Shown: positions 1-64,000 of the stretch, piece after piece
Numbering within the stretch: position 1 is the first letter of the stretch
Layout: each line of letters begins with the position of its first letter
From: Thaumarchaeota archaeon UBA141
Lineage (GTDB): Archaea > Thermoproteota > Nitrososphaeria > Nitrososphaerales > UBA141
Assembly: GCA_002495315.1 (NCBI GenBank)
Contig: DAEN01000040.1
Location: forward strand, 51,553 to 115,552
DNA length: 64,000 nt
Reading direction: 5' to 3'
Notes under the pieces: model-generated
What the model was told of the DNA's origin: nothing
The model's database searches: none
The model's input: the letters and a program-made list of their open reading frames with translations, nothing else
Translations under genes and position numbers: made by a program

Positions 1-168
1 GAAGCGTATCAACACTTGCATGAGTTTTAAGGATTTTTCACATCTGTTGACGTTTACAAGTTTGTGGAGAGTTCTTCTTAAGACAACTTGGCCAATGCAA
101 GAAAGAGAATCTTCCTTCCGTTGGTTGTTTATCTTTTCATAAGGAGCTTGAAATTCGATATGTAATTA

Positions 169-198
169 TTTTAGGCCATTAATTTAAATGGCCTAAAA
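169..198. promoter_or_regulatory. Perfect 12-bp inverted repeat (TTTTAGGCCATT-N6-AATGGCCTAAAA) over a TATA-like AT-rich core, just upstream of the 213 ATG; candidate operator/promoter
   Basis: The arms at 169-180 and 187-198 are exact reverse complements. The loop and arms contain TTAATTTAAAT. The repeat ends 15 nt before the start codon, which would fit a leaderless or short-leader transcript. Confidence 0.4.
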
Positions 199-212
199 TC
201 CAGCTACAAGAC

Positions 213-848
213 ATGACAAAGGTCGAAATTTCTGACGAGGATAAATATGCAGCTCATATGTTCTGGCCTCCATCTCCTGTAGTTCTGATCTCATCAATAG
301 ATCGTCAGGGACTTCCTAACGTGGCTCCATTCTCACTAAATCAATTCTACAGTTATATCTCTAGCTATCCACAGGTTATAGTAGTTGGGATCGGAGGCCA
401 CACAGGAAAAATCTCTCTCGGGAAAAAACAAAAACGCACGTACCTCAACATAGCCGAAGTTAAAGACTTCGTAGTTAACATTCCGTCTGAAGGAGATGTC
501 GATAAGGTCTCTGCATTGTCAGTAGAAAAGGGACCATCATTTAACAAATTTGATGCTTCAGGGATGACCTCAATACCGTCACTGAAGGTCAAATCACCCT
601 CAGTTAGAGAATGCAAAGCTCACTTCGAGTGTCAACTGATAAAGATTGATGATTATGGTGGTCAAACCGATCTTATTTTCGGTAGGATTGTAGCTCTTAC
701 TGCTGACGAAGAGATCTCAAAGCTACGTCTTGACGAAAGATTGCAAAGAATGAAACCTCTGTACTACTATGGATCTGGTCCCGGTAAGGGTCTATACTAC
801 TCAGTTGGCCGCGTTGTTGGTGAACGGGATGATTCAAGAAATACGTAG
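213..848 (+). CDS. Flavin reductase-like (FMN-binding split-barrel) domain protein
   Basis: 211-aa ORF with an ATG start. The block FWPPSPVVLISS..GLPNVAPFS..VVGIG resembles flavin reductase-like domain proteins. Confidence 0.6.
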   Translation: MTKVEISDEDKYAAHMFWPPSPVVLISSIDRQGLPNVAPFSLNQFYSYISSYPQVIVVGIGGHTGKISLGKKQKRTYLNIAEVKDFVVNIPSEGDVDKVSALSVEKGPSFNKFDASGMTSIPSLKVKSPSVRECKAHFECQLIKIDDYGGQTDLIFGRIVALTADEEISKLRLDERLQRMKPLYYYGSGPGKGLYYSVGRVVGERDDSRNT

Positions 849-877
849 GTAGCAAAATCTACTAAGTTTCTCTATCA

Positions 878-1570
878 CTATCTGAGTGCTTTTTCAATGT
901 CATATATTGTCCGAGCGGTTACCACATGTGCCCCAAGGGATGAGGGATGGATTGATCTCTCGGAGGTTAGATAATTACTAATTCTGCTCGTGAAATGTCC
1001 CTTTGGAAAACCGCCAACAGCGATCATTGGTTTTTGACTTGAAATAACTTCTTGAGATAGTTGAGATCCAGAAATCAATTTTCCATGGGTAGTGAGTCCA
1101 ATGACAACAGAAGGAGAAGTTTGCATAACTAGTTCTTCAAAAGTTTGAGACCGAATCTGAATTAGTCTAGATGAGTTAACTCCAGAGATTAGATCTTGTC
1201 TAGTGCTTTCTTCAAAAGCTTGCTCAATTAGTCCTGCGAAACGGTGGTAGCTTTTCGGTAATCTGATATTCTTGTCGAAGGCGATAACAAAATCGTTGTA
1301 AGTGTGAACGTAGATTTGAAGCTTAGCTGTGAAAAAGAGAGGCGTATCGTTGGCCTCTAACAAAGAAAAGTGGACCAGATCAGGCCTGCCACGTCGTTCA
1401 GCATCTTTGAGTTGTAGCATTCCACCATGATGAAAGCTCCGATCGAGTAGGACGTGATTTGGATTCTTTCGTTTCTTTCTAACATAACGTTGAATACTTG
1501 GCAATGACCACATTTCCCTTGGAAGAGTTTCTAGAGCAGCTTCAACTAACACAAAGATTAACTCCTCCAA
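878..1570 (-). CDS. nep1: Ribosomal RNA small subunit methyltransferase Nep1 (Emg1 family, SPOUT)
   Basis: 230 aa. The N-terminus IFVLVEAALE and the RGRPDLVHFSLL block are typical of Nep1. The start is TTG. Confidence 0.8.
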   Translation of the reverse strand: MEELIFVLVEAALETLPREMWSLPSIQRYVRKKRKNPNHVLLDRSFHHGGMLQLKDAERRGRPDLVHFSLLEANDTPLFFTAKLQIYVHTYNDFVIAFDKNIRLPKSYHRFAGLIEQAFEESTRQDLISGVNSSRLIQIRSQTFEELVMQTSPSVVIGLTTHGKLISGSQLSQEVISSQKPMIAVGGFPKGHFTSRISNYLTSERSIHPSSLGAHVVTARTIYDIEKALR

Positions 1571-1609
1571 CTGGTTATCCTAACAAGATAATCGAGCGGT
1601 GCTTAATCA

Positions 1610-1912
1610 ATGCGTGGGAGGAAAGCTAGATTAAGAGATTCGGCTAGACAACGCGTTGATATTCTTCTCACCAACTCTGTAGATTACGCTCATAGGGATA
1701 TCATCATAGCAAGTAGACAGGCAGAAATTGCGAGAAGAATTTGCCTAAAATATAATCTCCGTCTTCCTTATGAGCAACGACGACTCTTCTGTCGTGGGTG
1801 TAAAAAATTGATAGTTCCTGGAATAAATTCTCGGATTCGAATTCACAATCACCCAAAATCACTGCTAACAACATGTATACGATGCGGACATATTTCACGA
1901 AAAATATTCTAA
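1610..1912 (+). CDS. rnp4: RNase P protein component 4 (Rpp21/Rnp4)
   Basis: 100-aa basic protein with a helical N-terminal half and a C-terminal zinc ribbon (CRGCKK...CIRCGH). Confidence 0.8.
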   Translation: MRGRKARLRDSARQRVDILLTNSVDYAHRDIIIASRQAEIARRICLKYNLRLPYEQRRLFCRGCKKLIVPGINSRIRIHNHPKSLLTTCIRCGHISRKIF

Positions 1913-2045
1913 GGGCTATAATAATCCCAAAGTCTTTCTAACAGGTTAGACGAAGTTGGTCTCAGAAATCAATAATACCAATAATGATTACAGTCGGAAC
2001 CCTTATGAGACCGAAGAAATTAGTTACTTCCGTTAGGGAAGACAT

Positions 2046-2504
2046 TTGGCTACGGTACAAGACGTTCCCGCGAATATATTGATCAAGCGACTGGCCGAAG
2101 AACTTCGGCGCAAGTATCCACAAGTGAATAGTCCTGGATGGGCGAGCTATGTTAAGACGGGCTCTCATGTCCAACGCCCTCCCCAGGATAAAGATTGGTG
2201 GTACACTCGTTCTGCCTCTATTTTGCGCAAAATTTATCTCCATGGCCCTATCGGGCATACAGATCTTCGATCACAGTATGGAGGTAGCTGGAGAGTGAGC
2301 TACGCTGCGAAACACCATCGGAATGCAGGTGGTTCCGCAATAGCAGAAGTTCTTCAACAACTGGAAGGAGCGGGACTAGTTGCCAAAGAAGCTAGCAAAG
2401 GAAGGACGGTCACCTCTCGAGGAAGAAGCTTTCTTGATCGACTGAGTAACGAGATATTTAAAACACTGGCGAAAGTAGATCCTAGACTAGAGAAGTATTC
2501 ATAA
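2046..2504 (+). CDS. rps19e: 30S ribosomal protein S19e
   Basis: 152 aa. ATVQDVPANILIKRLAEEL...WWYTRSASILRKIYL matches the S19e pattern. The start is TTG. Confidence 0.9.
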   Translation: MATVQDVPANILIKRLAEELRRKYPQVNSPGWASYVKTGSHVQRPPQDKDWWYTRSASILRKIYLHGPIGHTDLRSQYGGSWRVSYAAKHHRNAGGSAIAEVLQQLEGAGLVAKEASKGRTVTSRGRSFLDRLSNEIFKTLAKVDPRLEKYS

Positions 2505-2536
2505 CAACTTGCGAAATGGGTGCGAGGGTTACATAG

Positions 2537-2824
2537 TTGGAAACCACATCTGGAGCCGACAATCAGCCTCAGAGAAACGAAGAGGTAGAGAAACAACGTC
2601 TGATCAGAGAACAAATGCTTAGAGTTCTATTAACATCTGATGCTCGCGATCGACTTAACAACGTAAGGATTGTTAAACCAGAAATTGCCAAGAGCATAGA
2701 AAGTCAATTAATGCAACTAGCGAGTACAGGCCGTGTTAAGCGTCCGATTAACGACGACGAGCTTAAGGAGCTATTGTCCTCATTTCAACAACCAAAACGA
2801 GATTTCAAGATAAAGTGGGTGTAA
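2537..2824 (+). CDS. DNA-binding protein, PDCD5/TFAR19 family
   Basis: 95 aa. [31 protein letters not shown] is the conserved core of archaeal PDCD5-like proteins. It holds the usual position between S19e and L39e. Confidence 0.75.
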
Positions 2825-2829
2825 TAGAA

Positions 2830-2988
2830 ATGACATCACGACTCCCCGGTGGCGTTAAGAAGAGACTCATGTCAAAAAATAGACAAAACTCTCCAGTCCC
2901 TACATGGGTTACTGTTCGGACGAAGCGGAAAGTGCGTACTAATCCAAAAAGAAGAATGTGGCGGCGGAAAAAGTTGAAGGTGAAGTAA
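2830..2988 (+). CDS. rpl39e: 50S ribosomal protein L39e (below the ORF-track size cut-off)
   Basis: Hand translation gives 52 aa: [52 protein letters not shown]. This is a very basic L39e-like sequence. Its TAA stop overlaps the L31e ATG (TAATG). Confidence 0.85.
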
Positions 2989-3419
2989 TGTCGTCACAAG
3001 AGAAGACCTCTACCTCCAGGATTTACACAGTCCCCTTAGGTCGTGCGTGGGTATCTCCACGACGACATCGGACCAAGCGAGCCATTAACATGATTCGCGA
3101 ATTCGCGATGCGACATATGAAATCTTCAGAAGTAAAAATCGACCAGGGCCTTAGCGAAGAGATCTGGAGTCGAGGAATCGAAAAACCTCCGCGCCGAATT
3201 ACTGTTAAGATGGATAAGGGAGAAGACGGTATTGTTACAGTTTCTCATCTACCAATTGATAATAAAACAACAATAAAGGAATCAAAGCCAGCTTCACAAG
3301 CTGAAGTAAAGGAATCAAAGCCAGCTTCACAAGCTGAAGTAAAGGATACAGTGACAGATTCCGAGACCGAGGGCGTCTCTAAAGACTCTTCTTCACTCGA
3401 GCAAGGTAAGTCGGGGTAG
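2988..3419 (+). CDS. rpl31e: 50S ribosomal protein L31e with a ~55-aa low-complexity C-terminal extension
   Basis: From ATG 2988: [21 protein letters not shown]...RRHRTKRAINMIREF..IWSRGIEKPPRRI is the L31e core. The track ORF starts at an upstream in-frame GTG (2958) that lies inside L39e. The tail holds a repeated KESKPASQAEV. Confidence 0.85.
   Translation: MSSQEKTSTSRIYTVPLGRAWVSPRRHRTKRAINMIREFAMRHMKSSEVKIDQGLSEEIWSRGIEKPPRRITVKMDKGEDGIVTVSHLPIDNKTTIKESKPASQAEVKESKPASQAEVKDTVTDSETEGVSKDSSSLEQGKSG
3276..3341 (+). repeat. Perfect 33-bp tandem duplication (2 copies plus a 5-nt partial third) inside the L31e tail
   Basis: AAGGAATCAAAGCCAGCTTCACAAGCTGAAGTA occurs at 3276-3308 and again at 3309-3341. 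It is in frame and encodes KESKPASQAEV twice. Confidence 0.95.
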
Positions 3420-4457
3420 ACTTTCATCGACGAATGAATCCATGCTATCATCAATCTCTTTGCCCTTCAAAACCTCGGATAAAGGATCGTAACTGTCGAA
3501 CTTGGTTCTACTTAATCCAGAAGCTAGAAGAACAGCAGTCGTACTTGATTTACTATTTGTACTCAAGCCGTATTGTACTCCAACCTTTCCGCGTCCCAGT
3601 AGTGAATGTACGTGGGCCACAGAACTGGCCACGTCGGCAGTAGATATCGACGCATCGCTTGAAAGATGAAGAATCGCACTCTCCGCATCATCGATATTTC
3701 CAATTTGGCCAACAGATTGGATAGCTTCCATAACTGCTGCTTCTACTCGATTGAGTGCTGTGGAGGAACCAAGGCCTAGGACAGAATAGCCTGTAGAAGA
3801 GTTCGTTTCTGCAACCTTGGCTAACCCAACATTCTGAGGTCCATTAGTCGTAGATGTAAGGAGCGCACTGAGCGCTGCCACTATCTTGGTGTTTATGGCT
3901 GCATATGCTGACAAAAGAGGTGTCCGCGGTGAGTATTCTAAGAACATATCATTATCAATTGCAATGACCGCATCTGCCAATTTCTTCAGTTTATTCAAAG
4001 AAAGTGCAGAGTAGAAGTGGCGACTTTTCTCGAACTTGAAGGGCATAACTACGACTGCAACTAACATTTTTCCACAATCATGAACTATTTGGCTTATTGC
4101 TGGAGTAAGAGCAGATCCAACCGTTCCGCCAAGACCTGAAACTATGATAACTACACCTGCGTCGCTAAGCATATTTCGAATTTGATTGAGGTGGCTGTGA
4201 GCTAATCCGCGAACGGAACTGACAGACATTCTCCCTCGAAAAGGGAGATCAACCAGAATCTTATCAGCCTGTTGAGAATCAGAGAAATCTTCCTTATCGG
4301 TACTCACCATAAGGAACTGATGAATAGGAACTTTAGCGCTTACAATTTCCGTTCCAATCCGGCAACCAGCAGTACCTATACCGATGCAGATCGTCTTTTC
4401 TGATGATACCATCTTTGTAGGTTCACTTGAGGGACTCTCCCATGTGGAGGCATTCAT
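3393..4457 (-). CDS. Divergent FtsZ/tubulin-superfamily protein (degenerate GTP-binding and T7 motifs)
   Basis: 354 aa and colinear with FtsZ. It has GIGTAGCRIG (vs GxGGGGxN), STD (vs NTD), SGLGGTVGS (vs GGGTG[ST]G), AIDNDMF (vs IPND) and NVGLAK (vs NxDFAD). Confidence 0.75.
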   Translation of the reverse strand: MNASTWESPSSEPTKMVSSEKTICIGIGTAGCRIGTEIVSAKVPIHQFLMVSTDKEDFSDSQQADKILVDLPFRGRMSVSSVRGLAHSHLNQIRNMLSDAGVVIIVSGLGGTVGSALTPAISQIVHDCGKMLVAVVVMPFKFEKSRHFYSALSLNKLKKLADAVIAIDNDMFLEYSPRTPLLSAYAAINTKIVAALSALLTSTTNGPQNVGLAKVAETNSSTGYSVLGLGSSTALNRVEAAVMEAIQSVGQIGNIDDAESAILHLSSDASISTADVASSVAHVHSLLGRGKVGVQYGLSTNSKSSTTAVLLASGLSRTKFDSYDPLSEVLKGKEIDDSMDSFVDESLPRLTLLE

Positions 4458-4482
4458 TAGACGTTCTTCTGTAAAGAATCAC

Positions 4483-5880
4483 TTAATTGCCATGCGACTG
4501 AAAAGGTTTAACCGATGCTGAATCTGTTTTCACACAATCTTCATTCTTCACAGTTCCAATAAGACAATTGCTTGATGTTGACATGACTTTGACCTTGACT
4601 TTCATGCCAAGCATGTCCCTTGACGACAATTGCAAGAAAACAGGCTTATACGCAAAGTTTCGCCCAATAAATCCTCCCCGTACCTTCTCATCAATGAGCA
4701 CAGATCCTTCATAACCTAACCATTGATCATTTTGTTTCTGCGAAATAGCTCGCACGATCTTATGAAGCGACTGCGTTCGTTCCTTTATAATCTCAGGACG
4801 CACTTGGACCATTTTGGCAGCTCTAGTTCCCATCCGAGGGCTAAATCGAGAGAGATTGACTGTATCTGGATGAACTGTTTTTAGTAGATTAACCGAAGAT
4901 TCAAAGTCCTCTTCCGTCTCTCCTGGAAAACCCACAATAATATCTGTGCTTAGAGCTATCTTCGGAAATTTGTTTCGAAAAGCAGATACTATATCGAGAA
5001 AATCTTCAGCACTGTGGCCTCGCGACATCGAACGAAGAATTTCATCGCTACCACTCTGAACTGGGAGGTGAAGAAATTTGAAAACTTTGGGACTGCGATA
5101 AGCTTCTATTAGGTTATGGTGAATCTTCATGATAAAGAGCGGATTCATCATTCCTACCCTTATGAGGAAGTCTCCTTTACTGTGAGTAACAGCAGTTACG
5201 AGATAAGCCATATTGGTACCTATGTCATGACCATACGGTCCATTATCTGTAGAAGTTAGCCAAATCTCTTTGTACCCCGTATTCACAGCTGTCTGAACTT
5301 GTTTGACGACCATTTTGGGGGAGAAGCTGGAGAGATGTCCCTTTGCCAACTTTGTTGCACAGAATGAGCAGTGACTCAGGCAACCTGTAGCTACTTGTAT
5401 TACATCTATGACTTTTGAGGTTCTAACCTTTGGAAGGAGAAGCTTAGGCCTAAGATCATCTTCAAGATGAAGAATTCTTTTGCCATTCAGACTACCATGA
5501 ACGACGTCCAGAGTTTTTTCTAGAGAACGAGGCCCAATCATCGAAGCTGATGGATCTAGTTTCTCAATGATCTCCTTTTCATTTTTCGGTAAACAACCGG
5601 CTACAATTAACGGCTTACCAGTCTTTGAGAGCTCTCGAATTCGATGTAACATTCTTTGCTCAGTGGCAGTTTTCACCGTGCAAGTAATGATGATATTGAG
5701 ATCAGGACTTGTATATTGACTATGAATGTCACCATGTCTTTCTACATGGAACTTAGCGTCACTTAGTATTCCTTTGACGATCTCAGAATCAGATAGACTT
5801 GCACTGCATCCATAGCTCTCAAGATGAATACTAGGAGTCTTGTCAGTCACTTGAGAATCATCACTGCGAGCCACCGCCAA
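4483..5880 (-). CDS. mtaB: tRNA methylthiotransferase, archaeal/eukaryotic MtaB (CDKAL1-like) radical SAM enzyme
   Basis: 465 aa. It has an N-terminal UPF0004-type domain (IHLESYGCSASLSDSE), a radical-SAM CLSHCSFCATK motif and a C-terminal TRAM-like region. The start (TTG 5880 or GTG 5874) lies inside the preceding gene. Confidence 0.8.
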   Translation of the reverse strand: MAVARSDDSQVTDKTPSIHLESYGCSASLSDSEIVKGILSDAKFHVERHGDIHSQYTSPDLNIIITCTVKTATEQRMLHRIRELSKTGKPLIVAGCLPKNEKEIIEKLDPSASMIGPRSLEKTLDVVHGSLNGKRILHLEDDLRPKLLLPKVRTSKVIDVIQVATGCLSHCSFCATKLAKGHLSSFSPKMVVKQVQTAVNTGYKEIWLTSTDNGPYGHDIGTNMAYLVTAVTHSKGDFLIRVGMMNPLFIMKIHHNLIEAYRSPKVFKFLHLPVQSGSDEILRSMSRGHSAEDFLDIVSAFRNKFPKIALSTDIIVGFPGETEEDFESSVNLLKTVHPDTVNLSRFSPRMGTRAAKMVQVRPEIIKERTQSLHKIVRAISQKQNDQWLGYEGSVLIDEKVRGGFIGRNFAYKPVFLQLSSRDMLGMKVKVKVMSTSSNCLIGTVKNEDCVKTDSASVKPFQSHGN

Positions 5881-6193
5881 TTGGAGGAAGAATTACAATC
5901 TCGTCTCCTCCCTTGAGAACAACCAGGCCAAATTTATCTTCCTCGACCGTCTGACCATTCACTAGTATTGTCAGACCTTCCCTCAAGCGATCATCTCTAA
6001 AGACAAACTCCTCAAGCTTAGATCCATGTGTCTGAACTATCTTTTTGATTGCTTGCTCTATAGTTATCCTCGGGCCAAGAACTATAATTTCCTCCTTCAT
6101 TCCCGTAATTTCCCGCATAATCGCAAAATATTTCACAGTTACTGAGCTCTGTCCCTCTTGCGAAGGTGAATTGTCATCTTTTCTAGTCGTCAT
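5861..6193 (-). CDS. MoaD/ThiS-family ubiquitin-fold protein (SAMP-like) ending in PPIGGGSQ
   Basis: VTVKYFAIMREITG...ILVNGQ...LKGGDEIVILPPIGG is a classic MoaD/ThiS beta-grasp pattern. The likely start is ATG 6193 (MTTRK...); the track ORF extends to 6241. Confidence 0.75.
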   Translation of the reverse strand: MTTRKDDNSPSQEGQSSVTVKYFAIMREITGMKEEIIVLGPRITIEQAIKKIVQTHGSKLEEFVFRDDRLREGLTILVNGQTVEEDKFGLVVLKGGDEIVILPPIGGGSQ

Positions 6194-6273
6194 GATCAAT
6201 TTCTTATAATTATCTGGATATGAAAAGATAGTACAAAACACAAAGCCTAGGGATCACATCTTACACCGCTACA

Positions 6274-7815
6274 TTACGTGTTTGACGTACTTGCAATGCG
6301 TATTTTCCGCCAATTCAAGCTAATACTGCGAGGATGTGAGGCTTGGACTTCATTTAGTCTGCCGACTGTTGTGAATTTGGGTCGAGCTCTTAATTCATTT
6401 GGATTACTGAGTGCTATTTCTCCAATACGATTCAGGGCTCCAGCATACGTATTTAGATTTTCCACAGCCTCAGTCTCTGTTGGCTCTATCATCATAGCTT
6501 CTTGGATGGTCAATGGGAAATAGATCGTTGGGGCATGCAATCCATCGTCAAGTAGAGACTTTGCTAGATCAGTTGCTCGTGTTCCGACTTTATCTCGTAA
6601 TGGTTTAGCACTAACCACAAACTCGTGCTTTCTGGGTAGTCCTTGGTTGTAAGGGAGATCATATGACTTTTTCGATAGTTTTTGCAGTAGGTAGTTGGCA
6701 GCTAAGACAGCCTGTCCCGAAACTTGTCTGAGCCCTTCTTCCCCTAACATCATGATGTATACATATGCTCTAAAAAGCACTCCTATGTTTCCATAGAAAT
6801 CTTTGATCTTTCCGATGCTTTTTGGCATGTTAGACTCGTCAAAAAAATAACGTTCACCATCATGTTCAATAAGAGGAATAGGAAGAAATTCCTCAAGCTC
6901 TTTCACTACTGCTACTGGACCAGCTCCGGGACCTCCACCGCCATGAGGAGTAGAAAAAGTCTTGTGAAGGTTCAAATGCACTATATCAAATCCCAGGTCA
7001 CAAGGTCTGACTCGACCAAGGAGTGCGTTCATATTTGCTCCATCATAGTACATGAGTCCTCCAGCATCATGGATTATTCCCGCGATTTGCTCAACGTTCT
7101 TCTCGAATAGACCATAAGTGTTGGGAACTGTGAGCATCATTCCAGCAGTATGTTTGGAAACTATGTTCTCGACTGCTTTAACGTCAACCAGTCCTTCTGT
7201 ATCAGAGGGGATTTTAACAACGTTGAATCCCGCGTTTGCTGCACTTGCTGGATTTGTTCCATGCGCGGAGTCGGGAACTAACATTTCATTACGGTCATTT
7301 TCTTCTCTCTCTTGGTTTCGCTTCTGCATTATTAGGGCGCCCACAAATTCTCCCTGGGCACCAGCAGCTGGTGCAAGAGATACCCGCTTAGCACCGCTAA
7401 TCTCTTCTAGCATCTTAGAAAGCTCGTACAGGATTTTCAGAATTCCCTGGACAGTTTCAGGAGATTGGTTGGGATGACTTCTCGTGATCTTAGGGTTTAT
7501 TGCAAGACATTCTGCGATCTTTGGATTGTATTTCATCGTACAGCTGCCAAGAGGATACATTCCTAGATCGACAGCAAAATTCATCTGAGAGAGACGAGTA
7601 AAATGCCTGACAACTTGAGGTTCTGATAGGGAAGGCAGGTCTAGGTCATTTTCTCTTTTCATGAGTTCAGGTATACAATTCAGGGCCTTTTTTTCTTCTG
7701 TTCCTTCTATTCTAGGAAGGGAATGTCCCAGTCTCCCTTTCTGGCTCTGCTCAATCAAGAGAGGTTCATTCCAGATTGCTTGTTGGTAGTGATTACGGGT
7801 GGTCATAATCATCAA
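6274..7815 (-). CDS. gcvPB: Glycine dehydrogenase (decarboxylating) subunit 2
   Basis: 513 aa with strong family resemblance (EPLLIEQSQKGR, HLNLHKTFSTPHGGGGPG PLP-lysine region). It lies 5 nt downstream of gcvPA. Confidence 0.9.
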   Translation of the reverse strand: MMIMTTRNHYQQAIWNEPLLIEQSQKGRLGHSLPRIEGTEEKKALNCIPELMKRENDLDLPSLSEPQVVRHFTRLSQMNFAVDLGMYPLGSCTMKYNPKIAECLAINPKITRSHPNQSPETVQGILKILYELSKMLEEISGAKRVSLAPAAGAQGEFVGALIMQKRNQEREENDRNEMLVPDSAHGTNPASAANAGFNVVKIPSDTEGLVDVKAVENIVSKHTAGMMLTVPNTYGLFEKNVEQIAGIIHDAGGLMYYDGANMNALLGRVRPCDLGFDIVHLNLHKTFSTPHGGGGPGAGPVAVVKELEEFLPIPLIEHDGERYFFDESNMPKSIGKIKDFYGNIGVLFRAYVYIMMLGEEGLRQVSGQAVLAANYLLQKLSKKSYDLPYNQGLPRKHEFVVSAKPLRDKVGTRATDLAKSLLDDGLHAPTIYFPLTIQEAMMIEPTETEAVENLNTYAGALNRIGEIALSNPNELRARPKFTTVGRLNEVQASHPRSISLNWRKIRIASTSNT

Positions 7816-7820
7816 ACATC

Positions 7821-9167
7821 CTAATCTCTTAGTTCTGAAGACAATGCAAGAACTAATTGCTCGATTTCTTCTCTCTTATGAATCTCAGTTACACAAAAGA
7901 GGGCAGAATCTTTAAGGCCTTTGAAATATTGTCCCAGAGGATATGCTGCGTGGATACCTCTAAGGCCTAGCCGTAGATGTAGGTCTGTCGTAGTCCTTTG
8001 TTTTTCCTTCTTCCCTAAAACCTCGACTACAAACTCTTTGAAGAACGCTCCCGTGAACAGCGGGGATTTTACTTCATCCAGGGACGCGATTTGTTCAGCT
8101 GCTAGATGGGAATTTGAAAGAATTTTTGCACCGATCTTCCTAAGGCCTTCACCTCCAATAAGTGAAAGATATGCAGCTACACTTACTGCTAATAGTGATT
8201 GGTTCGTACAGATATTAGATGTAGCTCCCTCTCGCCTGATGTGCTGTTCGCGCGTTTGAAGGATCATACTGAAACCCCTTTGACCATTTTCTTGAGTGGA
8301 AGTTAGACCGATTATTCTGCCAGGCATTTCGCGCAGGAATGATAAGTCTCCGCGTGCCGCGAAGACCCCAATAGTAGGTCCCCCAAAGTTCATGTGAAGT
8401 CCAATTGACTGTCCATCTCCAACTACAATATCTGCTCCATAATCACCAGGAGACTTTAGGACTCCAAGAGAAATCGGATCGATCCCTACGATCATTAGAG
8501 CATCCCGTGAATGGATCTCCTCTGCTAACGACGCCCCTTGCGTCTCGATTACTCCAAAGAAATTTGGATTTTCAATGTAAACTGCTGCTGTATTGTCATC
8601 AAAAAGGTCTAGTATTTTCTCTGTACTCGACTCTCCGGTCTGCCAGTCAAAATCTGCTACCTTGATCTCTATGCTTAGAGGTTTGCAATAGATCTGAAGA
8701 ACATCAAGACGTTCGGGACCACATGAGGCTGAGACAACAATATTTCGTTTGCGTTTTACTCTTACCGCCATCCTGGCCGCTTCCCCTAATGCGGACGCCC
8801 AATCATACATGGAACAGTTGGCGGCATCCATGCCTGTAATATCACAAATAAGGCTCTGATACTCAAAAAGGGTCTGAAGCATTCCTTGACTTATTTCAGG
8901 TTGATACGGAGTGTACGCAGTGTAGAACTCAGATCTCGACGTGATCGCATCCACTGCAGCGGGGACATAATGTGGTGCTATGCCTCCCCCAAGAAAACAA
9001 GGATATTCTGGATATGTTCTATTTTTGTTGAGGATTTTCTCAACATTACTAGATAATTCCCACTCAGTTGAAGAGGGGGGTAGTTTCAGAGGTTTAGACA
9101 GACGAAGGTGTTCTGGAATATCTGAAAAGAGTTCCTCAATTGAGCTAACACCAATCTCATTAAGCAT
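7821..9167 (-). CDS. gcvPA: Glycine dehydrogenase (decarboxylating) subunit 1; the true start is probably upstream (to about 9224)
   Basis: 448 aa from the first ATG. The conserved N-terminal HHYLPNSPDHITRQ is encoded in frame immediately upstream, with no ATG, GTG or TTG available (see findings). Confidence 0.9.
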   Translation of the reverse strand: MLNEIGVSSIEELFSDIPEHLRLSKPLKLPPSSTEWELSSNVEKILNKNRTYPEYPCFLGGGIAPHYVPAAVDAITSRSEFYTAYTPYQPEISQGMLQTLFEYQSLICDITGMDAANCSMYDWASALGEAARMAVRVKRKRNIVVSASCGPERLDVLQIYCKPLSIEIKVADFDWQTGESSTEKILDLFDDNTAAVYIENPNFFGVIETQGASLAEEIHSRDALMIVGIDPISLGVLKSPGDYGADIVVGDGQSIGLHMNFGGPTIGVFAARGDLSFLREMPGRIIGLTSTQENGQRGFSMILQTREQHIRREGATSNICTNQSLLAVSVAAYLSLIGGEGLRKIGAKILSNSHLAAEQIASLDEVKSPLFTGAFFKEFVVEVLGKKEKQRTTTDLHLRLGLRGIHAAYPLGQYFKGLKDSALFCVTEIHKREEIEQLVLALSSELRD

Positions 9168-9325
9168 TTGACGCGTTATGTGATCAGGAGAATTGGGCAG
9201 GTAATGATGCCTTGTTTTTTCTATCTTAACCAGTTAGTGGTCACACTAACCCCTTGATATCATAATGCTAGATAAAAAGCCCTCCACCAAGGAAAGCAAT
9301 AAACCAAACAGAGTGGCGCAAGGAA

Positions 9326-10018
9326 TTGCTTATAGGTTATAGTAGTTGTCCGAAATTGGATCCATTGACTCTCGTTAACGTTGAGGAACCACGAAAACCC
9401 AACTTCATTGACGAATGGCTTGTGGAATATTTTATTGACTATGCTATTCCATCTAAACGACTGGGTTTTGGAAAGACCCCTGCTATTCTAATTATAGACT
9501 TCCAGAAGAACATTCGAGAAACTGGTCTTATAGGAAGAGCAATTCAGAATACTGCAATCCTTCTAGAGAAGGCAAGAGAGAAACATATTCCACTGTTTTA
9601 CAGTGTTATAGGTTTCAGAGCAGATATGAAGGATTTTGTGCCAAACAAAATGACTACGTTGACCGGACATATTGTGGGAACAGATAGTGTAGAAGTGATC
9701 GATAAATTGGAACCCAAAGACGACGACGTAATCATTACGAAGAAGACGAATTCAATGTTTATTGGTACGGACTTGGCGCTTTACCTAAACCGAATGAGAG
9801 TCGATACTCTTATCATAACTGGCTGTCATACTGGAGGTTGCGTCAGAGCCAGTGCTACTGATTCATATAGCTTGGGTTATCGAACTATTCTCCCTGAGGA
9901 ATGCGTTGGTGACGGAAAAGGCCTCATTCCTCATAAATCTAATTTGTGTGATCTTCACATACGGGGAGCAGACGTCATTACAATTCGTGAAACAATGGAA
10001 TATCTAGATCAATTCTGA
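9326..10018 (+). CDS. Isochorismatase-family cysteine hydrolase
   Basis: PAILIIDFQ (Asp), ITKKTNSMF (Lys) and LIITGCHTGGCV (Cys) form the triad pattern. The start is uncertain (TTG 9326, with no nearby ATG). Confidence 0.7.
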   Translation: MLIGYSSCPKLDPLTLVNVEEPRKPNFIDEWLVEYFIDYAIPSKRLGFGKTPAILIIDFQKNIRETGLIGRAIQNTAILLEKAREKHIPLFYSVIGFRADMKDFVPNKMTTLTGHIVGTDSVEVIDKLEPKDDDVIITKKTNSMFIGTDLALYLNRMRVDTLIITGCHTGGCVRASATDSYSLGYRTILPEECVGDGKGLIPHKSNLCDLHIRGADVITIRETMEYLDQF

Positions 10019-10286
10019 GGAAAGAACCAGTCTCTCTAAAGAGTGAACAGGTATTCAAGCACTTGGGTAATGTTTCCCAATTAATAAAAAACCACCATTC
10101 TTTCTTATCATCGTTAGTACCGCTTCTGAGTTGTTAGTCCAGGAAATCATATTAAGACTAGACTAGGTAACCAACCCTTCCCCAAATATTACAGATTTCT
10201 TTACATAATTACTTAGTAAATATAAGCAATTCAACAGAATATTTAATAGAGTAACGTAAACCCGCTACTTGTCGTTCATCTTGTCA

Positions 10287-10514
10287 ATGGCCTTTGTCCT
10301 TATCAATGCAGACCTTGGAGCAGAGGAAGATCTAGTCAAAGAGCTGAGAAGTATCGAGAACGTGAAAGAAGTCTTCGTAGTCTACGGCGTCTATGACATT
10401 GTCGCAAAGATAGAGGGTCCATCAATGGAAAAAGTGAAAGAGACTATTACCTGGAAGATTCGTCGATTAGAGAAGGTAAGATCTACCTTAACCATGATAG
10501 TAGTAGAGAGCTAA
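10287..10514 (+). CDS. Stand-alone Lrp/AsnC-type ligand-binding (RAM) domain protein
   Basis: ~75 aa. MAFVLINADLGAEEDLVKELRSIENVKEVFVVYGVYDIVAKIE fits a beta-alpha-beta-beta-alpha-beta RAM domain. No HTH is present. The track ORF starts at TTG 10269. Confidence 0.6.
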   Translation: MAFVLINADLGAEEDLVKELRSIENVKEVFVVYGVYDIVAKIEGPSMEKVKETITWKIRRLEKVRSTLTMIVVES

Positions 10515-10523
10515 CACTACCTT

Positions 10524-11858
10524 TTGCAATGCCATCTTGGAATCGATGATACTGATAGCCAAGCTGGGGGATGTACCACATACATCGCTTCGTTAATTAT
10601 AGAAAAGCTAGGTAAATTAGGCGCACAGTTTACTGACTATCCGAATCTGATTAGGCTAAATCCTAACATCCCCTATAAAACACGTGGAAACGCAGCGATA
10701 GCATTACGGTTCAAAGTTCCAGCGCCTGAGAAAGCTTTTGCAGCAGCAAAATGGATTCTACGAAATTCGTTATTACCCACTGATCCATTAAACCAAAAAC
10801 CTGAACCCGGTCTTGTCCTCTTCATAGGGGACAGGATCCCTTCCATGCTAAGAATTTTTTCTCAAGAAGCCTTGCAGACTGTCCTCTCTATATCAAGAGC
10901 TCGAGATTTGATTAAACAATTGCATCTGAGATCCTTTTCAACTAACGGTGGAAGAGGGTTGATAGGTGCAGTTGCTGCTATAGGAAATCCTCTCAATGAA
11001 GATCACACTTTTGAGTTAATCTGTTATAGACACCCCAAAAATTGGGGCTTTCTTCGTAAAATAGGTAAAGCTTCGGTCTTCGAGATGGACTCGGTCTTCC
11101 GCTCTAGTACATTCAATAATTCGGATCCGAAGTCGTCACGAATATTAATTGCTCCGCGGGGACCAGATCCAGTACTTCTAGGCATTAGAGGCGAAACTCC
11201 ATCTAGCCTTATGAATGCCATCCGGATGTTAGATTTGGATGAGCAAGTGCAAGGATATGTAATCTATAGGAGCAATCAGGGGACATCTGAACATTTACAA
11301 ACGCTCAAAGGGTTACAGCCACACGAGGCTGGTAGTGTTCGCGGTACGGTAATGGATCATCCACGGATTGAGCGTGGGGGCCACGTCTTTTTTGAGCTTT
11401 CTACAAAACTGGGATCGCTGAAATGTGCAGCATATGAACCATCAGATTCCTTACGTCAAAAAGTATTATTGCTCGAAAAAGGCGATAGAGTTCAAGTTGG
11501 AGGCGGCATTCGACCCGCGAGCAGTACTGATGCTTTGGTCCTAAATCTGGAGTTTCTACTAGTAGAAGAATGTATACCGGTCTATAGGACATTCAACCCT
11601 CTTTGCCTTGTCTGTGGAGGCAGCATGACTTCTATGGGTTATCGCCAAGGGCTTCGATGTCGCAAATGCCGTGCCCGCGTTCCGCCTATACCTAAACTTA
11701 GAGTCACCCAACCAAGGAACATAGCCCCTGGCTTTTACCTTCCACCTCCTCGATCCCAGAGACATTTAACCAAGCCAATAAAGCGTTTTGGGAAAGAACG
11801 CCGACGGCCATATAGACGTCTTTTGGAGGCATGGTATGGCAATGTGTCTAGTTTATGA
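10524..11858 (+). CDS. tiaS: tRNA(Ile2) 2-agmatinylcytidine synthetase TiaS
   Basis: 444 aa with an N-terminal GIDDTDSQAGGCTTY motif and a C-terminal zinc ribbon (CLVCGG...CRKCRAR). The start is TTG. Confidence 0.8.
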   Translation: MQCHLGIDDTDSQAGGCTTYIASLIIEKLGKLGAQFTDYPNLIRLNPNIPYKTRGNAAIALRFKVPAPEKAFAAAKWILRNSLLPTDPLNQKPEPGLVLFIGDRIPSMLRIFSQEALQTVLSISRARDLIKQLHLRSFSTNGGRGLIGAVAAIGNPLNEDHTFELICYRHPKNWGFLRKIGKASVFEMDSVFRSSTFNNSDPKSSRILIAPRGPDPVLLGIRGETPSSLMNAIRMLDLDEQVQGYVIYRSNQGTSEHLQTLKGLQPHEAGSVRGTVMDHPRIERGGHVFFELSTKLGSLKCAAYEPSDSLRQKVLLLEKGDRVQVGGGIRPASSTDALVLNLEFLLVEECIPVYRTFNPLCLVCGGSMTSMGYRQGLRCRKCRARVPPIPKLRVTQPRNIAPGFYLPPPRSQRHLTKPIKRFGKERRRPYRRLLEAWYGNVSSL

Positions 11859-11958
11859 AAATTTTCTAACATGGAGTAATTGTAAATTATGGGATCAAAT
11901 AATATTCGTCGTTTTCTTCTGTTAAGATTACGAAAAAAGAAATCGAAGTCGATAACCA

Positions 11959-12552
11959 ATGCACCGACCACTTGTTCCCCTTCCTTTGGAATTTTACCAA
12001 AGAGAAACAGCTGATGTAGCCAAAGCTTTGCTTGGAAAGGTGGTCATACACGAGTCGGACTCCCAGCTTCTCTCAGGCCGTATAGTCGAGGTCGAAGCCT
12101 ATGGAGGAAAGGAGGATCCAGCTAGCCACGCCCACCGAAATAAGACGTCGCGGAATTCTGTAATGTTTGGAAGACCAGGATGTGCTTACATTTACTTCAT
12201 CTATGGAACCCACTACTGCCTTAACGTAGTCGCTCACGATGTTGGCGTTCCGGGGGCTGCGCTAATAAGAGCACTAGAGCCTTTGGATGGAATTGCATTA
12301 ATGAAAAAGAACCGTGGAATTCAGGATACGCGGCAATTAATGGCTGGTCCAGGAAGACTAACAAAAGCTCTTAATATAGGAATCAAAATGAGTGGGGTCG
12401 ATCTTACGAGATCAAGGAAGCTGTTCATAACTGAGGATAAAAGCTACAAAGAGATCAACATTGATTCCTCTCCTCGCATTGGAATTAGAGTAGGAATGGA
12501 TAGAGCCTGGAGATTCAATGTACGAGGAAACCAATTCGTCTCTAGGAGATGA
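11959..12552 (+). CDS. DNA-3-methyladenine glycosylase (MPG/AAG family)
   Basis: 197 aa. ALLGKVVIH...GRIVEVEAYGGKEDPASHA...GCAYIYFIYGTHYCLNVV is typical of the MPG family. Confidence 0.85.
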   Translation: MHRPLVPLPLEFYQRETADVAKALLGKVVIHESDSQLLSGRIVEVEAYGGKEDPASHAHRNKTSRNSVMFGRPGCAYIYFIYGTHYCLNVVAHDVGVPGAALIRALEPLDGIALMKKNRGIQDTRQLMAGPGRLTKALNIGIKMSGVDLTRSRKLFITEDKSYKEINIDSSPRIGIRVGMDRAWRFNVRGNQFVSRR

Positions 12553-12697
12553 AATATTCCTCAAGGTCATGGAATCTAGTCACGATCTCCTTCGCAATCT
12601 TAGTCATGGCACGAAAAAGTCAACGTGATTGGAAACATACATTATAGACTTGGTCAATAAAGCAGCCTCGAATCCCTAAGATGTTACGGATCTTGAC

Positions 12698-12725
12698 AAT
12701 GTGAAAATACTAATGTGAAAACACT
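12698..12725 (+). repeat. Two tandem 14-bp direct repeats (AATGTGAAAATACT / AATGTGAAAACACT) upstream of the HAD gene
   Basis: 13 of 14 positions are identical and the copies are directly adjacent. They lie 44-71 nt upstream of ATG 12769. Confidence 0.35.
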
Positions 12726-12768
12726 ATACACGATGCAGAAAAATCCTCAATGTTACCTGCTGATTTAG

Positions 12769-13422
12769 ATGACAAAAGTGATCGCTTTCGATTGGGACGG
12801 TGTACTTCTAGATTCACGAGTGCAAGTTCTCAAAGTCTATAATCGAATCTTGGATAATTTCGACCTTCCTCCAGTGACCATGGACTTCCTGAGGAGTAAA
12901 GGGAGCTCTAGATGGTACACCTTCTACGAAAGGATGGGGATACATGAAAAAGACTGGCCGGAAGCAGATCGACTCTGGATAGAGTTCTACAAAGGGTACA
13001 ATCCACAGCTATATTCTGATGTTCGACCTGTATTATCTTACCTAAAACAAGAATCAAAAAACAAGATTGCATTAGTTTCAAATGGCCAAGAAGCTCGAGT
13101 TATGCGCGAATTGGTGAAGTTTGGTGTACAAAACTATTTCGATATTACTGCCTTTAGTACTCAAAAAGATATGATGAAGCCATCGCCATTTCTGATTCTT
13201 GGGGTAATAAAGAAGGTTAAGGTTGAACCACACGAGGTTCTCTATGTAGGGGATACACCTGAAGATATCTTGGCAGCTAAAGCGGCAGGAGTTAGCTCAG
13301 CTGCTATTTCAGAAGGTTTTGCCACGAGAGAACGATTGTTTGCTGAAACACCTAATTATCTGTTCAATAGCCTGAGCAAGATGGCAGAGAGTCTTTACGG
13401 CTATCGAGTTCCTCCTTTGTGA
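12769..13422 (+). CDS. HAD-superfamily hydrolase (phosphoglycolate phosphatase-like)
   Basis: 217 aa with motif I (VIAFDWDGVLLDS), motif II (ALVSNG) and motif IV (YVGDTPEDILAAKAAG). Confidence 0.7.
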   Translation: MTKVIAFDWDGVLLDSRVQVLKVYNRILDNFDLPPVTMDFLRSKGSSRWYTFYERMGIHEKDWPEADRLWIEFYKGYNPQLYSDVRPVLSYLKQESKNKIALVSNGQEARVMRELVKFGVQNYFDITAFSTQKDMMKPSPFLILGVIKKVKVEPHEVLYVGDTPEDILAAKAAGVSSAAISEGFATRERLFAETPNYLFNSLSKMAESLYGYRVPPL

Positions 13423-13486
13423 TTAACTAAACACAGATTTCATATATCGATAAAGGTTAAGTAAGCTAGACGAACGATAATAACTC

Positions 13487-13603
13487 AGCCGGCCATAGGG
13501 GCGGGGTCCCACCCGGTCTCGTTCCGAACCCGGAAGTTAAACCCGTCACCGCCATCGTGTTAGTGAGGTCCGGAAGGTCTCGCGAAGCGGTGGTGCCGGC
13601 GCC
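13487..13603 (+). rRNA. rrf: 5S ribosomal RNA (not linked to a 16S-23S operon in this window)
   Basis: GCCGGCCAUAGGGGCGGGGUCCCACCCGGUCUCGUUCCGAACCCGGAAGUUAAAC... matches the 5S loop B/C consensus. Terminal GCCGGC/GCCGGC pairing closes helix I. The ends are good to within a few nt. Confidence 0.85.
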
Positions 13604-13715
13604 TCATATTATCATGATTTCTCTTCAAAGAAGAGAGCGCAAAGCTGATAATGGATGACGAATTGGGACTGTTAGAGCGGCAAAATCCCTTAACTTCCAA
13701 AGGTTGTCGCTTAGT

Positions 13716-13808
13716 GGGTCGGTAGCTCAGACAGGTAGAGCATGGGAATGCTCCTAAAGCATCGGGCTTTTAACCCGGGGGTCGCGGGTCCGAATCCCGC
13801 CCGACCCG
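13716..13808 (+). tRNA. tRNA-Lys(UUU) with a 19-nt intron at the D-arm/anticodon-stem junction (non-canonical)
   Basis: Folded by hand. Acceptor is GGGUCGG/CCGACCC, D arm GCUC-AGACAGGUA-GAGC, anticodon arm UCGGG-CUUUUAA-CCCGG and T arm GCGGG-UCCGAAU-CCCGC. The 19 extra nt (UGGGAAUGCUCCUAAAGCA) sit after position ~26, and intron AUGCUC pairs with exon GAGCAU. No CCA is encoded. Confidence 0.85.
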
Positions 13809-13875
13809 CTCATTTCTTATTGAGCTAGCAAAAGGAGGTTTCACTTGAGAGGCAGCGTATAAACATGGTTAAGGC

Positions 13876-14343
13876 TCATGCGCGTACATTGGGAAGGACG
13901 TACTTTTGTTCGCGCCATATCTTCTTCATTTCGATAAAGGTTTCAGTGTGGAGGACGCCTTTTATGCGGCCGATCTTTGAAGAGACTACCTCGTGCAATT
14001 CTTCTAGGGAACGAGATTTCGCCTCGACAATTAGGTCGAACCTGCCTGTCACCTCAATTATTTGTCTTACTTCAGGTAGCTCTGTCAGGTCTTTCATAAT
14101 CGTCTCACTAAATCTTGAATCAATATTCAGACCTGTGACTACCGTCACAAAGTAGCCTAGCTTCTCCTCATTTATTTCCGCCGTAAATCTCTTTATTATA
14201 TTCCGTTTGATCAGCCGCTTGATTCTGCTGTATACGACTGAGGAATTTACATTAATTTTCTTGCTGAGTCTTGGGACTGATAAGCTAGCGTCTTTGATTA
14301 GCTCTGTCAAGATTTTGATGTCTATGTCATCAATTTTCCCCAA
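13876..14343 (-). CDS. Lrp/AsnC family transcriptional regulator
   Basis: An HTH (DIDIKILTELIKDASLSVPRLSKKINVNSSVVYSRIKRL) is followed by a RAM domain. The likely start is TTG 14343 (M-GKIDDIDIKIL); the track ORF extends to GTG 14427. Confidence 0.8.
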   Translation of the reverse strand: MGKIDDIDIKILTELIKDASLSVPRLSKKINVNSSVVYSRIKRLIKRNIIKRFTAEINEEKLGYFVTVVTGLNIDSRFSETIMKDLTELPEVRQIIEVTGRFDLIVEAKSRSLEELHEVVSSKIGRIKGVLHTETFIEMKKIWREQKYVLPNVRA

Positions 14344-14456
14344 GTACTTCTCCCCGTACCTCAAACTTTTTAGAAAAGAAGTTAATAAACTTAAATCTTT
14401 ATCATTATTTTGAAAGGAAATGACCACGCTGTTCTTTTTCTAGAATGATTTACTAG

Positions 14457-15581
14457 CTAAATGTAATTCTCTTTAACTAGCATTTCAGCCGTGAGTACAG
14501 CTCCTTTAGCTGCACCCATTCTTGTATTATGACTTACCAGTACATATTTGATACCATTCTTCATCGCATCGTCTTCTCTTATACGTCCCACGACAGTAGC
14601 CATTCCACCATGGGTGTCTCTGTCTCTGCGCGGTTGAGGTCTGTACGGATCCTCTTGTAAGACTATCATCCGTTCTGGTGCACTGGGAAGGCCGCTCTTG
14701 TCAAGAACAGAAGCAAAAGAGTTCATGGCTTTCTTCACTTCTCCAGGGGGACATGGCTTCTCAGTTGAAACAAAGACTGACTCGGTGTGACCATCTTTTA
14801 CATTTACACGCATACAGGTGCAGCTAATCTTTACCGACGCGGCTTGAATACCTTCAGCTTCCACCGTTCCTAGGATTTTTCTACCCTCATGCATTACTTT
14901 CTCTTCCTCTTTCGGTATGAAAGGAATCACGTTGTCAATTATGTCAAGTGCTCTGACGCCAGGGCTTCTTCCTGCTCCTGAAAGAGCTTGGAGAGACGTC
15001 ATCAATACGGCCTTCAATCCAAATTCGTCTAGCAGTGGCTTGAGCGTAACTGCGAGACCAGTGACTGTACAGTTGGGAATTGGAGCAACGAAGCCTTTCC
15101 ACCCTCTCCGTAATCTCTGGTGGGTGATGAGCTTTGCATGATCAGAGTTGATCCCTGGAATTAGAAGAGGAACGTCTTCTTCATATCTAAAGGCGGAGGC
15201 GGTGCTTATGACAGGGGTCGTTTTTGCAAAATGTGTCTCCAAGAGCAAGGCACTATCAGACTCTACTCCTGTAAAAATAACGTCGTAGTCCGAAGCTTTC
15301 AGCTTTTCGGCGTCTTGAACTTGTAAGTTTGCCCATTCTTCTGGCAGTTGTTCTTCGCAATACCAACGTAAAGCTCCAGCGTCATCCTGGAGAGCTTCAG
15401 CATAAGATTTACCCGCAGAACGTCCTGAGGCAGCAAGACCGCTGACGCGAAACCATGGATGGCCGAGAAGGGATCCGAGAAATTGCTGGCCTACAATTCC
15501 AGTAGCTCCTACTACAGCTGCATTCAGCACAGAAATATTATCACGATTGGTCTTAATTACTTTTACACGGTAGGACTTCAA
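14457..15581 (-). CDS. asd: Aspartate-semialdehyde dehydrogenase
   Basis: 374 aa with AAVVGATGIVGQ NAD(P)-binding and IPNCTVTG active-site Cys regions. It is last in the hom-ask-asd run. An alternative GTG start lies at 15530. Confidence 0.85.
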   Translation of the reverse strand: MKSYRVKVIKTNRDNISVLNAAVVGATGIVGQQFLGSLLGHPWFRVSGLAASGRSAGKSYAEALQDDAGALRWYCEEQLPEEWANLQVQDAEKLKASDYDVIFTGVESDSALLLETHFAKTTPVISTASAFRYEEDVPLLIPGINSDHAKLITHQRLRRGWKGFVAPIPNCTVTGLAVTLKPLLDEFGLKAVLMTSLQALSGAGRSPGVRALDIIDNVIPFIPKEEEKVMHEGRKILGTVEAEGIQAASVKISCTCMRVNVKDGHTESVFVSTEKPCPPGEVKKAMNSFASVLDKSGLPSAPERMIVLQEDPYRPQPRRDRDTHGGMATVVGRIREDDAMKNGIKYVLVSHNTRMGAAKGAVLTAEMLVKENYI

Positions 15582-15640
15582 GCTACACAGGGTCTTGAAC
15601 TTCTGCAGTTTTTGACAGGAGTAGTTACTCGACGCCCTGT

Positions 15641-17059
15641 TTAGTAATTATTCATCTCTAGCTTGAACTTTTTGTGAATTACGCGGAGAGCTTCTTCACA
15701 GTCTTGCTCTTGCACTGCAAAGGAGATGTTAAGCTCAGAAGATCCTTGAGCAACCATTCTCACGTTTATACCATGTGATGCAACTGCACCAAAAACCTTA
15801 GCTGCTATTCCCGGTGTGCCCCTCATTCCGGCGCCAAGTACAGAAATGACACTGACATTGTCTTCAGCCCTAACTTCTCTGATTAACCCTTTTCCCAGGA
15901 AAGCTATCTCAAGTACGCTTACAGTTCGCGCAGAAAGGTTCCGACTGACTAGAAACGTGATGTTTGCCTCAGATACGCTCTGTGAGATCATGAGGATGTT
16001 GATTCCATTCTTTCCCAGTATATCGAATATACGACCGGCCATCCCCGGCCTACCGACCATTTCTGTACCTGAGACATTTATCATTGCCACATCTCTAATG
16101 AGTCCAAGAGCTTTTACTATTCGCTTGGAGGGAACCATCTCAGTTTCGGCAATAAGAGTTCCAGAGCTCTTTGGATTGAAGGTATTTTTGATCCGTATTG
16201 GTATTTTTTTCTCTGCAGCTGGAATAAGGGCCTTGGGATGCATTGCTTTAGCCCCGAAAGCTACCATTTCGATCGCTTCTAAGTAAGAAATAGTGGAAAG
16301 TAGGCGAGCCTCAGGGACAAGTCGCGGATCCGAAGTCATAAAGCCATCCACATCTGTCAAGATCCAGACCTCATCGAAATCTAGAGAATCACCTATTATG
16401 GTAGCCGTATAATCGGAACCTCCTCTTCCCAGAGTAGTGTAATTTCCATTTTGATTTGCCGCTACAAATCCTGTAATTACCGGGATAGTCTCCCTGCGCA
16501 ATATTTTTCCAACTTCTCGTCTTACACTTTCGCGTGTCTGCTCTTTCAGAGGGCTAGCATCCCCAAAAATATCGTCAGTAACGATCCCTGCTTCTTTTCC
16601 GGTGATTGACTTCGCCTTCAACCCGAGGTCTTGCAATACCGTCTCAAATATTGGTACCAAAAGTTGTTCTCCAAACGAGAGGATATGGTCTTTTGAACGC
16701 GGTGTGAGCTCCCTTAGAATTGCTATACCTGTAAAAACCTCCTCGAGATCATGTAGTTGTTTCTTGAGCTTCTTCTCTGCTTGACGTTGCAAATCGGAGT
16801 TTTCTGTTCCAAGTTGTATTGCTAAAAGATGCCTTTCATACAGATCTCTGACGAATTTTTGTATGGGGTCAGCACCTCTATTGCTCACCTCCGAAGCCAT
16901 CGTTAACAAGCTGTCTGTAACTCCTTCCATGGCAGAACTTACTACAGTGATCTGGTTCTGAGTACTCTCCTTGGCAACGATCTCAGCAGCGCGTCTGATC
17001 ATAGTTCCATTAGCAACAGAACTTCCGCCGAATTTCATGACGATCTTCATTCGAATCAC
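15641..17059 (-). CDS. Aspartate kinase
   Basis: 472 aa with KIVMKFGGSSV, amino-acid kinase motifs and two C-terminal ACT-like repeats. The GTG start overlaps the hom stop (GTGA); an alternative ATG lies at 17050. Confidence 0.9.
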   Translation of the reverse strand: MIRMKIVMKFGGSSVANGTMIRRAAEIVAKESTQNQITVVSSAMEGVTDSLLTMASEVSNRGADPIQKFVRDLYERHLLAIQLGTENSDLQRQAEKKLKKQLHDLEEVFTGIAILRELTPRSKDHILSFGEQLLVPIFETVLQDLGLKAKSITGKEAGIVTDDIFGDASPLKEQTRESVRREVGKILRRETIPVITGFVAANQNGNYTTLGRGGSDYTATIIGDSLDFDEVWILTDVDGFMTSDPRLVPEARLLSTISYLEAIEMVAFGAKAMHPKALIPAAEKKIPIRIKNTFNPKSSGTLIAETEMVPSKRIVKALGLIRDVAMINVSGTEMVGRPGMAGRIFDILGKNGINILMISQSVSEANITFLVSRNLSARTVSVLEIAFLGKGLIREVRAEDNVSVISVLGAGMRGTPGIAAKVFGAVASHGINVRMVAQGSSELNISFAVQEQDCEEALRVIHKKFKLEMNNY

Positions 17060-18156
17060 CCGCTCACAAGTCTCTCCCGAATAGCTAGCATATCGCGCAA
17101 AATAGCTGAAGCTGTTTCTAGGCCTCCCGCACCTTTCCCAATAACTATTTCTTCACCTACGAATTCAGAGATTAACCTAATGCCGTTTAGAGCTTCCTTC
17201 ACGCAGAGTGGATCTGTATAGGCAATCTCAATAGGCTTTACCGTTAGATGATCGCCCTCTGTTGTTCCAACCAAACGGATCGCATTTCCCTTCTTTCTGG
17301 CACGTTGAATATCTTTCTGAGTAATTTCTCTGATGCCAGTGATTGAAACATCCTTGATAGTGGAACGTTTAGCCATGAGCCAATTTGCGGTTATGACAAG
17401 TTTAGCGGCGGTATCATAACCATCTATATCTAGACTCGGATCGGTTTCTGCGTAGCCCAGTTCTTGGGCAAGTTGAAGGGATTCATTGAAGCTCTTTCCA
17501 TCTTGCTCCATTCGAGTCAAGATGAAATTTGTGGTCCCATTTAGAATGCCCTGTATAGCGGTTATCTTATCCGGGTTCAGACATGTCTTGCCGAATTCCA
17601 GGATTGGGGTCCCGCCACCAACTGTTCCACTAAAGCGAAGATGAACGCCGTGGTATTTTGCTGATTCGAGGAGAACCGGCATAGCCAGAGCTAGAGGGCC
17701 TTTGTTTGCAGTTATCACATTCATCTTGGAACGTAGTGCGCTTTCGATATGTAGGAGGCCTGGTTGTCCATCCCTAAGATTAGTGGGAGTCATCTCTACT
17801 ACAACTTCTCCTTCAACTGAACGCAACAACTCCGTGGCGGACATTCCTTTATGGTAATCAGATCCTGACAGACTTAACGACCCTTTCTTTCTCTTTGCTT
17901 CAAGGGCTTTGGGTAGGTTGATGCCTCTAGGATCCATGAGGGCTCCTCTTTGATCTGCTATGCCTACAACACGAGGATTAAGGCCATAGCTGCTGGACAG
18001 CTCTCTTTCGCGAGCAATTAGAAGCTCAGATAGGCCTTGTCCAATTACTCCATAGCCTATCAAGATGAGGCGCAAGACGATGTGGTAACTGAAGCTTTCT
18101 TCGCTATTTTGCTTTTTTGGGCCAATGAAGAAATCAGATGTACAGCCAGTAGGCAC
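17056..18156 (-). CDS. hom: Homoserine dehydrogenase
   Basis: LILIGYGVIGQGL is a Rossmann motif, and the central catalytic domain and C-terminus fit the family. The likely start is TTG 18075 (M-RLILIGYG); the track ORF starts at GTG 18156. Confidence 0.85.
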   Translation of the reverse strand: MPTGCTSDFFIGPKKQNSEESFSYHIVLRLILIGYGVIGQGLSELLIARERELSSSYGLNPRVVGIADQRGALMDPRGINLPKALEAKRKKGSLSLSGSDYHKGMSATELLRSVEGEVVVEMTPTNLRDGQPGLLHIESALRSKMNVITANKGPLALAMPVLLESAKYHGVHLRFSGTVGGGTPILEFGKTCLNPDKITAIQGILNGTTNFILTRMEQDGKSFNESLQLAQELGYAETDPSLDIDGYDTAAKLVITANWLMAKRSTIKDVSITGIREITQKDIQRARKKGNAIRLVGTTEGDHLTVKPIEIAYTDPLCVKEALNGIRLISEFVGEEIVIGKGAGGLETASAILRDMLAIRERLVSG

Positions 18157-18188
18157 TCGATGATTAGGAGGCCTTAACGTTGATGTGA

Positions 18189-19067
18189 CTATCTTTCTAG
18201 TCGCAGTTTTCGTACAAGGTTACCTATCGAATATAGTATGAGTGAAGTTATGGTGAGCAAGATACCAATAATTCCTGTTGTAACTGCAATCAAAGATATG
18301 GGTATGCTGAAATAAGCAGATTCATTGTACAATATCAAAGTATACGTAAGGAGGGCAACGCCTAAAGCCATACTTATCAGGCCAGGCAGTCCGAGGTAAA
18401 TTAACGGCCTTCTTTCCACCACAACCCGAAGGATGGCAGCTATTACATGGAAACCTTGGCCTACTACGCTGCGATCTCGGGAGGATCCATCATAACTACA
18501 AGTTATAGGAACTTCAACTATTCGTAATTTTCTTGTTCCAGCATCAAGTAAAATCTGCGAATCAACTCCTAAACCATCTTCAGTCACATTTAGCATGGCT
18601 ATTGTTTGCCTTGTATAGGCTCGAAAACCACTTTGAGTATCAGAAATATTTCGACCAGCAAACCGATTTGTAAAGAAAGAAAGAACCTTGTTACCAAAAG
18701 TACGATGCCTAGGCATTTCTACCTCCTCATTCAAGCGCGAACCGTTAACTATGTCTGCGTCACCATTAAGAAGTGGTTGGATGACCTTCGGGATCTCGTT
18801 AGGATCATGTTGTCCGTCGCCGTCTAGAGTTACAATAATTTCTGCATCCATCTGACGAGATCTCTCGAACAGCGTGCGAAGAGCTGCCCCTTTACCCAGG
18901 TTCTCTGAATGTCTTGCAACCTCTACGCCCAGTGCCTCTGCAATCTCGACTGTCATATCGGTTGATCCGTCATCACAGACTATGACCGCGTTTGAATTCT
19001 TTCTTGCGGCTAATATGACACCTGCTATTGACTTTTCCTCATTGAAAGCAGGTATACAGACAAGCAC
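18189..19067 (-). CDS. GT2 glycosyltransferase, dolichyl-phosphate hexose synthase-like, with C-terminal TM helices
   Basis: 292 aa. LVCIPAFNEEKSI, DDGSTD and LDGDGQHDP are GT-A motifs. Two C-terminal hydrophobic helices follow. Confidence 0.8.
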   Translation of the reverse strand: MLVCIPAFNEEKSIAGVILAARKNSNAVIVCDDGSTDMTVEIAEALGVEVARHSENLGKGAALRTLFERSRQMDAEIIVTLDGDGQHDPNEIPKVIQPLLNGDADIVNGSRLNEEVEMPRHRTFGNKVLSFFTNRFAGRNISDTQSGFRAYTRQTIAMLNVTEDGLGVDSQILLDAGTRKLRIVEVPITCSYDGSSRDRSVVGQGFHVIAAILRVVVERRPLIYLGLPGLISMALGVALLTYTLILYNESAYFSIPISLIAVTTGIIGILLTITSLILYSIGNLVRKLRLER

Positions 19068-19210
19068 TGACCTTTTGTTAAAAGTAGTCGTGGTTCCACC
19101 TATTGTTTGATTTTCATATGATCCTAGTGTGAAGTGATAAAGTCTTCGGCACTAATCTATTTGCTTACTTTTCTTCTGGCTTCTATTATATGAGAGGTAT
19201 TTGATTGAAT

Positions 19211-20287
19211 CTATCTAACATACTTTCGTATAAAGGAGTAATATGCTGTAAAAACTCGGTTAGCAGCATCAGATAGTCCTCGAAAGGCTAAATGGTGAAA
19301 GGTAATGGAAAAGTTATTCATTACCACTCGGTCATCCAAGCGCCGACTAGATTGAATTCGTAATCGTGCAGACGAGAGATACGCACGTGCCCTGATCAAA
19401 TCCGCATAACCTCGAATCTTCCATCCAAGCCAGAATCTAGAAAGAGCCAATAGAAGCATCAACAATTCCACACCAAGCAATAGAGGAAGCAAGAGAACTA
19501 GGGTGTTTTTACGATAATTCTTCAAGACAGTAGCTAGTCTATTACGTTCTAGGAAATAATACTTGGACTCAGACAGACTTGTTACGTGATCATGATATAC
19601 TACAGAAGTGGGTACATAATAGCTTCTCCAACCTAATATCGATCCTCTCCAGCAAAGATCAGTATCTTCATTGTAAATGAAGTAAAAGGGATCCAGGAGA
19701 CCAATAGTCGATAGCGCAGTACGACGAATCAACAAGCACGAGCCCGAGACGTGACCCAGTACTCGAACATTCTCATATTGACCTCGATCAACTTCCCCCA
19801 ATCCTCTGGGGAAACCAAAGCCAAGTAAGTGCGTTTCATTTCCTGCAGAATCAATTATTGGCTTGTTTGATGAGAGAAGGATCTTTGGCTGAAAGAATGC
19901 GCCATTTTTGTGCCTCTTTGCGGCATCTATAAGATGTCCCAACCAATCTGGACTGACCATTGCGTCCTGATTGATCAGTACTATGAATTCATCAGAGGAT
20001 CTCATAATTCCTATGTTGTTACCAGCTGCATAACCAAAATTGTTCTGATTAACAACGATTTCAACACCGGGGAATTTCTTCCTGAGTTCCTCAACGCTTC
20101 CATCAACAGAGGCATTATCGACTACTAGAATTTGTAAATTCGGGTAAACTGATTTGATTAAGGAGTCGACACAAATGATGAGGTCTTTTCCTCCATTGTA
20201 AGCCAGCACAATTGCGGTCACCGTTGGGAATTCATCTAATCGCATAGTTGTTCTCCGAGGCCTAGAGATATGCGATGACGTAAGCAT
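19211..20287 (-). CDS. GT2 glycosyltransferase (rhamnosyltransferase-like)
   Basis: 358 aa with TAIVLAYNGG, VVDNASVDGS and LINQDAMV motifs plus a C-terminal hydrophobic segment. An alternative ATG start lies at 20245. Confidence 0.75.
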   Translation of the reverse strand: MLTSSHISRPRRTTMRLDEFPTVTAIVLAYNGGKDLIICVDSLIKSVYPNLQILVVDNASVDGSVEELRKKFPGVEIVVNQNNFGYAAGNNIGIMRSSDEFIVLINQDAMVSPDWLGHLIDAAKRHKNGAFFQPKILLSSNKPIIDSAGNETHLLGFGFPRGLGEVDRGQYENVRVLGHVSGSCLLIRRTALSTIGLLDPFYFIYNEDTDLCWRGSILGWRSYYVPTSVVYHDHVTSLSESKYYFLERNRLATVLKNYRKNTLVLLLPLLLGVELLMLLLALSRFWLGWKIRGYADLIRARAYLSSARLRIQSSRRLDDRVVMNNFSITFHHLAFRGLSDAANRVFTAYYSFIRKYVR

Positions 20288-20291
20288 GGAG

Positions 20292-20831
20292 CTACCTGTT
20301 TTCCTCTTCGCGTTTGGTTGAGTTATCTCGTGATGATAGAGAGATGAAGACGAATATCACTAGAACTATAGTAAGTACATAATTTGCTGGAGGAGAGAAA
20401 AGAATCCCTATGACTGGTATGGCAAGAAGAATCTTACCATCAATAAATCCTTCCACTGCAGGAAAATCATCTATATTTGGGTTATTGTCGCCTTGTGTTA
20501 TGAATGACATCAATTCCCCTTCTTGGTTAACCTGTACTATTCGATGCACAATAATTTCACCGTGAAAATGTTCAAGACGGTACGCTATGACATCACCAAC
20601 TTTCAACGAGTTAACATCCTCTCCAGTTACAATCAATAGATCAAATGCTTTGAAAGTAGGTTCCATGCTGTCCCCTACTACAACAAGAAGGGGTGCGCCA
20701 GTGCGTGCTACTATGGGTATTGTTGAGAGAGCAATTCCAACAAGCATGGATAGAAGCACTAAGAGAACTAAGTATCGAATAATGCGTTTGTGCAATATAA
20801 TGGCCTGTCGGGCCTGATTATAGGCCGTCAT
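20292..20831 (-). CDS. Signal peptidase I (archaeal/eukaryal Sec11 type, S26B)
   Basis: 179 aa with an N-terminal TM, VVVGDSMEPTF (catalytic Ser box), a HRIV (His) box, GDNN, and a C-terminal TM. Confidence 0.75.
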   Translation of the reverse strand: MTAYNQARQAIILHKRIIRYLVLLVLLSMLVGIALSTIPIVARTGAPLLVVVGDSMEPTFKAFDLLIVTGEDVNSLKVGDVIAYRLEHFHGEIIVHRIVQVNQEGELMSFITQGDNNPNIDDFPAVEGFIDGKILLAIPVIGILFSPPANYVLTIVLVIFVFISLSSRDNSTKREEENR

Positions 20832-20885
20832 GGTGAACTTTTGGGCCTTATAGCCTGCATTGGTAAGGAGTACTTCCCAGTTCTC

Positions 20886-21644
20886 TTAGTTGGTAACTGT
20901 GAAGCTTATCGATTCTGGAGGAGCAAGCGGGGAGAGAGTCACAAAGTCCTCCCAGATGAATATCTCAGCTGTATAGACTCCGGGCTGCATTATTCGGACA
21001 CTCGGGCCAGCTATTCGCTCAGCATTCGATGCTAGCTGGTCAGAAATAATGACTGGGGATGTTATGATCTGGTCATTTGCGTCTTTTACCTGAACTACGT
21101 AGAGAAACGAATTGGAAGAATCGCTATTATTTTGGAGGTTCGCGCTTACGATAATCAAGCTTCCAACTTCAAACTCGGTATCTTTATTTCTGGCGGTATC
21201 AGTTGTCTCTACCTCTGTAACAGCAAACGTTCCAGTACCTGTGGCACTACTACGAATATTTACTTCAAAATTTGCAGTTGCTGGATCTATCTCGTTTCCC
21301 TCGACGGATGTAACTTCAATTTTCACGTCGAATAGTCCACTACTTGGAAATTTGTAGATGAAAGTTGAAGATCCAGCAAGAGCATTAAAGTTCCGTTGAA
21401 GGGCCTGTCCGCCTCCAGGAGTGTTAATGGTTATCGTGTATTGTGATTCTAGAGGTTGTTTAGTGGTAGCATCGTTGATAGAAATCGTTAGGGTGTTTGC
21501 ACGGTCTACAATTGGAACTCGCGGAGAAATTGAAAGGCCAATCTCATATCCACCTACCTGAGAAGTTTCTGCAGAAGCAGTATTTATGATGGGTAGAGAT
21601 AACAATAAGAGTAGAATAATAAAACCAGGAAGTCGTCGAGTCAT
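20886..21644 (-). CDS. Secreted beta-rich protein of unknown function
   Basis: 252 aa with a clear signal peptide (MTRRLPGFIILLLLLSLPIINTASA), then Thr/Ser/Val/Ile-rich sequence that suggests two beta-sandwich domains. There is no C-terminal anchor. Confidence 0.6.
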   Translation of the reverse strand: MTRRLPGFIILLLLLSLPIINTASAETSQVGGYEIGLSISPRVPIVDRANTLTISINDATTKQPLESQYTITINTPGGGQALQRNFNALAGSSTFIYKFPSSGLFDVKIEVTSVEGNEIDPATANFEVNIRSSATGTGTFAVTEVETTDTARNKDTEFEVGSLIIVSANLQNNSDSSNSFLYVVQVKDANDQIITSPVIISDQLASNAERIAGPSVRIMQPGVYTAEIFIWEDFVTLSPLAPPESISFTVTN

Positions 21645-21771
21645 AGTGAACGCATTTAGTTACTCAATTACAAATACTTATGCTAGATATCCAACACAGA
21701 GGACTATTTGTAAAGTGTTATTCTACATAGTTTCCAAAATACAAAAAAACCATGCCTCTGGAGGCCGACCC

Positions 21772-22620
21772 ATGAAAAAGTCTGGGGCACTGGCTCTGAT
21801 TGCCATGAGTCTGTTATTCCTATCTGTTTCGTCGTCTCCTGCATGGTCTGTAGAGACTTTGACTGTGACGGTTGACAAGACGATCTATGCACGAGGTGAA
21901 CTGGTTGAAGTAAGCGGTAGCGTTACAGGGATTTCAACTGAACATGACATTTCCATACAAGTTCTCAAACCAGGAGGCAGTCCATGGAGTTACGCTCAGG
22001 TTACCCCTGAATCAAATGGCAGCTTCCAGTCATCAGTGGCTCGGCTGAGCGAACAAGACCCGTTGGGCCTTTACGAAATTACTGTAAGCTATAGAGGCGA
22101 TCACGCAAAGACTACTTTCTTCCTGCTTGAAGTAAAGAATTTCAATGCGGAGTGGCAAGAGCTAACTTTTCCCGTACAAGTATTATCTAACGCTACAGTT
22201 ACAGGTTTTCAATTTGACCAGCCTTCCAAGCAGATTAGCATAACTGTCGAAGCGACAGCTTCGAGCTTCGTCAATATGACGTTAGCCAATGAACTATTAT
22301 CTGCACCATTTGATGTAACTGTTGACGGAACCTCTGAACAGGGAACAACCTTTTCGCAGGTAAATCAGACACACACTACGATCTCGACGATATTCAACAC
22401 AGGTAGTCATACGATTATTGTTGTAGGTACTAACGTCATCCCAGAGTTCCCAGTATCTACCCTCTTCACGATGGCTGTTGGTGTAGGCATATTTCTATTA
22501 GCTCTCAGATTTGGGCGACGATTGACAAAGGCCGGGGACTACCGGACAGGGACCTCTACAACACCGAGAAGTTTCTCTATCTCACTAAGTTCAGCTTTTA
22601 TTTCTAGAGGGGGCTCATAA
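21772..22620 (+). CDS. Secreted protein with a PEF-CTERM-type (archaeosortase) sorting signal
   Basis: From ATG 21772 there is a signal peptide (MKKSGALALIAMSLLFLSVSSSPAWS), a beta-rich body, and then IPEFPVSTLFTMAVGVGIFLLALRFGRR. The track ORF start (21586) adds 62 implausible residues. Confidence 0.7.
   Translation: MKKSGALALIAMSLLFLSVSSSPAWSVETLTVTVDKTIYARGELVEVSGSVTGISTEHDISIQVLKPGGSPWSYAQVTPESNGSFQSSVARLSEQDPLGLYEITVSYRGDHAKTTFFLLEVKNFNAEWQELTFPVQVLSNATVTGFQFDQPSKQISITVEATASSFVNMTLANELLSAPFDVTVDGTSEQGTTFSQVNQTHTTISTIFNTGSHTIIVVGTNVIPEFPVSTLFTMAVGVGIFLLALRFGRRLTKAGDYRTGTSTTPRSFSISLSSAFISRGGS
22441..22521 (+). other. Tripartite C-terminal sorting signal (PEF motif + TM helix + Arg cluster)
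   Basis: This segment encodes PEFPVSTLFTMAVGVGIFLLALRFGRR. Its architecture matches exosortase/archaeosortase recognition domains. Confidence 0.6.
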
Positions 22621-23789
22621 GTATGTGTCACTGCGTCGGGATCTTTTAATCCATGACCCGTGGCAACACATACTATTCTGTCACTTCTAGAAATCATTCC
22701 CGCATTTAACATCTTTTTCAAAGCAGCTATGGGACTAGCACTGGCTGGCTCTACAAAAAGGCCCTCATAGCGCGCTAGGAGTCTCTGAGCAGTCAGAATC
22801 TCTTCATCACTTACGATCTCTGCTCCACCATTAGATCCATAGATTGCCCTTAGGGCCTTCTTCCAACTAATGGGTGCTCCAATACGTATGGCTGTAGCAA
22901 TTGTTTCTGGTGCATCTTTCATGATAATATCTTTACGTCCTTTCTTCACTGACTCAGCAATTGGTGCAGCACCTTCTGCCTGAACTCCAAATAGCCTTGG
23001 CAATTTCTCTAGGAAACCTAGAGAATTGAGTTCACTGAAGCCTTTCCAAATCGCGCTAATGTTCCCAGCGTTGCCCACAGGTGTTACCAGGACATCGGGC
23101 TCTGTTCCCATCGATTGTTCCCAGACTTCATAGGCCAAGGTCTTCTGTCCTTCCAAACGAAAAGGGTTTACTGAATTTAGTAGATACGCCTCTTTATGAC
23201 GTCGACAGAGCTGGAAGACCAGATTTAGTGCCTCATCGAAGTTCCCTTGGACTTGAACTACCAATGCACCATGTATCATAGCTTGGGCGAGCTTTCCAAA
23301 AGCAATTTTTCCAGTGGGAATTAGGACGACGCAGCGGAGCCCCGCACGGGCAGTATAAGCTGCTAACGAGGCGGAAGTGTTACCAGTAGAAGCACAGACA
23401 ACTGTCCTGACGCCGATTTCTAGAGCCCTAGTAACTCCTACTGTCATTCCCCTATCCTTAAAGGAACCAGTCGGATTCTCGCCCTCGTTCTTGACATATA
23501 GGTGCGGAAGTCCAAGTTCTTCTCCTAAGCGCTTACATTCATAGAGATTTGTGCCGCCTTCTCCCAAGGTTATTTCAGTCCGGTTATTACCTACTGGTAT
23601 GAGCTCGCGGTATCTCCAAACTCCAAAACGCCGCTTTTCCCACGCAGACCTATCAATCTGTTTAGATAAGACTGGAAGGTCGTATACAACTTCCAGCAAA
23701 TCCCCACATTCTTTACACTGATATCTCTCTTCAGCTAGTGGCCAGGACTTGCCACAACCTATGCACTGGAGCCTAGACCACATCATCAA
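22539..23789 (-). CDS. thrC: Threonine synthase
   Basis: 416 aa with an N-terminal zinc-ribbon-like LQCIGCGK...YQCKECG and PTGSFKDRG (PLP lysine). Confidence 0.9.
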   Translation of the reverse strand: MMMWSRLQCIGCGKSWPLAEERYQCKECGDLLEVVYDLPVLSKQIDRSAWEKRRFGVWRYRELIPVGNNRTEITLGEGGTNLYECKRLGEELGLPHLYVKNEGENPTGSFKDRGMTVGVTRALEIGVRTVVCASTGNTSASLAAYTARAGLRCVVLIPTGKIAFGKLAQAMIHGALVVQVQGNFDEALNLVFQLCRRHKEAYLLNSVNPFRLEGQKTLAYEVWEQSMGTEPDVLVTPVGNAGNISAIWKGFSELNSLGFLEKLPRLFGVQAEGAAPIAESVKKGRKDIIMKDAPETIATAIRIGAPISWKKALRAIYGSNGGAEIVSDEEILTAQRLLARYEGLFVEPASASPIAALKKMLNAGMISRSDRIVCVATGHGLKDPDAVTHTYEPPLEIKAELSEIEKLLGVVEVPVR

Positions 23790-24750
23790 TTACACACACT
23801 CCCTTACCTGGCTTAGTGGTTGTTATTTCGCAAGGTATTCCAGCTTTCCTAAAACCTTCTCTGATTGCTTTGCTTACCTTTCTAGGATCTGATTTTCCTC
23901 TGTCAATTAGAGCTAACATTGTTGGACCAGCTCCACTAATAGCAACTCCAACCGCTCCCGCATCCAAAGCTGCACGTCTAACGCGGTCGTATCCCGGTAC
24001 CATGTTAGAACGGGCTGGTTCAACTATCTTATCTTGCATGCCCTGACCAATCAACTTGATGTTGCCAATAGCAAAGCCTGCCATTATTAGAGAAGCGGAG
24101 GCTATATTCCATATTGCGTCGCTAAGAGGAACTTGTTTAGGTAGGATGTTTCTGGCGGTCCCGGTCTTTTTCGGAGGTACTTGTACCAAAGGCCTACCGA
24201 GACATAAAATTAGATCCTGAGGGGTTTGTGGTAGTGATACCAGATCCAATCCATCTGTTCCTTGTCGAATAGCCGAAAAGTACCCTAATAAAGCAGCAGC
24301 GACATTATCAAAATGAGGAACTCCAGCGGAAGCTACTTCACCTTTCGCTGCAAAGGCAATAAGAGTATTCATGGGGAGATGAAGATCTAGTAGGCGGTCC
24401 AGAGCGAAAGCAACGGCCGCCGCATCTGCGGCACTACTTCCAAGTCCGTATCCAGGAGGGATTCCTTTTCGGACTCTAATTTCGCATCCAAAGCCTCCGC
24501 CAAAATTACGCAGAAGTGCATCAGCCACTAGTCCTGCACTATTCTCATCCCAGATCTCCGGAACCTTATATTTTGTCTCTGGATCCAGTTTGAGTACGAT
24601 CCTTTGGTCTTTTAGTAAAGTTACCGTCACTACGTCAAATGGTTCCTCCAGCCCCAACCCAAAAATATCGAATCCAGGTCCGAGATTCGCTGATGATGCA
24701 GGTGCTCGCACCTGGAGACTCCTTATCTTCCCTAGCCGCGTTGAAGGCAT
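23773..24750 (-). CDS. thrB: Homoserine kinase (GHMP family)
   Basis: 325 aa with SSANLGPGFD and the PPGYGLGSSAADAAA GHMP motif. It overlaps the thrC start by 17 nt. Confidence 0.85.
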   Translation of the reverse strand: MPSTRLGKIRSLQVRAPASSANLGPGFDIFGLGLEEPFDVVTVTLLKDQRIVLKLDPETKYKVPEIWDENSAGLVADALLRNFGGGFGCEIRVRKGIPPGYGLGSSAADAAAVAFALDRLLDLHLPMNTLIAFAAKGEVASAGVPHFDNVAAALLGYFSAIRQGTDGLDLVSLPQTPQDLILCLGRPLVQVPPKKTGTARNILPKQVPLSDAIWNIASASLIMAGFAIGNIKLIGQGMQDKIVEPARSNMVPGYDRVRRAALDAGAVGVAISGAGPTMLALIDRGKSDPRKVSKAIREGFRKAGIPCEITTTKPGKGVCVIDDVV

Positions 24751-24860
24751 CGGGGATACTTGTCTTCGGCGACTCTTAATCTCTTTGGCGGATGATTCAT
24801 TGATACTGCTTAGGGGTTGAGACGACTAATGCAGCCTTCTTCCATAAGGCCGGGATTCCG

Positions 24861-26207
24861 TCATATCTCAGGTGGCATGGGGACAAGTTTTGCTGATATT
24901 AATGAGGAAAGCATATTCCTAGACCTGACGATGTTTTCTGAGGCACGAGTAACTAGTTCATCCTTCGTCATATTTTTCCTAGCTAAACCTTGCTGGATCG
25001 CTTTCTCACCCACTGCGGCAGCGACTCGTGGATATACTTCCCACTCAGTCATTGTAGGTGTGATGTAATCCTTGTGAAGACCTTTTTCCTCAGAATACTT
25101 AGCCAATTCTTCAGCAGCGACTATCACCATCTCATCTGTGATGGTCTTGGCACGGACGTCAAGAACGCCTCTGAACATGGATGGAAATAGAAGGCTATTG
25201 TTTACCTGATTCGGAAAGTCCGACAGGCCAGTAGCGGTGATTTTTGCTCCTGCTTCTTCAGCGTCTTTAGGCCACATCTCTGGAATTGGATTGGCAAGCA
25301 GAAATGCTATGGAGTTTGTATTCATTTCTCTCACCCACTCTTTCTTGATCAGATCTGGACCAGGTGTGGATGCTGCTACCAGAGCATCAGCACCCTTGAG
25401 AGCCTGGGCAAGATTTCCAGAAACTCTATCCTTATTGGTTCGCAAGGCGATTTCGTATTTCCACTTGTGTTTGAGCTTCAAATCATCAACATCGTCACGT
25501 TCAGCATATAGAATCCCCTTTGAATCTACCAGGATGAGATCTCCAGGATCGGCACCTGCTACTTCCAATAGTCTAGCTGTCGCTATGTTTGCAGCACCTG
25601 CTCCAAACAAGACGATTCGAGAACCGCGCACTTTCCTTCCCGTGATCTTCAGAGCATTTAACAGGGCAGCTAGTGTTACACCGGCCGTTCCCTGTTGGTC
25701 GTCATGCCAGACCGGGATCTGCATCTGAGTCCTTAGGGTATCAAGTATTTGGAAACATTTCGGAGAGGCAATATCTTCAAGGTTTATTCCCCCAAATGAT
25801 GGCTCGAGATACTTTGTCGTTTGTATTATCTCATCTGCAGTATGTGCAGATAACGATATGGGAAATGCATCTACTCCGCCAAGGTACTTGTAAATCAGTC
25901 CCTTGCCTTCCATCACGGCCATGCTAGCCTCGGGACCGACGTCACCCAAGCCAAGGACGCGACTTCCATCGGTCACAACGGCTATCTTATTCCAACGAGC
26001 TGTATACTCGAAAGAGAGGTCAGTGTTGGCCTGAATTGCCTTTGAGACGGCAGCTACGCCTGGGGTGTACCAGATGGAGAAATCGCTGAGATCTCGTACA
26101 GGTACTTTTGGTGCAATTTCGATCTTGCCTCCGTAAAAACGAGAGTACTCTAGTGCTAGACGTGAAGATTCCTCAATACTTCTTTTCCGCGGCGGTTGTC
26201 CCGACAT
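24861..26207 (-). CDS. NAD(P)-dependent malic enzyme
   Basis: 448 aa. YTPGVA, VVTDGSRVLGLGDVGP, FGGINLEDI and VLFGAGAA are malic-enzyme signatures. Confidence 0.85.
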   Translation of the reverse strand: MSGQPPRKRSIEESSRLALEYSRFYGGKIEIAPKVPVRDLSDFSIWYTPGVAAVSKAIQANTDLSFEYTARWNKIAVVTDGSRVLGLGDVGPEASMAVMEGKGLIYKYLGGVDAFPISLSAHTADEIIQTTKYLEPSFGGINLEDIASPKCFQILDTLRTQMQIPVWHDDQQGTAGVTLAALLNALKITGRKVRGSRIVLFGAGAANIATARLLEVAGADPGDLILVDSKGILYAERDDVDDLKLKHKWKYEIALRTNKDRVSGNLAQALKGADALVAASTPGPDLIKKEWVREMNTNSIAFLLANPIPEMWPKDAEEAGAKITATGLSDFPNQVNNSLLFPSMFRGVLDVRAKTITDEMVIVAAEELAKYSEEKGLHKDYITPTMTEWEVYPRVAAAVGEKAIQQGLARKNMTKDELVTRASENIVRSRNMLSSLISAKLVPMPPEI

Positions 26208-26382
26208 GACAATATCTTCGATAGGATGGGTATTTAATTATTCGTCATTTAACGACAAAAACTTCGTCCATGATAATTCTGTCGATTAATTAGAAGTATT
26301 TGAGGAAGGAAAAGGACTAAGAAGTTCTCAACTTTGCCCAGGCATAGTATATACAACTAGAGCTACCGATTGTCGGAAAATC

Positions 26383-27555
26383 CTAAGTAGATAGAGGTTG
26401 TTGGAGACTCTTGAGCGGCCGTAGATGATCTGTCGTTATACGTAGTGCTTCATCTATATTGACCGTTTCTCCCTGAAGCTTGAGGACCGATGCGACTGCA
26501 GAGAGGGTGGCAAGAACATGGTGTGAACTAATTTCTCCCATACATCCAACGCGGAAGATCTTGCCAGCGAGGTCCCCGAATCCTCCTGCCACAGTGATTC
26601 GGAATTCTTCGTCTAACATCTTGCGAAAGCGCTTATCGTCTATGTTTTGTGGGTAACGGATCGCTATGACCGTATTAGATCTGATTTCTTCTTCTACAAG
26701 AGGTTTGAGTCCAAGGGCCTTGAAGCCTTGGTAGAAAGCATTGGCGCAGGTTTTATGACGTTGGATCCGTCTTTCCATCCCTTCTTCAAGTACAAGTAAT
26801 ATTGCTTCATGTATTGCCCTATAGAGTGGTAAGGAAGGAGTGAATGGCGTCTCTTTTTTTCTCTCATAGAATCTAATGTAGTTGGAAAGGTCAAAAAATT
26901 TGCTCATAGGAGGGTTTTCTTCGATGAACTTTCTGGCTTTCTTACTCACAGATAGAAGAGAAAGTCCTGGAGGTGCAGCAAGACACTTTTGACTACAGGT
27001 TACACAGAGGTCGACTCCCCACTGTTCCACCGGAAGCTCATCACCACCCAAATACGATACTGCATCTGCTACAAAGAGAGTTCCATACTTGCTCGCAAGC
27101 TCTCCTATATGCTTCAACCAGGGAATTCTAACTCCGGTAGAAGTTTCGTTGCAAACTACATAGACAGCTTTCGCTCCCTTGTGCTTCTCAAAGGCCTCTT
27201 CAATTGAGTCTATGGTGGGGGCTTCGCCTAGCGGTGCTTCTATCAGAATAGGCTTGCCTCCGGCCAACTCAATGCTTTCGCTCAGGCGTTGTCCAAACTC
27301 TCCAAAAACTGGTACAATGACTTCATCTCCTGGCCTTACAAGGTTGACAACTGATGCTTCAATGGCACCAGTTCCCGACGAAGTTAAGACAACGGTATCA
27401 TCAGTTGTTTCAAACACCTGCTGAGCACCTTCGGCAATTTCTGAGTATAGCTGATGAAAGTCAGAGCTTCTATGACTTATGATAGGAGAAATCATGGCAT
27501 TCATAACTCGGTCCGACACATTTGTTGGACCTGGGATCATGACTAGCTTGCGCAA
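26383..27555 (-). CDS. Class V aminotransferase (serine-pyruvate / alanine-glyoxylate type)
   Basis: 390 aa with LVMIPGPTNV, SGTGAIEA and the TCSQKCLAAPPG (PLP Lys) pattern. The start is TTG 27555 or ATG 27540. Confidence 0.8.
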   Translation of the reverse strand: MRKLVMIPGPTNVSDRVMNAMISPIISHRSSDFHQLYSEIAEGAQQVFETTDDTVVLTSSGTGAIEASVVNLVRPGDEVIVPVFGEFGQRLSESIELAGGKPILIEAPLGEAPTIDSIEEAFEKHKGAKAVYVVCNETSTGVRIPWLKHIGELASKYGTLFVADAVSYLGGDELPVEQWGVDLCVTCSQKCLAAPPGLSLLSVSKKARKFIEENPPMSKFFDLSNYIRFYERKKETPFTPSLPLYRAIHEAILLVLEEGMERRIQRHKTCANAFYQGFKALGLKPLVEEEIRSNTVIAIRYPQNIDDKRFRKMLDEEFRITVAGGFGDLAGKIFRVGCMGEISSHHVLATLSAVASVLKLQGETVNIDEALRITTDHLRPLKSLQQPLST

Positions 27556-27674
27556 GAGCTAACGACTCACTAACCAAAGAGTTATTGTAAAACTTTTTGC
27601 TCTTGTAACGAGCTTCTAGGCCTGTGATTCATTGATAGCTTCAAAGTTGTCGTTGAATTACATTGGAGGAGTAA

Positions 27675-28196
27675 TCAACTTCCTATCTCCATTATCCTTT
27701 CGACACCTCTTGTTTCCTTTATGATACTAGGGATAGGAGGTGGGAGGAGGTTTTCCCATACTGAGCCTTCTCTGATGCGTCGTCTGATTTCTGTACCTGA
27801 ATATCGGGGCCTCTTCATAAGAGGGACTGGTATGACCTGAACCTCATTCTCACTAAAGAGACGCGCGGTTAGAGGATCATTAGAGAATACCATGTCAAAA
27901 TGGGGCACAAGCATCTGAACATTCGTAACCCATGTCCCATGAGAATGAGAGTCTGGTATTGGTATTACAAGCCAACGTCGGCAGTCCACATTTGCCTGAT
28001 TCAGACACGTCTTGATCATTCCTATACGTTCTCCTGCTGTGAAAGGATTGTTGGCTGCGTGACTCTTATCAGCACTCCCAACTCCAATGTAAAGAATTGA
28101 AACACGTTCAAGGGCGAACTTGATGCTCCACAGATGTCCTCGGTGAAAGGGTTGGAATCGACCTACGAAGAGTCCATCGGGCATTAATGTCACCAA
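27675..28196 (-). CDS. Nicotinamide-nucleotide adenylyltransferase (archaeal NMNAT)
   Basis: 173 aa. GLFVGRFQPFHRGH is the nucleotidyltransferase (H/T)xGH motif, and SGTEIRRRI is at the C-terminus. Confidence 0.8.
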   Translation of the reverse strand: MVTLMPDGLFVGRFQPFHRGHLWSIKFALERVSILYIGVGSADKSHAANNPFTAGERIGMIKTCLNQANVDCRRWLVIPIPDSHSHGTWVTNVQMLVPHFDMVFSNDPLTARLFSENEVQVIPVPLMKRPRYSGTEIRRRIREGSVWENLLPPPIPSIIKETRGVERIMEIGS

Positions 28197-28284
28197 ATAT
28201 CTTGCAGAGGCGCGATTTAAGAACAGCCATTAAATCCTGACATTGATTACAATTCTGTCCGCGTAATGTGGTGTTGATAATAAA

Positions 28285-29322
28285 GTGATTGAGGTTGACG
28301 GTTCGGTTGGTGAGGGAGGTGGCCAGGTACTTAGAACTGCAGTTACCATGTCTGCCATTCTTGGAGTACCAGTGCATGTTAATAATATCCGCTTTGGGCG
28401 CAATCCTCCGGGCCTTCGCAACCAGCACATTAGTGCAATAAAGTGCGTGGCAATGCTATGTAATGCTAACGTAGAGAATCTACACATAGGCTCGAATTCC
28501 ATCAGTTTTTTTCCTAAGAATATAGAGAGTGCTGAAATTAAGCTAGATGTAGGAACCGCGGGAAGCATTACCCTAGTTTTGCAATCTGCAATCCCTGTTG
28601 CAACCTACGCAGACAAAGATGTGAAGCTTGAGATAGTGGGAGGAACCGACGTTAACTGGAGTCCGACTGCTGACTACTTCGAAAGAATCGTTCGTCCGGC
28701 CTACAGAGGACTTGGGATATCATTTGAGATGGAAATAGTTCGCCGCGGCTACTATCCACAAGGTTGTGGCATTATGAGAATAGTGGTCCATCCCAGTCGA
28801 ATACATACCATCAATTTGAATTCAACAATCAAACCAGAACCAAAGGTTATCAGTGTATGTTCCCAACTACCTAAAGCTGTAGCGGAAAGACAGCTAAGCT
28901 CTGCAGCCGATTACTTGCGAGACCAAGGAATGGAAGTGGGTTCAAGCGTCATCCAGGTATCGGAAGCAAATTCTCCAGGTAGCTCTATATTGGTGTATAA
29001 TTCAACCAACGAAAACGGTCCCTTTATTGGAACGGATGCTTTGGGGGAAAAGGGAAAGCTAGCGGAGCAAGTTGGCTTTGAGGCTGGTGCATCATTTGCT
29101 AGAGAATATAAGACTGGAGCAAATGTAGATAGTCATCTTGGCGACATGCTGGTTACTCCTTTATCATTAGCAAAGGGAATATCGAGCTACAAAGTTCCAT
29201 TCATTACACCTCACCTTGTCACGAATCTCTATGTAGCCAGTCTGCTATCGGGTTCTCGATATAGAATTGAAGGAGAAATTACAGGGAATTACTCAGCTCC
29301 TCTGGTTACTATCATTTCCTAG
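28285..29322 (+). CDS. rtcA: RNA 3'-terminal phosphate cyclase
   Basis: 345 aa. IEVDGSVGEGGGQVLRTAVTMSAILGVPVHVNNIR is the classic RtcA N-terminus. The start is GTG. Confidence 0.85.
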   Translation: MIEVDGSVGEGGGQVLRTAVTMSAILGVPVHVNNIRFGRNPPGLRNQHISAIKCVAMLCNANVENLHIGSNSISFFPKNIESAEIKLDVGTAGSITLVLQSAIPVATYADKDVKLEIVGGTDVNWSPTADYFERIVRPAYRGLGISFEMEIVRRGYYPQGCGIMRIVVHPSRIHTINLNSTIKPEPKVISVCSQLPKAVAERQLSSAADYLRDQGMEVGSSVIQVSEANSPGSSILVYNSTNENGPFIGTDALGEKGKLAEQVGFEAGASFAREYKTGANVDSHLGDMLVTPLSLAKGISSYKVPFITPHLVTNLYVASLLSGSRYRIEGEITGNYSAPLVTIIS

Positions 29323-29383
29323 AGTTTGAGTTCATACGAAGAGAAATGCTAAATTAGCCGTCGATTGACCTGGTAGTAGCGCC

Positions 29384-29983
29384 TTGAGTTTCGAATCTTT
29401 CATGCCTGGAGCGACCGTGGTAGGGTTGACCTATAAAGACGGAGTATTACTATGCGGAGAAAAACGAATTGCCTATGGCACCTACATAGTCAGCCGCTCA
29501 GGTAAGAAAGTCTTCAAGATTACCAACTCTGTCGGAGCTGCTTTTGCTGGGATGGTGGCAGACATGCAAATTCTTGTTCGCGAAGTTAGCTCATATGTTA
29601 AGATCCGCGAGATGGAACTACGACGGCCTCTGCCACCCAACTCGGTGGCAAAGCTAATGTCTGTTTTTATGTTTGAAAGACGGTACTTTCCATATCTTAC
29701 ACAGGTAGTCATTGGAGGAGTAAATGGTACACCATCGATCTACGTCTTGGATCCTCTCGGATCTGTTATCCCTGACGAATACGCTGCAGTGGGGTCAGGC
29801 GCAGAAACAGCTATTGGCGTTGTCGAGACGGGGTTCACTCCGGGTCTTACAGAGAAAGCGGCGAAAGAATTAGCCACAAAGGCATTACGCGCCGCAATCC
29901 AACGCGATGCCGCAAGTGGAGACGGTATAGATTTCCTTACCATATCCAGCAAGGGCCAAAACGAGGAATCAATTAAATTCTAG
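29384..29983 (+). CDS. psmB: Proteasome subunit beta (with a short propeptide)
   Basis: 199 aa. The propeptide ends ..PGA and is followed by TVVGLTYKDGVLL (active-site Thr1), then GSGAETA. The start is TTG 29384 or ATG 29402. Confidence 0.85.
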   Translation: MSFESFMPGATVVGLTYKDGVLLCGEKRIAYGTYIVSRSGKKVFKITNSVGAAFAGMVADMQILVREVSSYVKIREMELRRPLPPNSVAKLMSVFMFERRYFPYLTQVVIGGVNGTPSIYVLDPLGSVIPDEYAAVGSGAETAIGVVETGFTPGLTEKAAKELATKALRAAIQRDAASGDGIDFLTISSKGQNEESIKF

Positions 29984-30055
29984 GGGGATTGCTATGGAAT
30001 ACGTTCTAATGATCTGTTGTTAACGTTTGGATAAACCTGCAGATCTCCAAAGTCT

Positions 30056-30571
30056 CTATGTTCCTGAGTAGTCGAGTGGTGCACTTTCTCCTTTCCTTCT
30101 CGATAAGTAGGAAATAAAACCCAACAACAAGATTGTCCAGGCAAGAGAAGTTAGTATGTGTGGCAGACTTGCATATAGGAACGGAGCTGCCTCACTAACC
30201 TGGATCTGGATGGTCTTTATTCTCCCCCTGAGATCATCCATGCCTTGTTGGTAACCATCGCTATTTCTTGGAAGCTTCTGAAGCATTCGGCCTCTCTCAA
30301 GAAGCTCATTCAAGTCATTATTGATTAGCCTAAAATTGGTTTTATCAGTTGGAAAGATCCATACAGGGTTGCCTTCTGTTGGCAGGAATTTTCTACCTGA
30401 ATCCATGTAGAGTACCACTCCCTCAGCAAACCCGGCTGTTTCTGCCCTACTGAATAGAGCATTTGCTCGTTCGAGTGCGTAAATCGTGTCGACATAAGCT
30501 AGATAGGCCAGGATTCCCCCAGACGCAGTAAGAACTATGAAAATTGCTCCGACAACTATGAGTCTATTCAT
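30056..30571 (-). CDS. Bitopic membrane protein of unknown function (operon partner of the GT2 synthase)
   Basis: 171 aa with an N-terminal TM (LIVVGAIFIVLTASGGILAYLAY), a ~110-aa hydrophilic domain and a C-terminal TM (ILTSLAWTILLLGFISYL). Its ATG overlaps the upstream stop (ATGA). Confidence 0.5.
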   Translation of the reverse strand: MNRLIVVGAIFIVLTASGGILAYLAYVDTIYALERANALFSRAETAGFAEGVVLYMDSGRKFLPTEGNPVWIFPTDKTNFRLINNDLNELLERGRMLQKLPRNSDGYQQGMDDLRGRIKTIQIQVSEAAPFLYASLPHILTSLAWTILLLGFISYLSRRKGESAPLDYSGT

Positions 30572-32055
30572 GGGCCAAGATTTCCTAGGGTATTGGGATT
30601 CTCAATTTCTTCTTTCTCCTTCGTCATTCCTAACTTTAGGGAATGTATGAAGGTCATAGAAGCTATATAGAGGAATCCTGAAGTTGTCAGCAAGAGATAG
30701 GGTAAATAAAGAAAATTACGTGAGAAGATCGCTGCGGATATTCCAACACATCCATAGATCGCCAAGAGGAGCTCTAGAAAAGTAAGTTTGGGGAAACGAA
30801 GGACATAGTCTTTATCCTTCCAGTTATCACCGCCCGATTGAACTGCAAATTTCGGAGTCCTAAGGAAGGGACTTTTCCTTCCTAGAAGCCCTTCAATGAA
30901 TCCCACGCCATTATTTAATGAAATGCCAGAGCTGAAAAGCATCAATAATATGTAATCTCCTAGTTTTCGAAATGATTCTTTTCCCCAAAAGTGATGTAAT
31001 GCGAAGACATAGATAATCGGCCCGAGCAAGAGCTGAGAAACTATTGCAGTTACTGGAAAAATATCATACCGCATAGTCATTAAGAGCGGAAGGATGAGGA
31101 ACTGAAGAAGGAGTAGAGGATGAACTATATGTCTAGTCAACTGTAGAGAAGCTTGAATCTTAGTTTTTAGACTCAGCTCAGCTCTTGCCATTTGTCCTAG
31201 GAGTCGAACTGTACATTGTCCAGCACCTTTAGCCCACCTGAAATGTTGCCTCTTAGCAGCATTCACTTGGACAGGCAGCTCCGCAGGACAGGTGACGTCA
31301 TCTAGGAAGACTAGTCGCCATCCTCTGAGCTGAGCCCGATAGCTCAGATCTAAATCTTCGGCTAGAGCATCTTGCCATCCTCCTGCATCGACTATGCATT
31401 CCTTTCGCCAGATCCCCGCGGTTCCATTAAAATTCATAAAAAGCTCACATCCACTTCTCGCTCTCTGTTCAATTAAGAAATGCAGATCGAGATTGAGTGC
31501 TTGTGCTCGCGTAAGGGTAGAATAATGCTGGTTAAGGTGACTCCATCGAGCTTGAATTAGACCTACGTCTTGTCCATTAAATCGAGTGATAGTCTGACGA
31601 AGAAAGTTACTAGGTGGCAAGAAATCGGCATCAAATATGGCAATAAACTCACCATTTGCCTTCTCAAGCCCATATCGGAGTGCTCCAGCTTTGAATCCGC
31701 TCCGGGTGCTTCTATGTAGATATTCTATCATGAAACCCTGTTTCTTCCAATATCTAACCTGCTCTTGACTGAGATCTCTGGTCGAGTCGGTAGAGTCATC
31801 CAGGACCTGAATTTGTAAGCGATCCTTTGGATAGTCGAAAGCGCATATAGCTGCTATGAGTCTATTTGCTACATAACGCTCGTTGAATATTGGAAGCTGG
31901 ACAGTTACAAAAGGAAGGTCCATTGCCGCATTTCCTGTCGACAGCGGCTTTTTGTATCGAGATGAACGGTATAGAAGGTAATAAAAATTGAAGGCATATA
32001 GAAAAAGGACCCATGAGACCGCTGCATAGATGTAGAAGAGTAGATCAGCGTTCAT
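30568..32055 (-). CDS. Integral-membrane processive GT2 beta-glycan synthase (CslA/cellulose-synthase-like)
   Basis: 495 aa with an N-terminal TM, then VQLPIFNERYV, VLDDSTDST, FDADFLP, LAEDLDLSYR and RQHFRWAKG (the D,D,D,QxxRW set), followed by a C-terminal multi-TM block. Confidence 0.8.
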   Translation of the reverse strand: MNADLLFYIYAAVSWVLFLYAFNFYYLLYRSSRYKKPLSTGNAAMDLPFVTVQLPIFNERYVANRLIAAICAFDYPKDRLQIQVLDDSTDSTRDLSQEQVRYWKKQGFMIEYLHRSTRSGFKAGALRYGLEKANGEFIAIFDADFLPPSNFLRQTITRFNGQDVGLIQARWSHLNQHYSTLTRAQALNLDLHFLIEQRARSGCELFMNFNGTAGIWRKECIVDAGGWQDALAEDLDLSYRAQLRGWRLVFLDDVTCPAELPVQVNAAKRQHFRWAKGAGQCTVRLLGQMARAELSLKTKIQASLQLTRHIVHPLLLLQFLILPLLMTMRYDIFPVTAIVSQLLLGPIIYVFALHHFWGKESFRKLGDYILLMLFSSGISLNNGVGFIEGLLGRKSPFLRTPKFAVQSGGDNWKDKDYVLRFPKLTFLELLLAIYGCVGISAAIFSRNFLYLPYLLLTTSGFLYIASMTFIHSLKLGMTKEKEEIENPNTLGNLGP

Positions 32056-33091
32056 ATTGAGTTCCTTTTGTTGTAGTTTGCAAAGCCTTTTTCGGTATAT
32101 CGAGTCTAGTTTTCCTGGTTTCTATGAATGTTACTGCAAATAGAAAAATAGCTAACCATGGTAGAAACAACAACTCTCCCGCTACCGCATGAAAACTCTC
32201 AAAGCTTCTGTTATCAGTGCTAACAAGCATGACATAGGTAGATAGCAAAAAGATGCGAAAGGCATTGACCATGAACGTCCCTATGGCTCCTGCAACGAAG
32301 TAAGTTATCTTCTTTGGAAAACGGATATCTAATTTTAGTAGAAAAATCGACATGATAAGTGAATATATGATCATGCTGTGCACTCCAGCCGAAGGCCAAA
32401 AGACAGCTAGAGTAAACGGCCCGTGATTACCTGTGAGAGTTATGTAGTTCCCCACTACAATTGCTTCTCCAATTCCAAATAGATGTATTAGAAAGACATC
32501 GATAGAAAGGAGGACTGGGACTATCGCTTGCAATGGACCAAGAGATTCGAACGGGAATAAAGCATCCAGAGCCAAGATGATTATGAATCCAGCTATGTAG
32601 ACCATACATGACGGCATCTTTCTTAGACTCTTCCATCCGTATGAGGCGGATATGACTACAGCTAAATACAGCAGAAGAACAAGGTAATCCCAGAGCCAAA
32701 GGAAACTACTTGAGAGCTGGATATTAAGAAACTCTCCAAGTTCTAGAATTCTGGTTTGCAACGGGCCTAGTTCAATAGAAGAAAAATAGGCAAGGGAAAA
32801 TACCAGAGATGAAAGGACCAATACCATTCGTTTTCCTCTTAGTATGAGCCTTAGCTGGTGTCTTGCATCAAAGTATTCAATCATCAAGAAGATAGCTGCA
32901 AAAATGAATCCTCCTCGTCCCTGGTTCCAAACGAGTCCAAAGGAACTCGGATTAATCACACTTACGAATAGAACTGGAAAAATTGCCAAGAGGAGCCAAT
33001 ATTCCTTGTCGCGGCGCTCGATGAATCTTCTTCTGAATGTAGCGGGGAATAATTTCATTCTCCCCATCATTTCCTCGATCAAATCATTCAA
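32045..33091 (-). CDS. Exosortase/archaeosortase-family membrane protein with Ser at the expected catalytic Cys position
   Basis: 348 aa, polytopic. The motifs ..LAVFWPSAGVHSMIIY.. (for CSGxxS), ..MVNAFRIFLLS.. (conserved Arg) and ..FESFHAVAGE.. (conserved His) appear in family order, with about 45 and 22 aa between them. Confidence 0.6.
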   Translation of the reverse strand: MNDLIEEMMGRMKLFPATFRRRFIERRDKEYWLLLAIFPVLFVSVINPSSFGLVWNQGRGGFIFAAIFLMIEYFDARHQLRLILRGKRMVLVLSSLVFSLAYFSSIELGPLQTRILELGEFLNIQLSSSFLWLWDYLVLLLYLAVVISASYGWKSLRKMPSCMVYIAGFIIILALDALFPFESLGPLQAIVPVLLSIDVFLIHLFGIGEAIVVGNYITLTGNHGPFTLAVFWPSAGVHSMIIYSLIMSIFLLKLDIRFPKKITYFVAGAIGTFMVNAFRIFLLSTYVMLVSTDNRSFESFHAVAGELLFLPWLAIFLFAVTFIETRKTRLDIPKKALQTTTKGTQYER

Positions 33092-33287
33092 TTGGTTTTT
33101 TATTCTTCTGTTATAACTCTCAATTCTTCCCTCTGCAGCTGTGGCATTTTGTTGAACTACACGTCTGTAACTTCGGATTGGTTGTCCGTTAACTGGTGGC
33201 TATAGAATATGGATCGAATAACCTAGGAGATTTGTTTTCCCTTTCCACAAGGCATTTTATGGGATGATGAACAGTTAGATGGCTCGG

Positions 33288-33379
33288 GCCCCAGTAGCTC
33301 AGCCTGGCCAGAGCGGCTGATAATCTCTTAGCCGAGCCTCGTAAGCAGCAGGCCGCGAGTTCAAGTCTCGCCTGGGGCT
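33288..33379 (+). tRNA. tRNA-Thr(CGU) with a 17-nt intron inside the 5' half of the anticodon stem (non-canonical)
   Basis: Folded by hand. Acceptor is GCCCCAG/CUGGGGC, D arm GCUC..GAGC and T arm GCGAG-UUCAAGU-CUCGC. Removing AUAAUCUCUUAGCCGAG gives anticodon arm GCUGC-CUCGUAA-GCAGC. Intron AGCCG pairs with exon CGGCU. No CCA is encoded. Confidence 0.8.
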
Positions 33380-33451
33380 CTAGTTTACCAAGAACCTCTA
33401 AGTCGGTAATCAGCAGATCTGTGGTCAACATATAGGAATTATATTATTCCC

Positions 33452-33490
33452 ACGTAGTGATAATAAGCGAACTTACGTAGTGATGATAAG
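33452..33490 (+). repeat. Two 16-bp direct repeats ACGTAGTGAT(A/G)ATAAG spaced 23 nt apart, ending at the MBL gene start
   Basis: Copies lie at 33452-33467 and 33475-33490 and match at 15 of 16 positions. The second copy ends on the first base of the GTG start. Confidence 0.4.
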
Positions 33491-34293
33491 TGAAAGAAAT
33501 AGCTAACGGGATTTACTGCAGGATCGATCCTGCAGGTAGGACCAATGTGGGATTCATAGACTGTGGAGACGGTCTGATATTTGTAGATACGACTTTATTC
33601 CCTAGGACCACTAGGGAAGCAGTATCTTCAGCAAGGGCTATCAGCAAGAAACCCTTTAGCTATTTAGTTAATACTCATTATCATTCCGATCATACGTTTG
33701 GCAATCAGGAATTCTCTTGTCCAATTGTGGCTCATAGATTATGCTCAAGTTTGATGCGAAACCGACTTCCAGAGGAGCTAAGGACAAGGATTGAAACCTT
33801 TCCAAAGGAAAGTAAAAGCAGACTGGAAGAAGTGAAACTCACCTACCCATCCCAAGACTTTGACGAAGAGATTACTCTTGATGACACACACAATACGACA
33901 TTAGTTCACATGGGCGGACATACACCTGATAGCCTTGTAGTAGCACTTCCTGACGAAGGAGTGATCTTCGCTGGAGACCTACTTTTCGTTGGTTATCATC
34001 CATTCTTGATAGATGCTGAAATAGAGAGCTGGCTAACTGGGTTGGAGAAGCTTAAAGGCCTTAAAGCTCAAATTATCATCCCTGGTCATGGATTCTTGAC
34101 CGATACAAATGAAATAGAAAATATGATTTCTTACCTTAGGATCTTTAGAGATAATCTTGCTAAATTGAAGAGAGAGGGCTATAGCAAAGAGGAGCTGGTT
34201 ACTAGGCCAGAAATGCTTTCACTTCCCAGCAGACTAAGAGAGGAAAGAATCGCGATCAATATTCAAGCAATGTACGATAGGACAGTTATCTGA
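33490..34293 (+). CDS. MBL-fold metallo-hydrolase
   Basis: 267 aa with the NTHYHSDHTFGN (HxHxDH) motif and later GGHTPDS and PGHG metal ligands. The start is GTG. Confidence 0.7.
   Translation: MKEIANGIYCRIDPAGRTNVGFIDCGDGLIFVDTTLFPRTTREAVSSARAISKKPFSYLVNTHYHSDHTFGNQEFSCPIVAHRLCSSLMRNRLPEELRTRIETFPKESKSRLEEVKLTYPSQDFDEEITLDDTHNTTLVHMGGHTPDSLVVALPDEGVIFAGDLLFVGYHPFLIDAEIESWLTGLEKLKGLKAQIIIPGHGFLTDTNEIENMISYLRIFRDNLAKLKREGYSKEELVTRPEMLSLPSRLREERIAINIQAMYDRTVI
33516..33535. repeat. Perfect 20-bp palindrome CTGCAGGATCGATCCTGCAG within codons 9-16 of the MBL gene
   Basis: The sequence is its own exact reverse complement. It lies 26 nt downstream of the start codon. Confidence 0.5.
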
Positions 34294-34319
34294 TTGCTTT
34301 GGACTTGGTATCCTGAAAG

Positions 34320-34961
34320 ATGAAATCATCTATACGAATTCTCTCTTTCGATTTAGTAGGCACGCTGATTCACCCCGAATACGTTGACTCTTTTTGGGAG
34401 GAAGAGATACCAAAGCAACTAGCTCGAGAACGCGGAATTTCCTTTGAAAAAGCTCGCGAATACGCTCTCGCCGAATATCAAAAGATAGGAGATAACGATG
34501 TCAGATGGTATCTTCCAGCTTTTTGGACTAAAAAATTCGGACTGTTAACGAGTCCTATTACTATATTAGAGACGAGCGCTAATAAAATGTGTTATTATCC
34601 AGACACTCTTGAAGCACTGGCCCCTCTTCATGATCGGTACCAAATGATAATAGCATCTGGTGCTCCGATAGAGATTATCGAATTTGTCATAAGACCGATT
34701 GCAAGTTACTTCCACCGTATATTCTCAACTGTATCCAGTCTGGGATATGTGAAGAAGACTGAGGATTTTTATTCTCACATTTGTCGCGAACTCGGAAGCA
34801 AATGCGAGTCGATCCTTCACATAGGCGACGATAAAATACTGGATTTCGAGCTATCTCGTCGTGCAGGATTCAACTCGTATTATCTAGATCGGAAATGCGA
34901 TGATCCTCTTGGTTATGATACAATACGGAACCTGGTAGAGCTCAGAAACAAATTGCTCTAG
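34320..34961 (+). CDS. HAD-superfamily hydrolase
   Basis: 213 aa with ILSFDLVGTL (DxxGT-type motif I), IIASGAP and HIGDDKILD (motif IV). Confidence 0.65.
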   Translation: MKSSIRILSFDLVGTLIHPEYVDSFWEEEIPKQLARERGISFEKAREYALAEYQKIGDNDVRWYLPAFWTKKFGLLTSPITILETSANKMCYYPDTLEALAPLHDRYQMIIASGAPIEIIEFVIRPIASYFHRIFSTVSSLGYVKKTEDFYSHICRELGSKCESILHIGDDKILDFELSRRAGFNSYYLDRKCDDPLGYDTIRNLVELRNKLL

Positions 34962-35087
34962 ACACGGTTACGCGAATTACTCGAAGTTGACCTGAACTAG
35001 GACGTGTAATGATAATCGAGATCTTCCCAAATTAGTCTTGAGCAAGCTAAGAGGTAAATTTCTTAAGCTCTATCATAACAGCGGCAT

Positions 35088-35948
35088 ATGATGAAAGCCG
35101 CGCAAAAGTTACGTTCGCTGATAGCTGATCCTGGGATCTTGGTAAGTACAACGGCTCATGATGCTTTGTCTGCAAGAATTATCGAGAGAGCTGGATTCGA
35201 ACTTATTTTCCATACAGGGTACGGTAGTGCAGCTACTAGGCTAGGCATGCCTGATCTAGGATTGCTGACAATGACTGAAAGCGTTGAGGCTGTTTCATCT
35301 ATCGCAAGGTCAGTCCGGCTCCCAGTTATAGCTGATGCGGATACAGGATATGGTGGACTCGTGAATGTAGAACGAACAGTGAAAGAAATGGAGAGAGCAG
35401 GAGCTGCGGGGATGATAATTGAAGATCAGCAGTGGCCGAAGAGATGTGGACATATGGAAGGAAAAGAAGTCATCACGGTTGATGAGCAAATCGAGAAGCT
35501 ACACGTAGCGATTGAGTCGAGGGAAGACCCTGACTTCGTTCTAGTGGCGCGTACAGATTCAAAAGCACTATACGGTCTTGATGATGCATTAACCAGAATA
35601 AAGTTGTACGAGGAAGCTGGTGCAGATATGGTTTTTGTTGATGCTTTGGAAACCAGGACTGAGATGAAAGCTGTTCCCCGTGCAGTTCGAAAACCTGCTA
35701 TGATTACATTCATTCCCGGAGGAAAAACATCTAGGTTAACTAAAGCTGAAGCAGAAGAGCTCGGCTACAAGATGTTTGTATTGGCTCTAATTCCACTCTA
35801 TGCAGCAGCTAGCGCTATGGTGGAGACATGCGACCAGATTTTTCAGGGTAACCCGGAAGGCAAGGGCTTTCCACGTTTAACATTTAGAGAATTTAACTCT
35901 CTGATCGGGATAGACGCCTATCAGAAATTAGTGAAAACGCAACCATAG
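35088..35948 (+). CDS. Isocitrate lyase/PEP mutase superfamily enzyme, 2-methylisocitrate lyase-like
   Basis: 286 aa with DADTGYGG and IIEDQQWPKRCGH (the catalytic-Cys KRCGH loop of ICL/MICL-type members). Confidence 0.75.
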   Translation: MMKAAQKLRSLIADPGILVSTTAHDALSARIIERAGFELIFHTGYGSAATRLGMPDLGLLTMTESVEAVSSIARSVRLPVIADADTGYGGLVNVERTVKEMERAGAAGMIIEDQQWPKRCGHMEGKEVITVDEQIEKLHVAIESREDPDFVLVARTDSKALYGLDDALTRIKLYEEAGADMVFVDALETRTEMKAVPRAVRKPAMITFIPGGKTSRLTKAEAEELGYKMFVLALIPLYAAASAMVETCDQIFQGNPEGKGFPRLTFREFNSLIGIDAYQKLVKTQP

Positions 35949-35957
35949 CTATTTGTG

Positions 35958-37139
35958 TTACGAATTCTCGGACAAAACGGTGCCGGAAGCAATAGAACCA
36001 TTCCTAATCACTGCGTGCAAAAGTTCGCGGGATTGAAGAGATCGAATATCTTTTAGGGGATCTGCGTCTAATACAAGAAGATCGGCTAGTTTTCCCTCCT
36101 CTATAGAACCCAAGATACCACCCATTCTTAGAGCCTCCGCTGCAGTCTTTGTCGATGCAATAATTGCATCGTTTTCACTCATTCCATTTGCTACCATTAA
36201 TTCCAACTCGTAGGCATTTTCTCCATAAGGACTTCCTTGTATCCCGCCTTCATCACTTCCCATGGCGATCTTCACTCCAGCATCAACCGCTAGCCTAAAG
36301 CTCTTAGGATGTTCTTCGAGTCCATGCTTTACTTGCTGCAAGATCTCGTCTGAGTAGCGATTATCTTTTCTTACATTCCACCTGCGTACATAGAGAGTCG
36401 GGACGTAATAGATATTTTTCTTGACCATCACATCTAGGACCTGATCCGGCTCTTCAGCGATTAGAAAACCATGTTCGATTGTATCGGTACCTGCTTCTAT
36501 TGCATCCATGATGGCTTGTGGACTTCCTGCATGAGTAGCTACCGTCTTGTTCGCCAAATGTGCTTCATTTATGGCAGCCTTCATTTCTTCAACAGTCGGT
36601 CGAGCATACTTTGTTAAGGAGTCAGAGCTGAGTTTAATGAAGTCAACACCGTTCTTGATCAAGGTCCGGGCAGCCTTACGATAGCTATCTGTACTGTCCA
36701 CTTCTATGCCGATCCCTAGACTAGCCAAATGACCGCCAGTGATACACAGTCCTTTTCCACAAGTAAACATTCGAGGAGATTCGACTAGTCCTGCATAAGC
36801 AGCTTTTCGAACTTCGAAGTCGATTAGGTCAGGCGTTCCGCAGATCCTCACCGTAGTAACTCCCCCGTCCAGCATGGCTTTGACGTTACGAGCAAATCTT
36901 AGGGCTAGGTAAGCTGAAGAGGCCTTAACATCTAGACCTGAAGGGTGAACATGGAGATCTATTAGACCTGGCATTACTATCCTACCCGAGGCCTCGATGA
37001 GGAAATCATCATCGGTGTGAGGTATGGAATGACCTGATTGGACTACGCTGATCCGATTTCCTTTGATCGCAATAGATGCGTCCTCAATGATCTGTCCAGT
37101 TCCGTCAATGAGCTTTGCACCCTCTATGATAATTGCCAA
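35958..37139 (-). CDS. Amidohydrolase-family metal-dependent hydrolase
   Basis: 393 aa. AIIIEGAKLIDGTG, PGLIDLHVHP (HxH) and later TIEHG and GSDEG fit the TIM-barrel amidohydrolase pattern. The start is TTG. Confidence 0.75.
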   Translation of the reverse strand: MAIIIEGAKLIDGTGQIIEDASIAIKGNRISVVQSGHSIPHTDDDFLIEASGRIVMPGLIDLHVHPSGLDVKASSAYLALRFARNVKAMLDGGVTTVRICGTPDLIDFEVRKAAYAGLVESPRMFTCGKGLCITGGHLASLGIGIEVDSTDSYRKAARTLIKNGVDFIKLSSDSLTKYARPTVEEMKAAINEAHLANKTVATHAGSPQAIMDAIEAGTDTIEHGFLIAEEPDQVLDVMVKKNIYYVPTLYVRRWNVRKDNRYSDEILQQVKHGLEEHPKSFRLAVDAGVKIAMGSDEGGIQGSPYGENAYELELMVANGMSENDAIIASTKTAAEALRMGGILGSIEEGKLADLLVLDADPLKDIRSLQSRELLHAVIRNGSIASGTVLSENS

Positions 37140-37352
37140 CTTGTCCGCGGGTTAATGTAATGACATACATATGAACATCTCTAACTACTAATGAGATCTT
37201 ACAGGGGGGATATCCTCTTCATTTGTTTGAACTGTCTTTTGATTTGTGATTCTACTAATTCCAGTCCGGAAGCAAGGTATCATGGGGCTTGGTCTTTTCC
37301 GAAAGGCCTAAAAATCAGGTTTCAAAGATCCAGTAGGTGGGCGTCACAATAA

Positions 37353-37529
37353 ATGCCTGATAAATACTTGAGATGGAACCTTGTCTGTAAGAAATGCGAT
37401 GCAAAGTTTTACACACAACAACGGGGACCTCCTGCCCCTCATCTCAATATACGTGCTACTCCGAATGAATACGTCTGTCCAAAGGGCCATAGCGAGCTCT
37501 ACTTTTGGTCAGATTTCGTTTTTGACTAG
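37353..37529 (+). CDS. Small zinc-ribbon-like protein (58 aa, not in the ORF track)
   Basis: Hand translation: MPDKYLRWNLVCKKCDAKFYTQQRGPPAPHLNIRATPNEYVCPKGHSELYFWSDFVFD, with a CxxC...CxxxH arrangement. Expression is unproven. Confidence 0.4.
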   Translation: MPDKYLRWNLVCKKCDAKFYTQQRGPPAPHLNIRATPNEYVCPKGHSELYFWSDFVFD

Positions 37530-37550
37530 AAGGTACTAATTCAAAACGCG

Positions 37551-38591
37551 TCAGGTGGTTATTAGCTCAACCTGATTGGCCTCAATAGCTCGACGTACTT
37601 CTAGAGCGATTCTACGTCCCATGCTCATTTTTGTATCATAAAGCAAAGCTGTATATGGTGAACCTTCGATAAAGAGATTGGTTCCAGCTACAATCCTACC
37701 TGAGAATTCAAAGGAAACGAATTTTCCATCTCCATCATAAATCCCTTCTATACAAAAAGGGCCAACAATTCCTGGAGGTACTAAAACCTGAGAAGCGCGG
37801 ACAAACCTTTCTCCTATCTTGTAGACTTCGTCCAGCAGAGACTCTCTCAACACAAGGGGAGAATTTCCCACAACGATGTAGGAAGGCGCACTTGTTCCCA
37901 TCTCAATTTGTGCTGACGCAGGAATCCTTCCTAGGCCGTCTACATTGGTTTCATATCTCCGATCTATCCCAAAGAATTCAAGCTCGCGGCTGAGGGGCGA
38001 AAAAAAGTACTGAAGATAGACTGGTACTCCTTTGATATATTCCTGGATGTAGACATTTTCCTCTTCACTATTTCGGATCAATCCATCAGATCTTAGCGCG
38101 GCGAGTTTTTCCTCGTAGCTCTTGGTATTGGTTGCTAGGAAATAGCCGCGGCCTCCGGCTGCGCCCGAAAGCTTCGCTATGACAAGTCGATCAATCTCGC
38201 TGGGATCATTATACGATTTTGGTAGGTTCAATCTTGCAGCCTTCATCAGCTTTTCTTTCTGCAGTCGATCCGCCTCCCACCGGAGGATATACCGATTCCC
38301 AAAGACCGGAATTGGCAGAGATTCCTCAATCGCGTCTACTCCAACTTCTGAGATTAATGTACCATGAGGAATAAGAATAGAGTCTGTCTGCTTTAACCTC
38401 CTAATTCTTGTGGGAGAGACTATGTCAGAGAATTTCTTTACTTGTATCATATTATCGATGAACTTAAACCGATTGTAGAGGCTCTGGCGGTCCTGTTTTG
38501 TCACCAGAAGAGTCGAAAAGCCTTCGTCCTTAGCTCCTTTCAGAAGTTGCAGAGCACAGTGGGACCCAAGGGTCGCTATCGTCTTGATCAT
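37551..38591 (-). CDS. purP: 5-formaminoimidazole-4-carboxamide ribonucleotide (FAICAR) synthetase PurP, paralog 1
   Basis: 346 aa. IATLGSHCALQLLKGAKDEGF is the PurP N-terminus, followed by an ATP-grasp body. Confidence 0.8.
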   Translation of the reverse strand: MIKTIATLGSHCALQLLKGAKDEGFSTLLVTKQDRQSLYNRFKFIDNMIQVKKFSDIVSPTRIRRLKQTDSILIPHGTLISEVGVDAIEESLPIPVFGNRYILRWEADRLQKEKLMKAARLNLPKSYNDPSEIDRLVIAKLSGAAGGRGYFLATNTKSYEEKLAALRSDGLIRNSEEENVYIQEYIKGVPVYLQYFFSPLSRELEFFGIDRRYETNVDGLGRIPASAQIEMGTSAPSYIVVGNSPLVLRESLLDEVYKIGERFVRASQVLVPPGIVGPFCIEGIYDGDGKFVSFEFSGRIVAGTNLFIEGSPYTALLYDTKMSMGRRIALEVRRAIEANQVELITT

Positions 38592-39689
38592 TTATGTTAT
38601 GATCTCTCCTAACCGTGACTGTTGGGCTGCCCTTTTGATTTCCATAGATATTCGTCTTCCCGTTCCTATCGTTTTTCCATGATAGTACCTTGAATATGGA
38701 CTCGTAGTCGTTAGAATCGGGCTCCCCGGTACTCTTGGTGAGACATCATACACATAGATCTCAAGGTCAAGAGTTATGACGCTTTGAAGGGCGAATGGTC
38801 CAATTGGTCCTGGAGGATATTCGCGCTTTACTGCAGCAACGAAACGCTCTCCAATCTCAAAGACCTTCTCTAGTAATGACTCTCTGATGGTTGCAGGCGT
38901 ATGTCCAACTTCCACATTTTGGAGCTCAATATCCATCTCCAACTGGTTCTTGGCAGGCAGTGAAGTAAAATCATTAACATTTGTCTGAAGTCTCCTGTCG
39001 ATTCCAAGAAACTCTAGGTTATCCTCAAGAGGCGAATAGAAGTAGTTGAAATTGAAGTACGTACCAACAAGAAACTCTTCAATAGTAGCTCTATCAAGGT
39101 CATCTTTGCGAATAATTCCTGCATTAATGCGCTGAGTGGACCGCTTCGTATATTCAGAGAACGAGGTCGCAACAAAAAATGCTCGTTCAATACCTCTCTT
39201 TGCCTCCGGAACTTTCACCATCACAGGTCGGTCGATCTCTTCTGCTCGACTAAAGATCTTCGGGAGTTTGATCCCTGCTTGTTCTAGAAGGAAGTACTGG
39301 TTTCGTGGTGCGTCGCGTTCCTCGCTGCGAAGGAGGGCACGGTTCCCAAAGAGTGGAACCAGGAATTCTTCTTCGATAGCGTCGAAGCTGAGATAGGTGG
39401 TGAAGGAGCGGTGAGGAATAAAGATGACATTGGATTGTATAAGGCGATTTTGGATTTCCTCACTCATGACATCTGCAAACTTGGGGAGGATGACTATCTC
39501 GTCGGCTAGTCGTTTGAACTTTAGGTAGGCCTTTTCACGACCTTGTTGACAAAATAGAATGGTCTTCAGACCCTCATCTTTTGCGCCATCCATGATGTCC
39601 AGAGCTGAATGACTCCCAATAACTCCTACACTAATATCCTCTGGGTCATATCTAGAAACTATTTGCTGAATAGACTTCAGATTTATCAT
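38592..39689 (-). CDS. purP: PurP-family ATP-grasp enzyme, paralog 2
   Basis: 365 aa. VGVIGSHSALDIMDGAKDEGL is colinear with the downstream paralog. Its TAA stop directly abuts the next ATG. Confidence 0.8.
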   Translation of the reverse strand: MINLKSIQQIVSRYDPEDISVGVIGSHSALDIMDGAKDEGLKTILFCQQGREKAYLKFKRLADEIVILPKFADVMSEEIQNRLIQSNVIFIPHRSFTTYLSFDAIEEEFLVPLFGNRALLRSEERDAPRNQYFLLEQAGIKLPKIFSRAEEIDRPVMVKVPEAKRGIERAFFVATSFSEYTKRSTQRINAGIIRKDDLDRATIEEFLVGTYFNFNYFYSPLEDNLEFLGIDRRLQTNVNDFTSLPAKNQLEMDIELQNVEVGHTPATIRESLLEKVFEIGERFVAAVKREYPPGPIGPFALQSVITLDLEIYVYDVSPRVPGSPILTTTSPYSRYYHGKTIGTGRRISMEIKRAAQQSRLGEIIT

Positions 39690-39987
39690 TAAGATATTAC
39701 CAGTATCTGACTGTCTCTTATCGGGAAAGGAGCTCTATATCACCGTTGTCTAGAAATGATCCTTTGGCATTGAATCCTTCTTTTTTTACATTGGAAGATT
39801 TAGTCTAAAAAAGACATTTGACAGGGAAACAGACCAGAACTGCCCTTGAGTTGGGAAATTCCCGTACAGAATCCTTACTGACGCCACAGCTTGCATTAGT
39901 GAAAAGTTAGGCCAACAAAGCTAACTAGGTGTCTCTGTTCTCCTCTCTTTATGGTGATTATTCTTTTCATCCGTCCTCCAGGTTCTC

Positions 39988-40359
39988 CTATTGATTTTTT
40001 CTAGAGGAGTTTACCTCCGCAGTATGCGCTTGAGGTTCTTCCTCTTGTATCTGGTCTAGATGATTCATGTAACAAGGAGGTCCATCGACCATCCACTTGT
40101 AACGCGGTGAAATACACGATTTCCCTTCCCGGCTGATGTGGAGACATCGAACCAGAGTTCCGAGTTCCACGTCAACCACTTCGCGATTACCACATATCGG
40201 GCAAACATCACCCTGAAGGGGATTTATGTAGAGGTGGCGTCCTTTCTTTTTTCCACACCGAACCCATCGGCCTAGCTCATGATCCCTCTCACAGCGGGGT
40301 TGTGGCTGTCTTAGGAAGCTGAAGAGCACTTGTTCATGGCATTGGCTACATTCAACCAT
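39988..40359 (-). CDS. Cys-rich zinc-finger protein of unknown function
   Basis: 123 aa with CSQCHE...C...CPICGN plus additional Cys/His and an acidic C-terminal tail. I do not recognise the family. Confidence 0.45.
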   Translation of the reverse strand: MVECSQCHEQVLFSFLRQPQPRCERDHELGRWVRCGKKKGRHLYINPLQGDVCPICGNREVVDVELGTLVRCLHISREGKSCISPRYKWMVDGPPCYMNHLDQIQEEEPQAHTAEVNSSRKNQ

Positions 40360-40522
40360 TTTGGATCAATGTGACGTATTCAAACTAAATGATGCTTTAA
40401 GAGCGTTGATTGTATCTTGACTATGCGGAAGGGAAAATCTTCTTATCCTCTATGACTTTTCTCTAGCAAGTTCGAGAGCCCTCCAGTTCATTAATATGTT
40501 TGGCCACTGATGGAAGCATACC

Positions 40523-42196
40523 ATGACGCGATCGACCGGTGCAACAGCCTTTGTCGACGGATTGAAATCTTTCGGAATGACCAATATCTTCGGAGCTGGT
40601 GGTTCGTCATACGGACCCATTCAAGATGTGATCATAGATCGTCCTGAGATGAATTATTACCTTGCACTGCACGAAATGGTCAATACAGCTATGGCTGATG
40701 GTTTTGCTAGAGTCACGGGCCGTCCCTCTATTGCCATGGTCCATGTTGCCGTCGGTACAGTTAACGCCCTTGGAAGTATCTTCTGTGCTTACCGGGATCA
40801 TACGCCTATGGTTGTACTAGCTGGAGATCAGAGCACATCGCTTTTAGGCCGCAAGTCATACAACGAGGCTCCGCAACAACTGGCAAGTATTGTTCGTCCC
40901 TTTGTAAAGTCGAGCTGGCAGGTACTGAGAGCAGATCGCATCCTTGAAGATCTCGGCAGGGCGATCGCAACCGCATCTTCTGCGCCCCAGGGCCCGGTAT
41001 TCCTCTCGCTTCCAAAGGATCTCATGTTGGAAGAGTTTGAAGTGGTGGTTCCAGGGACAACGCACTTGCGGATTTTCAGCGACAACAAACCCAATGATGA
41101 CGCTATTGCGGTAGCCGCTGGACTCGTAGATTCTTCTGAACATCCAGTTATCGTAATCGGCTCAGGTGTTGCCAAGAGCTGTGCATCGAAGGAAATAATT
41201 GAGCTCGCTGATCGCCTTGCAGCTCCTATCTTCCTAGAGAAGAATAGCTACGTTATTGACCTTCCCACGGACCATCCACTCTACCTGGGCGACTTCTCTC
41301 CGGACCATTTAGAAGTGAAGAACACAGATTTGTTAATCAACGTAGGGGGTAGAACTGAGATACAGATGGAGCCCTCCCTTTACTCTATAATCCCTCCAAG
41401 CGCGCCGGTGATCCACATTAACCTCGATCCTGGGGATATCGGCCTCGTTCATAGAGCAGATGCAGGGATAGTGGCAGATCCAAAACAGGCCGTCCAGGAG
41501 CTCCTCAAGAAGCTGCATCCTTCCTCGATCGCGAAAGTTGAAGCCCGGCGGACACGCATAATTACCAATCAAAAGGCCTTCGTTCAGATAATTGACCATC
41601 GAATCCAGGCCAACTGGGACTCTTCACCAGTAAAATTGGGTCGGTTCCTAAAAGAACTGGCTAGAATGATCGATCCAAAGCAGACGGTCCTGGTCGGTCA
41701 CGGTTCCGGCATTATCCTAGTGAGGCATCTACTACGGCCGTGGACGATCTTCGGGCAGACCGGACCAGGGTATCTAGGTTGGGTTCTCTCAGCCTCGCTT
41801 GGTATAAAATTAGGCCTACCCGATCGCCGGGTCATTTGTATCCTTGGTGACGGGAACTTTATGTTTGGATCACAGGCTCTCTGGACTGCTGCCAAGTACG
41901 GAATTGCGGTTACCATTGTAATCTTAGACAATCGTTTCTATCTATCGGAACTATCCCAGAAGAACCTCGAGTCTAATAGCTTGCTTGGTGTAGATATCGG
42001 TGAACCGCCTATGGACTTCGTTAAGATGGCTGATAGCATGAACGTAGCAGCTAGACGAATCGAACGACCTTCAGACGTTCAACCTGCTCTGAAGGAAGCC
42101 TTTACCACATCTGGTCCTTTTGTTATTGACCTTATGCTAGACAGAGAGAACCCAAACACAATTGTTCGTGAGGCCCTTAAATCACACAAGACATAG
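40523..42196 (+). CDS. Thiamine-diphosphate-dependent enzyme (acetolactate synthase large subunit / benzoylformate decarboxylase-like)
   Basis: 557 aa with an N-terminal PYR domain (YLALHEMVNTAMADGFARVTGRP), a middle domain and a C-terminal GDGNFMF...LDN ThDP-binding motif. Confidence 0.8.
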   Translation: MTRSTGATAFVDGLKSFGMTNIFGAGGSSYGPIQDVIIDRPEMNYYLALHEMVNTAMADGFARVTGRPSIAMVHVAVGTVNALGSIFCAYRDHTPMVVLAGDQSTSLLGRKSYNEAPQQLASIVRPFVKSSWQVLRADRILEDLGRAIATASSAPQGPVFLSLPKDLMLEEFEVVVPGTTHLRIFSDNKPNDDAIAVAAGLVDSSEHPVIVIGSGVAKSCASKEIIELADRLAAPIFLEKNSYVIDLPTDHPLYLGDFSPDHLEVKNTDLLINVGGRTEIQMEPSLYSIIPPSAPVIHINLDPGDIGLVHRADAGIVADPKQAVQELLKKLHPSSIAKVEARRTRIITNQKAFVQIIDHRIQANWDSSPVKLGRFLKELARMIDPKQTVLVGHGSGIILVRHLLRPWTIFGQTGPGYLGWVLSASLGIKLGLPDRRVICILGDGNFMFGSQALWTAAKYGIAVTIVILDNRFYLSELSQKNLESNSLLGVDIGEPPMDFVKMADSMNVAARRIERPSDVQPALKEAFTTSGPFVIDLMLDRENPNTIVREALKSHKT

Positions 42197-42258
42197 AAAT
42201 CCGCGAAATATTTGTCTGTGGGGATGCAACGCAGGATTGAAAATTTATTGAGTTGGAA

Positions 42259-42456
42259 CTAAATCATATTGCTACGTCTGTCCTTCTCTTGGATATTGTA
42301 TAACGACCTGAGGGCATGTTTGTGTTTTAGCGATGAAGAGTAAACTTTCAGTTTGGATATGGCGGAAGTTTTCCCACAGTATGCGCATCTAACCGAAGAA
42401 TTCGAAGTCGACAGCTGAAAACGTCCACATCTGGGACAGCTAATTACCTTATACAT
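42259..42456 (-). CDS. Small zinc-ribbon protein (DUF1922-like)
   Basis: From ATG 42456: MYKVISCPRCGRFQLSTSNSSVRCAYCGKTS.., with CxxC-N13-CxxC. The track ORF starts at TTG 42480. Confidence 0.5.
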   Translation of the reverse strand: MYKVISCPRCGRFQLSTSNSSVRCAYCGKTSAISKLKVYSSSLKHKHALRSLYNIQEKDRRSNMI

Positions 42457-42566
42457 GCGGAAGTTATTCTGACTTCTCAAGCACTTGCACTAGGTTAACA
42501 AGATATTGCTGAGATTTGGCATGTCTTCCAAATTGCGCAAAAACATCTCTATCTTTACCACTAAAG

Positions 42567-42896
42567 CTAAATCTCCAAGACTTCGTCGCCTTTCACTCCA
42601 GTTCCCGGAGTTCCTGTAGACGGATTCACTCTTTCTACCCCATCCAGCAAGAGGTCAAGCTTGTCAAATTGGAAGAGTTTTTTGTATTGCTCGAGCTCGT
42701 TTTTAGACCTCAGGATTAGTCCTCTCCTTTTAGAAGGCGAGCCTGAACTATCAACCGGGTTTAACTCTACCGCGATCCTATCTGGACTGCTCTTGTAGGC
42801 AGGCATTTTCAGAAGGAAGACCCCAGGGATAGAGGTCTTCAGACGCCCCCAATCTTGACCTGTCTTAAGAAATGAATCTAGTCTATCTTCAGACAT
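42567..42896 (-). CDS. Hypothetical protein (109 aa), divergent from the Hef-like helicase gene
   Basis: Clean ORF with an ATG start and no recognisable motif. Composition is consistent with real coding sequence. Confidence 0.4.
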   Translation of the reverse strand: MSEDRLDSFLKTGQDWGRLKTSIPGVFLLKMPAYKSSPDRIAVELNPVDSSGSPSKRRGLILRSKNELEQYKKLFQFDKLDLLLDGVERVNPSTGTPGTGVKGDEVLEI

Positions 42897-43136
42897 TCAA
42901 TAGCCACCTGTGTTCAAATTAGATTCTTTTCACATTATAAATTTGATTGTGGTTATACGCTGACGATCCAGTATGAGTGATTGACTTTTTATGGCGTCGG
43001 GGTTTGAACAGCCGCCAAGAGAAAACAAAGAATGAAGATATGTCCAATTTCGACAGACATGATGGAGGAGAACGCGAAAAAAATCAAGGTGTGAGGGCAC
43101 CGATAAATACGAAGGTTCACAAGTAATCTCGATTGA

Positions 43137-44711
43137 TTGCTCCTAGTCAGTAGTTTTAAGCCAAGAGAATACCAGACAAGCATCGCTTCATCAGCTAGTC
43201 AAGCGAATACACTAGTTGTTCTCCCAACAGGTTTGGGTAAAACCGCTATTGCTGCACTCGTGACTAACTTAAGACTTCAGAGCTATACGGATGGGAAGAT
43301 CCTAGTTCTTGCACCCACGCGACCCCTTACGCTACAACATTACGGTTCCTTCAAAAGTCTCCTAGTTTTTTCTCCAGCTCTCTTTGCTGTCCTTACTGGA
43401 GAAATGAACCCTGAGGAGCGGGTGAAAATATGGACTAGTGCAAAACTGATATTTGCAACGCCACAGACCGTAATGAATGACCTCAGGGCTGATAGGGTTT
43501 CCCTACAAGATTTCGTTCTCGTTGTGTTCGACGAAGCTCATAGATGTGTTAGGGATTACTCGTATACAGATATAGCGAGGTGGTACATAGATCAAGCACA
43601 TAATCCGTTAATACTTGGACTAACAGCTTCTCCGGGAAGCTCAAAAGCTCGAATTGACGAAATCGTCGGAAATCTCCGGATAAAGAGAGTAGAAGCAAGA
43701 AGTGATACAGATGAGGATGTACGGCCGTATATCGAAAAGACTGAGACAGAAGGGATCAAGGTCAAGCTACCAGAGCAATACGCTTTGATGCTTGAACCAG
43801 CTAGGGCAATTTACAGCGAAAAGATAGACAGACTTCAAAAATTGCATCTACTTCCTGAAAGTAAGATCTCCAAGAGAATGCTTCTTGAAGTACGCTCTTC
43901 AATACTTTCGAGACTTCGTAGACTGGATAAAAACAACGAAATGAGAGGTCCACTCTTTGGCTCGATCATAAATCAAGCTCAGGCAGTGATGGTTTTACAT
44001 GCCATAGAACTCATAGAAACGCAAGGGACTTCATCGCTTGAGAAGTATTTGAGAAAGCTCAAAGAGAAGTCAGATCAAGGAAAAGCACTTCGAGGCCTAC
44101 GCCTAGACAAACGATGGCAGCTCATGGAACAGGCCTCTCAAAACCTCGTCTCATTAGAACACCCAAAACTAGCTAAACTGTACTCCATCGTTAGTGAACA
44201 ACTAACGAAAAAACAGACTTCTCGAATCATAGTTTTTGCCCAATATCGAGATACTGTGGATGCAATAGTTTCTTACCTTTCAGCTCGAAATCTCAATGCT
44301 CAAAGATTCGTTGGTCAGGCTGACAGAATGGAAGATAAGGGGATGAATCAGCGAGCTCAGAGTAAATTACTGGAAGAATTCACGAGAAATACTTTCAATA
44401 TCCTTGTAAGTAGTAGTATAGGAGAAGAGGGCCTAAACATACCCGACGTGGACTTGGTGACCTTCTATGAAGCAGTTCCCTCTGAGATTAGATCTATCCA
44501 GCGACGAGGACGAACAGGACGGACAATGCCCGGCAAAGTAGTCATACTTCTTACTGAAGGAACTGTAGACGAGTCATACTACTACAGTAGCATCTACAAA
44601 GAAAAGATAATGAAACAAACAATAGCCAATAGGAAATCGTCATCAAGCCTGGGGACGAAGAACGAGAACAAACATAATGCCTCATCTACACTCCTTGACT
44701 ATCTGGATTAA
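43137..44711 (+). CDS. Hef/FANCM/Mph1-like SF2 helicase (helicase domains only, no nuclease domain)
   Basis: 524 aa with PREYQ, VLPTGLGKT (motif I), FDEAHRC (motif II), LGLTASPG (motif III) and QRRGRTGR (motif VI). The TTG start is immediately preceded by an in-frame TGA. Confidence 0.8.
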   Translation: MLLVSSFKPREYQTSIASSASQANTLVVLPTGLGKTAIAALVTNLRLQSYTDGKILVLAPTRPLTLQHYGSFKSLLVFSPALFAVLTGEMNPEERVKIWTSAKLIFATPQTVMNDLRADRVSLQDFVLVVFDEAHRCVRDYSYTDIARWYIDQAHNPLILGLTASPGSSKARIDEIVGNLRIKRVEARSDTDEDVRPYIEKTETEGIKVKLPEQYALMLEPARAIYSEKIDRLQKLHLLPESKISKRMLLEVRSSILSRLRRLDKNNEMRGPLFGSIINQAQAVMVLHAIELIETQGTSSLEKYLRKLKEKSDQGKALRGLRLDKRWQLMEQASQNLVSLEHPKLAKLYSIVSEQLTKKQTSRIIVFAQYRDTVDAIVSYLSARNLNAQRFVGQADRMEDKGMNQRAQSKLLEEFTRNTFNILVSSSIGEEGLNIPDVDLVTFYEAVPSEIRSIQRRGRTGRTMPGKVVILLTEGTVDESYYYSSIYKEKIMKQTIANRKSSSSLGTKNENKHNASSTLLDYLD

Positions 44712-44826
44712 GACCTACTGGAGAATAACACTTAACTCAACATATCTAAGATAACTTCATTATCTCATCTGTACAATTTCTCGAATAAGAGTTTATTAGA
44801 TTGCGAGTTACTCATAAGAGAGATAT

Positions 44827-45174
44827 ATGCTCAAAGAACAACTGAAGGTTGTGACTATCACCGAAAAAGCCGCACAAAAAGTCAAAGAATTCATAATACG
44901 AGAGAATAAGATAGACTCTGGCCTTCGCGTCTACGTTGCAGGTGGAGGATGTTCTGGTCTTACCTATGGAATGGCATTAGAAGCAACTGCAAGTGATGAC
45001 GATATCATCGTAGAAGATTATGGAGTAAAACTATACATTGATCCATTTAGCTTAAAGTACCTTCAAGGTTCCACTGTCGATTACCTAGAAAGTCTAATGG
45101 GTTCCGGTTTCAAGATTGAAAACCCTAACGTGGTTTCTAGCTGTGCTTGTGGCCAATCCTTTCACACTGGCTAA
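44827..45174 (+). CDS. Iron-sulfur cluster assembly accessory protein (IscA/SufA/HesB family)
   Basis: 115 aa with GGCSGLTYGM and C-terminal SCACGQSF conserved cysteines. Confidence 0.85.
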   Translation: MLKEQLKVVTITEKAAQKVKEFIIRENKIDSGLRVYVAGGGCSGLTYGMALEATASDDDIIVEDYGVKLYIDPFSLKYLQGSTVDYLESLMGSGFKIENPNVVSSCACGQSFHTG

Positions 45175-45262
45175 ATAAGAAATTTGTAACAGGCAAAACA
45201 AGAAGACGGTCTGCAAGTGTTAGATTTTTAGCTGATATCTAATTTGTTTTTACAGGTTACTA

Positions 45263-45565
45263 CTAGATGTACCCTATATGTTTGAAGAACTCAACAATCT
45301 GAGACACGATCGGATTCTCTAGCTCTATCTGATACTTTCGTGGTTCGAATGGATATTCTTTGACCCAACCTACTCTTATCAGCGTATTTAGATCAGCTTT
45401 GACTCCTGTGGCATTTAGTCTAGTTGATTGCTGCAGCTGATATCGCGTAAATGAGTCGTGAGGGTTTCGTGTCATGGCACGTAGAATTTTCAGGCGTCCC
45501 TTGCTCCCAAGCCCATTTTCGATAGAAATGGGTAGCTGCTCCTGTCCATGTTTATCATAGATCAT
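45263..45565 (-). CDS. Small winged-helix DNA-binding protein
   Basis: 100 aa. GRLKILRAMTRNP..FTRYQLQQSTRLNATGVKADLNTLIRVGWV fits an ArsR/wHTH pattern. Its start overlaps the Orc1/Cdc6 3' end by 11 nt. Confidence 0.6.
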   Translation of the reverse strand: MIYDKHGQEQLPISIENGLGSKGRLKILRAMTRNPHDSFTRYQLQQSTRLNATGVKADLNTLIRVGWVKEYPFEPRKYQIELENPIVSQIVEFFKHIGYI

Positions 45566-46751
45566 CGATGACTTGTCTCACTTTCTTGAGAAGGTGATCG
45601 AGAAAATTACCCAGGCTCTCAGCAGAGACGCCATTGATTCCAATTTCTGTTAAGGACTTTATATCAACAATACCACGATCGTGTAGGTCTTGCAAACTCT
45701 CTTCCACATCATCTGAAGTCTTCACATGGTATTCTTCGCAGACAACTCCATAATTTCGACGTACTTCCTTCAATTTCACATAGGGTGTTTTCTTTGTCTT
45801 CAATGCTCGCACTACTGCAAACAAAGTGAGTTGACTTTGTTTAGGAAGATTGGATATATCATCTAAAGTCGCTCCGGGGAGAGTCTCTGACACGATTTTC
45901 CTAACATGCTCTGTCGTGATCTTCGACAAACCCTCATTTACGGCAAGTTCACCAGAGAAGAGCATTAGATCAAGAGCATATCGCATATCACCACCTGCCA
46001 TAGGCCCAACGGTAATGTCTGCTATGTAATCGACTATCTCAGTCGAAACCGCACCGGGTTGAAAGGCTTCATTAACACGATCTAGCAGTATTTGTCTTAT
46101 CTGTTGTGCCTCATATACTGGAAATTCGACCGGAATTCTACCCAGAGTACTCAGTTCTGCCTGATCAAGCTCACGATAAAACTCCCGAGAACGAGCTGTG
46201 AAGATCATGCCGAGAATCCCTGACGATTCACCTGGGCGGAGGAACTCATCTAGTCTAGTAAGGTCGTAAACGGTGTGGGGTTCCTTAGTATGCTTCAGAA
46301 AGTAGTCTATTTCGTCTAATATTAGGATAGCATATTCTTTCTTAGCTTGCAGTTGGTTGATGAGCTGAAGAAGTAGTTCCTCTGCTCCAAGACTGGCAGA
46401 ATAAGCCTCTGGTGCAGCTTGTTGAACGAGGTATCTGTAAAGTAATACTCTACTACTTCCATGTAGCTTGAGATTGACATAAACGATCTTCAATCCTGTG
46501 TTCTGCTTTTGTGATTCTACTTCCATGTATTCGCTAAATCTGATACAGCTGGAGGTCTTCCCCGCACCGACTGGCCCGATGACTTGAACGATCCTCATTG
46601 GACTCTTGGGTTTTGCAAGAACTTCTCTGAAGGCTTCTAGAAGGAATGTGATCTGTTTTTCCCTGTGCGGAAGAATTGGAGGTATGTAATGAGGGGATAG
46701 TCGTGTTTTATCCTTAAAGATTGGCGTCTGTGATTGTAGCAAGACGATCAT
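45555..46751 (-). CDS. cdc6: Orc1/Cdc6 replication initiator (AAA+ with a C-terminal winged helix)
   Basis: 398 aa with LPHREKQI, Walker A (GPVGAGKTS), Walker B (ILILDEIDY), sensor regions and a C-terminal wH. Confidence 0.85.
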   Translation of the reverse strand: MIVLLQSQTPIFKDKTRLSPHYIPPILPHREKQITFLLEAFREVLAKPKSPMRIVQVIGPVGAGKTSSCIRFSEYMEVESQKQNTGLKIVYVNLKLHGSSRVLLYRYLVQQAAPEAYSASLGAEELLLQLINQLQAKKEYAILILDEIDYFLKHTKEPHTVYDLTRLDEFLRPGESSGILGMIFTARSREFYRELDQAELSTLGRIPVEFPVYEAQQIRQILLDRVNEAFQPGAVSTEIVDYIADITVGPMAGGDMRYALDLMLFSGELAVNEGLSKITTEHVRKIVSETLPGATLDDISNLPKQSQLTLFAVVRALKTKKTPYVKLKEVRRNYGVVCEEYHVKTSDDVEESLQDLHDRGIVDIKSLTEIGINGVSAESLGNFLDHLLKKVRQVIDDL

Positions 46752-46813
46752 CTATAATGTTTCCGACATTTATCCATTAATAGAAGGATAGAGGGAGGGG
46801 GAGATCGCATCCT

Positions 46814-48139
46814 CTATGGATAGATTCGGGTGAGAGTTCTCGGGAAGAGGCTTGTCATACGTATGTGTTTTAGACCGCAGATCCAACGTGTTGTCCGTTC
46901 AAGTCCGATGCCAAAGCCAGAATGTGGTGGCATTCCATACTTCCTCAGATCCAAATACCACTTTAAAGATTCTGGATCTAAATTTTGTTTCAAGATTCGA
47001 TTTCGAAGAGCGTCGTAATCATGAATTCTTTGGCCTCCCGTAGCAATTTCTCCATAGCCTTCAGGGGCAATTAGGTCTGCGGATAGTGTTACCTGCCTAT
47101 TTGTGTCATCTTCGTCTTCGGCCATGTGATAAAAACTCCTGGCGCTGAGAGGATATTTAGTTATGAAGAAGGGTTTTTCAAAACTTAAGGAAACTAATCG
47201 TTCGGCCTCTGTTGGGACGTCTTCTCCCCATTCAAAACCTATCTTATGACTCTCAGCCATCTCGATAACCTCGTCATAGGAAATACGTGGGAAAGGCGTC
47301 TCAGGGGGAGAATATTTGCGGCCGAGTGTCAACAAGTCTGCTGATCTATTCTCTGCTACTTGTTGTGCTATGTATGCTACTAGGTCCTCCTGAAGAGTCA
47401 TGTTATCCTCTTGGGTGGCGAAGGCTTGTTCCGCCTCAATCATCCAAAATTCAGTAAGATGCTTCGGTGTCTTCGATTTCTCTGCGCGAAAGGCAGGTTG
47501 AAAGATGAAGACTTTCTCGAGGGCAGCTATTGCTGCCTCTTCATAGAATTGGGCACTCTGACTTAGGTGAGCTATCTTTCCAAAATAGTCTAGAGAAAAA
47601 AGGGTGGCTCCTCCTTCGACAGCAGCCTGGACTAGAGTGGGGGCGCTTATGAGCCAGAAGTCTTTCTTCCGGAAAAATTCAAAGGTCGAGTTGACTAAGG
47701 TAGACCGCACTCGCATCGTTGCTGAGGCCTTTCGTCCTCGAATCGAGAGGTGACGTAAATCATATAGAAATGAGGCCGACTTGATAGCGCTCTTTGTAAT
47801 AGGCCATTTTTCAGCGCCAGCGACAATTGTCAATTCCGTCACAGAAAGCTCCTTTCCACCAGGGGCTCGAGCGTCTTCACGCAAAAGTCCCTCTACCGCT
47901 ATAGCAGATTCCTGTGTGGCCATCTTCACGGCATCAAGAGCGGCCGGACTAGCAATTCCTTGTTTAACAGCTAGCTGGATTTGGGCTGTTCCATCCCGTA
48001 GTCTGAGAAAGACAACACTACCCATTGATGCTCTTGTGGTTACCCATCCTAAGAGACGAAGTCGATTCCCTGAATTCGATGCTAAAGCTTCTACAACGCT
48101 AGAAGTCCGCCAGCCAATCCATTTACTTCCGGTACTCAT
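46814..48139 (-). CDS. asnS: Asparagine--tRNA ligase (class IIb)
   Basis: The C-terminal EGYGEIATGGQRIHDYD...WYLDLRKYGMPPHSGFGIGLER...FPRTLTRIYP resembles AsnRS more than archaeal AspRS. The likely ATG is at 48139; the track ORF runs to GTG 48190. Confidence 0.75.
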   Translation of the reverse strand: MSTGSKWIGWRTSSVVEALASNSGNRLRLLGWVTTRASMGSVVFLRLRDGTAQIQLAVKQGIASPAALDAVKMATQESAIAVEGLLREDARAPGGKELSVTELTIVAGAEKWPITKSAIKSASFLYDLRHLSIRGRKASATMRVRSTLVNSTFEFFRKKDFWLISAPTLVQAAVEGGATLFSLDYFGKIAHLSQSAQFYEEAAIAALEKVFIFQPAFRAEKSKTPKHLTEFWMIEAEQAFATQEDNMTLQEDLVAYIAQQVAENRSADLLTLGRKYSPPETPFPRISYDEVIEMAESHKIGFEWGEDVPTEAERLVSLSFEKPFFITKYPLSARSFYHMAEDEDDTNRQVTLSADLIAPEGYGEIATGGQRIHDYDALRNRILKQNLDPESLKWYLDLRKYGMPPHSGFGIGLERTTRWICGLKHIRMTSLFPRTLTRIYP

Positions 48140-48278
48140 AATCAGTTGTTGTAGAGTTGGTGTTAAAAAAACGAGTGGATGAAAATTCACTTCAGAATTC
48201 TTACACGTTCAGATAATGACTTCCGTTCTATTGATTATTTCCCTTGTGATCCTAATTCTTCGACGAGTTGGGTTCCTC

Positions 48279-48953
48279 TTAGTGTGAGTTCTTCATCACC
48301 ACGGGGCCTCTTGGTGAAGTCTCCCCGAAGATCTCCGCCTGAAACCTGTAGATCTTAGCATCACCTAACAACCAGGAATTGGAAGGAGCACCTGCTTTCA
48401 TGCAAACATTAGATAGGAATTCCTCTGGACCCCAGTCATATTCCACAGAGACTTGTGGTAAGAGGATACCAGAGAGTCCTCGCCAATGGAATACAAGGCC
48501 ATCCCTTCCCACTCTGATGGCGTTTAGATAATCCTTCGGTGACTTCACATTTACGAGCGAAAAGGTGCTTAGGATACTAATTTCTAGGACAATTTCTTCT
48601 AGCTCTTTAGCTAAGAGAGGGGGAAACCGCGGATCACGACTAGACGCGGCAACAGCCATCTCAATTACTGTGTCGACCAGAGGACTTTCAGTCTCACATA
48701 CTCCAATACAACCTCTTAGCTCCTTATTCTCACCATTCTGAAATTTGTTGATAGTGACGAACGCAGCAGCAGGTTCGACCAATGTACTCGATAAAGGACT
48801 TGGGCGTTCTATGAGTTCTCCATTCTTTAGATATGATTCTATAGCCCTTCGTGCTGTTCTTATAAGAAAACCTGCGTCACTAAGTAATAGAGGCAAAACG
48901 TATCCGCCCAGATACGTTAATGCAGATTCAATCTCGCTTAAGCCTTTCCTCAA
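48279..48953 (-). CDS. AMMECR1 domain protein
   Basis: 224 aa with the LRGCIG motif and flanking AMMECR1 pattern. An alternative TTG start at 48896 would remove the overlap with the upstream gene. Confidence 0.8.
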   Translation of the reverse strand: MRKGLSEIESALTYLGGYVLPLLLSDAGFLIRTARRAIESYLKNGELIERPSPLSSTLVEPAAAFVTINKFQNGENKELRGCIGVCETESPLVDTVIEMAVAASSRDPRFPPLLAKELEEIVLEISILSTFSLVNVKSPKDYLNAIRVGRDGLVFHWRGLSGILLPQVSVEYDWGPEEFLSNVCMKAGAPSNSWLLGDAKIYRFQAEIFGETSPRGPVVMKNSH

Positions 48954-49419
48954 TGTTTTTTGCCTGTTTCAATATTCTGTTCCAATGACTTCCCAGCCAG
49001 TATACTTTATCACAGGGAGAACAGCTGTAGAATTCTTGATGGCTATTGAGTATTCCATGTGGAACCTTCTTTGGTAAGTCTTGTCTATTAGCAGCAACAA
49101 GATAGCCGTTGCACTTTGGACAACGAGATTTCGCATGATCTAGTTGAACTTCTTCCATCTGCAGCTCGGTGAATATGGCTATGAGCCGATCTTCGTCAGT
49201 ATTTTCCTGAACCAATATGGAGTTAATCCCTCTCTTCTTAGCTATTCCGAAGAGGTCGCGGTCCGCGGTCAGTAACACTCGTTTTTCTTTTCGAACAAGA
49301 TCTAGCAACAGCTGGTCATCGGTGGTTGTATCATAGAGAACATTAAAGCCCCAGATGCGTAGCTTTCTAGCTAGGCTACCAAGCATTCCATCTGCAAAAA
49401 ATGTAATATTTTCGGTCAT
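48928..49419 (-). CDS. Mut7-C/PIN-like RNase domain protein (DUF82) with a C-terminal zinc ribbon
   Basis: 163 aa. FFADGMLGSLARKLRIWGF is the family N-terminus, followed by LTADRDL and CPKCNG...CSPCDKVYW. Confidence 0.7.
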   Translation of the reverse strand: MTENITFFADGMLGSLARKLRIWGFNVLYDTTTDDQLLLDLVRKEKRVLLTADRDLFGIAKKRGINSILVQENTDEDRLIAIFTELQMEEVQLDHAKSRCPKCNGYLVAANRQDLPKKVPHGILNSHQEFYSCSPCDKVYWLGSHWNRILKQAKNIEERLKRD

Positions 49420-49607
49420 AGGATTCCAAGCCTTGTTTAAGAAAGAAATAGCGGTTTGGAAGTCGTCAGCGAATTCGTGTAATTGTTTTCCTTTGAAGAA
49501 TTGACACAGCGCTCATGGCAAAAGATATAGCTTTCCAAATTTGAGATACGAAGTAATGATAGACTCAAGTCATCGCTTTACAAAAAAAACACTTGTTAAG
49601 CCATTGT

Positions 49608-51059
49608 TTAAGCCGAGGTGGCATTTTCCATCTTTTTCATTAGTCCTTTTTGCCATTCAGGAAATCCTCTAGGAGTTTCCGGATAGTCTAGATTATGTTG
49701 AATGAGCGTTTCGCTTTTCTTGGCAGTATCTCGAAGTCCAGAAGCTAGCTTCGAAGCTTTCATTATTCGAAACCACATCATGGGGTTAAAGAACCGGGTG
49801 CGCTGGAATTTCGGGTGTTTTCGTTCTGTTATGTCTGCTATGTCATCTTGTGTAAGGAAGTGCTTCATTCCATAGTTAATCTCACTATTCGTGATCGTTT
49901 GAAGATAAGCGCGAAGGACCTGGAAGCTAGCCATTTGATAGCCATAAGTTTTCATGTATTCAACGTTATAGGGCCAAAGAGATTTTTCACTCATGTCATT
50001 AGTCTCCAGAGCTCCAGCGACAGTTTTGCCTAGAATTACGCTAGCATAAAGACCTGGACCCATCCCTCCTGCATCTATTGGCCTCGGCATCCAAGCTGCG
50101 TCGCCTATCACTGCGTATCCATTCGTAACCATACAATCATTTTGTCGTCGAACCGGCACCTGCCAACTACCTTTTGAGTTACCTTCGTCATCGGCATCAT
50201 CTGAGAGAACGCATCTTTGGATTGTCCGGTTTTGTGTAACGTACGCATCTATGAGGCTTTGCAGGTTGTCATTAAGGCCGTATCTTTGATTTCTGCGTGC
50301 TAAAGCAGATTTCTGTACGCCTAATCCAATATTTACCTTGTTCTTACCCTTAGGAAAGGTCCAGGAATAGCCACCAGGGGCAAGATATTGGTCAAGGTGT
50401 ATTAGGCAATAATCTGGATCAAAATAGCTCCTATCGTTACCCTCCTGGCTGAACTTGTAGATGTATCTACCAGTAGCTTCTACGTCGTCCCGATCAATTT
50501 CTCTTTGGATCTTGGAATTTATTGAAAGGCTAGTACGAAGCTTCGATGCGGAGCCAGTAGCATCAATAATCATTTTTGCTCCTAATTTGAAGACGGATTT
50601 GTCAGTAAGGTATCGACCAACGACGCCAATAACAGCACCATCTTCGACCAAGAGACGGTCCAGGGATACGTTGAACTGGAAGCTGACGCCCAATTTCTTT
50701 GCATCACGAATCTGTCGCTGGGGTAGAATTTTTCGATTAAGGAGATAACCTTCTCCATCAAATAAGACTGAAGTCTTGTGATCAGGTGAAAATACCAAGA
50801 CGCCTTTCACCGGATGTTCTAGTTCTGGTGAACCATAGTGTATCCCCAAATGCTTGGCGACGTAGTCAATACTTCTCTTACTTACTGCATCACCACAGGT
50901 CCATCCATTGATTGTCTTCTTCCCTGCATCTTGCTCGGAATTCCGATCCACAACAAGTATGCGTGCTCTCTGGTTAGAATAGACAGCAACTGCTGCAGCT
51001 GTGATGAGGCCTACTAGACCCCCACCTGCAATTATGACATCAAAATCTTTAGTCAACAA
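49608..51059 (-). CDS. Geranylgeranyl reductase-family FAD-dependent oxidoreductase
   Basis: 483 aa. FDVIIAGGGLVGL is the FAD-binding motif, with IIDATGSAS and GDAAW motifs later. The start is TTG. Confidence 0.75.
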   Translation of the reverse strand: MLTKDFDVIIAGGGLVGLITAAAVAVYSNQRARILVVDRNSEQDAGKKTINGWTCGDAVSKRSIDYVAKHLGIHYGSPELEHPVKGVLVFSPDHKTSVLFDGEGYLLNRKILPQRQIRDAKKLGVSFQFNVSLDRLLVEDGAVIGVVGRYLTDKSVFKLGAKMIIDATGSASKLRTSLSINSKIQREIDRDDVEATGRYIYKFSQEGNDRSYFDPDYCLIHLDQYLAPGGYSWTFPKGKNKVNIGLGVQKSALARRNQRYGLNDNLQSLIDAYVTQNRTIQRCVLSDDADDEGNSKGSWQVPVRRQNDCMVTNGYAVIGDAAWMPRPIDAGGMGPGLYASVILGKTVAGALETNDMSEKSLWPYNVEYMKTYGYQMASFQVLRAYLQTITNSEINYGMKHFLTQDDIADITERKHPKFQRTRFFNPMMWFRIMKASKLASGLRDTAKKSETLIQHNLDYPETPRGFPEWQKGLMKKMENATSA

Positions 51060-51210
51060 TAATTCTACTCACCTTGAGCTCCAAGCGAAGGGCAATCATG
51101 AATCTTATTATTCAGCATTCTCAGATTAGTCCTGAGTACCGAAATGTTTTCTTTGGGAGAAAAAATGAATTAATAGAAATATCGAGTCAATCATGTCTTA
51201 TTGATCGGAT

Positions 51211-51513
51211 CTAGACTCCTTCCGAGATCTTTGATATCTCGACTTGCACGCGGTCTCCTATCCTCAGTCCTGAGTCTTCATATTCTCTCATATCCAGCTT
51301 AACTACTGTGGTAAATCCTTGTGTGATTTGTCCTCCAAAGCTCTTGGTGATCCCCTTGACCAACTCATCAAGAGAACCAGCACCCATAACAACGGGTTGG
51401 TTTCGCGGACGATAAGATTCCTTCATATCTCTTGGGTCAACAAAAGTTACAAGTACATAGGGGCCACTGTCGGGCGCTGCCGAGATCTCCTTAACAACAA
51501 ATTCCTTTCTCAA
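51211..51513 (-). CDS. Hypothetical protein (100 aa)
   Basis: Clean ORF with a TTG start and no recognisable motif. Confidence 0.4.
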   Translation of the reverse strand: MRKEFVVKEISAAPDSGPYVLVTFVDPRDMKESYRPRNQPVVMGAGSLDELVKGITKSFGGQITQGFTTVVKLDMREYEDSGLRIGDRVQVEISKISEGV

Positions 51514-51642
51514 TGACGTTCGACTGTACGAAAAGAGACTGCTTTAAGAGGATTCCCAATAGCATGGCCGAAGGGTTTAGCTCTGCTAATACTAACTTCG
51601 CAAAGACTCTTTACGGGGTAGAGGTTTTTCCTATTTCCGTCT

Positions 51643-51745
51643 GCGGGGGTTGCCAAGCCAGGTCAAAGGCGCGAGGCTCAGGTGCTCAGTTTGCTAAGTC
51701 ACCTCGTCTCTTAGGGGTCCGTGGGTTCAAATCCCACCCCCCGCA
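51643..51745 (+). tRNA. tRNA-Leu(CAG), class II, with an 18-nt canonical (37/38) intron
   Basis: Acceptor is GCGGGGG/CCCCCGC and the anticodon arm is CGAGG-CUCAGG[UGCUCAGUUUGCUAAGUC]A-CCUCG. There is a long variable arm and a T arm GUGGG-UUCAAAU-CCCAC. No CCA is encoded. Confidence 0.85.
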
Positions 51746-51766
51746 CTGTAACGTTGGTGATAGAAG

Positions 51767-52525
51767 TTGATTCCGACTAACGCTAAACGAGGAAAGCCTG
51801 ATGTACTTCTCTTACCTATCTATGAACTAGAAGCTCTTCGAAATTCTCAGCTACTTCAGAAATATGAATCCCCTGAGGCAAAATACCTTGACAAGAACAC
51901 AGATGACGCGGAGGGATATTACTACAGATATTGCTCGGAAATCTATGTACTCGCATTCAATTCGAACGTAATCCAACGAAAAGATGTTCCCGGGCGGTAC
52001 AGAAATCTTTTACTTGGCAAATGGCAATCAAAGTTAGCACATCTAGATCCTCGATGCGACGAAGGCGCTATGTGGTTTGCTACAATGGCTCCTATTCTTG
52101 GAGAATCGTTTTTACGTGAGTTAGTGGGACAGAATCTTCTTCTTAGTCCAAATCAGGCAGAGCTCTTGAGCTCCGTCTCAACCGGCGATCGTCCATTGGG
52201 TATTGTTGCGAACCTTCGGAAGGTCTTCACTGCGAAGGCACAGGGCAACCCAATTGATTTCATGATGATTTCACCTGTATATACAGTTCCACTGGGCGTG
52301 GCTATTGTAAAAGATGCATCTAGTCCCAATTCAGCGAAGTTATGGGTCAACTTTGTCCTTTCAGAGGAAGGACAGAAGCTTCTGGCCTCTAACGGTTGGA
52401 TACCAAGTAGGCGCGATATACCTTCTAAATTGAAATTGGAAGAGACAGAACTTATCAACTGCATATCTAGCGTGGACATTGGCAGTGCCCGAAAAGAAGC
52501 AGCTCGACTATACAGACTTGAATAG
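51767..52525 (+). pseudogene. 5'-truncated ABC-transporter periplasmic solute-binding protein gene (family 1 SBP fragment)
   Basis: The reading frame opens 22 nt after tRNA-Leu. Its product begins mid-domain (..KPDVLLLPIYELEALRNSQLLQKYESP..) and lacks a signal peptide and about the first 60-80 aa. No permease or ATPase genes are adjacent. Confidence 0.55.
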
Positions 52526-52630
52526 ATCTTCTCCTCTGAGACCAGAGGATTATCTAGACTCATTTTTGACTAGTTCTTTGACATAAGGCTTAATTGGTTC
52601 CAAAATACTCAAAGATTAAGAGCTAAACGA

Positions 52631-53746
52631 ATGCTTCTTCAGATTGGCCTGGTTGATAACCTCGCGAGTAATCCAATCATCACTATGGTGATCTTTTATC
52701 TCCCCTTCATCGGTCTCATGCTTTACGGACAGAAATTCCAATCATGGATGATTCTTACTGAGGTAGCTAGGTCGCTCAATCGAATGAAGGCGATGAAGGA
52801 ACGAGGTCGACAAGAGATGATAGATTATGTCAACCAAGTTGCAAAGCCAGCGACCGACCCGAGCGAGAGACTCGATCAAATGTTGGAGCATTTCACCATC
52901 CTTCCAGTTGATTTAGACCCATCGGGAATAGTGAAAAAAATGGAACACATACTCACAGTGCGAGATGAACGGGTAAAAGCCGAGACGAAGCGACTGGCTC
53001 CAATAGATGACCCGGTAAAGATGAGCGCGGCGGAAAACATCATGGAAGTCGCTACCGTACTAAATTTGATGTACAAGATCATTCGTCACTTCTACCTTCT
53101 TGGGAAGCGAAATGGAAGTCTCTATGTTGTCATTCAGCTTCAGATGATAATGCCAATTCTACTTCAGGAAGCAGACGCTCTCATAAATGCTCTCAATGCG
53201 CTCAAGAAGGTTCAACCACTTGGAGACGGGGTCGGAGCTATGGTAGCTGGAAAACTTATGCTGGAGAAGGAAAAGAAGATAATTGCCAAAGATACCGTCC
53301 TAGCTGAGACCGAATATCACGGGCGCCAGCTCTATCTGATAAAGGCGGAGGGACCAGGAGGCATGGTAGGAAGGCCGGGCGAGGCGGTGGAGAAGCTCGT
53401 AACTGAAGTGAGTAAGCCGATAAACGCGATATTCATGATTGACGCTGCTTTGAAGTTGGAGGGAGAGACGACAGGAGATATTGCAGAAGGTATTGGAGCA
53501 GCCATTGGAGGGATTGGTGTAGATCGGTTCCGTATTGAGGAAGTAGCATCAGGGCACAATATCCCGCTTTACGCCATCGTTGTAAAAGAATCACTCATCG
53601 AAGCGATTTCTGTTATGAAGAAAGAAATTGCAGAGACCGCAGATAAGGTTCTTGTAATCGTTGACAAACTGATCGAGGAGAGGACGAACAAGGGCGATAG
53701 GGTACTTTTGGTGGGAGTAGGCAATACTCTGGGGATTGGACAATAG
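52631..53746 (+). CDS. Conserved archaeal membrane-anchored protein (DUF1512-like)
   Basis: 371 aa with an N-terminal TM, a long helical region and a Gly-rich C-terminal domain (GPGGMVGRPGEAV...EGIGAAIGGIGVDR). The family assignment is from memory only. Confidence 0.5.
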   Translation: MLLQIGLVDNLASNPIITMVIFYLPFIGLMLYGQKFQSWMILTEVARSLNRMKAMKERGRQEMIDYVNQVAKPATDPSERLDQMLEHFTILPVDLDPSGIVKKMEHILTVRDERVKAETKRLAPIDDPVKMSAAENIMEVATVLNLMYKIIRHFYLLGKRNGSLYVVIQLQMIMPILLQEADALINALNALKKVQPLGDGVGAMVAGKLMLEKEKKIIAKDTVLAETEYHGRQLYLIKAEGPGGMVGRPGEAVEKLVTEVSKPINAIFMIDAALKLEGETTGDIAEGIGAAIGGIGVDRFRIEEVASGHNIPLYAIVVKESLIEAISVMKKEIAETADKVLVIVDKLIEERTNKGDRVLLVGVGNTLGIGQ

Positions 53747-53749
53747 ACA

Positions 53750-53959
53750 ATGTCTCTGCCCATACTTCCTTCTATAGGAAGCCGCGAAGGTAAGATGACC
53801 GTCTTCACTATCGAAGAATGTGAAAAATGTTCGTTAAAGACCAAACGGCCGTTTGAGGATGGTGACTATGTTTTCAAAGACGGTGGAGCATGTTCGCATT
53901 GCAAAAGTCCCCATACAAGAATTAGTTCAGTGCACGCTGAGCATGTTCGGCGATCTTAA
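53750..53959 (+). CDS. Small zinc-ribbon protein
   Basis: CEKCS-N22-CSHCKS. The start is ATG 53750 (3 nt after the upstream stop) or ATG 53795 (MTVFTIEEC..). Confidence 0.45.
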   Translation: MSLPILPSIGSREGKMTVFTIEECEKCSLKTKRPFEDGDYVFKDGGACSHCKSPHTRISSVHAEHVRRS

Positions 53960-54849
53960 ACTGTAAGGACCGTCGTTCTTTCCTCCTCAAGTGTAATGGT
54001 GTGTTCGAACTGTGCTACAATTCTTCCATTAGCTTCGATTAGACTCGGGTACGAGCGGAGAGCTTTGAGAGTTACTAATTTGGTAAGAGCCTGTTTTAAC
54101 TCCGTCTTCTCCATTTTACCCTCAAGGTAACGTGTTGCAAAGGGCAGGGTTCGATAGGACGACCAAATGTGTTCCAGTAGCTCGTCCAGACTCTTGTCAC
54201 GCGTCTTTTTCCTGCCCACTAGGCTGTATATTTCGCGCGTGGGCCCATCAATCACTTGGCCAGCACCATGTTCAGTGGTTAGGAAAGGCTCTATTGCATA
54301 AACTCCTCCAGCTTTAAGTGAAGGAGTTCCACCCATCCATGTATTGGGGATTGATATCCCAGCGTGGACGCGATAGGATTCTATTGAGTGGCCGCTTAGA
54401 TTCGTAATTGGTCTATATCCATATCTCGCAGCGGTATTAGAGATGACTTCTCCTAGATTCCCAGTTCGAACATCAACCCGGGCGAGCTTGATTGCCTCGT
54501 TCAAGGCTTCCTCTGTTGCACGGACTAATCCATCATAATCCGGGTTGAATGTGACAGTGGCAGCAGTGTCTACTAGATATCCCGAGATATGAGCGCCTAG
54601 GTCAATCTTCACGACATTTCCATTCTTTATGGTTAGTGAATCATCAATCTCAGCAGTATAATGCGCAGCTACTTCATCTATACTTACATTGCAGGGAAAA
54701 GCAGGCTCAGCTCCCCTACTTCTGATTTCGTCTTCCACCGTATTGCATAGATCCAATACTTTCATCCCCGGCCTTGCGGCCTGACAGATCCGTCGTCTAA
54801 CATCTGAAGCAATCTGTCCAGCTTTGTAATATTCTTCTGCGATCGACAA
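53956..54849 (-). CDS. map: Methionine aminopeptidase, type 2 (archaeal)
   Basis: 297 aa. The pita-bread fold metal ligands fall in KIDLGAHISGYLVD, LSGHSI and YAIEPF, and FEHTI is near the C-terminus. The start is TTG. Confidence 0.85.
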   Translation of the reverse strand: MSIAEEYYKAGQIASDVRRRICQAARPGMKVLDLCNTVEDEIRSRGAEPAFPCNVSIDEVAAHYTAEIDDSLTIKNGNVVKIDLGAHISGYLVDTAATVTFNPDYDGLVRATEEALNEAIKLARVDVRTGNLGEVISNTAARYGYRPITNLSGHSIESYRVHAGISIPNTWMGGTPSLKAGGVYAIEPFLTTEHGAGQVIDGPTREIYSLVGRKKTRDKSLDELLEHIWSSYRTLPFATRYLEGKMEKTELKQALTKLVTLKALRSYPSLIEANGRIVAQFEHTITLEEERTTVLTV

Positions 54850-54922
54850 ATCTGCTCCTCGTCTATCTCGAATGGGGATGCTATTTTAACCCTTGAACGT
54901 TCTGTGTCTTCGTTCGATACTG

Positions 54923-55402
54923 ATGGCTCTGACTAGGCGCTATCGAGTTGTAGCAACTGGGGGCACCTTTGACTTGTTACATAAAGGACATAAGGCTCTT
55001 CTAAAACGAAGCTTCGATGTTGGAGATCACGTGATAATCGGAATCACATCCGATGTTTTGGCACGTAGAATGGGAAAGAACCATGCAAGGAAGTACTTTG
55101 ACAGGGAAACAGAACTTCGTACTTATTTGACGCGAGAATTTCAAGGTAGAAGCTATGAAGTAACAGAACTCCAGGACTTCTTTGGTCCAACAGTAACTCG
55201 CAGTGATGTAGAAGCTATTGTAGTAAGTGAAGAGACGTTAGAAAGGGTTGAAGAAGCGAGGCAACACAGGCAAGAACAGGGCAATCCTGATCTTTGTGCT
55301 GTCCTTGTGAAATATGTATTAGCGGAGGACGGCAAGCCTATCTCAACAAGAAGGATAACGTCAGGAGAGATCGATAAAGAAGGGAAGTTGAGGACGACCT
55401 AA
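54923..55402 (+). CDS. Phosphopantetheine adenylyltransferase (archaeal type, cytidylyltransferase fold)
   Basis: VVATGGTFDLLHKGHKALL is the (T/H)xGH nucleotidyltransferase motif. ATG 54923 is preferred over the track's TTG 54893. Confidence 0.75.
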   Translation: MALTRRYRVVATGGTFDLLHKGHKALLKRSFDVGDHVIIGITSDVLARRMGKNHARKYFDRETELRTYLTREFQGRSYEVTELQDFFGPTVTRSDVEAIVVSEETLERVEEARQHRQEQGNPDLCAVLVKYVLAEDGKPISTRRITSGEIDKEGKLRTT

Positions 55403-55466
55403 CAAAGTAATCTTACTGATTACTTCTACCTGAACTTCCAATGACTGGAGAAAGTTGTCTTCTTCA

Positions 55467-56297
55467 CTACACTTTAACCTCCATCAAGTCTTCGCCCATT
55501 ATAACCTCTCCATGAAATAGCTCTTGAACCTGCCTCTTCATTTCCGCCAATTTATCTCGATTATCAGCTACGTTATATGAAAAGTGCCTTAGTACTAATT
55601 TCTTAACTTCGGCTTCTTCTGCTAAAGCGCCCAACTGACGGGGACCCGTATGCCATTTGGAAAAGCCTCTTTCTTGAATTTCCTCTTCGAACATGGTGCA
55701 TTCATGAACTAGGACGTCTACTCCTTTAGCAAGTCTACTGACGCTTTGAGACGGCATGTTGTCACCAGCTATCACTATCTTTCTTCCTTCAGCTTCGATA
55801 CCATATGCTAGTGATTCTATGTGGGGCTTGATGTGGTCAGTGAAAACTGATTCAACTCTCCATGACCCAGAATCTGTGAGGAGACCTTCAGTTTGGACCT
55901 CATGGATCTCTGCATCAAGGCCTTCTTTAGTTCTATTAGGAAGGGTGAGTCTAGATGCGATGTCATTTTGGTATAGATCTTCTGCAATTATTCTATGGAA
56001 TTCCCTTGTCCCCTTTGGACCATAGACGTGGAGCTTCTCGCGTACCCCTTTCTGCATTTTCATGGTCCAAGTTACAAATAGAAAATAGGGATATTCGGAG
56101 TTGTGGTCAAAATGATGGTGGGTGAAAAAGAGATGCCGTATTCTGATCGGATCTATCCCAGCCTGGAGTAAACGGGTGGTGACTTGCCTGCCGCAATCAA
56201 ACAGAAGGGGCTCATCTCTAACAATTAGTACCTGACCAGGACCTGAACGGTTGAGAGATGGTCTAACCCCCGCCGTTCCAAGTAATATTAGTTTCAA
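55467..56297 (-). CDS. MBL-fold hydrolase, RNase Z/ElaC-like
   Basis: 276 aa with KLILLGTAG, LLFDCG and FFTHHHFDH (HxHxDH). The start is TTG. Confidence 0.65.
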   Translation of the reverse strand: MKLILLGTAGVRPSLNRSGPGQVLIVRDEPLLFDCGRQVTTRLLQAGIDPIRIRHLFFTHHHFDHNSEYPYFLFVTWTMKMQKGVREKLHVYGPKGTREFHRIIAEDLYQNDIASRLTLPNRTKEGLDAEIHEVQTEGLLTDSGSWRVESVFTDHIKPHIESLAYGIEAEGRKIVIAGDNMPSQSVSRLAKGVDVLVHECTMFEEEIQERGFSKWHTGPRQLGALAEEAEVKKLVLRHFSYNVADNRDKLAEMKRQVQELFHGEVIMGEDLMEVKV

Positions 56298-56464
56298 AGG
56301 ACGTTCTCAAATCATTCAACGAGTGTTAAGGACTAGATGAATTTACCGGTCCCTAAATGCATGGGTGGCCTCTCTGGCAACAGTCTAGATCTGCTTGTCT
56401 ACGTCGTTGCGTAGATAGGGGTACATGTACTGGACATTAACTTAAAGCTAGTTTCTTGAGGATG

Positions 56465-57670
56465 TCAAGGACGTCTTTTCAGACCGAGGGCAAGGAATGC
56501 TGTCGCGAAAAGAACACTGGCTACGGATAAGATTCCTAGAGTCCAGAACACAGGGGAGAAACCCCCTAGAAAGAAGACTAATGCAAGGGTAGCTGGAGCA
56601 GAGGACTTGCCTATCTGTTGAAACATCCTATCGACTGAAACTACTCCGCCACGGAGTTGCATTGGAGCACTTTGCGTGAGCAGGTTTTTTTGAATAGGCG
56701 AGATGATCCCATTCGCTAAACCATATGCTAGCAAGGTGATAGCCCACAGCAGGAAAGAATCGAGGCTTGGCCAGATCAATAGGCAGATAGCATCTACAAG
56801 GAAGGCTCCAACAAGAAGGCGTCCCCTATCGACCCATTGGACCAGCCTGCCAACTTGGCTTGCGCTAAGGATCGCGCCCACGCCGAAGAAGGAGAGAAGC
56901 AAACCGCTTTCAAATGGAGAAACTCCATGAGACGCTGACAAATAGAGGGGAAAAAATGTGAAGAATCCATAATCAAGAAAAAATCGGAAGAATCCTGCTG
57001 AGAAGGCCGACAGCAACCGTGGTTGAGACATTGCTTTCACAATTCCTCCGAAATAGAGTCTTCGCTGTGGACGCTCAGCTCTGCAGGTTTCTGGCATCCA
57101 TGGTATTGCTAGGATTGCGAGCGGAACGAATAGAAGGTAGATGAAAAATGGGAACCGCCAAGATATCAGAGCAAGAAGACCACCGAGTACTGGCAGACTT
57201 ATGATAGCAACCCGGTCTATGATAACCTTCAGTCCTTGTCCACTGATCTCTCGTCGGTCTTCGAGCAAATCTCCAATTAGGACTATTGTTAAGGGACTAA
57301 GAGCGCTCCAAGCGACACCTTGAAGCAAGCGAAATGTCAAGACCCATTCGAAGCTTGGCGCTAACCCTACTGCAGCTCCAGCTCCCCCAAAAATAAAGAG
57401 ACTGGATATCAATAGCCTTCGCCTGCCATAGAAATCTGACAAAAATCCAAAGAGAGGCGCCAGAATGATAGCAGGCGCGGTGAAGACGATGATTACCAGA
57501 GCAACTTCGGCCTCTTCAACCTGAAGCTGGTCGACCATTGCAGGTAAGACTGGATAGAGAAGGCTAACGCCCATGACCATGGCTACGCTGCTGCCATAAG
57601 CGACGGCTAAGGAGAGCCTAGTGGATCTTGGCAACCCATCTAAGCCTAAGAAGCGCAGCAAGAGTCCCAA
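56465..57670 (-). CDS. MFS transporter
   Basis: 401 aa with about 12 hydrophobic segments and GFLSDFYGRRRLL (the MFS loop 2-3 motif). Confidence 0.75.
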   Translation of the reverse strand: MGLLLRFLGLDGLPRSTRLSLAVAYGSSVAMVMGVSLLYPVLPAMVDQLQVEEAEVALVIIVFTAPAIILAPLFGFLSDFYGRRRLLISSLFIFGGAGAAVGLAPSFEWVLTFRLLQGVAWSALSPLTIVLIGDLLEDRREISGQGLKVIIDRVAIISLPVLGGLLALISWRFPFFIYLLFVPLAILAIPWMPETCRAERPQRRLYFGGIVKAMSQPRLLSAFSAGFFRFFLDYGFFTFFPLYLSASHGVSPFESGLLLSFFGVGAILSASQVGRLVQWVDRGRLLVGAFLVDAICLLIWPSLDSFLLWAITLLAYGLANGIISPIQKNLLTQSAPMQLRGGVVSVDRMFQQIGKSSAPATLALVFFLGGFSPVFWTLGILSVASVLFATAFLALGLKRRP

Positions 57671-57782
57671 AAGGCTTCACCCGGAGGTTCTCTACTTGTG
57701 ATCTTGATAACTTATTTCTTGCTGAGTGCAGAAGGGGTACAGCAAATTATGATGGATTGTTGCTATATCTTAGTGAAGAGAG

Positions 57783-57883
57783 CGCCGGGGGTGGGATTTG
57801 AACCCACGGGACCCCGAAAGGTCACAAGCTATCGAGATAACGCTTTTCCAGGCTTGCGCCCCACCAGACTAGGCGACCCCGGC
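57783..57883 (-). tRNA. tRNA-Ser(GGA), class II, with a 15-nt canonical intron
   Basis: The reverse complement folds as acceptor GCCGGGG/CCCCGGC and anticodon arm CAAGC-CUGGAA[AAGCGUUAUCUCGAU]A-GCUUG, with a long variable arm and T arm GUGGG-UUCAAAU-CCCAC. Confidence 0.85.
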
Positions 57884-58081
57884 CAGCTGACGTTAGGTTC
57901 TTACCGTTGACTTATACTTTACCTACAATTGTTGTGTGTGACCAGTTCAACGTTCTTTCGATATATCTTTACATACATTGACGAAGGCGGTGTCTAATCT
58001 AGACTAGGTACACAAGTATCTACTATGAATGGTCTGATAGCTCTAAATCGTATTTGCTGTATTTGATCGTTGAATGTGAGT

Positions 58082-58396
58082 GGCGGTAGCTCAGCCGGAG
58101 TTCCCATAGGGCTGGGCCCAATCTCCACCCGTGCGAGGTCCTCCACGTAGACGCGACAGCACAGCCACCTCATCTTAGGGCTGCTCCCTCCCGGACCTGG
58201 CCCGGTTCGACGATTGAGAGTCAAACCCTTCCCTTCGGAAGGATTGCTCCTTGCGACCGCCCATCGCGGCGTGGGTTCATACCAGCTTGGATGGCAGGAA
58301 TTCCAGCTCCCGTGGTTTACCCGCCTGTTACTGACCCCTGCGTGTAGCCGGTTTCAGGTAAGGGAGACGGCTACCCTCCCAGTCCTACCTACCGCC
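58082..58396 (-). ncRNA. ffs: Signal recognition particle RNA (archaeal 7S RNA)
   Basis: ~315-nt GC-rich block closed by GGCGGUAG/CUACCGCC. The minus strand contains CCAGGUCCGGGAGGGAGCAGCC (helix-8 SRP54-binding motif with a GGGA tetraloop) and a CCUGAAACCGG Alu-domain-like segment. An AAATATA box lies about 25 nt upstream. Confidence 0.85.
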
Positions 58397-58570
58397 AAAG
58401 CTTGTTACAGTTTTTCCCGTATATTTAGTTGATTAGGTAAATCCGCAAAAAAATGACCTGGATGTTGGTAACTGGTCTAGCGAAAGATGGGAATGTCATG
58501 AATATACTGAAGGGCTTCGTATCAGGCAAGTTTGGAGGAAATACAGAAAGAAGTCCTGTGGATGAAGTCC

Positions 58571-59497
58571 TTACTTTTTCATTTGAAGTAGCTCAATGTT
58601 ATGACATATTTGACAGAGGTTATTCGACGAGATTTCTCCACATTTGAGACATTGAGACGCAGAGTCATCCTTTTGAATGTCTAAGGATTGCGCTATTCCG
58701 ATAACAGCACGAAGGGTTGTATATTTGATTCCTGAGTGTTCCTTCTCTAATGCATTTAGCATTTGACGAATCTCAGACCTGATGCCTTCGTTCATATAGG
58801 GACAGCTGATGTTCTGAAAGCGGTTTCCACTCACGTAAGAATGAAAAGCAATTTCACGCTCATAGATCTCCATTAGTGGTTTGATTCTGCGGATCGCGTC
58901 GGGATTCTTGGGCCTAAGAATGGGGTCGAGCTGGCGAATTCGTTCAAAGTCTCCACTAAGAGTGTTGATGAAGTGGGTTTGAATAATATCATCTAAATTG
59001 TGACCTGTTGCTATGACAGTAGCACCAATCTTCCGCGCGGCTAGATCAATTGCCCGTCTCCTAAATGGTCCACAAGTACTACAGGCTGTTATTTTCATAT
59101 CCCCGCGCCGTCGTAATGCTTCATCCAATCCCATACCAAATATCTCCTCGTAGGAAAATAGATGCATTCTCAGACCCAAATCTGTCGAAATTTCTTTCGC
59201 AAGTTGAATTCCTTCATCACGGTACCCCGCGATCCCTTCATCTATCGTGATGACCTCAAGAGATGAGTCATGGCCTGAACAGATTTGCTTAAGGATACGG
59301 ACTAACGCTAAGCTGTCTTTTCCCCCAGAGACAGCTACAGCTATCCTATCGTTGTGTTCAAGCATATCGTATTTCGCGATTGTTCTCTTAACTTTCTCTT
59401 CAATTGAGGCAATAAAACACAGCGCACAAAGATGCTGGCCTGAATACGGTCTAGAATAGACGGAGGGTTTTCCGCACTTATTGCATTCTTTGTGCAT
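58571..59497 (-). CDS. tRNA 2-thiolation PP-loop ATPase (TtuA/NcsA/Ctu1 family)
   Basis: 308 aa with an N-terminal CNKCGK...CALC zinc finger, the SGGKDS PP-loop and a C-terminal CLKCGE...CQIC zinc finger. Confidence 0.8.
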   Translation of the reverse strand: MHKECNKCGKPSVYSRPYSGQHLCALCFIASIEEKVKRTIAKYDMLEHNDRIAVAVSGGKDSLALVRILKQICSGHDSSLEVITIDEGIAGYRDEGIQLAKEISTDLGLRMHLFSYEEIFGMGLDEALRRRGDMKITACSTCGPFRRRAIDLAARKIGATVIATGHNLDDIIQTHFINTLSGDFERIRQLDPILRPKNPDAIRRIKPLMEIYEREIAFHSYVSGNRFQNISCPYMNEGIRSEIRQMLNALEKEHSGIKYTTLRAVIGIAQSLDIQKDDSASQCLKCGEISSNNLCQICHNIELLQMKK

Positions 59498-59635
59498 TTC
59501 GTAACCATGACCTTTAGAGCTATAAAGACGATGGTGTAAATCAACTCATTCCGATATTTCCTGCGGGGTAATACGTAACCCTCATACTTTTTAGCTAGAC
59601 ATAGAATATTTATTCGAAGTAGGTCTGACGAAGAA

Positions 59636-60841
59636 ATGAGCGAAGCCGAGGAACAATCGAAGGCTATTGAAGTAAAGTTCCCCTTAATCTTCCTCCGGAC
59701 CAAGAGAGGCATTCAGTTGATGGAGCGCTTGGGTCGGATGAAGTTGACCCGTGTGCTCGCATGGATTCTACTCGTCGTAGTTCCCATCTCTGCTGCACTT
59801 TTCATGTTTCTAATCCTAAACGTTGTAATCAGGTTCTTATCCGATCCCTTTGCTCGCGCGCTGATACGAGATCTTGGACCACAGGCAAATTTTCTGATCC
59901 CCGGTCTGAATCCCTACGTACCGGTCCTATATGGTTGGGTAGCAATAGTAACCGGCCTGATAGTTCATGAGGGTGGACATGGGATTCTCGCTAGGTCTCT
60001 CAATCTGCCAGTAAAGTCTAGCGGCCTAATGCTATTGTTGGGTCTCCCTATAGGTGCATTTGTTGAGATCGACGATAAGGAGTTAGCCAAGGCCCGCTTG
60101 CGCGATTCAGGACGTGTTTTAGCTGCCGGACCTGGGAACAATATTGTGGCAGGTTCAATATCTCTTGTCGCATTACTATTGCTCGTGAGCTCAATGACTC
60201 CCATGGTGGTTGGTGTTGGAGTTTTAGGGGTCTTGGAGGGCTATCCACCAGCAGAGGTTGGGATTCTACCTGGAGATGTCATTCAGGAGCTCAATGGAAG
60301 AACAATACCGGATATTCAGACACTAACTCTTGTTCGTCGGCAGTTTGCTCCAGGGGATGAGGTTACCGTAAAAATAATGAGAGATTCAGATTTTCTATCT
60401 TATACGTTGAAGCTAGCTTCTGACCCTAACGATAAAAGCGTGGGTTTCCTCGGAATCATAGCCCAGGATTTCAAGAACACGGCCAATAACTATCTTGCCT
60501 CGCCTGCCCTATTCTTCGCCCCGCCAACGTTTCCTGGTCTTGGAAATAGTGTGCCTTTCTCCCCCGTATTGGAGCGCTTTTTCACATCTCCCATGGGCGT
60601 TCTGACCCATCCTCTGGCAAATCTTCTCTATTGGATATGGTTTGTCAATATTAATTTGGCACTATTCAATGCCTTGCCCATATACCCACTCGATGGTGGG
60701 CAAATGCTCCGGTTCTCCCTTCGAAGAGTTAGTGGAGGGCGACTAAGCGAACGTCTTCAGATGCGTCTTACCATAGCGACTACTCTTACTGTAATTGCTA
60801 TAATTGCTATTTATCTCATAATTCCATACATTATGTTTTAG
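59636..60841 (+). CDS. Site-2 protease (M50 family) with an inserted PDZ domain
   Basis: 401 aa, polytopic, with HEGGHGILA (HExxH), a PDZ-like GILPGDVIQELNG and NALPIYPLDGG (the NxxPxxxLDG motif). Confidence 0.8.
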   Translation: MSEAEEQSKAIEVKFPLIFLRTKRGIQLMERLGRMKLTRVLAWILLVVVPISAALFMFLILNVVIRFLSDPFARALIRDLGPQANFLIPGLNPYVPVLYGWVAIVTGLIVHEGGHGILARSLNLPVKSSGLMLLLGLPIGAFVEIDDKELAKARLRDSGRVLAAGPGNNIVAGSISLVALLLLVSSMTPMVVGVGVLGVLEGYPPAEVGILPGDVIQELNGRTIPDIQTLTLVRRQFAPGDEVTVKIMRDSDFLSYTLKLASDPNDKSVGFLGIIAQDFKNTANNYLASPALFFAPPTFPGLGNSVPFSPVLERFFTSPMGVLTHPLANLLYWIWFVNINLALFNALPIYPLDGGQMLRFSLRRVSGGRLSERLQMRLTIATTLTVIAIIAIYLIIPYIMF

Positions 60842-60968
60842 CGTACTACACTTAGGAACTAGGAGCTTAATGATTAAGCTCCATCCGTCTATTCACAGTT
60901 GCATGTTCTTCTAACTAGATAGATGGGTCATCCCTAAATATCGCCACGAACTGATGAGTCTTTGTTTC

Positions 60969-61421
60969 ATGGCCAAGATAGCTGTAGCGACCGACGAAAC
61001 GACACCACTAACTGACTACGTTATTGCAGAGCTCAAGAGACGCGGATTCGAGGTGCAGCTATTTAGTCCACTTCCAGAAAAGGACCTGGAATGGGTCGAT
61101 GCTAGCCGCGAGATGGCAGAAGCAATTGCTGGAGGAAACTGTGACCAAGGAGTCTTGTTCTGTTGGACAGGCACTGGTTCTTCTATTGCTGCGAATAAGG
61201 TTCCAGGTATTCGAGCGGCCTTATGCGTGGATGCAGAGGAAGCCATAGGAGCTCGTAAATATAATCACGCTAACGTCCTTGTTATGAGTATCCGTCTGAC
61301 CTCAATACCCATGGCCGAAGAGATACTTTCGGCCTGGTTCCGGGAATCCTATGGAGACGAGGACTTCGATATTAGAAACGTCCAAAAGCTCAAAGAACTC
61401 GAGCAAAAGTATCTTCGTTAG
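60969..61421 (+). CDS. rpiB: Ribose-5-phosphate isomerase B (RpiB/LacAB family)
   Basis: MAKIAVATDE..., GVLFCWTGTGSSIAANK and NVLVMS fit the family. The track ORF starts at ATG 60954. Confidence 0.8.
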   Translation: MAKIAVATDETTPLTDYVIAELKRRGFEVQLFSPLPEKDLEWVDASREMAEAIAGGNCDQGVLFCWTGTGSSIAANKVPGIRAALCVDAEEAIGARKYNHANVLVMSIRLTSIPMAEEILSAWFRESYGDEDFDIRNVQKLKELEQKYLR

Positions 61422-61492
61422 ATACACACATGGAATGACTGATAATTCAGTCTAGTTGATATAACAAAGAAGGATGGGCAGTCAGGAACGGC

Positions 61493-62554
61493 TTATCGAC
61501 CATATCGGAGAAGAGCCACAGCCCCACCAAGAGCCGTTGCTTGTTTCCCTGCATCTGTAGTGTGATCTACCAAGAACGACTCTCCTCCGAATTTCTCTAC
61601 CAAGTTTAGAAATTTAACGAGCAAATCCTCGTTTACGAGTCCTTCAAAGATCTTGTCTGATATTATCACTGCTTCTACAGATCCGTCTTGTGCTGCTTTC
61701 AAGCAATCTTTTAGACCGATTGATACGCTGGGGTTTTTTGTGCTGAGTCGCTTCACGGCCTCCTCTAAGAGATTAAGGACTTTTGCAAGCTTGCTACCTT
61801 CTAGCGTGTCTCTAAGATTCTTGGAACGAAGGGCTGAGTAGACTCCGTCTTCCCCTGAGAGATCAACTCCCTCAAGGAGTCGGATCACCATATTGCTTCC
61901 CATTTCGGTGGTGAGGTAATTGGAGAATTGATTTTTCACTAGTCCTGGTCCAGCTATGAAGAGCATTCCAGCTTCTCCCATGCCAATATTCTGGACTAGA
62001 TGTTCAACCCGTTTGAAGTAACCTGCACCAATTCCTTTTGGCTCATTATATTGCTTGCCAGACTGCCCTGATTGTACACTGGGATACAATTGAAGATGAG
62101 TGCCATCAACCCTCCCAACGCCGGCCTCGCGGGAATCTATTGTCACTACCACAAAGCTCGTGTTCTTTTCATCTGGCTGGGACAAGAGACGTTTCTCGAC
62201 CTCAGACCACCTTTGTTTTCGGAGTGTTAGGCGATGATTTGGTGTCACTATGACCGAATGGAAAGAACCCTTGGCTAGAAACTCTGTAGAGACGTCACGG
62301 ATCTTGCCCGATATGCGTAATCTGTCAAGCTGGCTATCTAGGCCAGCTCTTTCTACCTCTAAAACAATTCTGACTTTGATTCTTTCTCCTTTGTCTGGTC
62401 TCTGGAATTCTCCCTTCTGTTTAGCCACACGACGAGTGTCAGTTTCAATGTAATCGCCTCCAGCTATGATCCTTCGGAGAATCCAGAGATCATCAGCACT
62501 TGTTGGGGTAACTTCTACAATTCCTGCACGAAAGAGTATCTGATGTAAGATCAT
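61493..62554 (-). CDS. pelA: Pelota (Dom34) mRNA surveillance / ribosome rescue factor
   Basis: 353 aa. The N-terminal Sm-like domain (VEVTPTSADDLWILRRII) is followed by central and eRF1-like C-terminal domains. Confidence 0.85.
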   Translation of the reverse strand: MILHQILFRAGIVEVTPTSADDLWILRRIIAGGDYIETDTRRVAKQKGEFQRPDKGERIKVRIVLEVERAGLDSQLDRLRISGKIRDVSTEFLAKGSFHSVIVTPNHRLTLRKQRWSEVEKRLLSQPDEKNTSFVVVTIDSREAGVGRVDGTHLQLYPSVQSGQSGKQYNEPKGIGAGYFKRVEHLVQNIGMGEAGMLFIAGPGLVKNQFSNYLTTEMGSNMVIRLLEGVDLSGEDGVYSALRSKNLRDTLEGSKLAKVLNLLEEAVKRLSTKNPSVSIGLKDCLKAAQDGSVEAVIISDKIFEGLVNEDLLVKFLNLVEKFGGESFLVDHTTDAGKQATALGGAVALLRYGR

Positions 62555-62563
62555 CAGCGAAGC

Positions 62564-63724
62564 TTATTCGAGGCCGAGATCTCGAAATGTTTTCAAAGTA
62601 AGCTTTGCGGGCTTTTCTTTGACTTGAGCTAGACGAAGTCCAACAATAACCTCGACTCCAGCCTTTGCTGCTGAGTCGACAAGGCGCTGCGTAACTATTC
62701 CGTCGAAGACAATGTATTTGACATCAGTAGCAGATTCTAGCTGGGTTAATATTCCACTTACAGGAAGTTTGGATATTTGGTCAAGGTCCTTGTTGAGCAT
62801 CAAACCTTCCAAGGTCCCGCTGAGTTCGGTATAGATGCCAAGAACTTTTTGGTGAACAGCATCAGGGAGAGGTGTAGGAGGCGGTGCTGGCTTTTCTGCC
62901 ACTTGTTTCTTTGGAGCTTCTTGAGACTTGGGAGCATTCTTTAAGATATCAAGGACCTCTATTGGTGTAAGATCTTCTACTTCTTTACCTGTAGGAGCCC
63001 TCAAAAACTTGTGGATCCTCGCAACCTGTGTGAGCTCTTTTTGAATTAAATCTCCACCTCTGTCTCCATCTAGGAGTGCGATCATCTCTTTCTCTTTGGA
63101 GAGCTTGATGACGGAATTGGGTACGCTTGTTCCCTCCAGAGCTACTACGTTCTCTAGTCCAGCGCGGAGAAGGACGTTCACGTCAGCTCGCCCCTCAACT
63201 AAGAAAACAGTTCCTGAAGAGAAGACTCCTGAACCAGCGGGTAACGAATCTTTTCCATAGCTTATAATTTTGGGCCGGTGAGTTGCATCAGACACGTCCT
63301 TTAGAAGCTCTTCACCTTGACTCGACGATCTAGATGCCCATTCCTTCATGATGCCTTTTGCTCTATCTACGATGGCCTTGCGTTTTGTACTGCGTATATC
63401 TTCGACACCTACAAGTTGAAAATGAGCACCACAAGGACCGACTTTCTCGACGCTTTCAACAGCAGCTGCTATGACGGCAGCAGTTGAAATGTCAGTTGAC
63501 ATGGGGATGATGACTTCCCCACTGGTTTTGTCGTTCTTTGAAGTTAGGTTGATTTCTATACGTCCTATCTTCCAGGTCTTTTGGAGCTCGTTAAGGTTCA
63601 TCTCAGGACCAAAAAGGCCCTCAGTTTGACCGAATATTGCTCCTATAAGATCTGCTTTCTCAACCACACCTTCTATCTCGAACTTTAACTTCACATGATA
63701 CTTGACAACGCCAGAATCCGGCAT
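62564..63724 (-). CDS. dnaG: Archaeal DnaG (TOPRIM; primase / exosome-associated)
   Basis: 386 aa. KYHVKLKFEIEGVVEKADLIGAIFGQTEGL is the archaeal DnaG N-terminus, and the TOPRIM region is VFLVEGRADV...LLDGDRGGD. Confidence 0.85.
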   Translation of the reverse strand: MPDSGVVKYHVKLKFEIEGVVEKADLIGAIFGQTEGLFGPEMNLNELQKTWKIGRIEINLTSKNDKTSGEVIIPMSTDISTAAVIAAAVESVEKVGPCGAHFQLVGVEDIRSTKRKAIVDRAKGIMKEWASRSSSQGEELLKDVSDATHRPKIISYGKDSLPAGSGVFSSGTVFLVEGRADVNVLLRAGLENVVALEGTSVPNSVIKLSKEKEMIALLDGDRGGDLIQKELTQVARIHKFLRAPTGKEVEDLTPIEVLDILKNAPKSQEAPKKQVAEKPAPPPTPLPDAVHQKVLGIYTELSGTLEGLMLNKDLDQISKLPVSGILTQLESATDVKYIVFDGIVTQRLVDSAAKAGVEVIVGLRLAQVKEKPAKLTLKTFRDLGLE

Positions 63725-63869
63725 ATGTTAAGCCTCCAATAACTACTTCAGTTGACAAACTCAAGCAATATATTACGTTGTTATCTGCAATATAAGGTCT
63801 TCGATCTAGAAATTAGGAAAAATCCAGGCTAGATTCTCTGATATTGAATAAAACTCATCCCTTGTGATA

Positions 63870-64000
63870 TCACCAGACGTAGGCTGCCAAAAACTCTTGA
63901 TAGCGTTTGAGATCCTCTACCTGATTGACTGAGCCTTTAGTCACGATATTCAGCTGCTTCCGGAAAGACAGATCGAATTTTCTTTTTCTAGCGTTGAGTA
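63870..64000 (-). CDS. 3' end of an unidentified gene running off the window
   Basis: The minus-strand frame reads ..LNARKRKFDLSFRKQLNIVTKGSVNQVEDLKRYQEFLAAYVW-stop (stop at 63870-63872). Only 42 codons are visible. Confidence 0.3.
   Translation of the reverse strand, partial: LNARKRKFDLSFRKQLNIVTKGSVNQVEDLKRYQEFLAAYVW

Follow-up and report, generated by a model that had tools for sequence, protein, structure and literature searches.

Ubiquitin-like (Ubl) proteins whose thiocarboxylate feeds an Fe-S tRNA-modifying enzyme are represented by TtuB-TtuA, Urm1-Ncs6 and SAMP2-NcsA, and these systems served as the working analogy for the locus described here. To our knowledge, no Ubl sulfur donor is known for radical-SAM methylthiotransferases. 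In the QbsE/QbsD, CysO/Mec+ and HcyS/HcyD systems, the protease is encoded within the same cluster, and the JAMM enzymes that clip such tails include QbsD, Mec+, HcyD and HvJAMM1. Cleavage of MoaD-MoaE by DRJAMM is reported as well (PMC8832034). TtuB-COSH passes its sulfur to TtuA at a [4Fe-4S] cluster with an open iron site, and the sulfur donor of methylthiotransferases in vivo is still unsettled (PMC8584467). An association of ThiS and TRAM genes in Pyrococci was noted by Makarova and Koonin in 2010, who speculated that the Ubl might be the sulfur carrier; TRAM is an RNA-binding domain found in 2-methylthioadenine synthetases (PMC2948915).

The window, that is the whole stretch of 64 kb that was analysed, contains a ThiS-family gene (ThiS in the following), which opens an old and conserved ThiS-e-MtaB pair inside a gcvPA-gcvPB-ThiS-mtaB-ftsZ/tubulin string. 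The relevant features are:

3393..4457, minus strand: tubulin/FtsZ-family gene, 25 nt downstream of mtaB (Pfam Tubulin, E=6.9e-21)
4483..5880, minus strand: e-MtaB (CDKAL1-type) tRNA ms2t6A methylthiotransferase, given as the longest ORF from TTG 5880 (UPF0004 and Radical_SAM domains, TIGR01578)
5861..6193, minus strand: ThiS, a MoaD/ThiS-family protein (archaeal MoaD / SAMP1-like) of 110 aa from ATG 6193 (PF02597, TIGR01687)
5864..5869, minus strand: Ser-Gln tail of ThiS, followed by tandem stops TGA TGA (read from the sequence)
5870..5875, minus strand: codons of the canonical diglycine G107-G108 (Pfam and NCBIfam profiles end here, and most homologs stop at the aligned position)
6274..7815, minus strand: gcvPB, glycine-cleavage P-protein subunit (Pfam GDC-P / GcvP2_C)
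7821..9167, minus strand: gcvPA, glycine-cleavage P-protein subunit (Pfam GDC-P / GcvP2_C)
58571..59497, minus strand: PP-loop TtuA/NcsA-like tRNA 2-thiolation enzyme (Pfam ATP_bind_3 and TtuA_LIM_N)

According to profile comparisons, ThiS is an archaeal MoaD/SAMP1-type protein with a predicted beta-grasp (ubiquitin) fold. It matched PF02597 over the entire profile (positions 1-76 of 76) with 51.7 bits (cutoff 22.5; E=1.3e-13) and the archaeal MoaD model TIGR01687 (moaD_arch) with 65.5 bits (cutoff 49.5), and profile matches to the solved MoaD/SAMP1 structures 1VJK, 2G1E, 2L52 and 3PO0 had E=6e-18 to 1e-9. The scores for two equivalog models stayed below their cutoffs, 50.2 bits against 60 for SAMP1 (NF041918) and 37.7 against 66.15 for MoaD (TIGR01682). 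The SAMP1 cutoff is passed by the ThiS orthologs of L090, L099 and L120, the first of which is named 'ubiquitin-like small modifier protein 1' at NCBI. ThiS is the sole ThiS-family ORF within the 64-kb window, and all residues invariant in the family are kept. Its start codon is uncertain, with TTG 6199 and GTG 6136 (91 aa) as alternatives to ATG 6193. Inspection by eye revealed a TATA-like, AT-rich element upstream of the gene (TTATAA, 6204..6209), which is not conserved in L001.

The product of the neighbouring gene, e-MtaB, scored 412.6 bits with TIGR01578 (cutoff 314.7), and all six cluster cysteines (C25, C67, C96 and C167, C171, C174) are present and invariant in the alignment. Pfam TRAM was not matched at E<=0.01; the C-terminal part can nevertheless be aligned to homologs, and PF01938 is present in some of these. 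The sequence-only reading, which had named a MoaD/ThiS-type protein at 5861..6193 and an MtaB/CDKAL1-type methylthiotransferase at 4483..5880, was therefore correct for both genes. It had also described an overlap of 20 nt between them. Close linkage of the two genes in the window is certain, but the overlap holds only if translation of mtaB starts at TTG 5880, and it was rejected as an established fact. Two further starts are available: GTG 5874, which a public gene caller chose for the 100% identical P0154, and GTG 5850, which is located 10 nt past the ThiS stop and leaves a leader of 10 aa ahead of the E-x-Y-G-C core. In most relatives, leaders of 7-12 aa are found; spacers between ThiS and mtaB are 10-13 nt in four relatives, and others show a 4-nt overlap or longer gaps. 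Judged by these comparisons, GTG 5850 fits better than TTG 5880. The 4-nt stop/start overlap, GTGA, occurs at the junction in 13 contigs, and such overlaps point to translational coupling of ThiS and mtaB.

Family homologs were collected by an exhaustive HMMER search, and 150 of them were compared. A scan of the GTDB genome contigs with the single ThiS sequence gave no match; close relatives of this lineage are not represented among these genomes, the best MtaB identity being 48-50%. e-MtaB is immediately preceded by ThiS in the window, in L001-3, L006, L007 and L087-L090, and in about 25 further metagenomic loci. The linkage suggested from the single sequence is thus conserved: the mtaB-linked ThiS proteins comprise 29 distinct cores, which form 15 clusters at 70% identity and differ down to 28% pairwise identity. 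Both the closest MtaB homologs (L089, L090) and the closest GTDB genome (L007) carry the pair, and it is kept where the flanking genes are changed (L099, L103, L113) or the orientation is flipped (L155). In the L092 clade, L118, L155 and the P0005 contig, a DUF59/FeS_assembly_P gene is found immediately upstream of ThiS. In a rough neighbour-joining tree, calculated without the MoaE-adjacent P0004, mtaB-linked ThiS sequences fell into two regions apart from ThiS adjacent to aldehyde:ferredoxin oxidoreductase (AOR) genes, and unlinked sequences were present inside both. By source names, one region belongs to Nitrososphaerota and the other to Bathyarchaeia. Adjacency of ThiS and e-MtaB is thus a conserved feature of Bathyarchaeia and of those Nitrososphaerota that do not oxidise ammonia, which is a new result.

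The surroundings of the pair are conserved as well. The gcvPA-gcvPB genes form the upstream part of the string, and the same order is found in L001, L093, L120 and L147. The tubulin gene adjoins mtaB downstream in 64 of 80 Nitrososphaerota loci and belongs to a conserved mtaB-tubulin-L31e block. Since gcvP and ftsZ/tubulin genes without an obvious tie to sulfur are also part of the string, adjacency within the pair could be inherited gene order. Even if no sulfur is transferred, the locus would be of value as a gene order that has been kept for an unusually long time.

The C-terminus of ThiS reads ILPPIGGGSQ. This end had been interpreted as a diglycine followed by GSQ, and the protein indeed runs beyond the diglycine, but by two residues instead of three. 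The canonical motif is PP[IV]xGG, and because the Pfam and NCBIfam profiles as well as about 100 of the 150 homologs end at G107-G108, the sequence has to be divided into GGG and SQ. In the primary translation, the Ser-Gln dipeptide thus trails residues 107-108. Sequencing artefacts do not account for it, since the identical end is present in independent assemblies (P0001, with 16 members on 10 contigs, and L091). Some tail is found in about one third of the 150 homologs. Among the mtaB-linked orthologs, the PPxGG end, the handle for adenylation, is invariant, and the tails are diverse: none, L, G, TK, YVD/YID, SLS, TEA, SQ, SRW and SRWRFSADG. At least nine of these proteins stop exactly at GG, and in the clade of the window itself the tails SQ, SRW and SRWRFSADG differ by successive loss of stop codons. 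An extension conserved among orthologs, for which a survey had been suggested, was consequently not observed, and activation by a protease is not supported as a defining trait. By its distribution, the Ser-Gln tail looks incidental and not like a designed pro-sequence. If sulfur transfer to MtaB fails, archaeal MoaD-like proteins would commonly possess short, neutrally evolving tails behind Gly-Gly, which would advise caution in regarding such tails as regulatory pro-sequences.

Genes for partner enzymes, for which a search had been suggested, were not detected near the pair. In the 64-kb window, Pfam and motif scans revealed no JAMM, E1, rhodanese or MoaE gene; the JAMM motif (H[STAV]H...[ST]xxD) is absent from all window ORFs of at least 70 aa, as is the E1 glycine-loop motif from the window. 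Pattern matches at other loci were spurious in the case of JAMM, and the E1-pattern matches were read as tubulin glycine loops, as they are located in the ORF that follows mtaB, the position of tubulin/FtsZ. When 114 neighbouring ORFs, lying within about 6 kb of 11 linked loci, were classified by Pfam, none of the families ThiF, JAB, MoaE and rhodanese recurred among them. Where the sequence-only reading had placed a TtuA/NcsA-type thiolase, a TtuA/NcsA-like PP-loop gene is present. It passed TIGR00269 and did not reach the equivalogs for NcsA (186, cutoff 500) and TtuA (170, cutoff 450). It is located 52 kb from ThiS and is not linked to it; its product is possibly a second client of the putative thiocarboxylate carrier.

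ThiS and mtaB do not depend on each other strictly. In the sister lineage L001-3, mtaB is frameshifted twice and ThiS is intact; the L147 group has kept gcvPAB-ThiS-FtsZ, with mtaB gone from the block; and in 76 of 77 informative Nitrososphaerota genome loci, ammonia oxidisers being of this kind, mtaB is found without a nearby ThiS. For these reasons exclusivity fails, and the suggestion that the carrier is dedicated to ms2t6A formation is not supported. The dN/dS value of the ThiS core is 0.18, indicating purifying selection, compared to 0.28 for mtaB and 0.09-0.18 for most neighbours. In L006, the mtaB core reads E-D-R-G-C instead of E-S-Y-G-C. A role of ThiS as putative shared sulfur carrier, with MtaB as one likely client, is plausible.

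Our preferred reading, held tentatively and with a probability somewhat short of even, is that ThiS is a shared thiocarboxylate carrier in the conserved pair, that MtaB is a probable client, and that the tail is incidental. An E1-like enzyme encoded elsewhere would adenylate the Gly-Gly end and thereby lead to the thiocarboxylate, from which sulfur would be handed to Fe-S-dependent tRNA-thiolating enzymes. Co-translated e-MtaB, one probable client besides others, would accept it via the auxiliary [4Fe-4S] cluster, in the way TtuA is supplied by TtuB. Since translation of ThiS extends past the diglycine, a peptidase step would be needed ahead of adenylation. The SQ tail may have arisen by drift of the stop codon where ThiS and mtaB are packed closely together, and it would be clipped by a JAMM/MPN+ enzyme or another peptidase reading the fold and not the tail. 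The activating and trimming enzymes are assumed, since E1 and JAMM genes are absent from the window and do not recur in the 11 linked neighbourhoods. The following points also count against the carrier model: e-MtaB of ammonia oxidisers works without a neighbouring ThiS, an archaeal e-MtaB formed ms2t6A in vitro with just dithionite and SAM (PMC10702137), and in Thermococcus kodakarensis without all three Ubl genes the levels of ms2t6A and ms2hn6A were unchanged (PMC11323500). A stricter version appears rather unlikely, in which (DUF59)-ThiS-e-MtaB constitutes a dedicated module for sulfur resupply: sulfur for restoring the auxiliary [4Fe-4S] cluster, which is spent in each turnover, would come from the ThiS thiocarboxylate, and DUF59, at loci that have it, would aid rebuilding. 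If true, it would provide the first physiological sulfur donor for an enzyme of the MiaB/MtaB/RimO family, for which regeneration of the auxiliary cluster is an open question in the field, and ubiquitin-like sulfur carriers would gain a new class of clients. With its fixed position beside e-MtaB over two archaeal classes, ThiS is a concrete candidate for such a donor.

It is also conceivable, if on balance doubtful, that ThiS is a general-purpose MoaD/SAMP protein, acting in Mo/W cofactor synthesis, TtuA/NcsA-type s2U formation or protein conjugation without a functional tie to MtaB, and that the gene order was inherited from a common ancestor of Nitrososphaeria and Bathyarchaeia. The match to TIGR01687, relatives adjacent to MoaE (P0004) or to AOR (L126, L132), and conservation of gcvPAB-ThiS-mtaB-ftsZ as a whole block would be explained in this way, as would the survival of ThiS after pseudogenisation (L001-3) or clean loss (L147) of mtaB, the survival of mtaB after loss of ThiS in ammonia oxidisers, and the missing effect of the Ubl deletions on ms2t6A (PMC11323500). 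Inherited order is less easily reconciled with an adjacency that withstands exchange of the other neighbours and inversion, with GTGA overlaps suggesting translational coupling, and with the separation from AOR-adjacent sequences in the rough tree. The recurrent Fe-S-assembly gene (DUF59) upstream suits a client consuming its own Fe-S cluster, and MoaE is absent from the window and from the surroundings of the 11 linked loci.

The remaining explanations are less attractive. A non-sulfur role of ThiS, as ubiquitin-like modifier or as a partner, structural or regulatory and in stoichiometric amounts, of MtaB or the downstream tubulin-like protein, with the glycine end serving conjugation or being unused, is improbable: translational coupling would be expected for equimolar partners, archaeal SAMPs/Ubls do form protein conjugates (PMC11323500), and regulation by SAMPylation was offered as an alternative for the Ubl-TRAM links (PMC2948915), but the adenylation handle is invariant in all linked orthologs, conjugation machinery was not seen around the 11 linked loci, and a complex with MtaB or the tubulin-like protein is hypothetical. 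Very improbable is an MtaB-dedicated pro-protein carrier like QbsE, CysO or HcyS, whose tail gates activity via a cognate JAMM enzyme. The translation past GG and the tails of several linked orthologs are in line with it; the tailless orthologs, the unconserved length and sequence of the other tails, the absence of JAMM motifs or domains from the window and of recurrent ones at linked loci, and the persistence of ThiS beyond mtaB in L001-3 and the L147 group are not. Hardly to be expected, finally, is decay of the module in the genus-level clade of the window, with tail-bearing ThiS functionally compromised like the mtaB pseudogene of the sister lineage. The lengthening of tails by stop-codon loss, the two frameshifts in L001-3, the altered L006 core and the elevated dN/dS of mtaB could be signs of it, but ThiS is under purifying selection with all invariant residues retained, and mtaB of the window is intact with complete catalytic cysteines.

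Compared to known systems, ThiS resembles the archaeal MoaD/SAMP1 proteins (Haloferax volcanii SAMP1, the Methanosarcina SAMP1 homolog, and those of Pyrococcus and Thermoplasma) in length range, family and PPxGG motif, but it differs by its SAMP1 score below the cutoff, by the two residues beyond GG, and by a location next to e-MtaB rather than MoaE, E1 or AOR. With QbsE/QbsD, CysO/Mec+ and HcyS/HcyD it shares the extension past the diglycine, whereas its tail is short, variable among relatives and often missing, and no JAMM gene is nearby. Unlike in TtuB-TtuA, the neighbour of ThiS is a radical-SAM methylthiotransferase, the TtuA-like gene of the window being unlinked. With respect to the ThiS-TRAM association of Pyrococci, a direct Ubl-MtaB association is absent from Table 1 of that study (PMC2948915), the present lineages being unsequenced at that time; stand-alone TRAM proteins are involved there, while a whole e-MtaB is found beside ThiS here.

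The following two adjacent genes of the window were analyzed:

5861..6193, minus strand: ThiS, a ThiS/MoaD-family protein of 110 aa (Pfam PF02597, NCBIfam TIGR01687)
4483..5880, minus strand: intact gene mtaB for the CDKAL1-type tRNA methylthiotransferase e-MtaB, with UPF0004 and radical-SAM domains (Pfam) and TIGR01578

Judged by its profile matches, ThiS is clearly a member of the ThiS/MoaD family. The match to PF02597 (E=1.3e-13) covers the whole profile, and the score for TIGR01687, the archaeal MoaD subfamily, is 65.5 bits versus a cutoff of 49.5, while the NCBIfam cutoffs for the SAMP1 equivalog (50.2 versus 60) and the bacterial-type MoaD equivalog (37.7 versus 66.15) were missed. An ortholog profile matched solved structures of MoaD-like proteins from Pyrococcus and Thermoplasma and of SAMP1 from Methanosarcina and Haloferax. 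No other ThiS-family ORF is present in the 64-kb window. By sequence, ThiS is an ordinary archaeal MoaD/SAMP1-like family member, and it is the genomic context that is unusual. Its start codon is uncertain: ATG 6193 occurs in the window only, a TTG two codons upstream is common to two relatives, and the public gene call in an 88%-identical relative begins at a GTG equivalent to 6136. The C-terminus, DEIVILPPIGGGSQ, is followed by tandem TGA stops and is identical in independent assemblies (P0001, L091). Homologs were sought exhaustively among 1.84 billion representatives. Since all profiles, and about 100 of the 150 top-ranking homologs, end in alignment with G107-G108 (family motif PP[IV]xGG), the tail past the Gly-Gly consists of two residues, SQ. 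The sequence-only reading was thus right about the family and the neighbouring mtaB, and wrong in assigning a GSQ extension.

The window contains archaeal markers, among them TiaS, L31e, S19e, Nep1, Orc1/Cdc6, and a proteasome subunit, and the best matches of its MtaB among 185,579 species genomes were Nitrososphaerota proteins of only 44-50% identity. These data place it in a deep-branching Nitrososphaerota lineage lacking a close genome representative. Its GC content is 44%. Assemblies from ENA and Logan, like the metagenome Ga0187827, include near-identical contigs. The following two genes, also counted among the archaeal markers, were taken to be of the PurP type (5-formaminoimidazole-4-carboxamide ribonucleotide synthetase):

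37551..39689, minus strand: two tandem paralogous genes with DUF1246 and DUF1297 (Pfam)

Elsewhere (48279..49419, minus strand), the genes for AMMECR1 and for a protein with a Mut7-C RNase domain share about 26 nt, both being read from one strand.

e-MtaB scores 412.6 for TIGR01578 (cutoff 314.7), and both cysteine triads are kept in a 34-sequence alignment. For its gene, three in-frame start candidates exist. TTG 5880 produces the 20-nt overlap with ThiS proposed earlier, GTG 5874 was chosen for the identical public protein P0154, and GTG 5850, 10 nt beyond the ThiS stop, yields a leader of 10 aa. Most relatives have 7-12 residues ahead of the MtaB E-x-Y-G-C core. Between ThiS and mtaB, four relatives have spacers of 10-13 nt, 13 contigs show an overlap of 4 nt (GTGA), and the remainder have longer gaps. 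GTG 5850 fits best because its leader and 10-nt spacer match the relatives, although one of them, L006, keeps the TTG alone. The tight coupling of the two genes is certain, the 20-nt overlap is not.

Linkage of ThiS to mtaB is conserved, but not general. Among the best 80 Nitrososphaerota mtaB loci in GTDB, 77 had sufficient upstream sequence to judge, and only one, L007, which has the top E-value of the MtaB list, contains a ThiS-family ORF within 10 kb, directly 5' of mtaB. In a collection of 5.8 billion proteins, the closest MtaB proteins (P0155 and P0156) are encoded with ThiS directly 5' and a tubulin-family gene 3', and among the closest ThiS homologs, P0012 and P0024 are each directly followed by mtaB. 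A metagenome scan with a ThiS alignment detected 80 loci. Of the top 35, about 25 have e-MtaB straight after ThiS; L155 has the pair in convergent orientation. In total, 29 distinct linked ThiS cores were obtained (22 clusters at 90% identity, 15 at 70%), with pairwise identities as low as 28%. In a rough neighbour-joining tree they fall into two regions, one with the window and the other with L099, L103, L120, and others, and both also hold some unlinked ThiS. By source names, a member of the window group is Thaumarchaeota/Nitrososphaerota, and a MetRS cluster on the L099 contig is named Bathyarchaeota. Other family members adjoin MoaE (P0004) or aldehyde:ferredoxin oxidoreductase:

L132:3069-6273 and L126:5887-8312: MoaD_arch-family genes beside aldehyde:ferredoxin oxidoreductase

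Loci of the L132 type have, nearby on the opposite strand, another ThiS-like ORF, which is divergent and ends in ...PVSHGG.

The pair is embedded in a wider arrangement. The order gcvPA-gcvPB-ThiS-mtaB-FtsZ/tubulin is shared by the window, L001, L093, and L120. In the window (2958..5880), mtaB is followed after 25 nt by the tubulin/FtsZ-family gene and then by L31e on the opposite strand, and this mtaB-tubulin(-L31e) block occurs in 64 of the 80 Nitrososphaerota loci (L007-L086), including ammonia oxidisers without a ThiS gene. Within the L31e gene (2958..3419), a 33-nt unit is repeated perfectly in tandem, in 2.2 copies (3274..3346, plus strand), so that the 11-aa unit KESKPASQAEV is duplicated in a C-terminal extension of the ribosomal protein. 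A small DUF59/FeS_assembly_P gene, absent from the window, lies directly 5' of ThiS in the L092 clade, L118, L155, and the P0005 contig:

L093:5593-5925, L118:5639-5923, and L155:5681-5986: DUF59/FeS_assembly_P gene (SufT/MIP18-like) 5' of ThiS-mtaB

In several linked lineages, DUF59, ThiS, and mtaB thus constitute a three-gene module with an Fe-S/sulfur theme.

In the following loci, ThiS is retained although mtaB is disrupted or missing beside it:

L001:10257-11660: twice-frameshifted mtaB, equivalent to window 4483..5880
L147:2927-8247: ThiS clade with the order gcvPA-gcvPB-ThiS-FtsZ-PHP, also in L136, L138, L142, L143, and L160

In the 88%-identical sister lineage, mtaB lacks one nucleotide within the Y-G-C motif and has gained one in P-V-Q-S-G-S; both frameshifts recur identically in three independent assemblies (L001, L002, L003). 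Its ThiS is intact (dN/dS 0.18; mtaB 0.28; most neighbours 0.09-0.18). In the L147 group, mtaB is cleanly gone from an otherwise retained block. The partnership is not obligate, and the suggestion that ThiS might be dedicated to ms2t6A formation could not be upheld.

The tail, suggested earlier to render the carrier dependent on a protease, proved variable. Nine linked orthologs end exactly at GG (L088, L089, L090, L108, L111, L118, L119, L120, L125), others carry L, G, TK, YVD/YID, SLS, or TEA, and about one third of ThiS-family homologs have some tail. The L tail is found in 13 contigs, where its CTG codon contributes to the GTGA overlap. In the clade of the window itself, SQ, SRW, and SRWRFSADG reflect stop codons lost one after another (first TGA to TGG, then TGA to CGA). 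The tail is explained best by neutral drift of stop codons where the two genes leave little room between them. Where present, it would have to be trimmed if ThiS is to be adenylated, and a JAMM-type enzyme recognising the fold would tolerate such variation. A motif search detected no JAMM or E1 motif in any window ORF, and Pfam no JAB, ThiF, or MoaE domain among 46 of 63 selected window ORFs; most of the others were read by synteny with L001 or by eye alone. Around 11 linked loci (114 ORFs), the Pfam census showed recurrence of ThiS, UPF0004/Radical_SAM, Tubulin, GDC-P, MetRS, EMG1, and FeS_assembly_P, and none of ThiF, JAB, MoaE, or rhodanese. The window and these loci support neither a regulatory role of the tail, nor protease gating, nor a linked cognate protease. 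Archaeal Jab protease genes are frequently located beside cytidylyltransferase-like genes (Makarova and Koonin, PMC2948915); no Jab/JAMM gene adjoins the one in the window:

54893..55402, plus strand: cytidylyltransferase-like gene

Several observations argue for a functional link: the pair is old and common to two classes, it has withstood inversion and changes of flanking genes, translational coupling is probably frequent, and an Fe-S-assembly protein is sometimes added. Against an exclusive or obligatory link count the apparently independent losses of either gene, the non-sulfur genes within the block, and genetic data from T. kodakarensis, in which ms2t6A and ms2hn6A were unchanged without all three Ubls (PMC11323500), so that ms2t6A needs no Ubl there. 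One archaeal e-MtaB also works in vitro without a carrier (PMC10702137). On balance, we tentatively favour the view that ThiS is a shared thiocarboxylate carrier and that e-MtaB is probably among its clients. The main alternative, a general MoaD/SAMP protein whose position by mtaB is inherited synteny, is considered somewhat less probable.

The sulfur donor of methylthiotransferases has been described as undetermined, with cluster-bound (poly)sulfide and a sacrificial auxiliary cluster as rival models, and TtuA/Ncs6 receive sulfur at an Fe-S cluster from TtuB/Urm1 thiocarboxylates (PMC8584467). In Pyrococci, Makarova and Koonin saw ThiS linked to TRAM and offered the speculation that a Ubl might carry sulfur for 2-methylthioadenine synthetase; no MiaB/MtaB link appears among the associations they tabulated (PMC2948915). 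No description of a ThiS-MtaB operon was found in the searched literature. To judge by this literature, the pair represents a variant of Ubl sulfur-carrier systems that had not been described, and it is a directly testable candidate for the sulfur-donor question.

What the first reader, a model, noticed from the sequence alone, without database searches (positions are those of the whole stretch)
21772..22620. PEF-CTERM cargo protein with an atypical 32-aa tail running antisense into thrC
Seen in sequence: a signal peptide, about 220 aa of beta-rich sequence, and then IPEF-PVSTLFTMAVGVGIFLLALRF-GRR (22441-22521). This is the motif + helix + basic cluster layout of exosortase/archaeosortase sorting signals. 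Such domains normally end within a few residues of the basic cluster. Here the frame continues for 32 more codons (LTKAGDYRTG...ISRGGS) and overlaps the 3' end of convergent thrC by 82 nt. The motif reads PEFP, not the PEFG form I recall for thaumarchaeal cargo.
Inference: this is a likely substrate of the sortase-like enzyme at 32045..33091. The tail may be a stop-loss extension or may be removed along with the anchor.
Basis: partly seen in the sequence, partly recalled or inferred. Interest (0 to 1): 0.6.

Follow-up and report, generated by a model that had tools for sequence, protein, structure and literature searches.

The report
Sortase cargo protein with read-on tail
A small secreted surface protein of an uncultured marine thaumarchaeon carries a PEF-type "cut here and anchor" signal for a sortase-like enzyme encoded 9 kb away, and its odd 32-residue extra tail is most simply a harmless read-on into the back of the neighbouring threonine synthase gene.

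Summary
ORF 21772..22620(+) encodes 282 aa: signal peptide, two Ig-like beta-sandwiches, I-PEF-P, an 18-20 aa hydrophobic helix, R246/R249/R250, then 32 more codons. It overlaps convergent thrC (22539..23789, -) by 82 nt.

The gene at 32045..33091(-) passes the curated thaumarchaeosortase model. Full-length homologues of the cargo carry bona fide PEFG-CTERM domains at the same position. The window's PEFP signal fails every curated CTERM model, yet PEFP is the commonest form among homologues.

The tail is atypical. Motif-to-end is 59 aa against a median of 34 (110 homologues) and 28 (79 metagenome loci, maximum 51). It matches nothing and is predicted disordered. It is present at full length in every complete member of the two known lineages (88-100% identity).

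Selection on the tail is not needed to explain it. thrC has normal length. In this antisense frame a stop can only form opposite a thrC Tyr, or opposite a T-ending codon followed by His/Gln. thrC's last 25 residues contain none of these. One thrC-silent base at 22542 decides whether the cargo would stop 7 aa after RR, where relatives stop.

Verdict: an ordinary archaeosortase-type cargo with a probably neutral 3' extension. Processing is untested.

The parts
21772..22620 (+). Cargo gene, 282 aa plus stop: a secreted two-domain surface protein with a PEF-type C-terminal sorting signal and an extra tail.
   Evidence: ORF. An identical or 88-91% identical 282-aa product occurs in 16 other contigs. 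There are 1451 HMMER relatives.
21772..21849 (+). Signal-peptide-like N-terminus (residues 1-26: KK, hydrophobic core, AWS|VE).
   Evidence: Read directly from the sequence. Modelled as helix 5-17. Aligns with the N-termini of homologues. No signal-peptide predictor was available.
21853..22428 (+). Two Ig-like/MG-like beta-sandwich domains (residues about 28-118 and 120-219).
   Evidence: AlphaFold pLDDT 83-96. Foldseek matches Fab and complement MG domains. Sub-threshold Pfam MG2 hit, E=5e-5.
22441..22449 (+). PEF signature motif (P224-E225-F226), within GT-N-V-I-PEF-P.
   Evidence: P224, E225 and F226 are invariant in the 13-sequence alignment that includes PEFG-CTERM proteins. The motif is shared by 110 of the 150 best hits.
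22453..22521 (+). Hydrophobic helix V228-L245/F247 followed by the basic cluster R246, R249, R250.
   Evidence: Sequence. Modelled as helix 228-249.
22522..22617 (+). 32-codon tail LTKAGDYRTGTSTTPRSFSISLSSAFISRGGS. It is lineage-specific, predicted disordered and probably non-functional.
   Evidence: pLDDT 36-38. Nearly all of the 150 listed matches end by query residue ~256 and none extends past 264. Homologues stop 7-10 aa after the basic cluster.
22539..22620 (.). 82-nt tail-to-tail overlap of cargo and thrC. Third codon positions of the two frames coincide. The cargo stop TAA (22618-22620) is the antisense of thrC codons ACT-TAT (Thr-Tyr).
22540..22542 (+). Cargo codon 258, TAC (TAT in other lineages). 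Base 22542 is the wobble base of thrC's last codon. An A or G here would be silent in thrC (CGT or CGC) and would give TAA or TAG, ending the cargo 7 aa after RR. This is the candidate ancestral stop position (inference).
   Evidence: Sequences of 6 haplotypes. Codon table. Homologue end points.
22539..23789 (-). thrC (threonine synthase), of normal length with a conserved C-terminus.
   Evidence: TIGR00260 351 bits, PALP 260 bits. 80 relatives end at the equivalent of residue 410-425, mode 419, against 416 here.
32045..33091 (-). Thaumarchaeosortase, the presumed processing enzyme. The likely true start is the ATG near 33061 (MKLFP...).
   Evidence: TIGR04297 256.7 bits (cut-off 250) and TIGR04178 37.9 bits. 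Homologues named thaumarchaeosortase. Invariant S233, R278 and H300 are retained.
30568..32055 (-). Family-2 glycosyltransferase gene overlapping the 3' end of the sortase gene by 11 nt. Probably one operon.
20292..20831 (-). Archaeal signal peptidase I, two genes from the cargo in a conserved neighbourhood (GT2-GT2-SPase-252-aa secreted protein | cargo | thrC-thrB-malic enzyme).
   Evidence: TIGR02228 98 bits. Synteny in 15 or more contigs.

Best explanation
The gene encodes a Sec-exported surface protein made of two Ig-like domains. Its PEFP + transmembrane helix + Arg cluster is a divergent member of the PEF/PEFG class of archaeosortase sorting signals.

By analogy with ArtA in Haloferax, the thaumarchaeosortase encoded 9.4 kb away is expected to cut at or near PEF. 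It would then attach the new C-terminus to a membrane lipid and discard the helix and everything after it.

The 32-aa tail is a lineage-specific read-on. Relatives stop 7-10 aa after the basic cluster. Here the gene abuts convergent thrC with no spacer and has no stop at that point, so translation runs into the antisense of thrC.

In this frame the wobble positions of the two genes coincide. A stop can only arise opposite a thrC Tyr codon, or opposite a T-ending codon followed by His or Gln. thrC's last 25 residues have none of these, so the frame cannot close until thrC's Thr-Tyr (ACT-TAT gives TAA).

The tail is cytoplasmic, disordered and removed with the anchor, so it is tolerated. Its apparent conservation is borrowed from thrC.

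Shown: the anatomy, the homology, the identity of the sortase, the rarity of such a tail and the frame logic. Inferred: cleavage and lipidation, neutrality of the tail, and the single-base origin at 22542.
For: Identity as a sortase cargo:
- The sortase passes TIGR04297 and TIGR04178. It groups with named thaumarchaeosortases.
- Full-length collinear homologues carry curated PEFG-CTERM domains at the same columns, and P, E and F are invariant.
- 110 of the 150 best of 1451 relatives end in GT.V[IV]PEF + helix + basic residues.

The tail looks non-functional:
- The tail is an outlier: 59 aa from motif to end, against medians of 34 and 28.
- It has no match in any hit and pLDDT of about 37.
- thrC has normal length, so the overlap is due to the cargo alone.
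- Stop density in this antisense frame is 3.7%. 33% of long ORFs are open for 26 or more codons there. The mean open run across thrC is 32 codons.
- thrC's last 27 codons evolve like the rest of thrC: non/syn 3/5 against 37/91.
- The three amino-acid changes in the overlap are conservative in thrC (K>R, L>V, S>G). In the tail they are F>L, S>T and L>P.
- Both substitutions in the 6 non-overlapping tail codons are non-synonymous.

Precedent for processing despite a tail:
- ArtA cleaves HVO_0405, a fused gene whose tripartite signal lies centrally (PMC7157517; PMC9263693).
Against: - The signal fails all curated CTERM models. PEFG-CTERM gives 9-12.6 bits against a cut-off of 25, there is no TIGR03024 hit, and Loki-CTERM gives 15 bits against 19.9.
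- No other cargo from this genome was available, so it is not shown that PEFP is what this sortase recognises.
- The tail is kept at full length in every complete sequence seen. Low diversity and the thrC constraint explain this, but selection cannot be excluded.
- The non/syn comparison of tail against body has no power (Fisher p=0.18-0.68).
- No outgroup between 38% and 88% identity exists to show where the ancestral stop was.
- No thaumarchaeosortase has been characterised biochemically. The family appears to lack the catalytic Cys of ArtA.
Confidence: 0.68

Rival explanations
1. The hydrophobic segment is a permanent stop-transfer anchor. The protein would be a type I membrane protein with a short cytoplasmic tail and would not be processed by the sortase. 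This could be because PEFP is a decayed signal or because the extension interferes.
For: The signal scores below the cut-off of every curated sorting-domain model. The tail is longer than in about 98% of relatives. The sortase gene is 9.4 kb away and not in the same operon.
Against: The P-E-F and GT.VIPEF context is invariant and identical to that of hundreds of relatives. PEFP is the majority form. A sortase of the matching family is present. ArtA tolerates large C-terminal additions (PMC7157517).
Confidence: 0.15
2. The tail is a selected, functional cytoplasmic extension. It might act as a docking, retention or timing signal for sorting.
For: The tail is retained at full length in all complete sequences from three sub-lineages and 6 or more haplotypes.
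Against: It has no homologue outside the lineage and is predicted disordered. Its reading frame is forced open by thrC's amino-acid sequence, with only one thrC-silent route to a stop. The non-overlapping codons change non-synonymously. Other sporadic long tails in the family (P0073, P0076, P0095, P0110, P0112, P0122) are unrelated in sequence.
Confidence: 0.07
3. The overlap matters at the RNA level. Convergent transcription across 82 or more nt would couple or antagonise expression of thrC and the surface protein. The protein tail would be a by-product.
For: No intrinsic-terminator-like site is found in 21500..23000 on either strand. Transcripts must therefore overlap. The arrangement is conserved.
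Against: The terminator scan is bacterial-type and uninformative for archaea. There is no expression data. Conservation is explained by recent common ancestry (88% identity or more).
Confidence: 0.05
4. Artefact: an assembly or sequencing frameshift, or a gene-calling error, creates the apparent tail.
For: The gene appears to be missing from the GenBank annotation of the MAG. Accessions MAH21242, 21243 and 21244 for thrC, the 252-aa protein and the signal peptidase are consecutive, and there is no nr entry for the cargo.
Against: The same frame, stop and overlap occur in independent assemblies from many samples and assemblers (Tara, Logan, ENA, JGI) and in lineages 9-12% divergent. 3' ends are fixed by stop codons, not by gene callers.
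Confidence: 0.02

Closest known systems
PEFG-CTERM sorting domain (TIGR04296) with thaumarchaeosortase (TIGR04297), in Nitrososphaerota
   Same: The partner enzyme passes the thaumarchaeosortase model. Full-length homologues of the cargo are annotated PEFG-CTERM proteins. The layout is the same (motif, helix, basic residues) and sits at the same alignment columns.
   Different: The motif reads PEFP, not PEFG. The helix is not the Ala/Ile/Val-rich 'AIAAIVLAVAIVGII' type. The HMM score is 9-12.6 bits against a cut-off of 25. The ORF continues for 32 aa instead of 7-10 aa after the basic residues.
PEF-CTERM (TIGR03024) with archaeosortase C (TIGR03762)
   Same: It has the PEF signature and tripartite layout. 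PEFP-type relatives score 9-22.7 bits on TIGR03024, just under its cut-off of 23.
   Different: The window signal gives no TIGR03024 hit at E<=10. The local enzyme scores only 34.7 bits against 100 on the ArtC model.
Haloferax volcanii HVO_0405, an ArtA substrate whose tripartite PGF signal is not at the C-terminus
   Same: The sorting signal is followed by extra sequence that arose by a gene-boundary accident. In HVO_0405 this was a fusion of two genes. ArtA still cleaves it (PMC7157517; PMC9263693).
   Different: It belongs to a different sortase class and motif (PGF/ArtA). Its extension is a whole domain rather than 32 residues of antisense-derived sequence. Processing there is experimentally shown, and here it is not.
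Long convergent (tail-to-tail) gene overlaps in prokaryotes
   Same: There are two bona fide genes whose stop codons lie inside each other's coding sequence. The extension ends at the first stop available in the neighbour's antisense frame.
   Different: 82 nt is long for a convergent overlap (my own knowledge, not tested here). Here the frame relation (wobble on wobble) and the neighbour's residue composition fully explain the length.

Membership tests
PEFG-CTERM sorting domain (TIGR04296) | Score at or above the curated HMM cut-off (25 bits). | tested here: not met
   9.0 bits and 12.6 bits, matching profile positions 1-12/14 only. Homologues P0066, P0088, P0101 and P0111 score 31-34 bits.
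PEFG-CTERM sorting domain (TIGR04296) | Tripartite layout: signature motif, hydrophobic helix, basic cluster. | tested here: met
   P224-E225-F226, V228-L245, R246/R249/R250. Modelled helix 228-249.
PEFG-CTERM sorting domain (TIGR04296) | Lies at the extreme C-terminus (protein ends within about 10 aa of the basic residues). | tested here: not met
   32 aa follow R250. Aligned homologues end 7-10 aa after it, one at 18. Motif-to-end is 59 against medians of 34 and 28.
PEFG-CTERM sorting domain (TIGR04296) | Co-occurrence with a thaumarchaeosortase in the same genome. | tested here: met
   32045..33091(-) scores 256.7 bits on TIGR04297, cut-off 250. It is on the same contig, 9.4 kb away.
PEFG-CTERM sorting domain (TIGR04296) | N-terminal signal peptide (exported substrate). 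| tested here: inconclusive
   The sequence has the KK, hydrophobic core and AWS|VE pattern, and aligns with homologue N-termini. No dedicated predictor was available.
PEFG-CTERM sorting domain (TIGR04296) | Sortase-dependent C-terminal cleavage and anchoring. | not testable with these tools
   Needs proteomics or genetics. Only the ArtA/PGF-CTERM system has been tested experimentally (PMC7157517, PMC9263693).
PEF-CTERM (TIGR03024) / archaeosortase C | Score at or above the curated HMM cut-off (23 bits), with an ArtC partner (TIGR03762, 100 bits). | tested here: not met
   No TIGR03024 hit at E<=10 for the window signal. The local enzyme scores 34.7 bits on TIGR03762.
Thaumarchaeosortase (TIGR04297), for the enzyme at 32045..33091 | Scores at or above the curated cut-off, carries the exo/archaeosortase signature, and keeps the family's invariant residues. 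| tested here: met
   256.7 bits against 250 and 37.9 bits against 23. 43-51% identity to named thaumarchaeosortases. All 60 or more invariant columns, including S233, R278 and H300, are kept.
Threonine synthase (TIGR00260), for the overlapped gene | Equivalog HMM score and normal C-terminal length. | tested here: met
   351.4 bits against 167. 416 aa, against homologue end points at 410-425.

The most novel reading that the evidence does not exclude
The tail, or the 82-nt convergent overlap that creates it, is maintained by selection in this uncultured marine thaumarchaeal lineage. One possibility is a cytoplasmic extension that delays or gates thaumarchaeosortase processing. Another is an antisense link between threonine biosynthesis and surface-protein expression. 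In either case the PEFP signal would mark a substrate class of a Cys-less (Ser-type) sortase distinct from the curated PEFG system.
Probability: 0.07. Interest if true: 0.55.

Novelty: new member of a known kind. Interest (0 to 1): 0.25.

Why it matters
The practical value is for annotation.

- A real, widely sampled surface-protein gene seems to be absent from the GenBank annotation of its MAG, probably because of the long overlap.
- Its sorting signal, like most PEFP-type relatives, is missed by all curated CTERM models. Surveys of archaeosortase cargo in non-ammonia-oxidising or deep-branching Nitrososphaerota will therefore undercount substrates.

It is also a clean worked example of how a long convergent overlap and an apparently conserved protein tail can arise without selection. 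The neighbour's amino-acid sequence forbids stop codons in one antisense frame.

It does not open a new mechanism.

Tried and rejected
- Synteny search: I looked for the cargo downstream of thrC in 80 genome loci of thrC relatives. These were at most 63% identical (Bathyarchaeia and Nitrososphaeria MAGs). None had a cargo homologue there, so no outgroup locus was found.
- Word-indexed search with the C-terminal domain plus signal found nothing (9 candidates, none significant).
The 6-sequence alignment worked but returned only relatives at 39% identity or less. Again no intermediate orthologue turned up to polarise the stop loss.
- Non/syn tests for selection on the tail are underpowered and confounded, because wobble positions coincide in the two frames.
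- The bacterial-type promoter and terminator scan was uninformative.
- The neighbouring 252-aa secreted protein is not detectably related to the cargo.
- I suspected that thrC in the sister lineage was decaying, because L001 has a 36-nt deletion. Two other contigs of that lineage have intact 416-aa thrC, so I rejected this.
- The literature library has no paper that uses the word thaumarchaeosortase and only a few that mention PEFG-CTERM.
- I could not confirm that the organism belongs to the 'heterotrophic marine Thaumarchaeota'.

Full report
**Observation.** The ORF at 21772..22620(+) is real and reads as the first-stage reader described. Its parts are:
- a signal-peptide-like N-terminus, residues 1-26, ending AWS|VE;
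- about 195 residues of beta-rich sequence;
- GT-N-V-I223-P224-E225-F226-P227;
- a hydrophobic stretch, V228-L245;
- R246, R249 and R250, ending at 22521;
- 32 further codons, 22522..22617, before TAA.

thrC lies on the other strand at 22539..23789 (TIGR00260 351 bits). The two genes overlap tail to tail by 82 nt. The only correction to the coordinates is that 22441 is the P of PEF; the I codon starts at 22438.

**What the protein is.** AlphaFold, run on a 13-sequence alignment, gives two confident beta-sandwiches (30-118 and 120-219, pLDDT 83-96). These are followed by a low-confidence linker containing PEF, a helix at 228-249 and an unstructured tail with pLDDT about 37. Foldseek finds only generic tandem Ig-like folds, such as Fabs and complement MG domains. 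This agrees with a sub-threshold Pfam MG2 hit.

An exhaustive HMMER search of 1.84 billion representatives finds 1451 relatives. Of the best 150, 110 end in GT.V[IV]-PEF + hydrophobic helix + basic residues. Among these, PEFP is the commonest form (73) and PEFG is second (14). PEFP is therefore not an oddity of this gene.

Four full-length collinear homologues of 270-282 aa (P0066, P0088, P0101, P0111) pass the curated PEFG-CTERM model at 31-34 bits (cut-off 25). Their sources name them PEFG-CTERM proteins of Nitrososphaerales. In the alignment, P, E and F are invariant and the window's signal occupies the same columns.

The window signal itself fails all curated models. PEFG-CTERM gives 9-12.6 bits, there is no PEF-CTERM (TIGR03024) hit, and Loki-CTERM gives 15 bits against 19.9. 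It works like, and is homologous to, a PEFG-CTERM domain. By the curated test it is not a member.

**The enzyme.** The gene at 32045..33091(-) passes the thaumarchaeosortase model (256.7 bits against 250) and the exo/archaeosortase signature (37.9 against 23). Outside its own lineage its nearest relatives are thaumarchaeosortases of Nitrosopumilales and Nitrosotalea at 43-51% identity. It keeps every invariant column of a 14-sequence alignment. It overlaps a family-2 glycosyltransferase gene by 11 nt. It is 9.4 kb from the cargo and not in its operon, which is usual for sortase systems with dispersed substrates.

**Organism.** Exact matches of window proteins are GenBank MAG proteins labelled Thaumarchaeota/Nitrososphaerota archaeon (MAH212xx, locus tags CMO12_). 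In a sister MAG they are labelled Candidatus Bathyarchaeota. Many Tara Oceans mesopelagic contigs also match. thrC's best matches among GTDB species representatives are only 63% identical, so the lineage is deep-branching and poorly represented.

**The tail is atypical.** From the P of PEF to the end is 59 aa.
- Among the 110 motif-bearing relatives the median is 34, the IQR 32-38 and the 95th percentile about 50. Only two reach 59 or more.
- Among 79 independent JGI metagenome loci the median is 28 and the maximum 51.
- Aligned full-length homologues stop 7-10 aa after the basic cluster, and one stops at 18.
- Nearly all of the 150 listed hits end their match by query residue ~256, and none extends beyond residue 264.
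- A handful of relatives also have long, mutually unrelated tails: P0073, P0076, P0095, P0110, P0112 and P0122. Such read-ons therefore occur sporadically and are tolerated in this family.

**It is not an artefact.** The same 282-aa product, the same stop and the same 82-nt overlap are found in 16 further contigs. These come from different samples and assemblers. Together with the window they give at least six haplotypes in three sub-lineages, down to 88% protein identity.

**Why the frame stays open.** thrC is not the unusual partner. At 416 aa it sits within the 410-425 range of 80 relatives, and its C-terminal EKPxEV...IExxLG motif is conserved.

The cargo frame is the antisense frame in which third codon positions of the two genes coincide. 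In that frame a stop requires thrC to read (N-N-T/C)(T-A-N) or (N-N-T)(C-A-N). That means a Tyr codon, or a His or Gln codon after a T-ending codon. thrC's last 25 residues (EPPLEIKAELSEIEKLLGVVEVPVR) contain no Tyr, His or Gln. The cargo's TAA is the antisense of thrC's ACT-TAT (Thr-Tyr).

Across the window this frame has a stop density of only 3.7%. One third of the 45 long ORFs are open for 26 or more codons from their 3' end, and the mean open run through thrC is 32 codons. Once the cargo frame enters thrC, a read-on of about 26 codons is therefore the expected outcome.

The only thrC-silent route to an earlier stop is base 22542, which is the wobble base of thrC's last codon. It is C or T in all haplotypes, giving cargo TAC or TAT and thrC CGG, CGA or CCA. 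An A or G there would give TAA or TAG. The cargo would then end at ...GRRLTKAGD, seven residues after RR, which is where relatives end. This makes a single-base origin plausible. It remains an inference, because no orthologue between 38% and 88% identity exists in any collection searched.

**Is the tail under selection?** The data cannot tell, and nothing requires it.
- thrC's last 27 codons evolve like the rest of thrC: non/syn 3/5 against 37/91.
- The three amino-acid changes in the overlap are conservative in thrC (K>R, L>V, S>G). In the tail they are F>L, S>T and L>P.
- Both substitutions in the six tail codons outside thrC are non-synonymous.
- Fisher tests of tail against body are non-significant, p=0.18-0.68.

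**Mechanism.** ArtA of Haloferax volcanii cleaves the PGF-CTERM tripartite signal and transfers the new C-terminus to a lipid, releasing the C-terminal peptide (PMC7157517; PMC9263693). By analogy, the thaumarchaeosortase would remove the helix and the tail together.

There is a direct precedent for tolerance of extra C-terminal sequence. HVO_0405 arose by fusion of two genes and has a centrally located tripartite signal, and ArtA still cleaves it (PMC7157517; PMC9263693). A 32-aa cytoplasmic, disordered extension should therefore be harmless. None of this has been tested for any thaumarchaeosortase.

**Rivals.**
- A permanent stop-transfer anchor that is never processed (0.15).
- A functional tail (0.07).
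- An RNA-level role for the overlap (0.05).
- An artefact (0.02).

**Verdict.** This is a PEF-type archaeosortase cargo with a lineage-specific, probably neutral read-on tail. The length of the tail is dictated by the residue composition of thrC's C-terminus. It is a new member of a known kind. Its interest is modest and lies mainly in annotation and in showing how long convergent overlaps arise.

Noticed in passing
window 32045..33091 (-), residues 230-321 of the product: None of 14 aligned thaumarchaeosortases has an invariant Cys, and the signature region of the window enzyme contains no Cys at all. The invariant residues are W231-P232-S233-A234-G235, R278 and H300. ArtA catalysis depends on Cys173 through a thioester intermediate (PMC9263693, PMC7157517). 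This family may therefore use Ser as its nucleophile. I could not verify that the positions are equivalent, because no ArtA sequence was at hand.
   Followed up: partly
window 21772..22620 (+): The cargo gene appears to be unannotated in the GenBank MAG. thrC, the 252-aa protein (CMO12_00325) and the signal peptidase have consecutive accessions (MAH21242, 21243, 21244). The cargo's exact sequence has no nr accession, although gene callers of other resources find it. The 82-nt overlap is the probable cause.
   Followed up: partly
L001 about 880-890, equivalent to window 22629..22664: One contig of the sister lineage has a 36-nt in-frame deletion in thrC. It removes ATGHGLKDPDAV, a conserved motif just upstream of the overlap. 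Two other contigs of the same lineage (L095, L096) have an intact 416-aa thrC. The deletion is therefore a private variant or an assembly error.
   Followed up: yes
relatives P0005, P0006, P0014, P0039, P0061, P0136 and others: PEFP-type sorting signals are the majority among this protein's relatives: 73 of the 110 motif-bearing hits among the 150 best. They score just below or well below the cut-offs of PEF-CTERM, PEFG-CTERM, Loki-CTERM and Heimdall-CTERM. A sizeable class of archaeal sorting signals seems to lack a curated model.
   Followed up: partly
window 18189..21644 (-): A conserved block lies next to the cargo: two family-2 glycosyltransferases, an archaeal signal peptidase I (TIGR02228) and a 252-aa secreted protein with a signal peptide but no anchor. 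The 252-aa protein is not detectably related to the cargo. The block may be a small cell-surface biogenesis neighbourhood.
   Followed up: partly
window 13716..13808, 33288..33379, 51643..51745, 57783..57883: Four tRNA matches are 92-103 nt long, which is longer than the 71-position model and suggests archaeal introns. There is also a 5S rRNA at 13485..13604 and an archaeal SRP RNA at 58084..58394.
   Followed up: no
window 21586..21771 (+): The stop-to-stop ORF allows an upstream ATG at 21586, giving 344 aa, and some gene callers used it or another upstream start (P0157, P0158). Homologue alignment, the signal peptide and a GGAGG 10 nt upstream all support 21772 as the true start.
   Followed up: yes
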